Shown piece by piece: positions 1 to 55,887 of a DNA stretch of 55,887 nucleotides (within the stretch, counting starts at the first letter, position 1; each line of letters starts with the position of its first letter). Below the pieces are notes generated by a model. It was not told where the DNA came from, did no database searches, and saw only the letters and a program-made list of their open reading frames with translations. The DNA is from Kofleriaceae bacterium (GTDB lineage Bacteria; Myxococcota_A; Polyangia; Haliangiales; Haliangiaceae). Location of the stretch: NCBI GenBank assembly GCA_046597055.1, contig JBKJLC010000290.1, positions 1 to 55,887 on the forward strand, read 5' to 3'. Both the position numbers and the translations under genes were made by a program.

Positions 1-157
1 CAGTCGCTCCGCGACGTCGAGCAACACGGCATCGAGCGCTTCCTGGAGGAGCTCGGGGCCGCACCACGCTCGGCCGGTACGTACCCTCGCGCAGCGCGGC
101 CCCGAGCTCCTCCAGGAAGCGCTCGATGCCGTGTTGCTCGACGTCGCGGAGCGACTG
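1..157. repeat. Perfect 62-bp inverted repeat (arms 1-62 and 96-157, 33-bp loop), truncated by the window edge
   Basis: 1-62 (CAGTCGCTCC...GGGGCCGC) is the exact reverse complement of 96-157. The loop contains the palindrome GGTACGTACC (76-85). Confidence 0.95.
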
Positions 158-172
158 GCCGTCGATCCCCGC
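59..172 (-). pseudogene. Fragment of a group II intron reverse transcriptase/maturase (N-terminal RT0 region)
   Basis: My translation of the minus strand is AGIDGQSLRDVEQHGIERFLEELGAALREGTYRPSVVR, matching the G(I/V)DG...L...L..G.Y.P..VRR pattern of group II intron RTs. Resemblance is lost upstream of ~172. Confidence 0.75.
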
Positions 173-337
173 AACTCTCACCCGCTGGATCTCCACAGCG
201 TGACGGCGGTTCCCCGGCCCGAACCGGACCGAGCTTTCCGCCGTCGTCACGACGCACCATCCCCGTCAGGATACCGCAACCGCACCAGCCCCGCTTCACC
301 CGCCGGGGGTAGGGCCGTCAGCGCCCTTGCGACCGGC

Positions 338-832
338 TCAGCTCGCGCGCCGGAGGTGCTCGCGAAACGCGCCAACCACCGCCGACGCCGCGTGGTTGTC
401 GAACTGGGCATCGAGCGTCTGGGCCGACACGCGCAGCTCGAAGGCGAGCCGGTAGGTCATCAGGCAAGCAAGCGGGGACAGCGGGGTGAACCGCGCCTCG
501 CCCTCGAGGTAGATCGCGCCGGCCTGCGAGGTCCGCCACGCGAGGGTGAGCTGGTCCGGACGGTGATCGTAATGGACGACGTAGCCGAGCGTGGCCCGCT
601 CGAACGCGGCCCGGAACGACACCTGGGTGGGGCGGCCGTCGGCGTCGCGGGCGATCACCGACGCGGCCTGGACGATCGACAACCAGCGCGGGGTCGCTCC
701 GACGTCGGCGAACAGCTCGTACGCGGACGCCGCGGACGCGCGGAGGGTGGTCGCGACCTCGGTGGTCGAGGTCGGCAGCGAGGCAGTGGCGTTGCGGAGC
801 AGCTCGGACGTGGCGATGGCGGCGCTGGGCAT
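338..832 (-). CDS. SRPBCC/START (polyketide cyclase-like) family protein
   Basis: ATG at 832 preceded by AGGAGG. Pattern TTLRASAASAYELFADVGATPRW...LAWRT...GEARFTPL; size ~164 aa fits SRPBCC. Confidence 0.75.
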   Translation of the reverse strand: MPSAAIATSELLRNATASLPTSTTEVATTLRASAASAYELFADVGATPRWLSIVQAASVIARDADGRPTQVSFRAAFERATLGYVVHYDHRPDQLTLAWRTSQAGAIYLEGEARFTPLSPLACLMTYRLAFELRVSAQTLDAQFDNHAASAVVGAFREHLRRAS

Positions 833-1178
833 GGCGTCCTCCTGCCTGAACCCCTGAGCAACTGTGATGCCGACCCAGCTGCCCAGACCGGTCGGGCCGA
901 TTTCGCGCAGTTGCTGTTGCGCGCCGGGGTGTCGCTGGGGACGGCAGTGGGTGGCCAGCGCGGTAGCCTGGACCCGGGCGGCGCCTGGGCAAGGCACCTC
1001 CATGAGCGCTTATCGAAGTCCCCGGGCAGGGTCGCCAGCCGCCCGGCCCCTGGCCCGACATCCATGGACAGTTGACATAATATACATTCTGCGACGTGAT
1101 TTGAGGGTCCAGGACTCTGAATGGCGACGGCCCCGTATCGCTCAAAACCTCATAATTGCTGACGTTTCAGCTGGCGCC

Positions 1179-1961
1179 TCAGCGGCAGCCGAGCTCGCGG
1201 GACAGCTCGGCGAGCCGGCCGCGCTCGAAGTCTCCGCCGCTCGGCGTCGTGAGCGCCGCGAGCTCGTCGAACGCCGGGCACGCCCGTGGGCTGCTGGCGG
1301 CATGGGCGGCGCGCGCCAGCCGCTCCCACGCGATCGCGTGATCGGGACGCGCCGCGACCACCTCCTCGAGCAACGCCGCTTCGCGCGCGCGGTCGCTGCC
1401 GCTCGCGACCATCGACCCCGCGAGCGCGATCGTCCAGCGCTCCGCGCCATCCGAGCCCAGCCGGATGCAGGTCCGGGCCGACAAGGCCTGGCCGTGGACG
1501 ACGGCCTGACACGCGGCCGCGCCCGCCCCGGCCGGATCGCCGGCGGCCTCGCGCAGCTCGGCGATGCGCGCCCACCACTGGCCCCGCTCCAGATCGCGCG
1601 TGCAGCGCTCGATCGACTCGCGCAGGAGCGGCTCTTCGCCGGCGACCGGAGCGACCAGCGACCGCTCCAGGTACAGCGACGTCAGGTCGGCGCGCGTCGG
1701 GCAGTCGTCGGCCAGCGCGAGCGATGCGCGCAGGTGCGCCTCGGCCAGCTTCCAGCGCTCCTCCGCGGGCCGCTCGGACCGGCGGGCTTCGCGCGCCGCG
1801 GCGCGAAGCTCCTCGCGTGATTTTGGCGCCGGGTCAGACGATGCGGTCGGTGCGGGCTCGGCCGACCGCGCCTTGCACGACGCGAGCGCCGTCCCGGCAA
1901 GGAGCAGCGCCACGATGGAGGTGGCGCGCTTGGGTCGGAAGCGGTCGTGGGGCGCGAGCAT
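1179..1961 (-). CDS. Putative lipoprotein, helical/TPR-like, unknown function
   Basis: Basic N-terminus, hydrophobic stretch and lipobox-like LASC; Ala/Glu/Arg-rich helical body with Cys residues. Confidence 0.6.
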   Translation of the reverse strand: MLAPHDRFRPKRATSIVALLLAGTALASCKARSAEPAPTASSDPAPKSREELRAAAREARRSERPAEERWKLAEAHLRASLALADDCPTRADLTSLYLERSLVAPVAGEEPLLRESIERCTRDLERGQWWARIAELREAAGDPAGAGAAACQAVVHGQALSARTCIRLGSDGAERWTIALAGSMVASGSDRAREAALLEEVVAARPDHAIAWERLARAAHAASSPRACPAFDELAALTTPSGGDFERGRLAELSRELGCR

Positions 1962-1984
1962 CGAGTGTCGATAGCACGCCCCGT

Positions 1985-2764
1985 TCAGGTCGTGCTGCGC
2001 GTGGTCAGTCGCACCGGGGCGAGCTGCGCGACGAACGCGGCGGCGGTGGCCGCATCGTCAGTGCGGCCCTCCGCGATCGCGACCGCCCAGCGCGCCACCC
2101 ACCCGAGACCGGTGCGAGGGTCGCAGGCGATCGCCCGGTCCGACGCGTCGCGCGCCTGCGCCGGCGTTGCGGTGGCGAGCCGGAGCAAGGCGACGATCGC
2201 CCAGAGGTCACTGTCGTCGGGAAAGCGCTCCAGCGCCTCGTCCGCGGCGAGCGTCGCGAGCTCGGGGACGTCGCACGCGAGCGACTCTCTCACCAGCACC
2301 ATCCAGGCGTTTGCCCCCACCGTGCCCTCGTCGGTCGCGATGCGGACACCCTTTAACGCGTCGGCTGGTCGCTCGGTCAAGATGAGCAGGCGCAGGACCG
2401 CGGACCACGCCGACAACGAGGCGGGGTTCGCCTCGAGGGCGGCGAACGCCTCGGTGGGCTCGTGGATCTCGAGCGGGGTGAAGGCTGCCACGACCAGCGA
2501 TTCCGCCGCGCCATGCAGCCGCGGATCGTCGACCCCATACTTCACCAGGGCCGCGGCGACGGTCGTGTCCCAGTGCCCTGCGGTCGCCAGGGCGCGGGCG
2601 AGCGCCACCGCGGGTTGCGGCAGGTCACGGCGCAGCGCGAGCGCCAGCTCGCCACGCTGCCGGTCGGCGCCGTGCAGCTCCGCGGTCAGCGCCTCCGCCT
2701 GGGCGAGCTCGCCGGCCCGCACGAGCGCACGAGCGCGCAGCAGGATGTCGGCCGCGGACGGCAC
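1985..2764 (-). CDS. Hypothetical TPR-like helical protein directly downstream of the DUF4157 gene
   Basis: Probable GTG at 2764, 4 bp after the upstream stop; TPR-like segments (ADEALERFPDDSDLW, DRAIACDPRTGLGW). Confidence 0.6.
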   Translation of the reverse strand: MPSAADILLRARALVRAGELAQAEALTAELHGADRQRGELALALRRDLPQPAVALARALATAGHWDTTVAAALVKYGVDDPRLHGAAESLVVAAFTPLEIHEPTEAFAALEANPASLSAWSAVLRLLILTERPADALKGVRIATDEGTVGANAWMVLVRESLACDVPELATLAADEALERFPDDSDLWAIVALLRLATATPAQARDASDRAIACDPRTGLGWVARWAVAIAEGRTDDAATAAAFVAQLAPVRLTTRSTT

Positions 2765-2768
2765 GACC

Positions 2769-4571
2769 TCAGTCGCCCTCGAGCCGCGCACCCTCGAGCG
2801 TGGCTTCCCCGATGTCTTCCCGGAGGAGTGCGATGGCGCCATCGACCGCGGTCGACGTGCCCATCATCTTCTTCAGCGCGTCCTTCGAGTCGTCGTGACC
2901 GTTGACGTAGACGCTCCCGCTCTCGTTGCGCCCCATGCCGAGCTCGTTGTCGCCCATCGAGACCGACATGCCGTCGAGGAACCCGTCGTAGAGGAAGCCG
3001 GTCGCGACCACCGGGAACCCGAGCGCGTTGATCGTCTGGCCCTTGATCTGGTCGAGCACCGCGGTGGTGATGCCGCCGACCTTGATCGAGCTCCATCCAC
3101 CACCGCCCTTGGGCGTGATCGGACGGGCGCTCGCGATGTCGCGCGACCCGTACGCCACGTAGACGATGCCCTGCTTGCCCTCGCTGCTGTGATGCGACTT
3201 CGGCGACGCGCCGACCTCCTTGGCGAGATTGGTCCCGCCCAGCTCCTTGTCGACACCAGCGGAGCTGCGCGACATCGCGGTCATCCACTCCTTGAGGCTC
3301 TCGTTGTACTGGGTCTGGCGGGCGGTCTCGGCCATCGAGGTGATGGTGTCGCGGTAGGCGCGGCCGACCGCGGTGAACGCGGTGACATAGCTGGCGCGCT
3401 GCTCGGCCGGCTGGCTGCGGATCAGCGTCTTGGCGTTGAGCTTCATGTCGTCGACCTTGTCGGACGCGGCCTGCCGGATCGGCTCGATGCCGTCGGCCTG
3501 CGCCGCGAAGAAGGTCGACTTCGAGTTGCCCTCGCCGGCCGTGATCGTGGCGTAGATCTTCCCGACTGCGTCTTTGAGGCCGTCGTCGACGGCGGTGCTG
3601 ACAGCATTGTTGAGCGCATCCGCGCCCACCTTGGCGACCCATTTCGCGGTGGTGTCCCCGATCGCGCTCAGCTCGGAGCCGAGCTTGGGCCCGAGGCTGG
3701 CCGCGATCTTTCCGGCGATCAGGCCGCTGGCGCCGCCGAGCGCCGCGATCGCGAGCGTCTTCATGAGCTCGTCGGCGAGCGAGGGCGGGTCGAGCTCGTT
3801 GAGATTGCCGAGCACCTGGTTGCAGCCGATCTGGCGGCGGTTGTGCATCGCCTCGAGCGCGTTCTTCGCCTTGTCGTAGGCGTTGTCGAGCTCATCGAAG
3901 ACGATCGCGTCCTCGCCGGCATCACCTTTGTCACCCTTCTCCCCGGTATCACCCTTCTCGCCAGTGTCGCCGGTATCGCCTTTGTCGCCCTTGTCACCCT
4001 TCTTGTGCTGGACCGCGGCGGCGCCGGCGCCGCCGGTGGCGGGGCCGGACAGGGTCGTGAGCAGCGCCTCGGCCGACTCCCCGCGCACGACCCGGTCGGC
4101 GACCGCGTCGGCGTGCTGCTCGTAGGCGTCGCCCGACGCCCCGACGCCGCCCTTGAGGTGCACGCCCGCGCGCTGCTGGACCACGTGGGCCGCCTCGTGG
4201 GCGGTCGTGTGCAGATCCGGCGTGGTCCCGAAGGCGATGTCGTTACCCTTGGCGTAGGCGGTCGCGCCCATCGACCGCGAGGCCTCGGCGGCATCGCCGC
4301 CGGTGTGAGCCTGGACCTCGGAGACGTCGTGGGCACCGAACGAGGTGGCGATCTGATCGATGAACGGCAGCCCCTCGCCGCGACCGGCGATGCCGCGATC
4401 CGCGGCCGCGTGCACCGCCTCCGGGTCGGCCGCCTCGCTGCCGCCCAGGTGCTGGACCGATGCGGCGGTGTCGTACCGAGCCTCGACCCGGGAGCGCTTC
4501 CCAGCCTGGCTCTGGACGCCGTCGTCGGTCTCGGTCGAGGCAGGTCGGCCAGCACGGACGCGGTCGGTCAT
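2769..4571 (-). CDS. DUF4157 (eCIS-core-like) domain protein with collagen-like linker and unknown C-terminal domain
   Basis: DUF4157 signature [15 protein letters not shown]...[13 protein letters not shown]...[12 protein letters not shown]...[17 protein letters not shown] at 4571. Confidence 0.85.
3909..3998 (-). repeat. Collagen-like (Gly-X-Y)10 coding repeat
   Basis: [30 protein letters not shown], encoded by degenerate 9-bp units. Confidence 0.9.
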
Positions 4572-4654
4572 GGGGTGGTACTCACGTTGCACATGATACG
4601 GGCAGAACCGGTCAGATCTTCCCTGCAATCCAGGGTTGTCGGCCGGCCGCCGGC

Positions 4655-5896
4655 TCAGGTCAGCGCGTCTTCGCCGATCAGCGTCCGGGCCGCGGACATC
4701 AGGTTGATGTCGGTGGTGCCGGCGCCGAGCTCGAGCAGCTTGGCGTCGCGGGCCAGCTTCTCGATGTGGAATTCTTCCATGTAGCCGTAGCCGCCGTGGA
4801 TCTGGATGGCGGTCAGCGCGGCGTCGACCGCGAACTGCGAGCACTGGGCCTTGGACGCGTTGACGAACGCGGGGTCGCGCACCTTCTGCTGCTGCATCCA
4901 GGCCAGGCGAAACACCACGTTCTCGACGGTCTTGAGCTTGAGGTACAGGTCGGCGATCTTGAGCTGCACGGCCTGGAACGCGCCGATCGGCTTGCCGAAC
5001 TGCCGACGCTCGCGCACGTAGCGCACGCTCTGGTCGTAGCAGCGCTCGATGATGCCCCACGCCATCGCCGGGATGCCCGAGCGCTCGCTGCCGAGGCTCT
5101 CCTTGGTGTCGGCCCGGCCGGCCTTGCCCTTCTCGCGGCCGCCCAGCAGCCGGCCCGCCTCCAGCTGGACGTCGTCGAAGAAGATCTCCGAGGTCGGCGA
5201 GTCGCGCATGCCCATCTTCTTGAACGGCGGACCGACCGTGAAGCCGGCCATGCCCTTGTCCAAAATGAAGGTGCCCACGCCCTGCTGCTCCTTCGGCTCG
5301 CCCCGGTCGATGCGCGCGTAGACGACGAACAGGTCGGCGCCGGGGCCGTTGGTGATGAAGGTCTTGCTGCCGGTGAGCCGGTAGCCGTCGCCGTCGGGGC
5401 GCGCGGTGGTCGTCATCGAGCCGAACGCGTCGGAGCCGGCGCCCGGCTCGGTCAGGCACCACGAGCCGATCTTGGCGACCGTGACCAGCGGCAGCGCCCA
5501 GCGCTCGACCTGGTCGGCGGTGCCCTTGGCGAGGATCGCACCGCCCGCGAGCCCCATCGACACGCCCCAGCCCATCGCGAAGCCCGGTGACACCCGCGAC
5601 AGCTCCTTGATGAACACCGCCATCATCATCGGATCGCCGCCGAGGGACGCGCCGACCCCGCCGGCGTCCTCGACCACGCCATCGCTGGCCTCGGCGGCGC
5701 GTAGCTTCGTGATCCGCTTGCGGACCGCGGCCTCGGCCATCGCCGCCAGCCCGAAGGTCTTCGCCATCTCCTGCATCAGCGGGAACGGCGTCTCGGCGCC
5801 GGCCTCGAGCGCCGGGATCCGCGGCATCAGGCGGGTCTCGCACCACTGCCGGACCATCTTCTCGATCATGCGGCTCTGCTCGTCGAGGATGAACAT
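4655..5896 (-). CDS. Acyl-CoA dehydrogenase
   Basis: [66 protein letters not shown] motifs. Confidence 0.95.
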
Positions 5897-5942
5897 GCCG
5901 CCACGGTACCACCCGCCCACCGCGGTACCGCCTGTCGCGGCC

Positions 5943-7490
5943 TTACCGGACCCGCTGGGAGATCCGCTGGACCTCGTCGCCGGTCAGCCCGCTGGCCGCC
6001 TCGATCGTCACGCTGGTCGCCTTGCCGGTCGCGACCTCGGTGGCATCGACGTGCAGGATGCCGTCAGCATCGAGCGAGAACGCGACCTCGACCCGGGTCT
6101 GCCCGCGTGGCCGCGCCGCCAGGTCGCCGAGCACGAACCGACCGAGCCGCCGGTTCTTCGAGGCCTGGGCGTCGGCGCCCTGGTAGACCTCGATCGCGAC
6201 GAAGGTCTGGTTGTCCTCGGTGGTCGCGAACGCCTTGCGCTCGCGGGTCGGGATGCTGGTGTTGGCCGCGATGATGATGCTCATCCGGTCGCCGGCGACC
6301 TTGAGGCCGAGGTCGTGCGGCGTCACGTCGAGCAGCACGACCTCCTGCAGCTCGCCGCCGATGATGCCGGAGTGGACCGCGGCGCCCATCGCCACGCTCT
6401 CGTCCGGATTGACCCCCTTGTGGGCGGGCTTGCCGAAGATCCGGATCACGTGATCCTGGACCGCTGGCATGCGCGACATGCCGCCGACCAGCAGGACCTG
6501 ATCGATGTCGGCCGCGGTGCACCGGGCCAGCGCGAGCGCCTTCACACACGGCGGGGCCAGCCGGGCCAGCAGCTCCTTGCACGCGCGCTCGAGCTCGGTG
6601 CGCGACAGCGCGCGGGTGAGGTGCATCGGTCCGGACGGCCCGACCGCGATGAACGGCAGGTTGATGTCGGTCGTCATCGTCGACGACAGCTCGACCTTGG
6701 CCTGCTCGGCCGCCTCCTTGAGGCGCTGCAGCGCGACCGCGTCACCGCGCAGGTCGACCTGGTTCGACGTGATGAACTCGTCGGCCAGCAGCTCGATGAT
6801 CGCCCGGTCGAAGTCGTCGCCGCCGAGCGCGGTGTCGCCGCTGGTGGCCAGGACCTCGAACACGCCGTTCTCGATCGCGAGGATCGAGATGTCGAACGTG
6901 CCGCCGCCCAGGTCGAACACCGCGACCCGCTGGTCCTGCTCGTGGTGCACGCCGTACGCGAGCGCGGCCGCGGTCGGCTCGTTGAGGATCGCGCGGACGG
7001 TGAGCCCGGCGATCGCGCCGGCGTCCTTGGTCGCCTGGCGCTGGACGTCGTCGAAGTACGCCGGCACGGTGATCACGGCCTCGGTGACGGTCTCGCCCAG
7101 GTAGTCCTCGGCGACCCGCTTCATCTTGGCGAGCACGTGCGCCGAGATCTCCTGCGGCGAGCGCGGCTGACCGTCGATCGCGACCCAGGCGTCGCCGTTG
7201 CGGGCGCCGACCACCTGGTACGCCAGCACGCGCAGGATGCGCTGGACCTCGGGGTCGCCCACCTTGCGGCCGAGCAGGCGCTTGGCCCCGAACACCGTGC
7301 GGGTCGGGTTGGTGATCATCTGACGCTTCGAGGCCGCCCCGACCACCACGTCACCGTCGGCGTTCCACGACACCATCGATGGCGTGGTCCGCCCGCCCTC
7401 CTGGTTGTGGATGACGGTGGCCTCCCGGCCCTCGAGCACGGCGACGCACGAGTTGGTCGTGCCGAGATCGATGCCAATGATCCTCGCCAT
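5943..7490 (-). CDS. dnaK: Hsp70/DnaK paralog, C-terminal lid truncated (515 aa)
   Basis: IIGIDLGTTNS, TVPAYF, NEPTAAALAYG, DLGGGTFDIS, LVGGMSRMP, NPDESVAMGAA and the VLLDVTP linker; stop shortly after the substrate-binding beta domain. Confidence 0.92.
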   Translation of the reverse strand: MARIIGIDLGTTNSCVAVLEGREATVIHNQEGGRTTPSMVSWNADGDVVVGAASKRQMITNPTRTVFGAKRLLGRKVGDPEVQRILRVLAYQVVGARNGDAWVAIDGQPRSPQEISAHVLAKMKRVAEDYLGETVTEAVITVPAYFDDVQRQATKDAGAIAGLTVRAILNEPTAAALAYGVHHEQDQRVAVFDLGGGTFDISILAIENGVFEVLATSGDTALGGDDFDRAIIELLADEFITSNQVDLRGDAVALQRLKEAAEQAKVELSSTMTTDINLPFIAVGPSGPMHLTRALSRTELERACKELLARLAPPCVKALALARCTAADIDQVLLVGGMSRMPAVQDHVIRIFGKPAHKGVNPDESVAMGAAVHSGIIGGELQEVVLLDVTPHDLGLKVAGDRMSIIIAANTSIPTRERKAFATTEDNQTFVAIEVYQGADAQASKNRRLGRFVLGDLAARPRGQTRVEVAFSLDADGILHVDATEVATGKATSVTIEAASGLTGDEVQRISQRVR

Positions 7491-7513
7491 CTCGGGATCC
7501 GACTATAGCCTGG

Positions 7514-8518
7514 TCAGCGGACGCCGGTGGTCTCGAGCGCCCGCTTGGCCAGGCCGAGCGCGGGATCGCAGGCGAGCGCGCGCTGCCACTCGGCCCGCGC
7601 CTCGCCGGCCTTGCCGAGCTGGAACGCCTCCCAGCCGCGCGCGTAGTGCAGGTAGGCCCGGTAGCGTGGATCGTGCCCTGATTCGGCGGCGAGCTCCGCG
7701 AACAGCACGCGCGCCTCGGTGTAGCGCTGATCGCGCAGGAGCACGAGCGCCTGCTCGAAGCGCTCGCGCGAGCGGCCCGCGCCCGCGGTGTCCGGAACTG
7801 CCGCGCGCCCGGTGGGCTTGACCGGCGACGAAGGCGTCGGCGGTGTCGATCCGGTCGCCGGGGTCAGCCCAGACCGCGCGGCGAGCGGCGGCTTGCCCGC
7901 GGGCGGCTTCGACGACACCCGCCGGGGCCGAGCGGGCAGCGGCGCGGCGCTCGCCGGGGGCCCCGCCGCGCCGGGCACCGTCGGCTGGCGGACCCGGGCC
8001 GGCGGGGTGACCGTCGCGGCGGCCGCCGGGGGCCCGGCGGCGGCCGGGGCTCCACCAACCCGGGGCACGCCGGTCGGTGGGGTCACGCGCGGCAGCGCGC
8101 CCGACGGCCGGGCACCCAATGGCGGCGGCCGGCGACCCATGGCCGGCGCCAGTGGCGGCCGGTCGCGGTCGGCCGGCGGCGCGGTGGCCGCGCGTGCGAA
8201 CGGGCCCGCCGGCGGCGCGGTGTTCGCGCGTGCACCCGCCGGCAGCGCGATCGCCGGCGGGGCCGCGAGCGCCTGCATCACCGACTCGTAGGCGCGCTTG
8301 ATCGCGAGGAACACCTCGTTGGCGAGGCGCACCGTCGGTGGCGTGTGCCGGGCGAACTTGGCCGGATGGTAGCGCTTGCACAGGTCCATGAACGCGGCGC
8401 GCACCGCCACCGCGCTGGCATCGGCCGCCACCCCGAGGGCCTGGCGCGGCTCCCCCCGGAACCGCTCGAGCGTCGCGCCCAGCGCCCGTACTGCATCGTC
8501 CTCCGAGCCGACCGCCAC
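7514..8518 (-). CDS. J-domain-like protein (HPA in place of HPD), Pro-rich linker, C-terminal TPR
   Basis: QALGVAADASAVAVRAAFMDLCKRYHPAKF...ANEVFLAIKRAYE; C-terminal EARAEWQRALACDP; 23 bp upstream of dnaK. Confidence 0.8.
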   Translation of the reverse strand: MAVGSEDDAVRALGATLERFRGEPRQALGVAADASAVAVRAAFMDLCKRYHPAKFARHTPPTVRLANEVFLAIKRAYESVMQALAAPPAIALPAGARANTAPPAGPFARAATAPPADRDRPPLAPAMGRRPPPLGARPSGALPRVTPPTGVPRVGGAPAAAGPPAAAATVTPPARVRQPTVPGAAGPPASAAPLPARPRRVSSKPPAGKPPLAARSGLTPATGSTPPTPSSPVKPTGRAAVPDTAGAGRSRERFEQALVLLRDQRYTEARVLFAELAAESGHDPRYRAYLHYARGWEAFQLGKAGEARAEWQRALACDPALGLAKRALETTGVR

Positions 8519-8569
8519 CGGGTGATGGTAGAACGACGCCGACTCCTGGTAAACCTCGCCGCGGCGCGA

Positions 8570-10597
8570 CTACTTCTTCGACGGTGGCGGCCTGGTCGGG
8601 GTCGGCGCCACGCGCTGGATCGCCTGGGCCTTCTCCTGGTCGACCTGGGCCTGCGACGGCGCCGCCTGTGGCACGGGGCCATCGGCCTGGTTGGGGCTGG
8701 CTGGCGCCACGTTGGCGGCGGGCGGGCCCGGCAGGTTGCCGGCCGCCGGGTCGTCGTCGACGGGGAGGTTCGGCGCGACCTTGCTGGGTCGCTGCTTCCC
8801 GTTGGTCGGCTTCTGGCTCGGCGGCGGGGCGGGCTTGTCGTCGTCGCCGGGGCCGCTCACGGGCACCGGGCCCGCGCCGGCGCGTGACTCGGCGGTCGTG
8901 CTGCGGGTCGAGGCACCCGCCACCCGCGCCAGGGTGCGAGCCTCGCCCCAGTCGATCGAGTCGACCACGCAGCGACCGTCGATCAGGTCGTAGCGGGCGC
9001 GCTGCTTGCGGATGGCGAGCGCGTCGGCGACCGGGTCGTAGTGGTACTCGGCGTGGAGCGCCAGGTGACACGACGGTTCGTCGGGGGCGCGCTCGTCGAT
9101 GTGCGGCTCGCTGGCGGTGAACGCGACGCCGCGATCGTCGGCCGGGACGAACTCGAAGAAGCGCAGGAACTGGCGGGGCCCGCGCGCGACCTCGAGCCGG
9201 AAGCCCGCGACCTGCTCGCCGCGCCGCTCGAACGCGCGAAAGCCGCCGTCGGGGAGCGCCCACACGCCCTCGAAGCCGGCGACCGCGGCCAGGGTCGCCG
9301 CGACCGCGACCGGATCGCCGGGGCTGGCGATCGCCGTGCGCTGCACGGTCGCGTAGCCCGGCTTCGACAGCTCGAGGTGCACCGCCTCGCCGGGGGCGGC
9401 GTCGACCAGGAGTGGGGTGACGCCGAGGTCCTTGCCGTCGCGCCGCACCCGCGCGCCCGCCGGCGTGGTGGTCACCTGCACCAGCACGGTCCCGGCCCCG
9501 GGCGTGGGCGCGCGCAGCGCTGGGGTGCGTCCGGCCCCGGCCACGACGACCACCCCCCCGACCACCACGACCACCGCGGCCGCGCCGACCGCGAGCCACG
9601 GCATCCGACCGGTCCGCGGTGGCAGGTGGCCGCCGCGGCCCCCGAGGCCCTCGGCGAGATCGGCGACCAGCGCCACCGCGGTCGGGTGGCGATCGCCGGG
9701 CTCCTTGGCCAGCGCGCGCGCGAACACGCGGTCGAGGGCGGGCGACAGCGCGGTGCCGCTCGCGGTCACCGACGGCACCGCGGCGCGGAAGTGCTGCTCC
9801 ATCATCGCGGGCAGGGTGGTGGCGCGGAACGGGACCTTGCCGGTCAAGAGCTCGTACGCGACGATGCCGAGCGCGTAGCGATCGGACGCGCCGCTGGCGC
9901 CGTCGGCGCTCCACTGCTCGGGCGCCATGTAGGCCGGCGTGCCGAGCCAGGCGCCCTGCCCGGTCAGGGTCTCGACCACCCGCGCGCCGCTGGCGTCGGC
10001 CAGCAGCTTGGCGATGCCGAAGTCGAGGACGTGTGCGGCCGGCCGGTCGGCGGGGCCGGTCACGACGATGTTGTCGGGCTTGAGATCCCGATGGACCACG
10101 CCCTTGCCGTGGGCCACGTCGAGGGCCTCGGCGACCTGGCCCAGGATGGCGAGCGCGATCGCGGGCGCCAGCGGTCCGGTCCGCAGCCGCTCGCGCAGCG
10201 ACTCGCCGGCCAGCAAGTCCATCACGAGGTAGAGGCGGCCGTCGTCGAGGCGGCCCAGCGCGAACACGTCGACCACGCTCGGGTGATCGACCTGATTGAC
10301 CGCGCGCGCCTCGCGCAGGAACCGCTCGGCCGAGTCAGCGCGGGTGGCGAGCTCGCGCTTGATGACCTTGATCGCGACCCGTTTGCCGATCACCGGGTGC
10401 AGGCCGGCGTACACGTCGCCCATCGCGCCGGCGCCGATGTGGCGCTCGACGACGTAGTCACCGACCACGTCACCACCGGCGAGCCGCTCGGCGCTGGTGG
10501 CCGCCGGCCCGGCCGGCCGCGCCGGCCGCGCCGGCCGCGCCGGATCGAGGACCGTCGGGTCCTGGGCGAGGCGGTCCTTGGCGGTCATGCGGTTCAT
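8570..10597 (-). CDS. Membrane Ser/Thr protein kinase with PEGA domain
   Basis: IGAGAMGDVY, VAIK, HRDLKPDN, DFG, GTPAYMAPEQ; TM segment (WLAVGAAAVVVVVGGVVVVAG); PEGA-like VTTTPAGARVRRDGKDLGVTP. Confidence 0.92.
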   Translation of the reverse strand: MNRMTAKDRLAQDPTVLDPARPARPARPAGPAATSAERLAGGDVVGDYVVERHIGAGAMGDVYAGLHPVIGKRVAIKVIKRELATRADSAERFLREARAVNQVDHPSVVDVFALGRLDDGRLYLVMDLLAGESLRERLRTGPLAPAIALAILGQVAEALDVAHGKGVVHRDLKPDNIVVTGPADRPAAHVLDFGIAKLLADASGARVVETLTGQGAWLGTPAYMAPEQWSADGASGASDRYALGIVAYELLTGKVPFRATTLPAMMEQHFRAAVPSVTASGTALSPALDRVFARALAKEPGDRHPTAVALVADLAEGLGGRGGHLPPRTGRMPWLAVGAAAVVVVVGGVVVVAGAGRTPALRAPTPGAGTVLVQVTTTPAGARVRRDGKDLGVTPLLVDAAPGEAVHLELSKPGYATVQRTAIASPGDPVAVAATLAAVAGFEGVWALPDGGFRAFERRGEQVAGFRLEVARGPRQFLRFFEFVPADDRGVAFTASEPHIDERAPDEPSCHLALHAEYHYDPVADALAIRKQRARYDLIDGRCVVDSIDWGEARTLARVAGASTRSTTAESRAGAGPVPVSGPGDDDKPAPPPSQKPTNGKQRPSKVAPNLPVDDDPAAGNLPGPPAANVAPASPNQADGPVPQAAPSQAQVDQEKAQAIQRVAPTPTRPPPSKK

Positions 10598-10749
10598 GGT
10601 AGCGCGGCTGGCCGGCAGCCACCGGTCCAGCGATCCACGCACGGGGACGCCGGCGCCGGAGTCAGGTTGCGGTCAGGCGCGCTGGCCGGCGGCGGCAGCG
10701 AACCAGCGGACCCGCGGCTGCCGCGCGACCCTGCCGTCGCCGGGACCGG

Positions 10750-11322
10750 TCAACGGAGGCGGAGGCGGGCCTGCGGCAGGGCGGCGGGACGGGTCGCGGC
10801 GCGGACCCGGAGCACCGCGCCGATCGCGTCGAGCGCGACCGCGAGCACGAGCAGGCAGGCCCCGCGCAGCGGCGAGTGGGCGAGCTGAAAAAAGGCGACG
10901 ATCTCGAGGGCGGCCAGCGAGATGCCGCGCTTCCACGCGCGCGCGTACATGTGGGCAGTGCCGAAGGTGATGCACAGCGCGAGCAGGAGCGCGACGCCGG
11001 TGCGCTTGCGGCGATCGATGCGGGATTCGACGGCCGGGGCATCGGCATCGGCATCGGCATCGGCATCGGCATCGGCATCGGCATCGGCATCGGCATCGCC
11101 GGCCGATCCGGTGCGCAGGTCATGCAGGAGCGCGGCGGCCTCGTCGGCCTCCTCCGCCCCGACCCAGATGTCGAGCGAGATGAACGAGCCGAGCCCGCCC
11201 AGCATGCTCGCGTGCTGTTCGCCGCCGATCACCACCGCGACCCCGTGCGCGGTCATCATGGCGCGGACCAGGGCGGCGTCGGCCGGGCCGGCGCAGGTGC
11301 CGATGCGTACCCGCGAGGACAT
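10750..11322 (-). CDS. DUF2007-like domain plus membrane domain protein with (DA)10 linker
   Basis: PADAALVRAMMTAHGVAVVIGGEQHAS...IWVGAEEADEAAALL, followed by hydrophobic helices. Confidence 0.7.
   Translation of the reverse strand: MSSRVRIGTCAGPADAALVRAMMTAHGVAVVIGGEQHASMLGGLGSFISLDIWVGAEEADEAAALLHDLRTGSAGDADADADADADADADADADAPAVESRIDRRKRTGVALLLALCITFGTAHMYARAWKRGISLAALEIVAFFQLAHSPLRGACLLVLAVALDAIGAVLRVRAATRPAALPQARLRLR
11038..11097. repeat. Perfect hexanucleotide microsatellite (GGCATC)10
   Basis: Counted directly; encodes (DA)10 on the minus strand. Confidence 0.97.
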
Positions 11323-11521
11323 CCCCCGGGAGTATCACGCCCTGCCGCTGCGCCCACGGCAGACCTCGGCGGGCCTGGGCGCGCTCAGGCAGCGCGAGCG
11401 CGTAGCCAGAGGGCCGCCACCACCCGAGCCTGACGGGCGCGACCGCGCCGCCACATCGGCACCGCGCCGGCCGGGGCGGCGAGTCGCCCGACCGGAGTGG
11501 CACGGGTGGTACCACTCACCG

Positions 11522-12802
11522 ATGCCGACCGAGGCCCCTGCCCCACCCGCGCTGCCGCGCGTCGTCGGCGTGCCCGGCGCCGTCCTGCTCGGCCTCGGCT
11601 CGATCGTCGGGACCGGCATCTTCGTGAGCGTGGGCGTCGCCGCTGGCGTCGCCGGTCCCGCGGTCGTGCTCGCGGTCGTGCTCGCCGCCGCGATCGCGGC
11701 CTGCAACGGCCTGTCGAGCGCGCAGCTCGCCGCCGCCCACCCGGTCAGCGGCGGCACCTACGAGTACGGGCACCGCTACCTGAACCCGACCCTCGGCTTT
11801 GTCGCCGGCTGGATGTTCCTGTGCGCCAAGAGCGCGTCGGCCGCGACCGCCGCCCTCGGGCTCGGCGGCTACGCGCTCGCGCTCGCCGGGGTCAGCGGGC
11901 GCGGGCGGATCGCGCTGGCGGTCGGGGTGGTCGCCTTCCTGACCGCGATCGTCGCCGGCGGGCTGCGCAGGTCGAGCCGCACCAACGTCGTCATCGTCGG
12001 GCTAACCCTGGCCGCGCTGGCCATGTTCGTCCTCGCCGGCGCGCCGCTCGCGATCGCCCGCGCGCCGGTCACGCTCGACGGCCTGTTCGACGTCAGCGCC
12101 CCCGATCTCCTGCACGCCACCGCGCTGATGTTCGTCGCGTACACCGGCTACGGCCGGATCGCGACGCTCGGCGAGGAGGTCCGTGATCCGGCGCGCACGA
12201 TCCCGCGCGCGATCATCCTGACCCTGGTCGCCTCGCTGGTCGTGTACGGCGCGGTGACGCTGGTCGCGGTCGCGGTCGCGGGTGCCGGCGCGCTGGCCCC
12301 GCGCGCTGGCGGGGCCGCGCCGCTCGAGCGCGCCGCCGGCGAGCTCGGCGTGCCCGGGCTGCGGCTCGTGATCGCCCTCGGCGCGATCACCGCGATGGCC
12401 GGCGTGGTGCTGAATCTCCTGCTCGGGCTGTCGCGGGTGGTCCTGGCCATGGCCCGCCGCGGCGACCTGCCGGCCGGGCTCGCCCACGTCGGCCATGACA
12501 CCCCGCGCCGCGCGGTCGTGCTGGTCGGCGTGGCGATCGCCGGGCTCACCCTGATCGGCAGCGTGGAGACGACGTGGTCGTTCAGCGCCTTCACCGTCCT
12601 CGTCTACTACGCGCTCACCAACCTGGCCGCACTCCGCCAGCCCGCCGCCGAGCGCCGCCACCCGCGCGCGATCGCCGCCGCCGGCCTGGTCGCGTGCCTC
12701 GGGCTCGCGTGGTGGGTCGAGCCGCGGATCTGGCTGGCCGGCCTGGCGCTGATCGCGGGTGGCCTGGTCGCGCGCGCCGGCTACCGGGCGACCCGGCGCT
12801 GA
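11522..12802 (+). CDS. APC-family amino acid permease
   Basis: GLGSIVGTGIF, HPVSGGTYEYG, FVAYTGYGRIATLGEEVRDPARTIPRA; many TM helices. Confidence 0.92.
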   Translation: MPTEAPAPPALPRVVGVPGAVLLGLGSIVGTGIFVSVGVAAGVAGPAVVLAVVLAAAIAACNGLSSAQLAAAHPVSGGTYEYGHRYLNPTLGFVAGWMFLCAKSASAATAALGLGGYALALAGVSGRGRIALAVGVVAFLTAIVAGGLRRSSRTNVVIVGLTLAALAMFVLAGAPLAIARAPVTLDGLFDVSAPDLLHATALMFVAYTGYGRIATLGEEVRDPARTIPRAIILTLVASLVVYGAVTLVAVAVAGAGALAPRAGGAAPLERAAGELGVPGLRLVIALGAITAMAGVVLNLLLGLSRVVLAMARRGDLPAGLAHVGHDTPRRAVVLVGVAIAGLTLIGSVETTWSFSAFTVLVYYALTNLAALRQPAAERRHPRAIAAAGLVACLGLAWWVEPRIWLAGLALIAGGLVARAGYRATRR

Positions 12803-12817
12803 CCCGCCTCGCGTCGC

Positions 12818-15892
<3,075 letters not shown>

Positions 15893-16017
15893 GCCTGGGC
15901 ACTGTAGGCCGTGCCTCCGGACGCTGACAACGTGCGCTCCTGTCGCAGGTCAACCCGGGGTCGTGAAACCCACCCTCCGGTTCGATTCGATCAGTCGGCC
16001 GCGGCGCCCAGGCCGCC

Positions 16018-16398
16018 TCACAGCAGCGGCAGCCCGCCCGTGATCGCGTCGACCTCGTCGGCCCAGGCTGGGCCGACCGCCAGGCAAGTCCGGGTCGGCA
16101 CCCCGTGAAATTCGGTCTTGCCCGCGTCCACGATCAGCGCGCAGGGCAGGCCCGCGGCCAGCGCCCGCGCGTGGATCTCGTCGAGCTCGACCTCGGACCC
16201 GACCGCCACGCACACCTTGGTGAATCGCCCGCCGAGCCAGGCGGTCATCGCCGGCGTCATCGCGAACGTGAACCGGTCGTCGTCAGCGCCCCCGCGGTCG
16301 AGCAGCGCCTTCATCGCCGCATGCGCGCCCTGGGCGATCATCTTGCCCTTGCGCATGCCAAGGTCCTTGCGCATCACGATCACCTGTTTGGCGTCCAC
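16018..16398 (-). CDS. pth2: Peptidyl-tRNA hydrolase, Pth2 (archaeal/eukaryotic) type
   Basis: KQVIVMRKDLGMRKGKMIAQGAHA...TKVCV...DAGKTEF...TCLAVGP...DAITGGLPLL. Confidence 0.9.
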   Translation of the reverse strand: MDAKQVIVMRKDLGMRKGKMIAQGAHAAMKALLDRGGADDDRFTFAMTPAMTAWLGGRFTKVCVAVGSEVELDEIHARALAAGLPCALIVDAGKTEFHGVPTRTCLAVGPAWADEVDAITGGLPLL

Positions 16399-16572
16399 CG
16401 CGCGATCCTACCTGGCGGACCATCGGCAAGGGCCCGCGGGAGCGGGCGTTGGCCATCGTCTCGAACGCACGCCTTATTCGGCCGATCGCGCCCACCGGAC
16501 GCCTCGGTTTCGTGACCAAGTTTTGACCATTTGGCGACCTGGCGGCGCACTGGTTCCCCCTACCCTCGCCGC

Positions 16573-17607
16573 ATGTTGGTGCCAGACCTGGGATCGCTGC
16601 GGACGGAGCTCCGCGCCGCGGGAGTCTTCGCGCATCGCGAGCTGCACAGCTGGCTGGAGCTCGCCTTGTTGTTCGCCGGGGTCGCCGCGTGTCTCTACGG
16701 CATCGCGGTGGCGCCGTGGTGGGCGATCGCCCCGCTGATCGCCCTGGCCGGCATCCTGTCGACCACCGCGGCCATGCTCGGCCACGAGGGCAGCCACCGC
16801 AGCTTCTCGGCGTCGCCCGCCCGCAACGCGCTGCTGGTCCACCTGGTGTTCCCGCTGTTCGGCGGGCTGTCAGCGCGCTACTGGCGCGAGAAGCACGACC
16901 GCCTGCATCACGGTCATCCCAACGTCGACGGCCGCGACCCCGACATCCAGCCGTTCCCGTTCGTGTCGAGCCGCGAGGGCCACGAGCGGTGCGGCCCGCT
17001 CCGGCGGTGGTTCCATCGCCACTTCCAGCCGTGGGCGTTCTGGCCGATGTCGACCCTGATGTCGGTCGGGATGCGGCGCTCGTCGGTCCTCTTCCTGGTC
17101 GACGACGTCCGCCGCCGCGGTCTCAACCGCAGCTGGCTGCTCGACGCCGGCTGCCTGACCGCCCACTACACGGGCTGGCTGCTGGTGCCATCGCTGGTGT
17201 GGGGCCCGCTGGTCGCATTCGGTGTCTACGCCGGCGTCTGGCTGGTGGTCGGCGTCCTGCTCGCGATGATCTTCGCGCCCGCGCACATCGGCCTGCCGGT
17301 GGTGAACGACCAGCACCACGACTGGCTCCACCAGCTGGAGACCACCCGCAACCTCGAGTTGCCGCGGGCGGTGTCGTGGTTCTTCGTCGGGCTCGACTAC
17401 CAGATCGAGCATCACCTGTTTCCGCGCATCCCGCACCAGCACCTGCCCCGCGCCGCGGCGATCACGGCGGCCTGGTGCCGCCGGCACCAGCTCCCCTACC
17501 AGAGCGTCGGCTACGGCCACGCCTTCGTCGACGCCAGCCGGTTCATGGCGACCGCGTGGACCCGTCCGACCGCGTCACCGATCGAGATCCGTCAGCGCGC
17601 GGCCTGA
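16573..17607 (+). CDS. Membrane fatty acid desaturase (Q-type third His box)
   Basis: His boxes HEGSH, HDRLHH and QIEHHLFP; hydrophobic helices. Confidence 0.9.
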   Translation: MLVPDLGSLRTELRAAGVFAHRELHSWLELALLFAGVAACLYGIAVAPWWAIAPLIALAGILSTTAAMLGHEGSHRSFSASPARNALLVHLVFPLFGGLSARYWREKHDRLHHGHPNVDGRDPDIQPFPFVSSREGHERCGPLRRWFHRHFQPWAFWPMSTLMSVGMRRSSVLFLVDDVRRRGLNRSWLLDAGCLTAHYTGWLLVPSLVWGPLVAFGVYAGVWLVVGVLLAMIFAPAHIGLPVVNDQHHDWLHQLETTRNLELPRAVSWFFVGLDYQIEHHLFPRIPHQHLPRAAAITAAWCRRHQLPYQSVGYGHAFVDASRFMATAWTRPTASPIEIRQRAA

Positions 17608-17615
17608 GCCGCGAG

Positions 17616-18260
17616 CTAGAAGCGCGCCGCGAGCGCCACGCCTGGCACCACCTGAACCTGGCCACGCATCGGCGCCACGACGAGGCGCACGTCGCCGCGG
17701 TGGCGGCGGTAGCGACGCGCCGACGACGGGGCGGTGACGACCTCGTAGATCGTGCTCGCGACGTAGGCCATCGCGCCGGTCAGGAATGCGTCGCCGCCGA
17801 AGCGGCACGGCTCGCTGGTGTCGCCGTCGACGCAGCCGAGCGCGAGCATCGCGCCGACGCCGCCGACGAGCGCGCTGCCGACGCGCGCGGTCAGGCCGGG
17901 ATTCCACGCGTTGCCGCTGTACCAGTGCCCGAGCGAGGGCCCGACGCCGAGCCCGAGCAGCCCGGCGATCGTCAGCGAGTCCGGTCCTTCGGCGAGGCCG
18001 ATCGCGAGCGCCGCGGCGCCGCCGAGCGTCGCGCCGGCCGAGAGCTCGCCAGCAATGGCGGGGCTCGGCACGTGCCGCGTGTCACCGGGCGGCGGGCTCC
18101 ACGGGTCTGGGACGAGCGGGCTGCGGTCGTCGTACGGCCCCCGCGCTGGGTCGTCGGCCGGTTGTGATCCGGCGCGAGACGTGAAGAGCAGCAGGACCAG
18201 CAGCACGACGAGGGCCGCAAGACCCCAGTGCCGGCGCTCGACAGCGAACCACTCGCGCAT
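17616..18260 (-). CDS. Hypothetical exported/membrane protein
   Basis: ATG at 18260 after AAGGAGG; hydrophobic N-terminus; GPSLGHWY motif; ends GVALAARF. Confidence 0.65.
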   Translation of the reverse strand: MREWFAVERRHWGLAALVVLLVLLLFTSRAGSQPADDPARGPYDDRSPLVPDPWSPPPGDTRHVPSPAIAGELSAGATLGGAAALAIGLAEGPDSLTIAGLLGLGVGPSLGHWYSGNAWNPGLTARVGSALVGGVGAMLALGCVDGDTSEPCRFGGDAFLTGAMAYVASTIYEVVTAPSSARRYRRHRGDVRLVVAPMRGQVQVVPGVALAARF

Positions 18261-18433
18261 GACACCCTCCTTCGGTCTATCTGTTGTGGATCCAGACGGG
18301 CCCGGGTGGAAGGCAAGACATGTTCGGCCCGTGGAACGGTCGTTCCCGCGGAAGCCGAGCCGGGCGCCTCGGCGCGCGTGGCGAGCTGCCGAGCGCTCAG
18401 GTCGCCACGAGGGGAGGATCCGGAGCGCTGGGG

Positions 18434-19636
18434 CTAGCTGACGCGGCAGTCGGGCTGGGCCCGGCCGGTCTTGGTGAGCACCACCTGATACAGCTGGCCA
18501 TCGCGCGAGCGGGACGCGCCGGCGGCCGCCAGCAGGTAGAACTGCCACATCTTGTAGAAGCGGCGGTCGTACTTGTGCGCGATCTCCGGGTAGGTCCGCG
18601 CGAAGTTCTGCGACCACGCCATCAGCGTCGGGTCGTAGTCAGGACCGATGTTGTGCAGGTCCTCGACGACCAGGAGGCCCTCGACCGCGCGGCCGAGCTG
18701 GGCCAGCGACGGCGCGACCGCGTGCGGGAAGATGTACTTCTCGATGAACGGCGTGCCGTGGCGCAGGCTGCGGTTGTTGGCGATCGTGTGGATGAGCGCC
18801 ACGCCGTCGTCGACCATGCAGCGGTCGATCACCTTGGCGACCTCGCGGTGGTTCTTGGGGCCGACGTGCTCCATCATGCCGATCGAGACCACCCGGTCGA
18901 AAGTGCCTGTGATGTCGCGGTAGTCGCACAGCCGGAGCTCGACCGGCAGGTGCTTCCACTTCTGGTTGCCGAGCGCGACCTGGTCCTTCGACAGGGTCAC
19001 GCCGACCACGGTGCAGCCGTACTTCTCGGCGGCCCAGCTGGCGAACCCGCCCCAGCCGCAGCCGAGGTCGAGCACGCGCATGCCAGGCGCGAGGCCGACC
19101 TTGCGGGCGACCAGGTCGAGCTTGGCCTCCTGGGCCTGCTCGAGCGTGGTCGCGTTCTTCCAGTACGCGCAGGTGTAGACCATGCGCGAGTCGAGCATCC
19201 GGGTGTACAGGTCGTTCCCGATGTCGTAATGGGCCTCGATCGCCGCCCCGGCGCGGCTCCTGCTCTGCAGGTTGAGCACCACCGCGCGCACCGTGAGCGC
19301 CTTCAGCCGCCAGCTGCCGGTGACCTTCTGCTTGAGGTCTGCGCGCATGATCTTCTCGATCGTCACGTCGAGCGCGTCGGCGTCCCACCAGCCGTCCATG
19401 TACGACTCGCCCAGGCCAATCGACGCATCGCGCAGCAGCCGTTCGTAGAAGCGGCGGTCGTGGACCACGACGTCGCCGGGCCGAGCGCCCCCGATCTGGA
19501 TGTCGGCGAGCTCGAACAGCTCCCGGACGACCGCCTCGGCGTCGCGCGCCCGATCGGGCAGGCGGACGACCGGTAGCACCCGCTGGAACAGGTCACGGAT
19601 CGGCGCGGCCCAGGCCGGGGTGGTGTCGGTGGTCAT
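18434..19636 (-). CDS. cfa: Cyclopropane-fatty-acyl-phospholipid synthase
   Basis: GLGESYMDGWWD, HYDIGNDLY, YTCAYW, AQEAKL, LDLGCGWGG, SIGMMEHVGPKN, IEKYIFP. Alternative start 19651. Confidence 0.93.
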   Translation of the reverse strand: MTTDTTPAWAAPIRDLFQRVLPVVRLPDRARDAEAVVRELFELADIQIGGARPGDVVVHDRRFYERLLRDASIGLGESYMDGWWDADALDVTIEKIMRADLKQKVTGSWRLKALTVRAVVLNLQSRSRAGAAIEAHYDIGNDLYTRMLDSRMVYTCAYWKNATTLEQAQEAKLDLVARKVGLAPGMRVLDLGCGWGGFASWAAEKYGCTVVGVTLSKDQVALGNQKWKHLPVELRLCDYRDITGTFDRVVSIGMMEHVGPKNHREVAKVIDRCMVDDGVALIHTIANNRSLRHGTPFIEKYIFPHAVAPSLAQLGRAVEGLLVVEDLHNIGPDYDPTLMAWSQNFARTYPEIAHKYDRRFYKMWQFYLLAAAGASRSRDGQLYQVVLTKTGRAQPDCRVS

Positions 19637-19996
19637 GAGGCTCTGTCTCATGATTCATCCGAGGCGGACAAGCTGTCGCACCCGGCCCCACGATGCACAA
19701 TCGCGAAAGGTCGTCGAACCGGCACGCTACCGGAGATCCGCGCGGCGCGTCTGGTTCCGCGAGCATGCCGGCCGTGACCGGGCGCGTCAGCCCTCTATCG
19801 AACGCCTGTCAGCGCGAGCCCCTTGCCACACGGCCCGGTCCACGCTAGGTTCCGCTCGCTCACAGGAACGTAGCCGCGAGAGTCGACGCTTCTCCCATCA
19901 TCTGGGAACTGCGGAAGCCAAGCGATGCATCCCACGTGGCCCGTGCACGACATTCGTCGTCGCGGTCATGACCACCGACCCAGATGAGATAGACAC

Positions 19997-20362
19997 ATGA
20001 GCACCCGACTGTACGTAGGCAACCTTTCCTTCAACACCACTGGCGACACGATCCGCGAGGAGTTTTCGGCTCTCGGCGAGGTCACCGACGTTCACGTTGT
20101 TATGGACCGCGAGACCGGCCGCCCGCGCGGCTTCGCGTTCGTGACCATGGGTTCGCCGGCTGAGGCCGCGAAGGCCATCAACGAGATGAACGGCAAGATG
20201 GTCGACGGCCGTCCCCTCCGCGTCAACGAGGCGGAGGAGCGCGCTCCCCGTGGCGGCGGCGGCGGTGGTGGTGGTGGCTACGGTGGCGGTGGCGGTGGCG
20301 ACCGCGGCGGTGGTGGTGGTCGTGGTGGTCGCGGCGGCGGTGGCCGCGGCGGCCGCTTCTAA
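19997..20362 (+). CDS. RRM RNA-binding protein with Gly/Arg-rich tail
   Basis: RNP2 LYVGNL and RNP1 RGFAFVTM; GGR repeats. Confidence 0.95.
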   Translation: MSTRLYVGNLSFNTTGDTIREEFSALGEVTDVHVVMDRETGRPRGFAFVTMGSPAEAAKAINEMNGKMVDGRPLRVNEAEERAPRGGGGGGGGGYGGGGGGDRGGGGGRGGRGGGGRGGRF

Positions 20363-20376
20363 CACCAGAACCAATG

Positions 20377-20392
20377 CCCGGCTCCGGCCGGG
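20377..20392 (+). terminator. Possible terminator or stability hairpin after the RRM gene
   Basis: CCCGGC-TCCG-GCCGGG stem-loop 14 bp after the stop, with only a short T tail. Confidence 0.3.
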
Positions 20393-20587
20393 TTGACGAC
20401 TAATGATGGCGCCATCGGGCGGGGCTCTTGCTCCAACCGGCTGGCGCCTTCATGCGTTTCGGCCCGGTACCCGGGGGGCAAGCGGCCGCTCGAACCACGG
20501 CGGGGCCCGCAGCAGGATCCCGGGGGCCCGAGATCGGCGGGCGGTGCCAGCACCGCCCGCGACCGGTCAGCGCGACCGGCGCCCTCC

Positions 20588-20629
20588 ACCGGTCACAGGC
20601 GGACCGAGACCGGTCACAGGCGGACCGAG
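20588..20629. repeat. Perfect 21-bp tandem duplication spanning the vWA gene stop codon
   Basis: ACCGGTCACAGGCGGACCGAG at 20588-20608 and 20609-20629. Confidence 0.95.
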
Positions 20630-22065
20630 CGTTTCTTCCCGTCGGTCGGCGCCGGTGGCGGCACATCGCCCTCGACGGTGGCGGTCGCGACCCGCGACGC
20701 ACTGGGCAGGCCTCCCAGCGCGGCCTCGACCTCGTGCAGCCGGGCGTCGTCGGTGCCGAGATCTTTCAGGTCCTTCACGTAGGTGTCGAGGTCGACCTTG
20801 CCGTCGGAGATCGCCAGCGCGCCGAGCAGCACGTCGATGATCGACTTGGGGTCTCCGACCCTGATGATGTGCTCCTTCGGGATCACCGTCGCCCACTGCG
20901 CGAGCACGACGTCGTCGGAGTAGTTCTTGTAGACCTGCTCCTGATCGGCCTGGCGCCGGCCCTGGTCGGGCGAGTAGTCGAACTCGGCGACCACGATGTC
21001 GCTGGCATCGCCGGTCTGGCCGTTGGGGGAGATCACGCCGTCGACGTGCTGGATCTCGCCCCCGATCTCGAGCTCGACCTTGAACGGGGTCGGCTGCTTG
21101 TCGGCCTCGTGAAAACTGAAGTTCCGGACCCAGACCTTGTAGCGCCCGGCCGGCGCCTTGCCCTTGGACCAGCGCACGTTCTCGACCGGCTTGGTGCTCT
21201 GGCCGCCCACGTTCATGTCGATGTCGAGCCAGCCGCCACAGCTCGACTGCTTGGCGCCGTAGTAGACGTGCTCCTTGGAGGGCGCGAGCACGTGCAGGTC
21301 GAGGTCGTTGCGGTTGTTCCAGATCAGCGACGCGCGCACGTCGACGCCATCGTACTGACCGCCGCCGCCGGTGACGCGCGCCTTGATCTCGGCGTCGATG
21401 TTCGACTTGCGCTCGGCCATCGTCTTCTGCGGGTACAGCAGGAAGACGTGAAACTTCTCCTGCAGCCGCCGGAAGGCCTCGCCAGCGTCGAGATCGGCCT
21501 CGAGGTCGTCGCCGATGATCCGCTTGACCGACGCCTTGTCGAGCTTCGGGTAGAAGCCCTCGTCACCGACGAAGAAGAAGTAGCCCTTCTTGCCGGTGCC
21601 GGCGGCCAGCTGCACCGCGTTGGTCCGGCTGTAGAAGTAGGCGGCCAGCTCGTAGCTCTCCTGGCCGGTGCCGCCGCCGCCCTCCTCGATCCAGATCCGC
21701 TGCAGGACCTCGTCGAGCCGGTTGTCGCCCTCGAACTGGCCGACCTGGAGCGGCGCGCGATCGGAGAACGCGTCGCCGATCGCGCAGAAGCTGATCCCGG
21801 GGTTCTCGGTGTAGCCCTTCAGCTCGATCTGCCCCATCAGCGCCGGCAGCTTGTCGTACATCAACTTGGTATCGTCGCCGCGCGAGCGGGTCACGTCGAG
21901 CGCGACCACGATCGGCGTGACGTTGTTGACCTCCCGCCGCTTGCCGTACGGGTTCAGCGCCGGATGGACGCTGGTCGGTCCGCTGGCGGCCGGCGCCTGG
22001 AAGGCGGCGTTGTTGCCAGAGCGATACTCCTGCGCGATGTCGAGGCTGTAGCGACCACCACCCAT
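20614..22065 (-). CDS. vWA-fold protein with inserted YfaP/DUF2135-like domain
   Basis: PIVVALDVTRSRG (MIDAS-like DxTxS), AIGD, GGGG..QESY, FFVGDE; insert SLIWNNRNDLDLHVLAP...GGWLDIDMN...PVENVRW...GRYKVWV. GGGAGA upstream of the ATG. Confidence 0.8.
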   Translation of the reverse strand: MGGGRYSLDIAQEYRSGNNAAFQAPAASGPTSVHPALNPYGKRREVNNVTPIVVALDVTRSRGDDTKLMYDKLPALMGQIELKGYTENPGISFCAIGDAFSDRAPLQVGQFEGDNRLDEVLQRIWIEEGGGGTGQESYELAAYFYSRTNAVQLAAGTGKKGYFFFVGDEGFYPKLDKASVKRIIGDDLEADLDAGEAFRRLQEKFHVFLLYPQKTMAERKSNIDAEIKARVTGGGGQYDGVDVRASLIWNNRNDLDLHVLAPSKEHVYYGAKQSSCGGWLDIDMNVGGQSTKPVENVRWSKGKAPAGRYKVWVRNFSFHEADKQPTPFKVELEIGGEIQHVDGVISPNGQTGDASDIVVAEFDYSPDQGRRQADQEQVYKNYSDDVVLAQWATVIPKEHIIRVGDPKSIIDVLLGALAISDGKVDLDTYVKDLKDLGTDDARLHEVEAALGGLPSASRVATATVEGDVPPPAPTDGKKRSVRL

Positions 22066-22106
22066 GCTGTGTTCTCCCGGTCAGAGGTCTCGGCGTGTCG
22101 GCGCGC

Positions 22107-23726
22107 TCAGAGCTCGAGCGGCACGAACTCGTGCGCGCCCCAGATCTGCGCGCGGATCTTGTCGACCTGGAGGTACAGCTCCCAGGCGTCTTGCGGCCGG
22201 CCGCCCTGCGACTCGACCGCCAGGTACTTGAGGAACCGCGCCAGCCGCGGATCCATCTCGGGCAGGGTCTTGGCGGCCGGATCGCCGCCGGCGGCGTGGA
22301 TCATCACCTTGCCGAGCGCGTACAGGTCCGACGCCGGCGTCGGCTTGCCACGCGACGCCACCTCGGGCGGGCTGTACAGCTCGTTGTGGGCCTTGAAGCC
22401 CTGCCCGGTCGTCGCCGGGTTCACCACCGCCCAGCACCAGTCGATCATCCACAACATGTGGTCGTGGGGCCGGATCAAGATGTGGGCGGGATCGAGGTTG
22501 CCGTGCAGGATGCCGTGCTTGTGGGCCCAGCCCAGGGCGGCGAGCGCGCGGCGCAGCACCCAGACCAGGTGGCGCGGCGGCAGGCCGGGCTCGCCCCGCT
22601 TGCGGCAGCGGTCGCGGACCTGGGTCAGGTCGTAGCCGTCGAGGTGATCGAACACGGTGCCGAGGCGGCCGTCGCCGGTTCGGAACTGATCGCGCGGCGG
22701 CGCGAAGTGGATGACCGGCCCACCGCCGCCCGGCGGCGCGGCCACCGCCGCGCCCGCGATCAGCATGCCGAGCACGCGGGTCTCGTGCTGGAGCAGATCG
22801 TTGTCGCTGGTCTGATCGGCGATCTTGAGCGCGACCTGCACCGGCGGCTGCGACTCGCGCACGTGACCGCCATAGACCGTGGCGATGTCACCCTGGGCCA
22901 GCGTGGACGTGATCTGGTAGGTCGCGCGCTCGGTCTTCACCGCGAACTCGACCCGGCGCGGGTTGGTCGCCCCGGCGGCGCGCCGCGCGCTCGGCGCGCG
23001 GATCGCGACCAGCGCGATCGGCTGCCAGTCGCCGTCGTCGGGCCCGATCAGGCCGCCACGATCACCGCCACCGAAGGTGGAGCGCGAGTTGTCGACCACG
23101 CGCGCCGCCGATTGATCGATGTTGACGACCTGGACCTGCGGGCCGTCGCCGCCGACCCGCAGGTGAACGTCCTGGAAGGTGTAGCGGCTCAGCTCGCCCA
23201 TCAGATCGACCACCCGCAGCTCGCCGGCGAGCTCGTGGAAGCCGGCGCGCGTCGGCGCGACCGGCACCGCCAGTACTGTGGGTCGACCCGGGAAGATCGT
23301 CGCGGTCTCGACCGGCGCGAGCGGCTCGCCCGACAGGGTCGGGGCCAGCGTGAAGCTCTCGAACGCGAGCGGGCCGTCGTTCTCGACCCGCAGCCGGACC
23401 AGCCCACGAGCGCCCACCGCGAGGTGGCGCAAGGTGGCGACATCGATCGCGATCCGGATCGACGGCGGCGGCGGTCGCTCGGGCGCGAGTTGCCCGCACG
23501 CGGCGGCGTGGGTCGCGAGCGAGACGCCGAGGCGCACGCGCAGGGTCTCGAGCTGATCTTGCTTGAGATCGTCGAGACCGCCGTCGGCGAGGAACCGCGT
23601 GAGCACCTCGCGATAGCGCGTCACCGCCTCCGGCGTCTCGACCGACGTCGGCTGGCGCGCCCCGCACGCACCGCAGAACGCGGCACCATCGCGCAGGCTG
23701 AGCTTGCACCCCACACAGTCGGCCAC
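22107..23726 (-). CDS. Zinc-ribbon plus kinase-fold protein, atypical or pseudo Ser/Thr kinase
   Basis: N-terminal CVGC...FCGACG; C-terminal LAQGDIATVY, VALK, HGNLDPAHIL, IDWCW, YSPPE, SDLYALG. Confidence 0.82.
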   Translation of the reverse strand: MADCVGCKLSLRDGAAFCGACGARQPTSVETPEAVTRYREVLTRFLADGGLDDLKQDQLETLRVRLGVSLATHAAACGQLAPERPPPPSIRIAIDVATLRHLAVGARGLVRLRVENDGPLAFESFTLAPTLSGEPLAPVETATIFPGRPTVLAVPVAPTRAGFHELAGELRVVDLMGELSRYTFQDVHLRVGGDGPQVQVVNIDQSAARVVDNSRSTFGGGDRGGLIGPDDGDWQPIALVAIRAPSARRAAGATNPRRVEFAVKTERATYQITSTLAQGDIATVYGGHVRESQPPVQVALKIADQTSDNDLLQHETRVLGMLIAGAAVAAPPGGGGPVIHFAPPRDQFRTGDGRLGTVFDHLDGYDLTQVRDRCRKRGEPGLPPRHLVWVLRRALAALGWAHKHGILHGNLDPAHILIRPHDHMLWMIDWCWAVVNPATTGQGFKAHNELYSPPEVASRGKPTPASDLYALGKVMIHAAGGDPAAKTLPEMDPRLARFLKYLAVESQGGRPQDAWELYLQVDKIRAQIWGAHEFVPLEL

Positions 23727-23815
23727 GGCCGAGCGTTACACGAAGGAAGGCCTGCGTGCCCACCGGATCGCGGCAGCGCTTGGGGTATCGTGGTGACCAG
23801 GGGGGCACGACGACG

Positions 23816-25984
23816 ATGCCGGACACCACACCTTGCCCGCAGTGCGGGAGCGCCACCGACGCCGGCGCCAGCTTCTGCGCGGCCTGCGGCGCCAGCACGG
23901 CCGCGCACATGCAGTGCCCGAGCTGCAACAGCCTCAACCCGATGGGCAACCGGTTCTGCAACCGGTGCGGCGGCTCGCTCGAGCACGCCGGCTGGGCCGG
24001 TCAGCCCGCCACCAGCGGGGTCGTCGACGGTGTGTGGGAGCGCGGCGGCGACGAGCTGATCCGCCGGGTCGATCCCGAGGACGCGCGGCGCTACCTCGGC
24101 ACCCGCGCCGTCCGGGTGCCGGCCGGCACCGTCGGCGTGGTCCTGGTCGACGGCGTGGTCGAGCGCATCCTGCCGCCCGGCGAGCGCACCACCATCGGCG
24201 TATTCGAGCGCATCGCCAACTTCTTCCTCGGCCGCGACCGCACCGCCTTCTACCTGGTCGATCAGCGCACGTTTCCGGTGCCGTTCGTGGTGCAGACCCG
24301 ACCGAGCCCCTCCGGCCACGTGGTGAAGACCCAGGTGCTGGTCACGTTCACGCTGCCGCGCGGCGATCGCGCGGCGCTCGGCAACTTCATCGCCAACGTG
24401 CTCGGGCCGCGGCCGGCGTTCTCGACCGGCGACCTCTACAACCTGTTGCGGCCCGAGGTGGTCCGGGTCGCGCAGGAGGCGCTCGAGCGCGCGGTCGCGG
24501 TCAGCCCCGACGGCCAGATCTCGTATCCCGACGTCGAGGCGGCGATCCGCGCGACCCTGACCGGCGTGGTCGGCCCGCACTACGGGCTCACCGTCGACGC
24601 CACGGTCGCCCCGCTGACGCGGGTGGCCAGCCTGGCGGTGCGGCTCGGCACCGGCGCGGCGCCGCGGGTGCGGCCGTGCGCCAGCTGCCGTCGCGAGCTG
24701 CCGATCTCGCTCCGCTTCTGCGACGCGTGTGGCGGCAAGCAGCCCAGCTTCGTGGTCGGCGGCGACCCCACCGATCAGACGCCGCTGTTCACCGCCGACG
24801 CCCAGCAGATCGAGCTCGAGCTGGTGGTGCGGGTCCAGGGCCAGCACGACGACTTCGGCGCGGACGCGGTCGCGCCCGCGCTGGTCGGCGCCGCCCAGGC
24901 CCACCTGCGCGCGACCGACTTCGCGACCCTGACCGGGCCCGGCGGCTTCGGCGCGCTCGAGCAGGCGATGGCGCCGGCGACGGTGGCGGCGCTGGCCAGC
25001 CTTGGCCTGACCCTGGTCGCGGTCGCGGTGGTCGACGCCCGCACCAAGACCGGCAACTGGCTCTTGTCGGCGCGGGCTGACCTCGACCGCGCCCGCGAGG
25101 ACGTGCGGCTCGGGCGGTCGTGGCTCGAGCAGCGCGACACCGAGCTCGATCTCGAGGCGCTGACCCTGACCCGGATCCTGCGCGAGCAGCGGCTGCATCG
25201 CGACCAGGCGTTCGCCCGCGACGACGAGGCCGCCGCCGACCGCGAGCGCCGCGATGGCCTCGCCGCCCGCGACGCCACCCTCGCGGTGGCGGCCGCGCAG
25301 CGCGCCGGCGCGACCCGGACCGCGGTCGACCAGGTCGAGCAGGACCGGCAGCGGCGCGAGCTCGCGCACGCCACCGAGCTGCGCCGCACCAAGGTGCAGG
25401 CCGAGCTCGACGAGCTCACCGCCCGGCGCGACCTCGACTTCGCCGACGGCGAGCGGCGCAAGCGGCTCGAGCTCGAGCTGGCGGCGGTCGCCGAGGCCCA
25501 GCAGCTCGACAAGCTGCGCGCGATGGCCGAGCTCGACCGCCAGACCACTGCGCAGGAGCAGGCCCACGAGCTCGAGAAGCGGCGGATGCTGCAGGGCCTC
25601 ACGCCCGACGAGATGATCGCGCTCCAGGCGGCCGAGCTGGCCCGCACCGAGGGCGGGGGTGCGGCGTGGGCCAACATCCTCGCTCAGCGCGCGAACGCCG
25701 AGACCGAGCGTCGCCACGCCGACGACACCCGCGGGCTGCTCGAGCGGCAGCAGGCGCACACGACCGCGCTGGCCGACAAGGCGATGGGCTCGATGGCCGA
25801 GGTCGCGCGGTCGCGGGCCGAGGCGGCGCCGGTGATCGCCGGCGGGGTTGGCGCCCCGGTGGTCACCGTCGCCACCGGCAGCGGCACCGCCACCGCGGCG
25901 CCGGCGCGCCCGTGCAAGGCGTGCGGCGCCGGGCTCAAGGCCGACGCCGGCTTCTGCGGCGCGTGCGGCGCGTCGCACGGGTGA
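23816..25984 (+). CDS. Multi-zinc-ribbon, SPFH/band-7-like, coiled-coil protein
   Basis: Four zinc-ribbon motifs (two N-terminal, one internal, one C-terminal); VRVPAGTVGVVLVDG...LPPG SPFH-like start; long Glu/Arg/Ala-rich coiled coil. The SPFH call is by resemblance only. Confidence 0.7.
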   Translation: MPDTTPCPQCGSATDAGASFCAACGASTAAHMQCPSCNSLNPMGNRFCNRCGGSLEHAGWAGQPATSGVVDGVWERGGDELIRRVDPEDARRYLGTRAVRVPAGTVGVVLVDGVVERILPPGERTTIGVFERIANFFLGRDRTAFYLVDQRTFPVPFVVQTRPSPSGHVVKTQVLVTFTLPRGDRAALGNFIANVLGPRPAFSTGDLYNLLRPEVVRVAQEALERAVAVSPDGQISYPDVEAAIRATLTGVVGPHYGLTVDATVAPLTRVASLAVRLGTGAAPRVRPCASCRRELPISLRFCDACGGKQPSFVVGGDPTDQTPLFTADAQQIELELVVRVQGQHDDFGADAVAPALVGAAQAHLRATDFATLTGPGGFGALEQAMAPATVAALASLGLTLVAVAVVDARTKTGNWLLSARADLDRAREDVRLGRSWLEQRDTELDLEALTLTRILREQRLHRDQAFARDDEAAADRERRDGLAARDATLAVAAAQRAGATRTAVDQVEQDRQRRELAHATELRRTKVQAELDELTARRDLDFADGERRKRLELELAAVAEAQQLDKLRAMAELDRQTTAQEQAHELEKRRMLQGLTPDEMIALQAAELARTEGGGAAWANILAQRANAETERRHADDTRGLLERQQAHTTALADKAMGSMAEVARSRAEAAPVIAGGVGAPVVTVATGSGTATAAPARPCKACGAGLKADAGFCGACGASHG

Positions 25985-27246
25985 GCCCGCGGATCCAGGT
26001 CGTCGTCGGGCTCGGCTTCGGCGACGAGGGCAAGGGCACCGTGGTCGACTGGCTGGCGCGGCAAGCGGCCACGCCGCCGCTGGTGGTGCGCTGGAACGGC
26101 GGCCCCCAGGCCATGCACCACGTCGTCACCGATGACGGCCGCACCCACTGCTTCGCGCAGCTCGGCGCCGGCTCGTTCGTCGCGGGTGCCCGCACGCACC
26201 TCGGGCCCGCGATGGCGGTCGATCCGTACGCGCTGCACGCCGAGGCGGCGGCGCTGGCCGCGGTCGGCGTCGCCGGCGCGCTCGCGACGGTGACCCTCGA
26301 TCCGCGCGCGATCCTGGTCACGCCGTGGCACGCGATCGTCAATCGCATCCGCGAGCTGCTGCGCGGCGACGCTCGTCATGGCTCCACCGGCCGCGGCGTG
26401 GCCGAGGCCAAGCTCGGCCCGGTGACGGTGGTCGCCGGCCAGATCGGTCGCGACCTGGCCGATGACGTCGCGCGCCTGCGCGGCGCGCTCGCCGATCAGG
26501 CCGCCGCGCTGATCGCGGCGCACCCGGCCCCGACCGCGGCGGCCCGCGGGCTGGCCGCCCGCGCTGCCGATCCCGACCTGGTCGCCGCCTTCCTCGACGC
26601 GTCCCACGCGCTGGCCCGGACCGGCGTCGCGATCACCGCCGACGTCCCGCGCGCCGCGCACGTCATCCTCGAGGGCGCGCACGGCGCCCTGCTCGATCAA
26701 GATCACGGCTTCTTTCCGCACGTCACGCCGAGCCGGGTCACCCGCGCCGCGGCCGAGGACGCCGCGCGCGCGATGGGGCTGGCCGGCTCGCTCGAGGTCT
26801 GGGGCGTGCTCCGCGGGTATCACACCCGCCACGGCGAGGGCCCGTTCCCATCGCAGGCGCCCGACCTCCACGCCCGGCTGCCCGAGCGCCACAACCCGAG
26901 CGACGGCTGGCCCGGCGCCTTCCGGGTCGGCTGGTTCGACCGCGTGCTCGCCCGCCACGCGCTCGGGTTCGCCGGCCCGATCGACCGACTGGCGGTCACC
27001 TGCCTCGATCGCCTGGCTGCGCTGGATGGCGTCCAGGTCGCCACCGCCTGGCAGACCCACGCCGGCCCGCTCGCGGATCTTGGCGCGGTTCCGTCCGGAC
27101 ACCGGACAGCCGTCGCCGCCACCGCCACGCCCGTCCTGCGCCCGGTGTCCGATGCGGCCGCCGCGATCGCCGCCCTGCTCGACCGGCCGATCGACCTGGC
27201 GTCATGGGGCCCGACCGCGTCGGCCAAGCGCGATCAGCGCCGGTAG
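25981..27246 (+). CDS. Divergent adenylosuccinate synthetase (PurA)-like ligase
   Basis: GTG start overlaps the upstream TGA (GTGA). VVGLGFGDEGKG, VVRWNGGPQAMH, HGSTGRG, ILEGAHGALLDQDHGFFPHVT, YHTRHGEGPFPS, RVGWFD, TCLD, SWGP. Confidence 0.88.
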   Translation: MSPRIQVVVGLGFGDEGKGTVVDWLARQAATPPLVVRWNGGPQAMHHVVTDDGRTHCFAQLGAGSFVAGARTHLGPAMAVDPYALHAEAAALAAVGVAGALATVTLDPRAILVTPWHAIVNRIRELLRGDARHGSTGRGVAEAKLGPVTVVAGQIGRDLADDVARLRGALADQAAALIAAHPAPTAAARGLAARAADPDLVAAFLDASHALARTGVAITADVPRAAHVILEGAHGALLDQDHGFFPHVTPSRVTRAAAEDAARAMGLAGSLEVWGVLRGYHTRHGEGPFPSQAPDLHARLPERHNPSDGWPGAFRVGWFDRVLARHALGFAGPIDRLAVTCLDRLAALDGVQVATAWQTHAGPLADLGAVPSGHRTAVAATATPVLRPVSDAAAAIAALLDRPIDLASWGPTASAKRDQRR

Positions 27247-28304
27247 AACATCGCGATCTGATCGACCACGTAGGCCTCGGCACCGGCCGCCATCGCGGGA
27301 TGGATCGGCAGCGCCAGCAGCTCGGCGCACGCCCGCTCGGCCACCGGGAGCGAGCCCCCGCGGTAGCCGAGGTCGGCGAAGCACGGCTGCAGGTGCAGCG
27401 GCTCCGGGTAGTAGATCTCGGTCCCGATCCCGGCGTCGGCCAGGGCGCGGCGCAGCGCGTCGCGGCGCGGCGCCCGGATCACGAACTGGTGATAGACGTG
27501 GTCCGGGTGGGCGGCTGGCAGCCGGAGCTCGGGCGGCACCCCCGCCGCCGCCAGCAGCTCCCGGTAACGCGCGGCCCGCGCCTGCCGGGCCGCGGTCCAC
27601 GCCGGCAGGTGCGGGAGCTTCGCGCGCAGCACGGCGGCCTGCAGGGCGTCGAGCCGGAAGTTCCCGCCGACCAGGGCGTGGTGGTACTTCGGGCGCGCGC
27701 CGTGGCCGCGCAGCAGCGCGATCCGATCGGCCAGCGCGGCGTCGTCGGTGACCACCGCCCCGGCGTCGCCGATCGCCCCGAGGTTCTTGGTCGGAAAGAA
27801 CGACAGCGCCGCCGCGACCCCGCGCAGCGGCGTCCCGACCAGGCTGTGCGCGGCATCCTCGACCACCGGGCAGGGCGCGGCCGGCACCTCGGCCGGGCGA
27901 CCGTGCAGGTGCACGGTCACGATCGCGCGGGTCCGCGCGCCGCAGGCGGCCCGGGCCGCACCGGCTGGCAGGGTCAGGGTCTCGTCGTCGACGTCGACGA
28001 AGACCAGCCGCGCCCCCAGCCGCGCCGCAGCCCCGGCGGTCGCGAAGAACGTCAGCGGCGTGGTGACCACCTCGTCGCCGGGGCCGATCCCGAGCGCCAT
28101 CAAGATCGCGAGCAAGGCGTCGGTCCCCGACCCGGTCCCGACCGCGCGCTGACACCCGGCCGCCGCCGCCAGCTCCCGCTCGAAGCCCTCGACCTCGGGG
28201 CCGCCGATCAACACCCCGGCGTCGAGGACCCGGGCGACCGCGGCGTCGATCGCCGGTCGGAGCCCGGCGAGCTCGGCCGGCATGTCGAACAGCGGCACGC
28301 GCAC
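27234..28304 (-). CDS. DegT/DnrJ/EryC1/StrS PLP-dependent aminotransferase
   Basis: SGTDAL, GPGDEV, EDAAHS, SFFPTKNLGAIGDAG, GGNFRLDALQAA; convergent 13-bp overlap with the PurA-like gene. Confidence 0.93.
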   Translation of the reverse strand: MRVPLFDMPAELAGLRPAIDAAVARVLDAGVLIGGPEVEGFERELAAAAGCQRAVGTGSGTDALLAILMALGIGPGDEVVTTPLTFFATAGAAARLGARLVFVDVDDETLTLPAGAARAACGARTRAIVTVHLHGRPAEVPAAPCPVVEDAAHSLVGTPLRGVAAALSFFPTKNLGAIGDAGAVVTDDAALADRIALLRGHGARPKYHHALVGGNFRLDALQAAVLRAKLPHLPAWTAARQARAARYRELLAAAGVPPELRLPAAHPDHVYHQFVIRAPRRDALRRALADAGIGTEIYYPEPLHLQPCFADLGYRGGSLPVAERACAELLALPIHPAMAAGAEAYVVDQIAMFYRR

Positions 28305-28420
28305 AGCCGCGGGCGTAGCACATCGGCCCCGGCCGTGCCGCCACCCGAGCCTGGCTCACGGCGGGTGCGGGCGCCCATCGGCCCCCCACCGGCCCCGGGT
28401 TGCGATAGCGTCTCGGGGTC

Positions 28421-28798
28421 ATGTCGGATTCCAGGTGCATGGTCTTCTTCCGGTCCGGCTCGATCACGCTCGATGATGCGGCGCGCCGACTCGCGGCGGC
28501 CGGCCTGCGCGTCGATCGCACCGGCGATCAGCTATCGGTGCAGTGGAACGCGGGCCCCATCCTGCGCATCCGCTACGCACAGGACGCCAAGGTCACCGCC
28601 GAGGCCCGCCAGATCGGCGCGAGCTCGCGCCACGCCACGGCCATGGCCGACTGTGACGCGCGGTTCGAGGTGAGCTTCGATGACCTCGCGGTGGTGCTCG
28701 ACGAGGTCAACACCCTCATCGAGGTGCAGATGACGCTGCAGGAGGCGACCCGCGGCTTCCTGTTCACCGCGTGGAACAAGGCGCTGACCGCCTCCTAG
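28421..28798 (+). CDS. Small hypothetical protein (125 aa)
   Basis: Protein-like composition; fills the gap between flanking genes. Confidence 0.6.
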   Translation: MSDSRCMVFFRSGSITLDDAARRLAAAGLRVDRTGDQLSVQWNAGPILRIRYAQDAKVTAEARQIGASSRHATAMADCDARFEVSFDDLAVVLDEVNTLIEVQMTLQEATRGFLFTAWNKALTAS

Positions 28799-28810
28799 CC
28801 TCGCCTGGCG

Positions 28811-29635
28811 TCACGCGCCGACGGCCGGGACCGTCGTCAGGGCCTCGCGCCACTCGCCCTTGTGAGCGAAGACCCGGCGCGAGGCCAGCACGAACCCGTC
28901 CGCCTCCCAGGTCCGCACCTCGATCTGGATCGAATCGCGCGCCACCTGGATCAGGTTGTAGCTGTTGGGCTCGCCGCGGATGCGGGTCGAGACCGAGGTC
29001 CCGCACTGCACGGCGATCATCGACCGCGTCTTCGGGTGGAAGTTCCGGACATCGCCGGCGAAGCCCTTGTGGAGATGACCGGCGAGCAGCAGGTCGACCC
29101 CGCCGGCATCGAGCACCTCGAGCGCCCGCGCCGCGTGATCGACCAGATCGGCGTCCTGGTCGCCGGCGGGCGCGATGAACGGATGATGGGTGACGATCAC
29201 CTTGAACAGCGACGCCGGCAGCCCGGCCAGCTCGCGCCGCAGCGCGTCGAGCTGTGCGCGCGAGATGCGACCGTCCTTGATCGTCAGCGCGTGCGCCGTG
29301 TTGATCCCGAAGATCGCGAGCTCGGCGTCGCGGTAGATCGGGCTCAGATCGTCGGTGATGTGACGCCGGTAGCGCGTGAGCGGCTGCAGGAACCGGCGGG
29401 CCAGATCGTACAGCGGGATGTCGTGGTTGCCTGGCACCACCAGGTACGGCGCCGGCAGCTGGTCGAGGAACCGACGGGCAGCCGCGAACTGCGCCGACTT
29501 CGCCCGCTGGGTGAGATCGCCGCTCACCACCACCACCGACGGCGCCTGGGCGCGCAGCTCGCGCAGCAGTCCTTCGACGATCGCGGGCTCCTCGTGGCCG
29601 AAGTGCAGATCGGAGATGTGGGCGATCGATCTCAT
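28811..29635 (-). CDS. Calcineurin-like metallophosphoesterase (CpdA-like)
   Basis: HISDLHFG, SGDLTQ, PGNHD, THHP, LAGHLH. Confidence 0.92.
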   Translation of the reverse strand: MRSIAHISDLHFGHEEPAIVEGLLRELRAQAPSVVVVSGDLTQRAKSAQFAAARRFLDQLPAPYLVVPGNHDIPLYDLARRFLQPLTRYRRHITDDLSPIYRDAELAIFGINTAHALTIKDGRISRAQLDALRRELAGLPASLFKVIVTHHPFIAPAGDQDADLVDHAARALEVLDAGGVDLLLAGHLHKGFAGDVRNFHPKTRSMIAVQCGTSVSTRIRGEPNSYNLIQVARDSIQIEVRTWEADGFVLASRRVFAHKGEWREALTTVPAVGA

Positions 29636-30612
29636 GACGCCAGGTCAGGTGCCCGGGGCGCGGGCACCGGCGGTGGATCGACCGGCGGCGCGGCCTCGGG
29701 CTGCCCAGCCGGGGCCGGCACCATCACGGTCAGCCCGCCCGGGACCACCCGGTAGCGCAGCGGCGCCTGCGACGGCACCACCTCGCCGTCGGCGGCGACC
29801 AGCAGCCGCTTGCGCCAGGTCTCGACCAGCACCTCGCGCGGATACGTGATCGTGAAGTCGCGGGCCTGCTCGAGCCGGCCGAACAGGCCGCGGAACACCA
29901 GCCGCAGCAGCGCGAACCGGCTGCTGCAGCGCGCGACGTACAGGCACAGCTCGCCGCCGTCGAGCTGGGCCCGCTCGCCCAGCGAGAACATCGTCATCGC
30001 GTAGCGATTGCAGCCGACGAACACGATCGGGCTGGTCGTGACGATGCGCTCGCGATCGGCCGTGATGCGCACCCGGAACAGGGGGAACCGGCGCAGCGCC
30101 GCGAACCCGCTGCTGATCATGGCCAGCCACTTGGGGAAGCCGCGGTGGCGCTGGATCGCCTCGCGCCGCCGCACCATCCACGGGTAGATCCCGAGCGACG
30201 AGTTGTTGATGAAGGTCCGGCCGTTGAGCTCGGCGACGTCGACCCGGCGCTCGTGGCCGTGCGCGATGGTCTGCACCGCCCCGGCCACGTCGAGCGGGAT
30301 CCCAGCGTCCTTGGCGAAGTGGTTCAGCGTGCCGAGCGGCAGCACGCCCAGCCGCACGTCGGTCCCGGCCAGCGCCCCGGCCACCGCGCTCACCGAGCCA
30401 TCGCCACCGCCGACCACCAGCAGGGTCGCGATCCCGACCAGCGATCTCGCGGTCGCGACCAGGTCCTTGCCCGGGACGCTCCGGACGTCGGCGGGCAGGC
30501 CCTGATCGGCGAACGCCTTCACCACCTGATCGTGGAGGTCGGGATGCTTCGCCAGCGTGCCGGCGGTGCCGTTGAGCAGGACCACGGCGCGCCGGGTCGC
30601 AGGTGCTTCCAT
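29632..30612 (-). CDS. Diacylglycerol/sphingosine kinase family lipid kinase
   Basis: GGGDGSV, LPLGTLNHFAKD, ADGE; ATGA overlap with the phosphoesterase gene. Confidence 0.92.
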   Translation of the reverse strand: MEAPATRRAVVLLNGTAGTLAKHPDLHDQVVKAFADQGLPADVRSVPGKDLVATARSLVGIATLLVVGGGDGSVSAVAGALAGTDVRLGVLPLGTLNHFAKDAGIPLDVAGAVQTIAHGHERRVDVAELNGRTFINNSSLGIYPWMVRRREAIQRHRGFPKWLAMISSGFAALRRFPLFRVRITADRERIVTTSPIVFVGCNRYAMTMFSLGERAQLDGGELCLYVARCSSRFALLRLVFRGLFGRLEQARDFTITYPREVLVETWRKRLLVAADGEVVPSQAPLRYRVVPGGLTVMVPAPAGQPEAAPPVDPPPVPAPRAPDLAS

Positions 30613-30650
30613 CTACCGGTGTAGCAGTGGATCGCCGGCCCGGCCGCCGG

Positions 30651-33600
30651 TCACGGTCCGAATGGCACCAGCAGCGCGGTCATGCGCCCGGGCGCGCGGA
30701 TCCCCAGGGCATCCATGTCGACGGTCGCCGCGGCCTCGAGCTCGGGCAGGTCGCGTAGCTCGGCGAGGCGGCGCCGCACCGCGGCGGTGGTCAGCAACAT
30801 CTCGGCGGCGACCGCGCCGGCCTCGGCCTCGTCGAGGATCTCGGCGGCCAGCGCCCGATCGCCGCCCGCGACCGCCACCCCGGCGCGGACCAGGAGCGCC
30901 CACACCTGGGCGACCGGGTTGTCGACCTTGGCCAGCTCGCGGGCATGGCGCTCGGCCTGACGCAGGTCATCGGCGACGATCGCGAGCCGGCCGCGCAGGT
31001 ACGCATGCTGGGTGCGGATGCTGGCGATCCGCAGCAGCATCGAGCCGCCGAGCCGGGCGAAGCCGTCGGCGAGCCGGGCGCGATCGGCCGGCTCACCGGT
31101 GTAGAGCGCGATCTCGCCGCGGGCGATCAGCTCGTGGAAATGCTGCACGTGGTAGCTGGCGGTATCGGGGACCCAGGTCGCCCGCTCGAGCTCGCGCGCG
31201 GCCTCGGCCGGAGCATCGTCGGCCAGCCACATCGGGACGCACACCCGTCGCATCGACGAGTCGAGGTAGAGGTCGCCCTTCTCGACCGCCTCGGCGTGAT
31301 ACTGGTGGTAGCGACGCCGCATCTCGTTGTAATCGCCGATGAAGCGCAGCGCGTACATCGTGAACAGCTTGCACGTCGAGACCTGCCAGTTCTGGCCCAG
31401 CACCTGCCGGGCCGAGGCCTCGGCCAGCGCCATGTGCTCGATGCAGCCGCGGGCATCGCCGCTGAAATAGGCGATCGTCGCGCGCGCACCGTGGGCCATC
31501 GTCTGCGCCGCGAGGTCCAGGTGCTCGCCTCCGATCGCGAGCCCGCGCTCGCGCAGCTTCTGCGCCCAAACAATGTTGCCGTGGGTCGACTGGTAGATGG
31601 CCTCGGTCAGCACCGCCTGGGCGATGTCGGTCCGATGGCCGATCTTGAGGGCCAGCAGGAGATGGCGGGTCTGGAAGTCGGCGCCGCGGATCGAGTCGAC
31701 CAGCGCCAGGCCATGGGCCGCTCCCCGCAGCAACTCGAGCTTGAGGAGCTCCGCGTCGGCGATCTCGCGGCGATGCCGCTCCGTGAAGCGAAAGCCACGG
31801 AGCCGCAGCTGGAGCCGATGCCGCAGCAGCGACGCCAGCGCGCGGCGCGGGGTCGCGGGCACGCCCTCACCGACCTCGCCGAGCACCTCCTCGAGCGCCG
31901 CGACCCCGCGCGTGATCCGGCCGCTGATCAGCAGCTGCTCGGCCGCGTGGCGCTGGCAATCGAGCCGGGTCGCCCGGTCAGCCCCGACCGCGGCCTCGAG
32001 GTGGACCTCGGCGGCCTCGGCGCCCCGGCCGGCGGCGATCAACGCCTCGCCGAGCCGGATCAGGAGCCGACGTCGATCGTCGACCGAGCGCGGCACCAGC
32101 TCGAGCGCGTTGCGCCACAGCTCGGCGGCCTGGTCGAAGGCATGGGCGTCGAGGCTCCGCAGCGCAGCCTCCTCGGCGTAGCGGGCGGCGCGGTCGGGCA
32201 GCTCGGCGAGGCGGAAGTGGCGCAGCAGCAACTGCGGGTCACGGGCCTCGCCGCTTCCCTCGAGCGCCGCCGCCAACCGGGCGTGGAGATCGCGGCGTGC
32301 CGGCGTGCTCAGCCGGCCCTGCACCGCCTCGCGGACCCGGTCGTGATACGGCTCGAGCGCCAGCCCGCGACCGCGGTGGAGCTCGCGGACCAGGCCGGCG
32401 ACCCGCAGCGACGCCGCGGCCCGACCCAGCGCGGTCGGATCGAGCCGGGACGCCGCGGCCGCGACCTCGGCGCCGATCGGCGCGCCGGCGACACACACCA
32501 CCTCGAGCAGCGTGTGCGCGTCGGGGCGCAGTCGCGCGGCCCGGGCCAGCAGGGCGTCGTCGAGAGTCGAGGTCGGCGCCCCGCTGACGTCGAGGTGGCG
32601 CAGGATCTCCTGCAGGAACATCGGGTGACCACCGACCTCACGGCTGACCCTCGCGATGTCGATCGCGCCCAGGCCGGTCGGCGCCAGCTGCTCGGCCAGC
32701 ACCCGGCACTCGTCCTCGCTGAGCGGCCCGAGGTCGGTGCGAGCCACGACCAGACCGTCGAGGCGCGCCTCGATCGGCTCGGCGTGCGGCCCGCTGGGAC
32801 GGGCGGTGGCCAGCACCAGCACCGGCACCGAGTTGGGCCCGCGCAGGAGCTCGCGCAGCAGCAGGAAGCTGTCGGCGTCGGCCCACTGCAGATCGTCGAT
32901 GGTGATGACGACCCGGCGCCGCTCGGTCACCCGCGACAGCAGGCCGCGCAGGGCGCGGAACATGCGACGCCGCTGTTCCTGCGGGTCACCGCCCTCGTCC
33001 ACGAACGGCGCCGACGCGATCGAATCGTTGCGCAGGAACACCGGAAACAGCCGGACCAGGAGCGCGGCGCGCGGCGGCAGCAGCCCCGCGACCTCGGCCG
33101 GCGTGAGCCCACTCAGGTGCTGGGCGAGGCCATCGGCGACGCCGTCGAGGGCCTTGTACGGCACCGACTCGCGCTCGTAGCAACGCCCGTGCAGCACCAG
33201 CGCGTCGGGGTCGGCGTCGGCGATCGACCGCACGAAGTGGCTCATCAGCTCCGACTTGCCGATGCCAGATTCGCCGACCACCAGGTGCACCACCGCCCGG
33301 TCGGTGGCCCGCTCGCGCGAGGCCGCCAGCTCGCCCTGTTCGCGCTCGCGTCCGACGAAGACGCCGCTGGCCGAGCGGAACGAGCGGGTCGAATCACGCA
33401 CCGGCTCGCCATCGACCACGCCGAGCCGGCTGACGATCTCGCGGCCGGTGGGCCGGGTCGCCGGCTCGATACGGAGCAGGTCGTCGCACAGCGCGGCGAG
33501 GTCGGGCGGCGCATCGGGCGCCCGCTGCTGCACCGGCGCCGGCACCACCTGCTGCTTGTCGATCAGGATCTGCAAAGCATGCCCGGCGTGGGGCATCTGC

Positions 33601-34199
33601 CCGGTCAGCGCCTCGTAGAGCATGACCCCGATCGAGTACCAGTCGGCCGACTCGCCGATGGTCCGACCGACCGCCTGCTCGGGCGCCATGTACTCGACGG
33701 TCCCGACCGCGTGGCCCTGCCTCGATTGCCCGGCCGGGTCGAGCGGGGTGACCAGGCCGAAATCGAGGAGTACGACCCGGCCCTCGTCGGTCACCATCAC
33801 GTTCGACGGCTTGATGTCGCGATGGATCAGTCCGGCCTGGTGCAGGGCCCGCAACCCGACCACCAGCTGGCCGAGCCCGTCGCGCAGCCGGCCGTGGTCA
33901 CCACGGGTGTACTCGAGGAAGTGGGAGCCCTTCACCAGCTCCATGGTGAAGAACCACTGCTCCCCATCACGGACCAGCTCGCGCAGCGAGACCAGGTTCG
34001 GGTGCGCGGTCGACTGCAGGGCGCGGAACTCGCGCTTGAAGCGGAACAACGTGTCGGCATCGGCGCGGACCAGCGTCTTCAGCGCCACCACCTCACCGGT
34101 GTCGCGGTCAAGCGCCTCGTAGACATCGCCCATCCCACCGGAGCCGATGCGGCGCCTCAACTCGTAGCGCTCGGCAAGTTGGGGGTCGGCGATCTTCAT
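30651..34199 (-). CDS. Ser/Thr kinase fused to STAND/AAA ATPase and helical repeats
   Basis: IGSGGMGDVY, HRDIKPSN, DFG, YMAPE; FVGRERE, Walker A GESGIGKS, Walker B IDDLQWAD, GGHPMFL. Confidence 0.92.
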   Translation of the reverse strand: MKIADPQLAERYELRRRIGSGGMGDVYEALDRDTGEVVALKTLVRADADTLFRFKREFRALQSTAHPNLVSLRELVRDGEQWFFTMELVKGSHFLEYTRGDHGRLRDGLGQLVVGLRALHQAGLIHRDIKPSNVMVTDEGRVVLLDFGLVTPLDPAGQSRQGHAVGTVEYMAPEQAVGRTIGESADWYSIGVMLYEALTGQMPHAGHALQILIDKQQVVPAPVQQRAPDAPPDLAALCDDLLRIEPATRPTGREIVSRLGVVDGEPVRDSTRSFRSASGVFVGREREQGELAASRERATDRAVVHLVVGESGIGKSELMSHFVRSIADADPDALVLHGRCYERESVPYKALDGVADGLAQHLSGLTPAEVAGLLPPRAALLVRLFPVFLRNDSIASAPFVDEGGDPQEQRRRMFRALRGLLSRVTERRRVVITIDDLQWADADSFLLLRELLRGPNSVPVLVLATARPSGPHAEPIEARLDGLVVARTDLGPLSEDECRVLAEQLAPTGLGAIDIARVSREVGGHPMFLQEILRHLDVSGAPTSTLDDALLARAARLRPDAHTLLEVVCVAGAPIGAEVAAAASRLDPTALGRAAASLRVAGLVRELHRGRGLALEPYHDRVREAVQGRLSTPARRDLHARLAAALEGSGEARDPQLLLRHFRLAELPDRAARYAEEAALRSLDAHAFDQAAELWRNALELVPRSVDDRRRLLIRLGEALIAAGRGAEAAEVHLEAAVGADRATRLDCQRHAAEQLLISGRITRGVAALEEVLGEVGEGVPATPRRALASLLRHRLQLRLRGFRFTERHRREIADAELLKLELLRGAAHGLALVDSIRGADFQTRHLLLALKIGHRTDIAQAVLTEAIYQSTHGNIVWAQKLRERGLAIGGEHLDLAAQTMAHGARATIAYFSGDARGCIEHMALAEASARQVLGQNWQVSTCKLFTMYALRFIGDYNEMRRRYHQYHAEAVEKGDLYLDSSMRRVCVPMWLADDAPAEAARELERATWVPDTASYHVQHFHELIARGEIALYTGEPADRARLADGFARLGGSMLLRIASIRTQHAYLRGRLAIVADDLRQAERHARELAKVDNPVAQVWALLVRAGVAVAGGDRALAAEILDEAEAGAVAAEMLLTTAAVRRRLAELRDLPELEAAATVDMDALGIRAPGRMTALLVPFGP

Positions 34200-34272
34200 G
34201 GAGGTAGGCCTGCGAGCGCTCCCGAGACCCCGTTCATGATACCGGACCTGGCCGCGGGGTGTGCCCGCCGGG

Positions 34273-34938
34273 TCAGGCCCGTCGTCCGAGATAGATGACG
34301 TGGGTGCGGCCGCCCTTGCCCGCGCGGTGCATCGAGACCTCGAACCGTGCGGCCGCGAACCGCCGGGCGAACCCGGCGTCGGGATCTTCGGACCACACCG
34401 CCAGCGCCCCACCGGGCGCGAGCGCGTTGTGACTGCGCGCCAGCGCGCCCGATCCGTAGAACGGATCGTCGCGCTGCTGGGTCGCGGCGTTCGGGCCCTC
34501 GTACAGGTCGAGCAGGATCGCGTCGTAGCTACCGGCCGGCGCGCGGGTGATGATCGCCGCGACGTCGCCGAGCTCGACCCGGACCCGCGGATCGAGCACG
34601 GCACCGGCGGTGAGCCCGGCCAGCGGCCCGCGACACCAGGCCTCGACCTCGGCGTGCAACTCGGCGACCACGACGCTGGCCGTGGCGGGCACCACGTCGA
34701 GCGCGGCGCGCAGCGTGTATGCCATGCCGAGGCCCCCGATCAGCACCCGCGGCCTGGGCCGGCCCTTGACGTGCGCCAGCCCCAGGGTCGCCAGCGACTC
34801 CTCGGAGCGACGGGCAGCGCTGGTCATCAGCACCCGACCCCCGACGACGATCAGGAACTCCTCATCGCCGCGCTGGCGCAGCTCGAGCGCGCCCTCGTCG
34901 GTGGGTACGGTCGCGAGCGTTCGCCAGGGTCGAGCCAT
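34273..34938 (-). CDS. Spermidine-synthase-like SAM-binding protein
   Basis: RVLIGGLGMAYTL, YDAILLDLYEGP, LAPGGALAVWS. Confidence 0.85.
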   Translation of the reverse strand: MARPWRTLATVPTDEGALELRQRGDEEFLIVVGGRVLMTSAARRSEESLATLGLAHVKGRPRPRVLIGGLGMAYTLRAALDVVPATASVVVAELHAEVEAWCRGPLAGLTAGAVLDPRVRVELGDVAAIITRAPAGSYDAILLDLYEGPNAATQQRDDPFYGSGALARSHNALAPGGALAVWSEDPDAGFARRFAAARFEVSMHRAGKGGRTHVIYLGRRA

Positions 34939-35192
34939 CGCCTGTGCGCGTACCGCGGGCCCGGCACCCAGCGCAAGCCCTCTCCGCGCGCTACCCCGCT
35001 GGCCCGATCAACGCTCCGAACGTGGGCACGCTGCGCTTCGTGCCGGCCCCGCCACGGCCCGCCGGCCGCCTGATCCAGGTGCGCGTTGACGCCGGCATCA
35101 TGGCCAACCGTCGTTTCCCGGGCATCGAGTCCACGTTCGAGACGCGCTCGATCTAGCTCGACCGCAGCCGCCCGGCGGCGGTCCGCTGCAGC

Positions 35193-37139
35193 TCAGCTCG
35201 TTGCGCTCACTGACATGGCCTCCTCGGCCTGGAGCGCCGCCTGCTCGGCCGCACCGAGTCGAAAGCACACGACCGGAAAGCTGGCGGCGAGCTGCTTGGC
35301 CCCATCGGCGGTGGTGGCGGCGGCGAGCGGCGCGGGCACGACCTGCGGCGCCAGCTTCCCGGCGTGCGCGACGAACCAGTCCCACGTGACGTGATCGTAC
35401 TTGTACTGGGGATCGAACGGCAGCGCCGTATGTTCGCGCCACGCCTCCCAGTAGCTGCTGAGCCGGACGCGGGTCGTGAAGCTCTCGATGTTGCGATAGA
35501 CGCCGTCGCGACTGCACCGCTCGCTGTGGAGGCGCTCGGCGCACGTCAGCGCGAGCAGTTGGGTCGCGTCGCGCGCGGCCAGCGCCTCCTCGTGCCACAG
35601 CTCGATCGCGTCGCGGCGGACGTCGGGATTGGCGTCGAGCACGCGCGCGAGGCGATCGCACGGGACGCCGGGATCCGGGATGTCGAGGCCCTGGGCCGCC
35701 AGTTCCGCCGGCCAGGCCGCCAGATCGTCGCCGAGTGCCCGCTCGAGCAGGCCGTGGGTGCGGCGCTGCATGCGCGCGACGACGTTATGGGCGCCGCCGA
35801 CCTGATCGCTGCCCCACGAGCCGATGCTGCGGCGCCAGCTCCAGACGCCGTGGCGGCGGGCGTACTCGACGGCGGCGATCAGGCGCGGCACCGCGGCCCG
35901 GCCGCGGTGCTCGACCAGCCCGTACGTCGCGGCGAGGCGAGCGCCCGGATCGCGGTGCACGGTCAACGCGTCGAGCAGCGCCGCGACCTCGGGCGCCTTG
36001 ACCTCCCCGAGCGCGGTGGCGATCGGCCGGGTGTACTGATCGCTGGCGAGCAGGCGACGGACGTAGTCGAAGCGGCGGGGATCGTCGACGCGGACCGCGG
36101 CGCGCACGACATCGTCGGTGCAGCGGCGCGCCTCGAGGTGCAGGAACACGGTCGCGGCGACCTCGGCCGCTCCGGGCTGGGTCAGCCGATCGATCAGGAA
36201 GTTGGTGACGAGGTTGGGTGCGGTGCCGCGGCTGCGGCGCAGCGCGGCGATCACGTGCGGGCGCGCGACCGCGTGATGCGCGATCATCCGCGCCGCGCTC
36301 CACTGCCGCTCGGTCAGGCTGCCCGCCTTCCACGCGGCGAGCTCGGCCGCCAGCGCCGACGCGACGCCGGCGTCGACGCGCGCGAGGTGCTCGAGCGCCC
36401 GCTCGAGCTTGCGTGGATCCCGGGCCTCGCGCCACGCCGCGAGGCCGCTGGTGCGCGCGTCGTCGGATACGTTGATCGCGCGTGCCATCAACTCGCCGCA
36501 GGCATCGAGCACACGGCTGGTGAGGGTGTGGGCATTGATCAGCGCGGCGCGCGTGGCCAGATCGGGATCGACCTGGGCGAGCCGTGCCAGGTCGGCGGCG
36601 GTCGCCGACTTGCGGTCGACCTTCTTCAGCAGCGCGAGCATCGCCGCGTCGGTCGACGGGATCGCGACCGCCCGCGGGACGGCGACGGTCTCACCGCCGG
36701 GGGCAGGCTCCGCCGGCTTCGCCCGCGGCTTGCGCGGCGGCGTCAGCGGCACCCACGCCGGCGCCTCGGTGCGCGGCCACGTCACCTCGTCCTGCACGAC
36801 GCCGACGCCGAGCTGGTACGCGCCGGCGGTCGCGACCCACCCGACGGTGTGCAGGTCGTCGGAGACGCCGACGGTGGTTCCGGCGACGACCGAGCGTAGC
36901 GCGGTGAACGCCGCCATCAGCGCAGCGACGTCGCGGGTCTGCCACGGATCGGACGGCGCGATCTTGGTGGCGCCGAACGCGACCTGCGCGCCGGGGTTGG
37001 CCTCGCCGGCGACCCAGAAGTCGTAGCCCTCCGACTGGCTCGACAGCTTGACCGTCTTGACGTGGGCCCGCAGGGCCTTGCGTTCACCGGCGTCGAGCCG
37101 GCGGTCGCGGGTCAGCTGATAGTAAAAGGTCCAACCCAT
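35193..37139 (-). CDS. Hypothetical protein with HEAT-like helical repeats
   Basis: ATG MGWTFYY at 37139; HEAT-like IATALGEVKAPEVAALLDALTVHRDPGARLAATYGL. Confidence 0.65.
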   Translation of the reverse strand: MGWTFYYQLTRDRRLDAGERKALRAHVKTVKLSSQSEGYDFWVAGEANPGAQVAFGATKIAPSDPWQTRDVAALMAAFTALRSVVAGTTVGVSDDLHTVGWVATAGAYQLGVGVVQDEVTWPRTEAPAWVPLTPPRKPRAKPAEPAPGGETVAVPRAVAIPSTDAAMLALLKKVDRKSATAADLARLAQVDPDLATRAALINAHTLTSRVLDACGELMARAINVSDDARTSGLAAWREARDPRKLERALEHLARVDAGVASALAAELAAWKAGSLTERQWSAARMIAHHAVARPHVIAALRRSRGTAPNLVTNFLIDRLTQPGAAEVAATVFLHLEARRCTDDVVRAAVRVDDPRRFDYVRRLLASDQYTRPIATALGEVKAPEVAALLDALTVHRDPGARLAATYGLVEHRGRAAVPRLIAAVEYARRHGVWSWRRSIGSWGSDQVGGAHNVVARMQRRTHGLLERALGDDLAAWPAELAAQGLDIPDPGVPCDRLARVLDANPDVRRDAIELWHEEALAARDATQLLALTCAERLHSERCSRDGVYRNIESFTTRVRLSSYWEAWREHTALPFDPQYKYDHVTWDWFVAHAGKLAPQVVPAPLAAATTADGAKQLAASFPVVCFRLGAAEQAALQAEEAMSVSATS

Positions 37140-37374
37140 GGTGGCAGCTTGAGTACAGCCTCGCAGCGCGCGCGTCAGGCCGCTGTTCCTCGAAGATCGG
37201 CGACGAGCCTGCGAAAGGTATCGCTGACCGCAGAAGAGGCGAAGCTGGCGCCCGGTCCGGGTCGGGTCCCCTCGCTGCTCGGAGCGGCCCACCGCAACAG
37301 CGGCAATGCGGCGCTCGCCGAGCCGAGCTTCGAGAAGGCGCTGCAGCTCGACGCCGGGTGCCGCGGTGGCGCCG

Positions 37375-38790
37375 TCACCGGTCGCCGGTTCCGGCGTCGT
37401 GGCTGGGTACCCGCGAGATCCGCATGAGGATCGCGTCGCGCGGGCCGACCGCGAACAGCGGGTTCGGGACCACCGGTCGACCCGGCATCAGCTCGAACCG
37501 GAACCGCCGGACCAGCGTGGCCACGATGAGCTGGATCTCCGTCAGCGCGAAGTTGCTGCCAATGCACAGGCGCGGTCCGTCGCCGAACGGGAGATAACCC
37601 GGTGTGGCGTGGCCAACCGCCTTGAACGTCGAGAAGCGCGTCGGATCGAACCCCTCGGGATCCTTCCACAGCCTGGGATTCCGGTGCGTGACCCACGGGC
37701 TGATGAAGATGCCCGAATCCTTCGGGATGACGTAGCCGCCGATCTCATCCTGCTCCACCGCGCGGCGCTTCATCAGCCACACCGCCGGATAGAGCCGCAT
37801 GGTCTCCTGGATGATCGAGCGCGTGTACTCGAGCTTCGCCAGGTGGTCGTGGGTTACCGTGCGATCGCCCACCGCGGTCGCCAGCTCGGTCCGGACCTGG
37901 CGCTGCGCCTCGGGATGTCGAGACAGCAAGTAGAAGGTCCAGCTCAGCGTCGCGGCAGTCGTATCGTAGCCGGCGAGGAGCAGGTTCACGACCTGGTCGC
38001 GCAGCTCGCGATCGCTGAACGGCCGGCCGGCTTCGTCGTCACGTGCCGCGATCAGCATCGAGAGCAGATCCGTGCCGGGGTTGCGGCGCTTCGCGGCGAT
38101 GTGCCGGTACAAGATCTCGTCGAGCACGCGCAAGCGCGCGCGAAAACGCAGGTTGCGCGGGGTTGGCCAGCTCAGCGGCGGGTCGAGGCGCGAGACGAAC
38201 CGGGCGAAGGTGTCCTTCTCGAGGTACTTCACCGCGCTCGAGACGGTCTCGACGGTTTCATCATCCGGGGTCGAGCCGAACAGCGTCTCCTGCAGGACGC
38301 GCATGGTGACGCCGATCATCTGGCCGTACACGTCCACCGGTGCGCCGCCCTCGGCGAACCGGTCCCATTGCGCCGCCAGCTCCTCGGCCAGGCGCGTCAT
38401 GGCCGGCGAGAACTGCTGGATCCTTTCCCGGCTAAACGAGAGCTGGGTAAGCCGCCGTTGTCGGCGCCATTCGTCACCGCTGCTCGTCACCAGGCCGCTG
38501 CCCATGCCCAGGCTCATCTTCGCGGTCGACCGGGTCTGCTTGTCGTACGACCGCCAGTTCTTCTGCAGCACGTGCCGGATGTAGTCGGGATGCGAGACCA
38601 GGTGGACCGTCTCGCCGAGCAGGTTGAGGCGGACGATATCGCCGTGCTCGACCATGCACCCGATGAGAAACCCGAATGGATCGGCCCGCATCATGCGCAG
38701 GTGGCCGAGGACCGGATCGCCGGGCGGCGAGGGGGCGAGCTTGCCGGATCCCGTGGATGACGAAACCTGACCGGAGGCCGACGCGAGCAT
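37375..38790 (-). CDS. Cytochrome P450
   Basis: AGYDTT (I-helix), ETMR (ExxR), FDPTRF, heme motif FGDGPRLCIG. Confidence 0.95.
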   Translation of the reverse strand: MLASASGQVSSSTGSGKLAPSPPGDPVLGHLRMMRADPFGFLIGCMVEHGDIVRLNLLGETVHLVSHPDYIRHVLQKNWRSYDKQTRSTAKMSLGMGSGLVTSSGDEWRRQRRLTQLSFSRERIQQFSPAMTRLAEELAAQWDRFAEGGAPVDVYGQMIGVTMRVLQETLFGSTPDDETVETVSSAVKYLEKDTFARFVSRLDPPLSWPTPRNLRFRARLRVLDEILYRHIAAKRRNPGTDLLSMLIAARDDEAGRPFSDRELRDQVVNLLLAGYDTTAATLSWTFYLLSRHPEAQRQVRTELATAVGDRTVTHDHLAKLEYTRSIIQETMRLYPAVWLMKRRAVEQDEIGGYVIPKDSGIFISPWVTHRNPRLWKDPEGFDPTRFSTFKAVGHATPGYLPFGDGPRLCIGSNFALTEIQLIVATLVRRFRFELMPGRPVVPNPLFAVGPRDAILMRISRVPSHDAGTGDR

Positions 38791-38870
38791 GTCCGACACG
38801 CTACGTCGACGCCCCGCAGCGCAGCCATCAGTACGACAGTAAGATTGGTGGGCTTCAGCGCATAGGATGC

Positions 38871-38926
38871 ATGAACGGGCTTTTGCGGTCGGCTCATAAG
38901 CACGTATGAACGGGCTTTTGCGGTCG
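38871..38926. repeat. Perfect 21-bp direct repeat with 14-bp spacer upstream of the P450
   Basis: ATGAACGGGCTTTTGCGGTCG at 38871-38891 and 38906-38926. Confidence 0.95.
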
Positions 38927-39080
38927 CGGCGGGAGCGGACGGCCATGCGCCAGCGGTGCGGAGGAGATCGTGTACAGCGATTCGAGTCAGGCGACGTACG
39001 GCGACCACACCTGCCAGCGCCGCGCGCGGCCTGGGCCCAGGTTGGCGATCGCGCCGCGAAAATGCGGCTACCATCGGGGG

Positions 39081-39395
39081 ATGAAGATCGACACGTTGCT
39101 CCTGCTTCCCGCTGCGGCGCTGGTCTCGTCGGTGCTGCTGCTCCTGGCCGGGAGGAAGCGGATCTTCGAGGTGATCGCGGTGGTCGCCAGCGGGGCGTGG
39201 CTGGTCCTCCACCTCGGCCTGATCAAGTGGCCGTTCAAGGAGGTGGCGCACGCGCTCGTGATCGGCGGGACGCTGCTGGTGACCGGCGTGATCGTGTACC
39301 TGAAGGTCACGAACAAGCGCGAGGTTACCGCTGCCACCGTCGTGGCAATCCTCGGCGGAATTCTGCTGGCCGGCTCGATTGGCAGCCTCAAGTAG
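39081..39395 (+). CDS. Small integral membrane protein (~4 TM)
   Basis: 104 aa, four hydrophobic segments, GGGGG before the ATG. Confidence 0.75.
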   Translation: MKIDTLLLLPAAALVSSVLLLLAGRKRIFEVIAVVASGAWLVLHLGLIKWPFKEVAHALVIGGTLLVTGVIVYLKVTNKREVTAATVVAILGGILLAGSIGSLK

Positions 39396-39986
39396 CTGCC
39401 GCGCGCCTCGACATGGCAGCGGCGGCGCCGGCCGCCGCGCTGGCGGACTCCGGATCATGAACCTCGCGTTGCAGCCCCAGATCGGCGCGGTGGCTCGGCG
39501 GGGACACTCTGGGCATGGCGGTGGCCTCGCGCTGGTGGCCGGCCCGGCCGGCGGCTTTGCCGAGCAGGCGGAGCGACGCCTCGCCCCGCGGCGTTGCGGC
39601 GGGGCTGATGCCGCACCCACGCAACCGGGCGCCGCCGTGGCCCGTCGGCTGGAGGCCGTCGGCGCAAAGGTCAGGTGACCGGCCCGGCGTGTCAGTCGTC
39701 CGCCGACCGGAGCCAGGCGCGCTACGCTTGGCCGAGGCACCCGGCTCGGTTGCCACGTTGAGTATCGTGGGCTCGAGCGTTACGGCTGTCGGCGCGCCGC
39801 GTACAGGATGCGACCCCGACCCGAGCTGCGCCCCGATCGTCCTCGATCGCGCGGCCCGCGCGCCACGGGGGGTGTCGCCAACCAGTGCGCTCCGCACGAA
39901 GGATCAACCATGTCCCCGCTCTTCGACGCCTGCGCGGTATCACGCTTCAGAGCCGTCGCTCGTCCGGCGGCAGGTGGACGTCGCGC

Positions 39987-41540
39987 TCAGTCGTCGTGCG
40001 CGTCGACCGCCGCGTCGCAGGTCGCACCGTCGTCGCCGTCCCCGTCGTCCACGGACATGATCAGCAGCTGACCGCCCTGGATGAGCTCCGGGTCGGACTC
40101 GGCCCGATGGACCTGCACGTCGAGGACGAGCTTGCCCGGGCCGAGGATGCGCGAGACGTCGATGATGCCCGACGACTCCTCGTCCTGGGTCAGGAAGCCC
40201 GGCAGCCCGACCGTGAAGCGGGCCGGATCGTGCTGGGCGAGCAGCTGGAGCTCGCGGTTCCGCAGATCGAACCGCCAGATTTTGGCGAGGTGCGCCTGGT
40301 TGCCCGGATCCTCCTGCAGGTAGACCCAGCGGCCGTCGTCGGTGACGGTCATGTTGTCGAACATGCGCGGCGTGACCCCACCCAGCGACCAGGTGTTGCC
40401 GTCGATCAGGCACTCGATGGTGCCGCCGGCCGCCGGATTGGCGCCATTGGCGAACGTGATGCGCCACAGCCGGGTCGAGCGAGTGAACGCCGCGGTGGTG
40501 GTGAACAGGATCTGGTTGCCGTCGGCCGGGTTCCAGTGCGCATCCTCGGGCCGGTCGAACACAGTGACGCCGCTCGCGGTCTCGAGCGCCTGCAGCGCGG
40601 CCTCCGACAAGCCGGTCACGTCGCCGAAGTCGACCAACTCGACCGGCGTGCCCGGCGCCGGCGGCGCCAGCTGGACCGCCGCGGCCGGTGGCACCGCGAC
40701 CAGCGTCTCGCGCGGATAGCCGGGGACCCGGATGCCATACAACCGGCCGTTGGTGAGCCCGGCGCGCGCCGGCGGCGTTCCGGTCGCCTGCTTGCTGCCG
40801 ACGTACACGACGACCTCGCCTGCCGGCGCGCCGTCGTCGGTGCCGACCACGACCGTGCGGACGCCGGTGTGGGCGCGCGCGACCAGGTTCTCGAAGCCCA
40901 TCCGACCCATCCGAGGCAGCTCGTAGGAGATGCCGGTGGCGACGTCGTGGGCGAACGCCCGGCCGTCCTCGTCGGCCTCCTCGCCCGCCATGTACAGCCG
41001 ATCGCGATAGCCCCGACGGGTCGCGCGGTCGAAGAACGCCGACCGATCCGGGAGATCACCGGAGCAGAACCGCGCCAGCGTCACGCCGTACGCCGGCGCG
41101 TCGTGGCGGCCAGCCGCCAGGTTCCACAGGGCGACCCCCTGGATGAGATCGGCGCCATCCTCGACCTCGTGCGTGTGCCGGTCGATGGTCCAGTGCGAGA
41201 TGAACCCGCCCGGGGCGCCGTGGGCACGCACCACGCCCGGGGTCGCGCTCAGCGGATCGACCTCGTGGTTCATCGCCAGGTGGAGCTCGCCCCCTTCCTT
41301 CCAGGCGCCCAGCCCGTCGGGGATCCCGACCATGCGATAGCCGCTGTCGGTGGCGGCATCGCCCACCGACAGCAACGCCTCGAACGACACGTTAGACCGG
41401 AGTGGCACCAGGTACGGCGCGACCGCGGTGGTCCCGACCAGCGCCTGCGCGCTCTCGCCCGACGCCCGGTCGGCCGCGTCCGCGGCACAGCCAGCCGCCA
41501 GCATGCCGAACACCCAACCTCCAATGCTCACGCTCTTCAT
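39987..41540 (-). CDS. PhoX/DUF839-like alkaline phosphatase lipoprotein
   Basis: Lipobox LAAGC; PDGLGA, MNHE, RFCSGD, GRMGFEN, FDRPED, MFDN, LQED, ESSGIIDVS, DVQVH. Confidence 0.85.
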   Translation of the reverse strand: MKSVSIGGWVFGMLAAGCAADAADRASGESAQALVGTTAVAPYLVPLRSNVSFEALLSVGDAATDSGYRMVGIPDGLGAWKEGGELHLAMNHEVDPLSATPGVVRAHGAPGGFISHWTIDRHTHEVEDGADLIQGVALWNLAAGRHDAPAYGVTLARFCSGDLPDRSAFFDRATRRGYRDRLYMAGEEADEDGRAFAHDVATGISYELPRMGRMGFENLVARAHTGVRTVVVGTDDGAPAGEVVVYVGSKQATGTPPARAGLTNGRLYGIRVPGYPRETLVAVPPAAAVQLAPPAPGTPVELVDFGDVTGLSEAALQALETASGVTVFDRPEDAHWNPADGNQILFTTTAAFTRSTRLWRITFANGANPAAGGTIECLIDGNTWSLGGVTPRMFDNMTVTDDGRWVYLQEDPGNQAHLAKIWRFDLRNRELQLLAQHDPARFTVGLPGFLTQDEESSGIIDVSRILGPGKLVLDVQVHRAESDPELIQGGQLLIMSVDDGDGDDGATCDAAVDAHDD

Positions 41541-41939
41541 GATGTCCCTCCCGCCATTCACCGACCCGCGGCGAGCGCGAGCAGACGCCAGCACGGCGCC
41601 CGCCCTGCCCACCCGACGGGGCGATCGCGACCCGCTCGGGTCACTACCCCGTTGATGACGGACCTTGCACCCGAACCCTCACGGCACGCACGCACGATTC
41701 GACGAAAATGCGGCTTATCCCGGGCCGCGAATGACCCGACCACGCCCGCGCCCGCCGCGGTCAACCGACCCCAGCACCGTGGGTATCGGTCGGCCATGGC
41801 CAAGCACGCTCGTCGAATCGTTCGAGCTTCTGATCGATGCCGCGTAGCACCGCCGCGGCTGGCTGGGCGACTTCTTCGCCTGGTTCCCAACGGCACGCCT
41901 CGGGTCCGCCTGCCGCCTGCGGAGGTGCACCTCAACCCG

Positions 41940-42350
41940 GTCGTCACGGAGGCCGTCGACCTGACGGAGTCCGCGACGATCCTGCACCGCCGCGGCGATC
42001 GCGTCACCCCGATCGCCGCGGGCCGCGCCCTGGCGGCGTCGATCGCCGGCGCGCGCCTGGTCGAGCTCGACGGCGACGCCCACCTGCCGTACTGCGGCGA
42101 TCGCGTCGAGGTGGTCGCCGAGGTCGAGAGCTTCCTGACCGACATGCCGACCGTGATCAACGGGCCGCTGCGGCTGGCCACCACGCTGGTGGTCCGCGTC
42201 GAAGACGCCGCCGCGATCGCCCGGCTGCGGCACGCCATCGAGCACGAGCGCGGGCTTCCGCTGGCCGAGCGCGTCGGCGAGCTGACCGCGTGGTACGACG
42301 CCCCCGCCGCGGCCCTGCGCGCGGTGCGCGGCGCCCGCCTCGACCCGCAC
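41940..42350 (+). pseudogene. Remnant of an alpha/beta-hydrolase fused to a degenerate cyclase-like region; boundaries approximate
   Basis: TILHRRGDRVTPIAAGRALAASIAGARLVELDGDAHLPYCGD...EVESFL resembles a hydrolase C-terminus; no N-terminal half and no own stop before the convergent gene. Confidence 0.6.
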
Positions 42351-42388
42351 GCCCGTCACGCCCGTCGGGGGCTGGGCGCACGCCGCGA

Positions 42389-43765
42389 TCACTTGCGGCG
42401 GATCGAGAGCCCGTGCGGGTCGCTCTCCTCGGTGCCATTGACCGGGTTGACGAACGACGACCGCAACACGTGGGTCAGCGCGCCGCCGGTGCCGCCGTCG
42501 GTGATCTGGACGATGCCGAGCCCCGGCGTCGAGCCGGCCGAGGCGTGGGCGCCGGTCTGGGGCCGGGGCCCACGCAGCGCGGCGTAGAAGCGATCGCCGT
42601 TCGGCGAGCGCGCGACGATGTCGGGCGTCGGATCGGCGCTGGCCGGCGACACCAGCGACACGGTCGCCACGTGCTGCCGGCTCGGCAGCGCGAACACCTC
42701 CGCGACGTTGGCCAGGCGATCGAACTGCCAGAGGTGGTCGTTGCCTTCGGTCAGGGCCATGCCGTGGGCGTCGCGCTCGCCGGTGAGGGCGCGGAAGAAC
42801 ACCTGCGGATCGCTGGGGAAGTTGTCCGTGCGCACCTGCCCGAAGGTCGAGTCGGTGAACTCGTAGAGTGAGAACTCGTGCGGGTTGCTGGCCAGCGTCC
42901 CGGTGCCGCCGTTGAGGTAGACCTTGTTGCCGCGCTGGACCCCGCCGCAGCCGTCGCGCCCGATGCGGTCGTTGCCGTAGGCGGCGATGAGCGACATCGG
43001 CGTCGCGCGCAGGTCGACGATGAAGAGGCCGCCGCCGCGCAGCGTGACGTAGGCCCGGTCGCTGTCGGTCAGCACCGGGCAGATCGGCGCGTTGTCCGGC
43101 CGGTTGTTGGGCCCCAGGTACGCCGGGTCGAGGTCGCTGACCGGCGTGCTCGACTGGCACGGCTTGCCGCTCGGGGTCGTGCAGCCGACCAGGTCGAGCG
43201 TGGCGGCGGCCTGGTGCACCGCAGAGGCGATGGTGCCATCCGGCCTGTAGGCGACGTCGATGCGCTCGAGCAGCTTGCCGTTCTGGTTGGCGACCACGAT
43301 CGCCGTGCCGTCGTGGCTCCAGAAGGCGGCGTGGGCCTGGCGGGCGCCGCCCGCACCCGGGCTCATGCGGAACAGGTAGCGCGGCTGCCTGGTGGCCGCC
43401 TCGAAGATCGCGACGTGGCCGCTGCCGACGAACGACAGGAGCATGTAGCGCTGGTTGGGGCTGGGAAAGATCATGTGCGGCCGGACCACGTTGGCGCCGG
43501 TCGGATTGCCCGGCGTGCCGACGGCGAACACCGCGGCCAGGTCGAGGACCTCCGGCGCGTCGACCGGCCCGCCCGCGGCGTCGAGGTCGTCGCCGTCGTG
43601 GATGATGAGCCGGCCGCCGTGCGTGCCGCGCGGGTTGGCCGCGAAGCCGGCGGTGTTGTTCTGGTCGGTCATCCAGACCTCGTATCCCGCCTGCGCGGGC
43701 GCCGCGGCCGCGCCGATGGCGACGCCGAACGTGATGGTGATCAGAGCGCTGCGAATTGACGCCAC
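42389..43765 (-). CDS. Secreted beta-propeller-like (YncE-like) protein
   Basis: Signal peptide ending AQA; repeated blade-like motifs RPHMIFPSPN, QAHAAFWSHDG, DAHGMALT, TPDIVARSPNG, DPHGL. Confidence 0.75.
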   Translation of the reverse strand: MASIRSALITITFGVAIGAAAAPAQAGYEVWMTDQNNTAGFAANPRGTHGGRLIIHDGDDLDAAGGPVDAPEVLDLAAVFAVGTPGNPTGANVVRPHMIFPSPNQRYMLLSFVGSGHVAIFEAATRQPRYLFRMSPGAGGARQAHAAFWSHDGTAIVVANQNGKLLERIDVAYRPDGTIASAVHQAAATLDLVGCTTPSGKPCQSSTPVSDLDPAYLGPNNRPDNAPICPVLTDSDRAYVTLRGGGLFIVDLRATPMSLIAAYGNDRIGRDGCGGVQRGNKVYLNGGTGTLASNPHEFSLYEFTDSTFGQVRTDNFPSDPQVFFRALTGERDAHGMALTEGNDHLWQFDRLANVAEVFALPSRQHVATVSLVSPASADPTPDIVARSPNGDRFYAALRGPRPQTGAHASAGSTPGLGIVQITDGGTGGALTHVLRSSFVNPVNGTEESDPHGLSIRRK

Positions 43766-44111
43766 GTAGAAGCCTCCGGTGTGCCGGTCCCCCCGGCCGG
43801 CCCCACGGTAGCCGATCGCCGCGCGCGCCGCGCCCGCTCAGACCCGGTTGCGCATGAGCGCGCAATGCGCCACCGCCGAGATCCCCGAGGAGACGAACCA
43901 CGCCCAGGCGTAGAGGTGGTTGAAGAGCGCGGGAACCGTAGCGGGCACGGCGCCGCTCGCGGCAACCAGGAAGCCGGGCAGGCAGGCAAGACGCCGAGAG
44001 CGAACGCGACGAAGGCGCGCGGGTTGATGAGGCCGCCGCCGCGGTCGTCGCCGCTCGTTCATCTGCGACTTTGGCCAACGGCCGCCGACGTCCGGTGTAG
44101 GTTGCTCGGCC

Positions 44112-47100
44112 ATGCGCCGCCGCTCTGCATTCGCACGCCCCCCTCGCAGGGCCCTGTTCGCCATCGGGGGGCTGGTCCTCTGGCTCGCCGCCTGCGGTGA
44201 CAACCTGCCGGCGTCGAGCGTCGACGCGGGTGGCGATGCGGCAAACGTCGATTCGTCGAATGTGCCGACGGACGCGATGCCTGACGCACCCGCGGCCCCG
44301 GCCCTGTGCACCGTCACCGCCGGCGATGCGCGCAAGCTGGTGACCGGCACGCTGCTCACGCCGACCGGCGTCGTCGCCAATGGCCAGGTCGCGATCAGCG
44401 CGACCGGTAGCATCACCTGCGTCGGGGCGAGCTGCAGCGCCGGCGGCGAGACCGTGATCGCCTGCCCGATGGGCGTCATCTCGCCGGGTCTCATCAACAC
44501 GCACGATCACATCACGTTCACGCAGAACAGCCCGTACACCGACACCGGCGAGCGCTACGAGCACCGCCATGACTGGAGGCTCGGCCGGCGCGGTCACACC
44601 CGCCTCACCACGCCGGGTGGGGCGAGCGGCGACCAGGTCCGCTGGGGCGAGCTGCGCTTCCTGTTGGGCGGGGCGACCTCGATCGTCGGCTCGGGGGGCG
44701 CCGCCGGCCTGTTGCGCAACCTCGATCAGGCGTCCAACCAGGAGGGCCTCGGCCAGCCGGCGGTGCAGTTCGAGACCTTCCCGCTCGACGACTCGAGCGG
44801 CACCCAGCTCACCGCGACCTGCAACTACGGCACGGGCCCCGATACGGCGGCGTCGATCGCGGCCTACGCGGCCTACGAGCCGCACGTGGCCGAGGGCATC
44901 GACTCGGCGTCGCGCAACGAGTTCCTCTGCACCAGCTCCGACACCTACGACACGATGGCGCCGGGGCTGTCGCACGACCTGGTGCAGCCGCAGACCGCGA
45001 TGATCCACGGCGTCGGCCTGCGCCCGTTTGACTACGGCGTGATGGCGCTCGACGGCACCGCGCTCATCTGGTCGCCGCGCTCGAACATCACGCTCTACGG
45101 CGACACGGCGCCGGCGCCGGTCGCGGCACGTATGGGCGTGCAGATCGCGCTCGGCACCGACTGGACCCCGACGGGGTCGATGAACCTGCTGCGCGAGCTC
45201 GACTGCGCCGACTTCATCAACCGGACCTACTGGGCCGGCTACTTCACCGACGAGGCGCTCTGGCAGATGGTGACCGGGAACGCCGCGGCGGTGACCGCGA
45301 CCGATGACGTCATCGGCTCGATCGCGGTCGGTCGCGTCGCCGACCTCGCGGTCTTCGACGGCCGCGTCAACGCCGGATACCGCGCGGTGATCGACGCCGA
45401 GCCGAAGGACGTGGCGCTCGTGCTCCGCGGCGGCAAGCCCCTCTACGGCGAGGCCGCCACGATCGCGGCGCTCGTCCCGACCGGCTGCGACGTGGTCGAC
45501 GTGTGCGGGAACTCGAAGCAGGTCTGCCTGATGAGCGAGATCAACAAGACCTACCCGCAGCTCCAGGCCGCGGTCGGGGGGACGGCGTACCCGGCGTTCT
45601 TCTGCGGCACGCCGATGAACGAGCCGTCGTGCGTCGCCCGCCGCAGCGTCGCGGTCGCGGGCTCGACGATCTACACCGGCGTCGGCACGGCCGCCGACAC
45701 GGATGGTGACGGCGTGGCCAACGGGAGCGACTCGTGCCCGACCGTGTTCAATCCGGTGCGGCCGGTGGACAGCGGTGCCCAGGGCGACGCCGACAACGAC
45801 ACCGCCGGCGATGTCTGTGACGTCTGTCCGGTGAACGCGAACACCACGCTCTGCACCGCGATCGATCCCAACGACCGCGATGGCGACGGGGTGGTCAACG
45901 GCGTCGACAACTGCCCCGACGCCGCCAACCCGCTGCAGGCGGACGGTGACAGCGACCTGAAGGGCGATATCTGTGACCCCTGTCCGATGGTGTCGAACCC
46001 CGGCACCGCGGGGTGTCCGGTGACGATCTACAGCATCAAGAACGGGACGACGCCGGTGGGGTCGACGGTCCGGGTGGTCAGCGCGCTGGTTACCGGTGAG
46101 GGCCGCGACGGCTTCTTCGTCCAGACGAAGGCGGGCGACCCCGGCTACGCGGGCGCCGACTTCTCGGGGCTGTTCGTCTACACCGGCTCGGCGTCACCCT
46201 TCCTGGCGACGGTGCAGGTCGGCGACCGCGTGACGATCGACGGCTCGGTGATGAACTTCAACGGTCAGCTCGAGCTCGATGGGGTCACGAACGTCACGGT
46301 CGACCAGTCGCTCGCCGAGGCGCCACCGCCGCCGGTCGCGGTGACCGGCGCGGAGGTCACGACCGGTGGCGCGCGGGCGCCAGCGCTCGAGGGCGTGATC
46401 GTGCGGCTCGGCGCGAGCAGCGTGACCGCGGTCGACGCGGCGCAGGGTGAGATCACCGTAATGGATGCGGTGGGCACGGTGGTGGTGGATGACTACCTGT
46501 TCGTGCCGGCGCCGGCGCCGACGGTGGGCCAGACCTTCGGGTCGGTGACCGGGGTGCTGGCCCTGCGCTCGGCGGTGTCGAAGATCGAGCCGCGCGCGGC
46601 GACCGATCTGCCGGTGGGCATGGCGATCCTCACCGGGTTCGCGCCGGCGCTGTCGTTCGTGAACGTCGGCCAGATGATGGTGCCGACCTACCCGACCCCG
46701 CTCACCTTGACCCTGAACGGGGTGGTGGCGACCGACACAATGGTGAACGTGTCGTCGAGCAACGAGGCGGCGGTGATGGTGGTGGGGGGTGGCATCCTGA
46801 TCCCCGCCGGCCAGGCCAGCGGCCAGGTCCGGGTGGTGGCGATCAGCGCGGGCACGGCCACGCTGACGGCGTCGCTGGGCGCGGTGTCGCTCACCGCAAC
46901 CGTGCGCGCGCTGGACGGGTCGGAGCAGCCGGTGCTGACCGGCCTGACCCCGGCGACGGCGTCGGTCCTCGTGAACGGGACGCTGGCGTTGACCGTGACC
47001 CTGGACCTGCCGGCGCCGGCTGGCGGCACGGCGGTCGCCGTGGTGCTGGCGCCGGCGAGCGCGGGCACCGTCCCGGCGACGGTGACGGTGCCGGTCGGCC

Positions 47101-47795
47101 AGATGGCGGCGTCATTCAACTTCGTGCACAGCGGCGCGGACCGGTCCGCGACGGTGACGGCGTCGATGGGCGCGGCCTCGTTCTCGTCGACGGTCACCAT
47201 CACGACGGCGACGGGCAACCTGATGATCAACGAGGTGGACTACGACCAGACCGTCAATCCCGACGGCACGGAGTACGTCGAACTGTACAACCCGACCGGC
47301 GCGGCGATCTCGCTGACCAACCTCGCGCTCATCCTGGTGAACGGCAACGGGACCCCGGCCGAGTACCGGCGGATCGATCTGGGGCCGGCTGGATCGATCG
47401 CGGCGGGCGGCTACCTGGTGATCGGCGCCGCGGCGGTGGCGTCGCCCGGCACGACCAAGTACACGCCGCCGGTGGGCGCCGGTGCCGGGCAGTGGCCGGC
47501 GACCGACGCGATCCAGAACGGCGGTGCCGGGATCAGCGCGCCGGGCGACGGCATGCTGCTGGTGAACACGTCGACGATGACGGTGCTCGACAAGCTGTCG
47601 TACGAGTCGGCGATCACGGTGACCATCACCGGGTTCGGGGCGATCAACCTCGTCGAGGGCGCGATGGCGACCGCCGCGGCCGAAACCGGCGCGGGCTCGA
47701 TCGGGCGCATCCCCGATGGCACCGACACCGACAACGCAGTGACCGACTGGGCGATCACGAGCACGCTGACGCCCGGGCTCGCGAACGTCCCCTGA
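44112..47795 (+). CDS. Large lipoprotein: amidohydrolase, TSP3 repeats, OB-fold-like, Ig-like and lamin-tail domains
   Basis: Lipobox LAAC; PGLINTHDH, HVAEG, IHG, LGTDW; DTDGDGV/DRDGDGVVNGVDNCP repeats; GFFVQ...GLFVY...VGDRVTIDG; LMINEVDYDQ...EYVELYNPT...TPG. Confidence 0.88.
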   Translation: MRRRSAFARPPRRALFAIGGLVLWLAACGDNLPASSVDAGGDAANVDSSNVPTDAMPDAPAAPALCTVTAGDARKLVTGTLLTPTGVVANGQVAISATGSITCVGASCSAGGETVIACPMGVISPGLINTHDHITFTQNSPYTDTGERYEHRHDWRLGRRGHTRLTTPGGASGDQVRWGELRFLLGGATSIVGSGGAAGLLRNLDQASNQEGLGQPAVQFETFPLDDSSGTQLTATCNYGTGPDTAASIAAYAAYEPHVAEGIDSASRNEFLCTSSDTYDTMAPGLSHDLVQPQTAMIHGVGLRPFDYGVMALDGTALIWSPRSNITLYGDTAPAPVAARMGVQIALGTDWTPTGSMNLLRELDCADFINRTYWAGYFTDEALWQMVTGNAAAVTATDDVIGSIAVGRVADLAVFDGRVNAGYRAVIDAEPKDVALVLRGGKPLYGEAATIAALVPTGCDVVDVCGNSKQVCLMSEINKTYPQLQAAVGGTAYPAFFCGTPMNEPSCVARRSVAVAGSTIYTGVGTAADTDGDGVANGSDSCPTVFNPVRPVDSGAQGDADNDTAGDVCDVCPVNANTTLCTAIDPNDRDGDGVVNGVDNCPDAANPLQADGDSDLKGDICDPCPMVSNPGTAGCPVTIYSIKNGTTPVGSTVRVVSALVTGEGRDGFFVQTKAGDPGYAGADFSGLFVYTGSASPFLATVQVGDRVTIDGSVMNFNGQLELDGVTNVTVDQSLAEAPPPPVAVTGAEVTTGGARAPALEGVIVRLGASSVTAVDAAQGEITVMDAVGTVVVDDYLFVPAPAPTVGQTFGSVTGVLALRSAVSKIEPRAATDLPVGMAILTGFAPALSFVNVGQMMVPTYPTPLTLTLNGVVATDTMVNVSSSNEAAVMVVGGGILIPAGQASGQVRVVAISAGTATLTASLGAVSLTATVRALDGSEQPVLTGLTPATASVLVNGTLALTVTLDLPAPAGGTAVAVVLAPASAGTVPATVTVPVGQMAASFNFVHSGADRSATVTASMGAASFSSTVTITTATGNLMINEVDYDQTVNPDGTEYVELYNPTGAAISLTNLALILVNGNGTPAEYRRIDLGPAGSIAAGGYLVIGAAAVASPGTTKYTPPVGAGAGQWPATDAIQNGGAGISAPGDGMLLVNTSTMTVLDKLSYESAITVTITGFGAINLVEGAMATAAAETGAGSIGRIPDGTDTDNAVTDWAITSTLTPGLANVP

Positions 47796-48286
47796 GGCGG
47801 GCACGACCGGCGAGGCCGCCGGACGCGGACCTCGCTGCAGTTGATCGCCGCCCGGCCGGGCCCACGCCCGGCCGGCGCTACGCTCACGCGTGATGTCGAG
47901 CCCCATCCCTCACAACTAGAAGCACGATCATGTTGTTGTGCTCCACGTGCCCATCGGCAACGGGCGCATCGCCGAGATGACGTGGGATCCCTGGGCACAC
48001 TGGTGGTGGGGCCCGGAGATCGAGAAGCTGGAGAACGGCAGCGCCCTGCTCGTGAAGGCGGGCGCGGAAGAAGACGCCGGACGGCGATCAGCATCAGAAC
48101 GCCTGGTTCATCCCCTTCGCCGACGGGGTGTTCGACGCCGATTGTCGGGATAACGACGCCTTCTGGCAGATGGGCCGGAACATCATCTGCTCGATCAGTA
48201 GCCCCGGAACCTGCCCCCCCTAAGCCGCGCTAGCCGCAGTGCCGGTCACATACGCTCTGGCACTCACAAACGTCGATCACTTGCTC

Positions 48287-48408
48287 TTCCGTTCGTCCTG
48301 AGCGCAGCCCGGCGCGAAGCGGCGGGCGAAGTCGAAGGACCCGTGCGCTGCGGGCGTCCTTCGACTTCGAACTCGCTTACGCTCGCTCTGCGCTCAGGAC
48401 GAACGGAA
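48287..48408. repeat. REP/MITE-like nested inverted repeat (122 bp)
   Basis: Outer perfect 21-bp arms 48287-48307/48388-48408 (TTCCGTTCGTCCTGAGCGCAG); inner perfect 14-bp arms 48327-48340/48356-48369 (CGAAGTCGAAGGAC). Confidence 0.9.
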
Positions 48409-48652
48409 AAATCTGTTCGATCCCGATCGCTTGCGCCTATCTGATCGGCATTGCCTCTAAGCCAAGTTAGACGCGGAGCAGGACAACCTCAGGTCGCGGT
48501 CCTTGGGCTGCGCCGCGACCTCGGATACGCGGGCGCCAGGCGGGTCGCGTGCGTGATCGCGCGGCGGGCGCAGGCCGACGCGGGCGGCAATCGACGCGCT
48601 CAACGGGTACCTCGACGAGTCGGACGACCGCTGTCGGTGAGCGGACCGGCGG

Positions 48653-51577
<2,925 letters not shown>

Positions 51578-51661
51578 GCGCCGACCATAGACGGCAACGC
51601 CCGTCCCCGCACCGGCACGCGCGCGGTTACCTCGCCCCGACGAACGCGATACGCTACCGCG

Positions 51662-52546
51662 GTGTCCGCCTCCTTGTGGTCCGCGTTCGCGCCGGCGCTG
51701 CCCGGCGCGAACGACGCCGACCCGGTGGTCATCGAGCGCGCGCTCGCCGAGCTGGTCGGCCGTGCCCACGTCGCGTGGCCGGAGCTGACGACCGCTGACC
51801 CGACGTTCGTCGCATTCGTCGCGGCGCGGCTCCCGAGCGATGCCGACCTGGTCACCACCCTCGCCGCGGCGCGCGCCGACGATCTCTATCTGTCCTGTGC
51901 CTGCCTCGCCGGCGAGCCCGCGGCGCACCGCGCGTTCGACGCGCTGCTGGCGCGCTCGGTCGACCTCGCGCTCGGCCGCATGGGCGCTGCCCCCGACGAG
52001 CGCCGCGACGTCGGCCAGGAGGTGCACACGCGCCTCCTGGTCGGCGACGGCACCACGCCGCCGCGCCTCGCCGCCTACACCGGTCGTGGCGACCTGCGCG
52101 GCTTCGTGCGCGCGGTCGCGGTGCGCGCGTTCCTCACCCGCAAGCGCGGCGATCGCAGCGATCGCAACGCCGACGACAGCGCACTCGAGCGGCTCGCCGC
52201 CGCCGATGAAGATCCGGCGCTGGCGATCATGCGGGTCCGCTACGCCGACTCGTTCCGCCGCGCGTTCCACGCAGCCGTCGGCGACCTGACGCCGCGCGAT
52301 CGCGCCCTGCTCCGCTACACATACCTCGACGGCCTCGGCCTCGACCAGCTCGCCACGATCTACCAGGTGAGCCGCGCCACCGCGCACCGCCACCTGGTCA
52401 AGGCGCGCGAGACGCTCGGCGCCGCGGTCGAGGCCCACCTGGTCGCCGAGCTCGACGTGTCGTCGGACGAGCTCCACTCGCTGCGCCGCGTGATCCAGGG
52501 CGATCTCGACCTGAGCCTGCGCCGCGTCCTCGGCGCGCCGGCCTGA
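51662..52546 (+). CDS. ECF-type sigma-70 factor-like regulator
   Basis: DLYLSCACLAG, YTGRGDLRGFVR (region 2-like), LTPRDRALLRYTYLDGLGLDQLATIYQVSRATAHR (region 4 HTH). Confidence 0.85.
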   Translation: MSASLWSAFAPALPGANDADPVVIERALAELVGRAHVAWPELTTADPTFVAFVAARLPSDADLVTTLAAARADDLYLSCACLAGEPAAHRAFDALLARSVDLALGRMGAAPDERRDVGQEVHTRLLVGDGTTPPRLAAYTGRGDLRGFVRAVAVRAFLTRKRGDRSDRNADDSALERLAAADEDPALAIMRVRYADSFRRAFHAAVGDLTPRDRALLRYTYLDGLGLDQLATIYQVSRATAHRHLVKARETLGAAVEAHLVAELDVSSDELHSLRRVIQGDLDLSLRRVLGAPA

Positions 52547-52717
52547 TTGCCGCGTCGGCGCGGCCACTTGCAGGTTTTCTGCGCGCCAGCGTGAGACGGC
52601 TGCGCGCGACCTGCGTCCTTCCCACGACAGCGACGGCGACGCGGCGGCCTCCGGGCCCGCGTGGCCGCTGGCGCGAGTGCGCCAGTGGCCGCCGTCGGTC
52701 GCGAACAAGGAGCCTGC

Positions 52718-54019
52718 ATGTCGCGCATCGGATCGTCCCTCCCCGCCCTCACCCTCTGTTTCACCTTCGTGTCGGGCTGCGCCGTCGACGGCGCCGACGT
52801 CCCGCTTCCCGAGGTCCGCTTCGCCACCGTCGATTTCGGTGCCGGCCCGGTCGAAATCGGCTTCGTCGACGTCGACGGCGACGCCGTGTTCGAAGGCGAC
52901 ATCGTGCTCGGCCCGACCGCGCTGGTCGAGAGCGGCACGCTGTCGTTCGGCGCGCCCACTGGCGACAAGGGCATCGCCCACGCCGCCCTGTCGCACCGCA
53001 ACAGCTGGCCGGGCGGTCACATCCCGTTCGCGATCGACCCGGCGCTTCCCTCCACGGTGGTCGACCGGATCAACCAGGCGGTCTTCGATTGGAACGCCTT
53101 GACGATCGTGCGCCTCATCCCGCACGCGAGCGGGGTCTCCGAGCACTTCGTGACCTTCACCGGCCGGACGAGAGGTATGACGTCGACCGAGGGCAACGCG
53201 GCGATCGGCTTTCAGCCGGGCACCGTCCAGCGCATCCGCCTCGGCGCCGACGTCACGGTCGGGACGATCCGCCACGAGATCGGCCACACCGTCGGCCTGT
53301 ACCACGAGCAGAGCCGCACCGATCGCGACAGCTTCATCCGCATCAACTACGACGCGATCCGTGACGGCCGCGAGGCCAACTTCGACTCGTACGTGGTGAC
53401 TGGCCTGGTCGGGCTCGACTTCGGCCCGTACGATATCGGCTCGCTCATGCACTACGGGTCGTTCACCTTCGCCGCCAACTCGGCGGTGCCGACCATCGTG
53501 CGCGCCGGCTGCGCGCTCACCAGCACCGCGCCGGAGTGCATGGTCAATCCGTCGTCGACGTTGACCGATCTCGATCGCAAGGGGGTCACCCGCCAGGTCT
53601 CCGGCGATCCGTTCGGCAAGTTTCGGCTGCGCAACGACGCCACCGGCCAGTGCCTGCGTCCTGAGAACGGCAGCACCACCGCCGGCGCCCGTGTCGTCCT
53701 CGACTCGTGCACCAGCACCGCCAGCCGTCGGTGGTACGAGTTCACCCGCGCCGGCGAGACGACGCCGATGATCATCAACGAGGCGAGCCGCCTGTGCCTC
53801 GACCGCGATGCCAATAGCAATCTCATCCAGGCCCACTGCGTCAGCAGCGGCAACCAGCGCTATCGCACCGTCATGGACTTCAACCCGTTCACGCCGGGCG
53901 AGCTGCTGCAGAGCGGCGACCGCTGCCTGTCACGCAGCACGACCCGCGCGCAGCCGTTCCTGACGACGACCTGCACCCAGAGCAGCAACAACCGGCGCTG
54001 GCACAAGGACGTATTCTGA
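52718..54019 (+). CDS. Astacin-family (M12A) metalloprotease with ricin-B-like lectin domain
   Basis: AAGGAG RBS; VFEGDIVL propeptide motif; HEIGHTVGLYHEQSRTDRD; Met-turn SLMHY; C-terminal GQCL...RLCLD...QRY repeats. Confidence 0.92.
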   Translation: MSRIGSSLPALTLCFTFVSGCAVDGADVPLPEVRFATVDFGAGPVEIGFVDVDGDAVFEGDIVLGPTALVESGTLSFGAPTGDKGIAHAALSHRNSWPGGHIPFAIDPALPSTVVDRINQAVFDWNALTIVRLIPHASGVSEHFVTFTGRTRGMTSTEGNAAIGFQPGTVQRIRLGADVTVGTIRHEIGHTVGLYHEQSRTDRDSFIRINYDAIRDGREANFDSYVVTGLVGLDFGPYDIGSLMHYGSFTFAANSAVPTIVRAGCALTSTAPECMVNPSSTLTDLDRKGVTRQVSGDPFGKFRLRNDATGQCLRPENGSTTAGARVVLDSCTSTASRRWYEFTRAGETTPMIINEASRLCLDRDANSNLIQAHCVSSGNQRYRTVMDFNPFTPGELLQSGDRCLSRSTTRAQPFLTTTCTQSSNNRRWHKDVF

Positions 54020-54113
54020 GCGTCGGCACGCCGACGACGGTCAGGTTTCGTCGACGACCGGACCGAACACCTCGACATCGTCGGCGTAGTCCACGGTCTC
54101 GAGGGTGCCGCCG

Positions 54114-54228
54114 GCCGGGGCCGATCGCAGCCACGGGAACGCGAACACGCCGGACACCCGTTTCGGGATTGCGTCCGGGTCCAAGCTCATGACGGCGCTG
54201 GGCGTCGGCGCCCTGATCGACGAGGGGG
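54114..54228 (+). pseudogene. Fragment of a serine hydrolase (beta-lactamase family) next to the IS
   Basis: ADRSHGNANTPDTRFGIASGSKLMTALGVGALIDEG with an SxxK motif; the rest of the gene is absent. Confidence 0.7.
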
Positions 54229-54300
54229 TACAAGCTGGTTTTTTAGTGGGCTTGATCCACTCCCGTGGACACCTTTCGAGAGGCGGATACTGTGTCCAAG

Positions 54301-54621
54301 ATGGAAACCAAGCGCGGGAGCGGACCGGGCCGGCAGGGGAAGCGCCGGCAGTTCACGGATGAGTTCAAGGCCGGAGCGGTGCGGCTCGTGCTCGACGAGG
54401 GCAGGAAGGTGGCCCAGGTCGCGCGCGAGCTCGACCTGACGCCGTCGGCGTTGAGCGGTTGGGTCAAGCAGGCGCAGGCCGATCGCACCAAGGGCAAGGC
54501 CGGGCTCACGACCGAGGAGCGCGCCGAGTTGTCCGCGCTGCGCAAGGAGCTGCGGGTGGTGCGGATGGAGCGCGACATCCTGGGAAAAGCCGTGGCCTTC
54601 TTCGCGAAGGAGAACGCATGA
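54301..54621 (+). CDS. IS3-family transposase OrfA
   Basis: RRQFTDEFKAGAVRLV...VARELDL...W (HTH), ERDILGKAVAFFAK; slippery heptamer G GGA AAA at 54582-54588; ATGA overlap with orfB. Confidence 0.93.
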   Translation: METKRGSGPGRQGKRRQFTDEFKAGAVRLVLDEGRKVAQVARELDLTPSALSGWVKQAQADRTKGKAGLTTEERAELSALRKELRVVRMERDILGKAVAFFAKENA

Positions 54622-55701
54622 GGTTCGCGTTCATCCTGGCGGAGAAGGCCTGGTGGCCGGTGGTGGTGATGTGCGCCGTGCTCAAGGTCTCGACCTCGGG
54701 GTTCTATGCGTGGCTGCGGCACGTGCCGTCGAAGCGCGCGAGGAAGGACGAGCGGCTGAAGGTCCGGATCGGCGAGTCGTTCACCCGGAGCCGTCGGACG
54801 TACGGGAGCCCACGTGTCCACGTGGATCTCGCCGACGAGCGCGTGGGTCGCAATCGCATCATCCGGATCATGCAATCCGAGGGACACGTGGCTCGGGTTC
54901 GTCGGCGGTACCGATCGACGACGATGAGCGACCACGACCAACCGATCGCGGCGAACCTGCTCAACCGAGAGTTCGAGGCCGATGCACCGAACCAGCGCTG
55001 GGTCGGCGACACGACCGAGTTGCTCACGTCGAGCGGGAAGTTCTACCTGGCGGTGATTGTCGACCTCTACGCCCGGTTCGTCGTTGGGTGGGCCGTCAGC
55101 GCGGTGAACGACCGGCACCTGACCATCGCGGCGCTCGACCAGGCGCTGCCGGCGGTGTCCTGGGGCGGGACTGCTCCACCATTCCGACCGGGGCAGCACC
55201 TACACGAGCGAGGACTACCTGAAAGTGCTTCGCGACCACGGCATCACGTGCAGCATGAGCCGACGAGGAAACTGTTACGACAACGCCGCGATGGAGAGCT
55301 GGTTCTCGACCTTCAAGGCCGAGCTCGGGGAGACCTTCGAATCCATCCGCCGCGGCAAGGACCTGGCGTTCGACTACATCGAGGTGTTCTACAACCAGCA
55401 CCGCCGCCACAAGACCTGTGGCAGCAGGTGGGAGGCCAACCAACGACCCGAAGGGCACGCTCGTCGCCGTGCGCCTGTCGGCACGACAGGTTCACGTCCT
55501 CGAAAAGCGCTCGCGTCGAGAACACACGGGACTCTCCGAGGCGATCCGCCGGTGCGTCGACGAATGGGCCGCTGCCCACGTCGTACGCAACAGACCCCCT
55601 ACCCAAGCCAAGCCGGAGGCCTTGAGGAAGCCTGCCGGAGCATCCGGATCCCGACCGACGCGCCGTCGCACGCGTCGGTCGCCGAAGTGATGGCGACGTA
55701 A
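54618..55701 (+). pseudogene. IS3-family transposase OrfB, frameshifted near 55148
   Basis: YGSPR, PNQRWVGDTT, YLAVIVDLY in one frame; LLHHSDRGSTY, SMSRRGNCYDNAAMESWF, YIEVFYNQHRRH in the next frame. Confidence 0.85.
55418..55690 (+). CDS. Putative ribbon-helix-helix DNA-binding protein inside the IS
   Basis: GRPTNDPKGTLVAVRLSARQVHVLEKRSRREHTGLSEAIRRCVDEW fits the GRP...strand-helix-(S)EAIR helix pattern. Confidence 0.55.
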   Translation: MAAGGRPTNDPKGTLVAVRLSARQVHVLEKRSRREHTGLSEAIRRCVDEWAAAHVVRNRPPTQAKPEALRKPAGASGSRPTRRRTRRSPK

Positions 55702-55887
55702 CCAAACCGTCCACGGGAGTGGATCAAGCCCACCACCGCGCGTTACCTGCGATCCGACTCCGCGACCGCCGCCGTCGACCCGCGCGCTCGGCTGTCATTC
55801 GCGCGCCCCGACGCCGAGGTGGTGGCGATCGGCAGTGGCCCAACGGTGGCCCGAGATTCAGGCGAGGCTGGCGCGGCATCAAATTCC

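What the first reader, a model, noticed from the sequence alone, without database searches (positions are those of the whole stretch)
20614..27246. Candidate undescribed system: vWA, pseudokinase, zinc-ribbon SPFH-like protein and non-canonical PurA-like ligase
Seen: two gene pairs diverge from an 89-bp gap (23727-23815). The kinase and vWA genes are 41 bp apart. The SPFH-like and PurA-like genes overlap by GTGA. Both lead genes start with the same zinc-ribbon type (FCGACG / FCAACG), and no purine-biosynthesis genes are nearby. Each member departs from its family norm (see the separate findings). Established: vWA, kinase-fold and SPFH domains recur in bacterial stress and conflict systems (e.g. 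Ter-associated), and PurA paralogs have been repurposed (PurZ). From memory, unverified: similar vWA/atypical-kinase/PurA-like neighbourhoods exist in other bacteria without a known function. Inference: a membrane-scaffolded sensing or defence module whose output is a modified purine nucleotide or a nucleotide-protein conjugate.
Basis: partly seen in the sequence, partly recalled or inferred. Interest (0 to 1): 0.9.

Follow-up and report, generated by a model that had tools for sequence, protein, structure and literature searches.

The report
vWA, dead-kinase, SPFH, PurA-like gene module
Four neighbouring genes in this myxobacterial genome are a local, enlarged version of a widespread but undescribed gene set, shared with hundreds of large phages, whose enzyme is a relative of the purine enzyme PurA that has lost its aspartate pocket and always travels with a metal-binding vWA protein.

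Summary
Folds or profiles confirm all four domain calls: a vWA protein, a kinase-fold protein without the catalytic Asp, a zinc-ribbon SPFH protein with a long coiled coil, and a divergent PurA paralogue. A canonical purA lies on another contig. The four genes stay together in every relative with enough flank. The ZnSPFH gene sits beside the PurA-like gene in 17 of 17 loci, while outer flanks differ.

The core is not myxobacterial. vWA followed by PurA-like is colinear in 77 of 80 IMG/VR loci, about 216 isolate phages, 21 megaplasmids, CPR and Bacteroidota contigs. A J-domain pseudokinase or a ~120-aa helical protein lies upstream.

Across the family the GTP P-loop, catalytic Asp/His and guanine-specifying Asp are kept. 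The aspartate-binding loop is replaced. The vWA partner has a near-invariant Met-Gly N-terminus.

I read it as a GTP-driven purine-nucleotide ligase using a non-aspartate amine, working with its vWA partner. Its role is probably nucleotide rewiring in phage-host conflict.

Eight literature searches found no description. This scan has met the module before on other DNA. The four-gene SPFH form is the new part here.

The parts
20614..22065 (-). vWA-like protein (483 aa) with a MIDAS motif (DVTRS), an N-terminal Met-Gly, and a ~155-aa beta-rich insert (residues ~235-390) of DUF2135/YfaP type that is specific to the Myxococcota form
   Evidence: Pfam, PADLOC and NCBIfam give no hit. It matches phrog_2971 (160 bits) and phrog_1735 for the insert. 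The alignment with the 305-aa forms shows the insert. The fold of the short form is vWA / integrin beta-I. JGI names relatives 'YfaP (DUF2135 family)'.
22107..23726 (-). Zn-ribbon + helical + beta-rich region + C-terminal kinase-fold domain without the catalytic Asp (539 aa), read as a pseudokinase
   Evidence: Pkinase 32 bits, phrog_3043 'kinase' 90 bits, and weak PD-T4-6 / MAD6 matches. HGNLDPAH and DWC replace HRD and DFG. Relatives in phages and CPR also lack the HRD Asp and carry an N-terminal J-domain-like HPD motif instead of the Zn ribbon.
23727..23815 (.). 89-bp divergent intergenic region between the two gene pairs
   Evidence: Sequence read. Short conserved blocks (TACACGA; CGGTATCGTGG) appear in 4-5 orthologous loci, but no clear palindrome.
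23816..25984 (+). Zinc-ribbon SPFH-like protein (722 aa from the ATG): two N-terminal Zn ribbons, an SPFH domain split by a third Zn ribbon, a ~250-residue coiled coil, and a C-terminal Zn ribbon
   Evidence: DZR 55.9 bits; Band_7 only E=0.026. The AF2 model and Foldseek hits to prohibitin, flotillin, HflK/C and stomatin support the fold. The Atlas neighbours are Zn-ribbon + Band_7 clusters (a lead only). It lies next to the PurA-like gene in 17 of 17 loci.
25981..27246 (+). PurA-like ligase (421 aa): GTP P-loop and catalytic residues kept, aspartate loop replaced
   Evidence: PF00709 191 bits; NCBIfam purA 168 vs 402; PurZ 54.5 vs 300. The best PDB matches are adenylosuccinate synthetases at only ~109 bits. 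The canonical purA lies elsewhere in the genome.

Best explanation
The locus is the Myxococcota-specific, four-gene elaboration of a widespread undescribed module. The module's obligate core is a MIDAS-bearing vWA protein followed by a PurA-family enzyme, usually preceded by a pseudokinase.

Proposed mechanism:
- The PurA-like protein still binds GTP and still phosphorylates the C6 carbonyl of an inosine/guanosine-type purine nucleotide. This is inferred from the kept P-loop, catalytic Asp and His, and guanine-specifying Asp.
- It then displaces the phosphate with an amine other than L-aspartate, because the aspartate loop is replaced family-wide by a different conserved loop.
- The vWA protein is its working partner and either presents or holds the second substrate or target. 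This is inferred from the near-absolute gene linkage and from one natural fusion.
- The catalytically dead kinase domain acts as a nucleotide-sensing or scaffolding regulator. In phages it carries a J domain; here it carries a Zn ribbon.
- In the Kofleriaceae-type form, a ring- or cage-forming SPFH protein bearing the same Zn-ribbon type organises the assembly.

The physiological role is most likely rewiring or repair of purine (possibly NAD-linked) nucleotide pools during phage-host conflict. The module would have been taken over from large phages and kept as a sporadic chromosomal accessory unit.

What is shown: gene linkage, folds, motif retention and loss, and distribution. What is inferred: substrates, product, physical complex and physiological role.
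For: Linkage of the core pair:
- vWA then PurA-like is colinear in 77 of 80 IMG/VR loci seeded with the vWA protein. The 3 exceptions end 0.1-1.6 kb after the vWA gene.
- In isolate phages the two families occur in the same groups: Mycobacterium 200 vs 201 records, Rhizobium 10 vs 10, Vibrio 6 vs 6. They are adjacent in the 3 phage records inspected.
- In a 201-genome sample of the phylum, all 8 genomes with a PurA-like gene also have the vWA-like gene. Of the 15 genomes with a vWA-like match, 12 have the two genes together.
- One 776-aa protein fuses the vWA domain (N-terminal) to the PurA-like domain.

Linkage of the four-gene form:
- It is conserved in L003, L004, L006 and L007, in G129 and in the metagenome loci L131 and L135.
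- ZnSPFH followed by PurA-like is found in 10 of 10 metagenome loci.
- ZnSPFH was found in only 2 of 201 sampled genomes, both at the module.
- The outer flanks differ between loci.

Enzyme:
- GDEGKG, the His equivalent to His41, EGxQG, TRHGxGP and the Asp of TCxD are invariant or nearly so in 58 aligned members.
- The canonical GATTGRPRR loop is replaced by ETN...(W/F/H)QGxFR, Asn38 becomes Gln and Lys331 becomes Cys.
- A separate canonical purA is present in this genome and in 5 of 5 other module-bearing genomes checked.
- In a quick tree the canonical PurAs form their own clade (support 100). The four-gene PurA-likes form one clade (93) nested among compact Myxococcota triads.

Partners:
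- The vWA fold and the DxTxS MIDAS motif are confirmed.
- The kinase-like proteins lack the HRD Asp throughout.
- The SPFH fold is supported.

Context pointing to nucleotide metabolism:
- A NUDIX gene lies adjacent in 4 of 5 plasmid loci inspected.
- NADAR, NMNAT/Nudix and PRTase genes lie near the phage copies.
Against: - No biochemical datum exists. Substrates, product and complex formation are all inferred.
- The window itself has His in place of the Gln224-equivalent (EGAHG), so activity in this particular copy is less certain.
- No NUDIX or NAD gene lies on the window's contig: the genome has 14 NUDIX hits and none is on C32. None was found in the 23 flank proteins scanned from 7 Myxococcota loci. 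The NAD link may therefore not apply here.
- The family could still use aspartate through a differently built pocket.
- The patchy distribution, the plasmid carriage, a Zn-ribbon protein with a weak caspase-like C25 match inserted in the G129 version and an AbiEii gene near the Acetobacter copy would fit a defence role instead.
- The tree is a quick search, with many rows of unusual composition and midpoint rooting only.
- The residue numbering against E. coli PurA is recalled, not taken from a call.
Confidence: 0.45

Rival explanations
1. Anti-phage defence or abortive-infection system. The vWA, pseudokinase and SPFH assembly senses infection or envelope stress, and the PurA-like enzyme makes a toxic or signalling purine nucleotide.
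For: - The distribution is sporadic. The same-genus genome G150 and the same-family genome G115 gave no match to the PurA-like, vWA-like or ZnSPFH queries.
- The module is carried on 21 megaplasmids.
- The kinase domain matches PD-T4-6, MkoA and MAD6 models weakly.
- The G129 version has an inserted Zn-ribbon protein with a weak Peptidase_C25 match.
- An AbiEii gene lies near the Acetobacter copy.
- SPFH and vWA domains recur in conflict systems (established knowledge, recalled).
Against: - PADLOC gives no hit for the vWA, SPFH or PurA-like proteins.
- The core is carried by at least 553 IMG/VR contigs and by essentially all Bixzunavirus records. That fits a function useful to phages.
- In phages it lies among DNA ligase, R2K ATP-grasp, HAD and homing-endonuclease genes.
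- The Myxococcota flanks are housekeeping-type genes.
- No transmembrane segment is evident.
Confidence: 0.2
2. NAD/ADP-ribose-linked salvage or counter-defence pathway. The module rebuilds or protects adenine-containing cofactors after NAD-depleting or adenine-deaminating immunity, and in bacteria it is controlled by or coupled to a NUDIX/NrtR protein.
For: - A NUDIX gene lies adjacent in 4 of 5 plasmid loci. In Tsukamurella it overlaps the PurA-like gene by 4 bp, and in Rhodococcus it lies 8 bp after it.
- The Rhizobium phage copy lies 3 kb from PRTase-like and NMNAT/Nudix genes, and the Vibrio phage copy lies next to a NADAR gene.
- Earlier notes of this scan report NrtR sites at other copies (not tested here).
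Against: - No NUDIX or NAD-salvage gene was found on the window's contig or in the Myxococcota flanks scanned.
- Among the recurrent neighbours in the 80 viral loci, no NAD family appeared in the clusters scanned.
- No chemical step in NAD metabolism obviously needs PurA-type chemistry.
- I did not test any NrtR operator.
Confidence: 0.25
3. An ordinary redundant adenylosuccinate synthetase isozyme that merely happens to sit beside unrelated genes.
For: PF00709 scores 191 bits and annotators call its relatives 'adenylosuccinate synthetase'.
Against: - It scores far below the purA equivalog cut-off, 168 vs 402.
- The aspartate loop is replaced.
- The canonical purA is present separately.
- Linkage to the vWA gene holds across phyla and phages.
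Confidence: 0.03

Closest known systems
Adenylosuccinate synthetase PurA (EC 6.3.4.4; PF00709; solved e.g. 4m0g, 6jrq, 1ade)
   Same: Same fold family. It keeps the GDEGKG P-loop with the catalytic Asp, the catalytic His, EGxQG, TRxGxGP and the guanine-specifying Asp.
   Different: It scores 168 bits against a cut-off of 402 on the equivalog model. The aspartate-binding loop is replaced, Asn38 becomes Gln and Lys331 becomes Cys. It is always an extra copy beside a canonical purA, has no purine-pathway context and is obligately linked to a vWA gene.
PurZ, the phage 2-aminoadenine (Z-base) pathway enzyme
   Same: It is a PurA paralogue repurposed by phages, which sets a precedent for changed substrate use in this family (PMC12884076, search listing and abstract only).
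   Different: The NCBIfam PurZ model scores 54.5 bits against a cut-off of 300. PurZ still uses aspartate (recalled). No PurZ partner genes were seen among the neighbours annotated here.
Bixzunavirus (cluster C1 mycobacteriophage, e.g. Gizmo gp267-gp270, Bxz1 gp250) 'kinase' / hypothetical / 'PurA-like adenylosuccinate synthetase' genes
   Same: It is the same three-gene core in the same order. Its PurA-like protein groups with the Myxococcota/actinobacterial side of the tree.
   Different: The phage kinase-like protein has a J-domain-like HPD N-terminus instead of a Zn ribbon. The vWA protein lacks the DUF2135-like insert. There is no SPFH gene. The genes are colinear, not divergent. No function has been published (genome announcements only).
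TerY-P triad (vWA protein TerY + PP2C phosphatase + Ser/Thr kinase; comparative-genomics prediction, recalled and not read here)
   Same: A vWA/MIDAS protein is coupled to a kinase-fold protein as a small conserved cassette.
   Different: No PP2C phosphatase is present. The kinase lacks its catalytic Asp. A nucleotide ligase occupies the third slot.
SPFH (Band 7) ring/cage scaffolds: HflK/C, prohibitin, flotillin, stomatin
   Same: An SPFH domain is followed by a long coiled coil. These are the top structural matches.
   Different: There is no N-terminal membrane anchor. Four Zn ribbons are present, one of them inserted in the SPFH region. The Pfam Band_7 hit is below threshold. No protease partner is present.
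MoxR-vWA chaperone or conflict systems (Kaur et al. 2020 eLife, PMC7159879, listing and abstract only; Iyer et al. 2021, PMC7824862, passages read)
   Same: A vWA protein acts as an adaptor in phage and conflict contexts.
   Different: No AAA+ MoxR gene lies in the module. The jumbo-phage survey does not mention PurA or adenylosuccinate.

Membership tests
Canonical adenylosuccinate synthetase (PurA) | Matches the family profile above the curated equivalog cut-off | tested here: not met
   NF002223 scores 168.1 vs 402 and TIGR00184 scores 138.7 vs 395.55. The Pfam domain PF00709 itself is met at 191 bits.
Canonical adenylosuccinate synthetase (PurA) | GTP P-loop GDEGKG with catalytic Asp, catalytic His, and guanine-specifying Asp | tested here: met
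   GDEGKGT, GGPQAMHH and TCLD are present in P0004. These positions are invariant or nearly so in 58 family members.
Canonical adenylosuccinate synthetase (PurA) | Aspartate-binding loop (GxTTGRxRR; Thr300/Thr301/Arg303/Arg305 in E. coli numbering, recalled) | tested here: not met
   The canonical copy in this genome has GATTGRPRR. P0004 has SDGWPGAFR, and the family has ETN..(W/F/H)QGxFR.
Canonical adenylosuccinate synthetase (PurA) | It is the genome's purA and lies in a purine-biosynthesis role | tested here: not met
   A 539-bit canonical purA lies on contig C53. The same holds in 5 of 5 other genomes checked. No purine genes lie nearby. Complementation is not testable here.
PurZ (2-aminoadenine pathway) | Matches the PurZ model above its cut-off | tested here: not met
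   NF038379 scores 54.5 vs 300.
von Willebrand A (vWA) domain | Rossmann-like vWA fold with a DxSxS-type MIDAS motif | tested here: met
   AF2 gives pLDDT 94. Foldseek finds 159 PDB hits at E<=1e-3, led by integrin beta-I and vWA domains, with TM scores around 0.45. D, T and S of DVTGS are invariant in 68 sequences. The Pfam vWA models do not hit.
Active Ser/Thr protein kinase | HRD catalytic Asp, metal-binding Asn, and DFG Asp | tested here: not met
   P0002 has HGNLDPAH and DWC. The consensus of 35 distinct relatives is H.G.NP and FYH. The fold-level match is Pkinase 32 bits and phrog_3043 90 bits.
SPFH / Band 7 | SPFH domain plus coiled coil | tested here: met
   The top Foldseek hits are prohibitin, flotillin, HflK/C, stomatin and erlin (18 hits at E<=1e-3), from a model of pLDDT 69. 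Pfam Band_7 gives only E=0.026.
SPFH / Band 7 | Membrane anchor | tested here: inconclusive
   A simple hydropathy scan finds no N-terminal hydrophobic helix. The most hydrophobic 19-mer (score 2.34, residue 408) lies inside the modelled SPFH core. No dedicated transmembrane predictor was available.
TerY-P triad | vWA + PP2C phosphatase + active kinase | tested here: not met
   No PP2C was found among the module or neighbour proteins scanned, and the kinase is inactive by motif.
Known anti-phage defence systems (PADLOC-DB 2.0) | Component proteins match a system's models | tested here: not met
   Only the kinase domain matches PD-T4-6, MkoA and mad6 models (best E 7e-15). The other three proteins have no hit.

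The most novel reading that the evidence does not exclude
The PurA-like enzyme does not make a free metabolite. It uses the alpha-amine of the invariant N-terminal glycine of its vWA partner (exposed once the initiator Met is removed) in place of aspartate, and so couples a purine nucleotide through N6 to the protein. The result would be a nucleotide-tagged MIDAS adaptor: a new kind of protein-nucleotide conjugate, made by phages and, in Myxococcota, assembled on an SPFH cage through shared zinc ribbons.

The reading rests on three observations. 75 of 87 vWA ORFs start with MG, and 10 of the other 12 carry an MG a few residues in. The aspartate loop is lost. The only fusion found keeps the vWA N-terminus free.
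Probability: 0.1. Interest if true: 0.95.

Novelty: categorically new. Interest (0 to 1): 0.8.

Why it matters
A PurA-family enzyme without an aspartate pocket is locked to a vWA protein in hundreds of large phages, in megaplasmids and in several bacterial phyla. That implies a piece of nucleotide chemistry that nobody has characterised. It may be a new purine modification, a one-step amination, or a protein-nucleotide conjugate, operating at the phage-host interface.

The Myxococcota form adds an SPFH scaffold and swaps the J domain for zinc ribbons, which gives a natural experiment on how the module is organised.

Tractable carriers exist: cluster C mycobacteriophages on M. smegmatis, Rhodococcus opacus 1CP, and Allorhizobium ampelinum S4. 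The chemistry is therefore directly testable.

Tried and rejected
- A complex prediction of the PurA-like protein with the vWA-like protein (CPR pair, with alignments A4 and A2) scored 0.01 against a mark of 0.32. That is no verdict, and I do not use it either way.
- A profile of 68 vWA-like sequences against PDB sequences found nothing meaningful; the best hit was E=0.3.
- Pfam, PADLOC and NCBIfam gave nothing for P0001.
- The proteins upstream of the vWA gene in the Vibrio and Rhizobium phages are not kinase-like. They are Met/Gly-rich, have no Pfam hit and align poorly.
- The ~120-aa helical upstream protein has no Pfam hit.
- I rejected a prophage origin for the window locus. The neighbours are a desaturase, CFA synthase, DegT, a phosphoesterase, DAG kinase and Ser/Thr kinases.
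- I looked for an operator in the 89-bp gap and found short conserved blocks only, with no palindrome.
- The careful tree search did not finish in the time allowed, so only the quick tree is reported. A first MAFFT run timed out, and an alignment inflated by over-long high-GC ORFs was replaced by an HMM-anchored one.
- Eight literature searches and passages of two papers gave no description of the pair or triad.
- Supplements were not consulted.
- I did not test NrtR operators, expression data or sequencing runs.


Full report
**Observation.** The window is about 72% GC. Its closest relatives are Kofleriaceae and Myxococcales MAGs.
- 20614-22065(-), 483 aa
- 22107-23726(-), 539 aa
- 23816-25984(+), 722 aa from the ATG (an in-frame GTG lies at 23756)
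- 25981-27246(+), 421 aa

The 41-bp spacer, the 89-bp divergent gap and the GTGA start/stop overlap were read directly. All four genes have GC3 of 0.92-0.97.

**What each protein is.**

*P0004 (PurA-like).* It is a PurA-family protein: PF00709 scores 191 bits. It is far below the NCBIfam equivalog cut-offs, 168 vs 402 for purA and 54.5 vs 300 for PurZ. It matches solved adenylosuccinate synthetases at only about 109 bits. The genome has a canonical purA on contig C53 at 539 bits.

*P0001 (vWA-like).* It hits nothing in Pfam, PADLOC or NCBIfam. It aligns with a ~305-aa family that carries an invariant DVTGS motif. The AF2 model of that family (pLDDT 94) matches integrin beta-I and vWA domains, with 159 Foldseek hits at E<=1e-3. 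The Myxococcota form has a ~155-aa insert. The insert matches phrog_1735, and JGI labels relatives YfaP/DUF2135.

*P0002 (kinase-like).* It has an N-terminal Zn ribbon and a C-terminal kinase fold: Pkinase 32 bits and phrog_3043 90 bits. HGNLDPAH and DWC stand where HRD and DFG should be.

*P0003 (SPFH-like).* It has strong double-zinc-ribbon hits and only a marginal Band_7 hit at E=0.026. Its AF2 model (pLDDT 69) has prohibitin, flotillin, HflK/C and stomatin as top matches, with 18 hits at E<=1e-3. About 250 residues of coiled coil follow the SPFH domain. A hydropathy scan shows no clear membrane anchor in any of the four proteins.

**Is the four-gene unit conserved?** Yes.
- Of five close genome-contig loci, four (L003, L004, L006, L007) carry all four genes in the same divergent arrangement. 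The fifth (L005) is cut inside the SPFH gene.
- The outer flanks are shared only with L004.
- In a 201-genome sample of the phylum, the ZnSPFH protein was found in 2 genomes (this one and G129), both times at the module.
- Ten metagenome loci were seeded with the ZnSPFH alignment. All 10 have the PurA-like gene downstream on the same strand. All 5 with upstream flank have the divergent kinase gene, and both loci with enough flank have the vWA gene. This holds down to 39% ZnSPFH identity.

**The core is much wider than Myxococcota.**

*Bacterial contigs.* Distant genome-contig hits carry vWA-like followed by PurA-like in the same order. These are a 'Peribacteria' contig, an Absconditabacterales contig and a Chitinophagales contig. 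The two CPR loci also have a kinase-like gene in front.

*Size of the vWA-like family.* It has 2256 clusters at 50% identity with E<=1e-3, of which 927 are at <=1e-30. Most members are about 300 aa.

*Isolate phages.* The vWA-like protein is found in 219 of 50,697 records and the PurA-like protein in 239. The counts by genus match:

| Phage host genus | vWA-like records | PurA-like records |
|---|---|---|
| Mycobacterium | 200 | 201 |
| Rhizobium | 10 | 10 |
| Vibrio | 6 | 6 |

In Gizmo the annotated order is kinase, hypothetical (vWA-like), a small ORF, then the PurA-like gene. The Vibrio and Rhizobium phages have the vWA-like gene followed by the PurA-like gene.

*IMG/VR.* At least 553 contigs encode a relative. 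Of the best 80 loci, 77 carry the PurA-like gene just downstream. The other 3 end 0.1-1.6 kb after the vWA gene.

*Upstream gene.* Across 86 loci (L008-L093, which include near-identical siblings), the upstream gene is a kinase-like protein in 44 and a ~120-aa helical protein ending in RYxYLFG in 31. Both are never present together, and 11 loci have neither. The kinase-like proteins have an N-terminal J-domain-like region with an invariant HPD. Its DnaJ hits are repeatedly sub-threshold at 17-19 bits. None has an HRD Asp. GIY-YIG homing endonucleases interrupt the pair in 14 loci.

*Plasmids.* Twenty-one megaplasmids carry the vWA-like protein. Five were inspected. Four show hypothetical, hypothetical, 'adenylosuccinate synthetase', and four have a NUDIX gene adjacent.

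*Fusion.* One 776-aa protein fuses the vWA domain (N-terminal) to the PurA-like domain.

**Within the phylum.**
- PurA-like genes (E<=1e-60) occur in 8 of 201 genomes and vWA-like genes (E<=1e-10) in 15 of 201. All 8 PurA-like genomes have the vWA gene.
- After fetching the loci, 12 of the 15 genomes show the two genes together, mostly as compact kinase, vWA, PurA-like triads.
- Two genomes with weak vWA matches (G125, G162) have no PurA-like gene within 6 kb. One genome (G075) had only a fragment match and was not fetched.
- The same-genus and same-family genomes gave no match to the PurA-like, vWA-like or ZnSPFH queries.
- Five of five other carriers keep a separate canonical purA. In one of them it is broken by stops in the assembly.
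- A quick tree puts the canonical PurAs in one clade (support 100). The four-gene PurA-likes form one clade (93) nested among the compact Myxococcota triads (94), near the mycobacteriophage and Rhodococcus copies. The bulk of the viral and CPR copies form a separate clade (100). The careful search was unfinished, rooting is midpoint only, and many rows have unusual composition. The SPFH-bearing form therefore looks like a secondary elaboration.

**The enzyme.** In 58 aligned members, the following are invariant or nearly so:
- the P-loop G-D-x-G-K-G
- the His aligned with the catalytic His of PurA
- EGxQG
- TRHGxG
- the Asp of TCxD

Against this genome's own canonical PurA, the family shows three changes:
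- GATTGRPRR is replaced by ETN...(W/F/H)QGxFR.
- The Asn of GGxNAGH becomes Gln.
- The Lys of TKLD becomes Cys.

By my recalled E. coli numbering, these are the aspartate loop (Thr300/301, Arg303/305), Asn38 and Lys331. The window's copy also has His for the Gln of EGAQG. The parts that bind GTP and phosphorylate the purine C6 oxygen are kept, and the part that holds aspartate is not.

**The vWA N-terminus.** Of 87 vWA ORFs, 75 begin with Met-Gly. Ten of the other 12 have an MG a few residues in, which suggests mis-set starts. One is a fragment and one is unclear. The conserved start reads MG(G/Y/S)xx(W/Y/F)S.

**Interpretation.** I commit to a GTP-driven PurA-type ligase that couples a 6-oxopurine nucleotide to an amine other than aspartate. 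It works with its vWA partner, with the dead kinase and (here) the SPFH protein as regulatory or scaffolding parts. Its role would lie in purine or NAD-linked nucleotide rewiring at the phage-host interface. My confidence is 0.45.

The linkage, folds, motifs and distribution are shown. The substrates, the complex and the role are inferred.

The NUDIX adjacency and the NAD genes near phage copies support a nucleotide-metabolic role. They are absent from this window and from the Myxococcota flanks scanned.

A defence role stays open at 0.2. In its favour are the patchiness, the plasmid carriage, a weak C25-like Zn-ribbon protein in G129 and an AbiEii neighbour. Against it are the dominance of phage carriers and the lack of PADLOC matches.

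**Novelty.** Eight full-text searches and passages of the jumbo-phage survey and of a ParA-immunity preprint give no description. SEA-PHAGES-type annotations only name the genes.

Earlier notes of this scan report the pseudokinase, vWA, PurA-like module on other DNA (59 findings hold the search words; the eight shown report it), including the lost aspartate site and an NrtR/NAD lead. I re-derived the former independently and tested the latter only through NUDIX adjacency.

What this window adds:
- the four-gene, divergent, ZnSPFH-bearing form, with Zn ribbons in place of the J domain and a DUF2135-like insert in the vWA protein
- the Met-Gly N-terminus
- the alternative 120-aa upstream partner

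Noticed in passing
L008 1-14849 and L009 1-7664: Both CPR-labelled contigs need TGA read as an amino acid (table 25) for their flanking genes; for example, L008 9217-14847 has 58 in-frame TGA codons. The kinase-like, vWA-like and PurA-like genes contain no in-frame TGA, and the L008 PurA-like gene ends at a TGA. The module therefore looks code-neutral or recently acquired from a standard-code source, and the 'Peribacteria' label of L008 may be wrong.
   Followed up: partly
L022-L028 and other viral loci, between the vWA and PurA-like genes (e.g. L061 1826-2644): GIY-YIG/NUMOD homing endonuclease genes are inserted between the vWA and PurA-like genes in 14 of 86 loci. A LAGLIDADG gene lies upstream in 4 loci. 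This explains the variable spacing of the pair.
   Followed up: partly
L094 6394-7998 (G129, between the ZnSPFH and PurA-like genes): An extra 535-aa protein carries the same double zinc ribbon and a weak Peptidase_C25 (caspase-like) match. It is inserted into the four-gene module of one genome. L135 has a similar 2-kb gap.
   Followed up: no
L104 4646-10165 (G147): A compact triad with two tandem vWA-like genes lies next to a divergently oriented Myxococcota-type (insert-bearing) vWA gene. This looks like local duplication of the vWA partner.
   Followed up: no
L015-L021 and other viral loci downstream/upstream of the pair; L012 9566-10798; L062 5247-6833: Recurrent phage neighbours are an R2K-clade ATP-grasp (21 loci), ATP-dependent DNA ligase (21 loci), a HAD_SAK_2 phosphatase (15 loci) and TROVE/Ro-like proteins (about 5 loci). 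This is an RNA/DNA-repair flavoured neighbourhood.
   Followed up: partly
L110 8384-12882 (Allorhizobium ampelinum pAtS4e): Directly downstream of the triad lie an AAA family ATPase, a DUF5682 protein and a DUF4132 protein. A T6SS VgrG gene lies upstream.
   Followed up: no
window 30651-34604(-) and 8570-10642(-): Two large Ser/Thr kinases flank the region: one fused to an AAA_16/NACHT-like STAND ATPase (1317 aa), the other carrying a PEGA domain. They are not conserved with the module, except for a 41% identical STAND kinase in L004.
   Followed up: partly
window 25684-27102(-): A 472-aa antisense ORF with high GC3 overlaps the PurA-like gene. It is an artefact of high GC, because the PurA homology fixes the + strand as coding.
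   Followed up: yes
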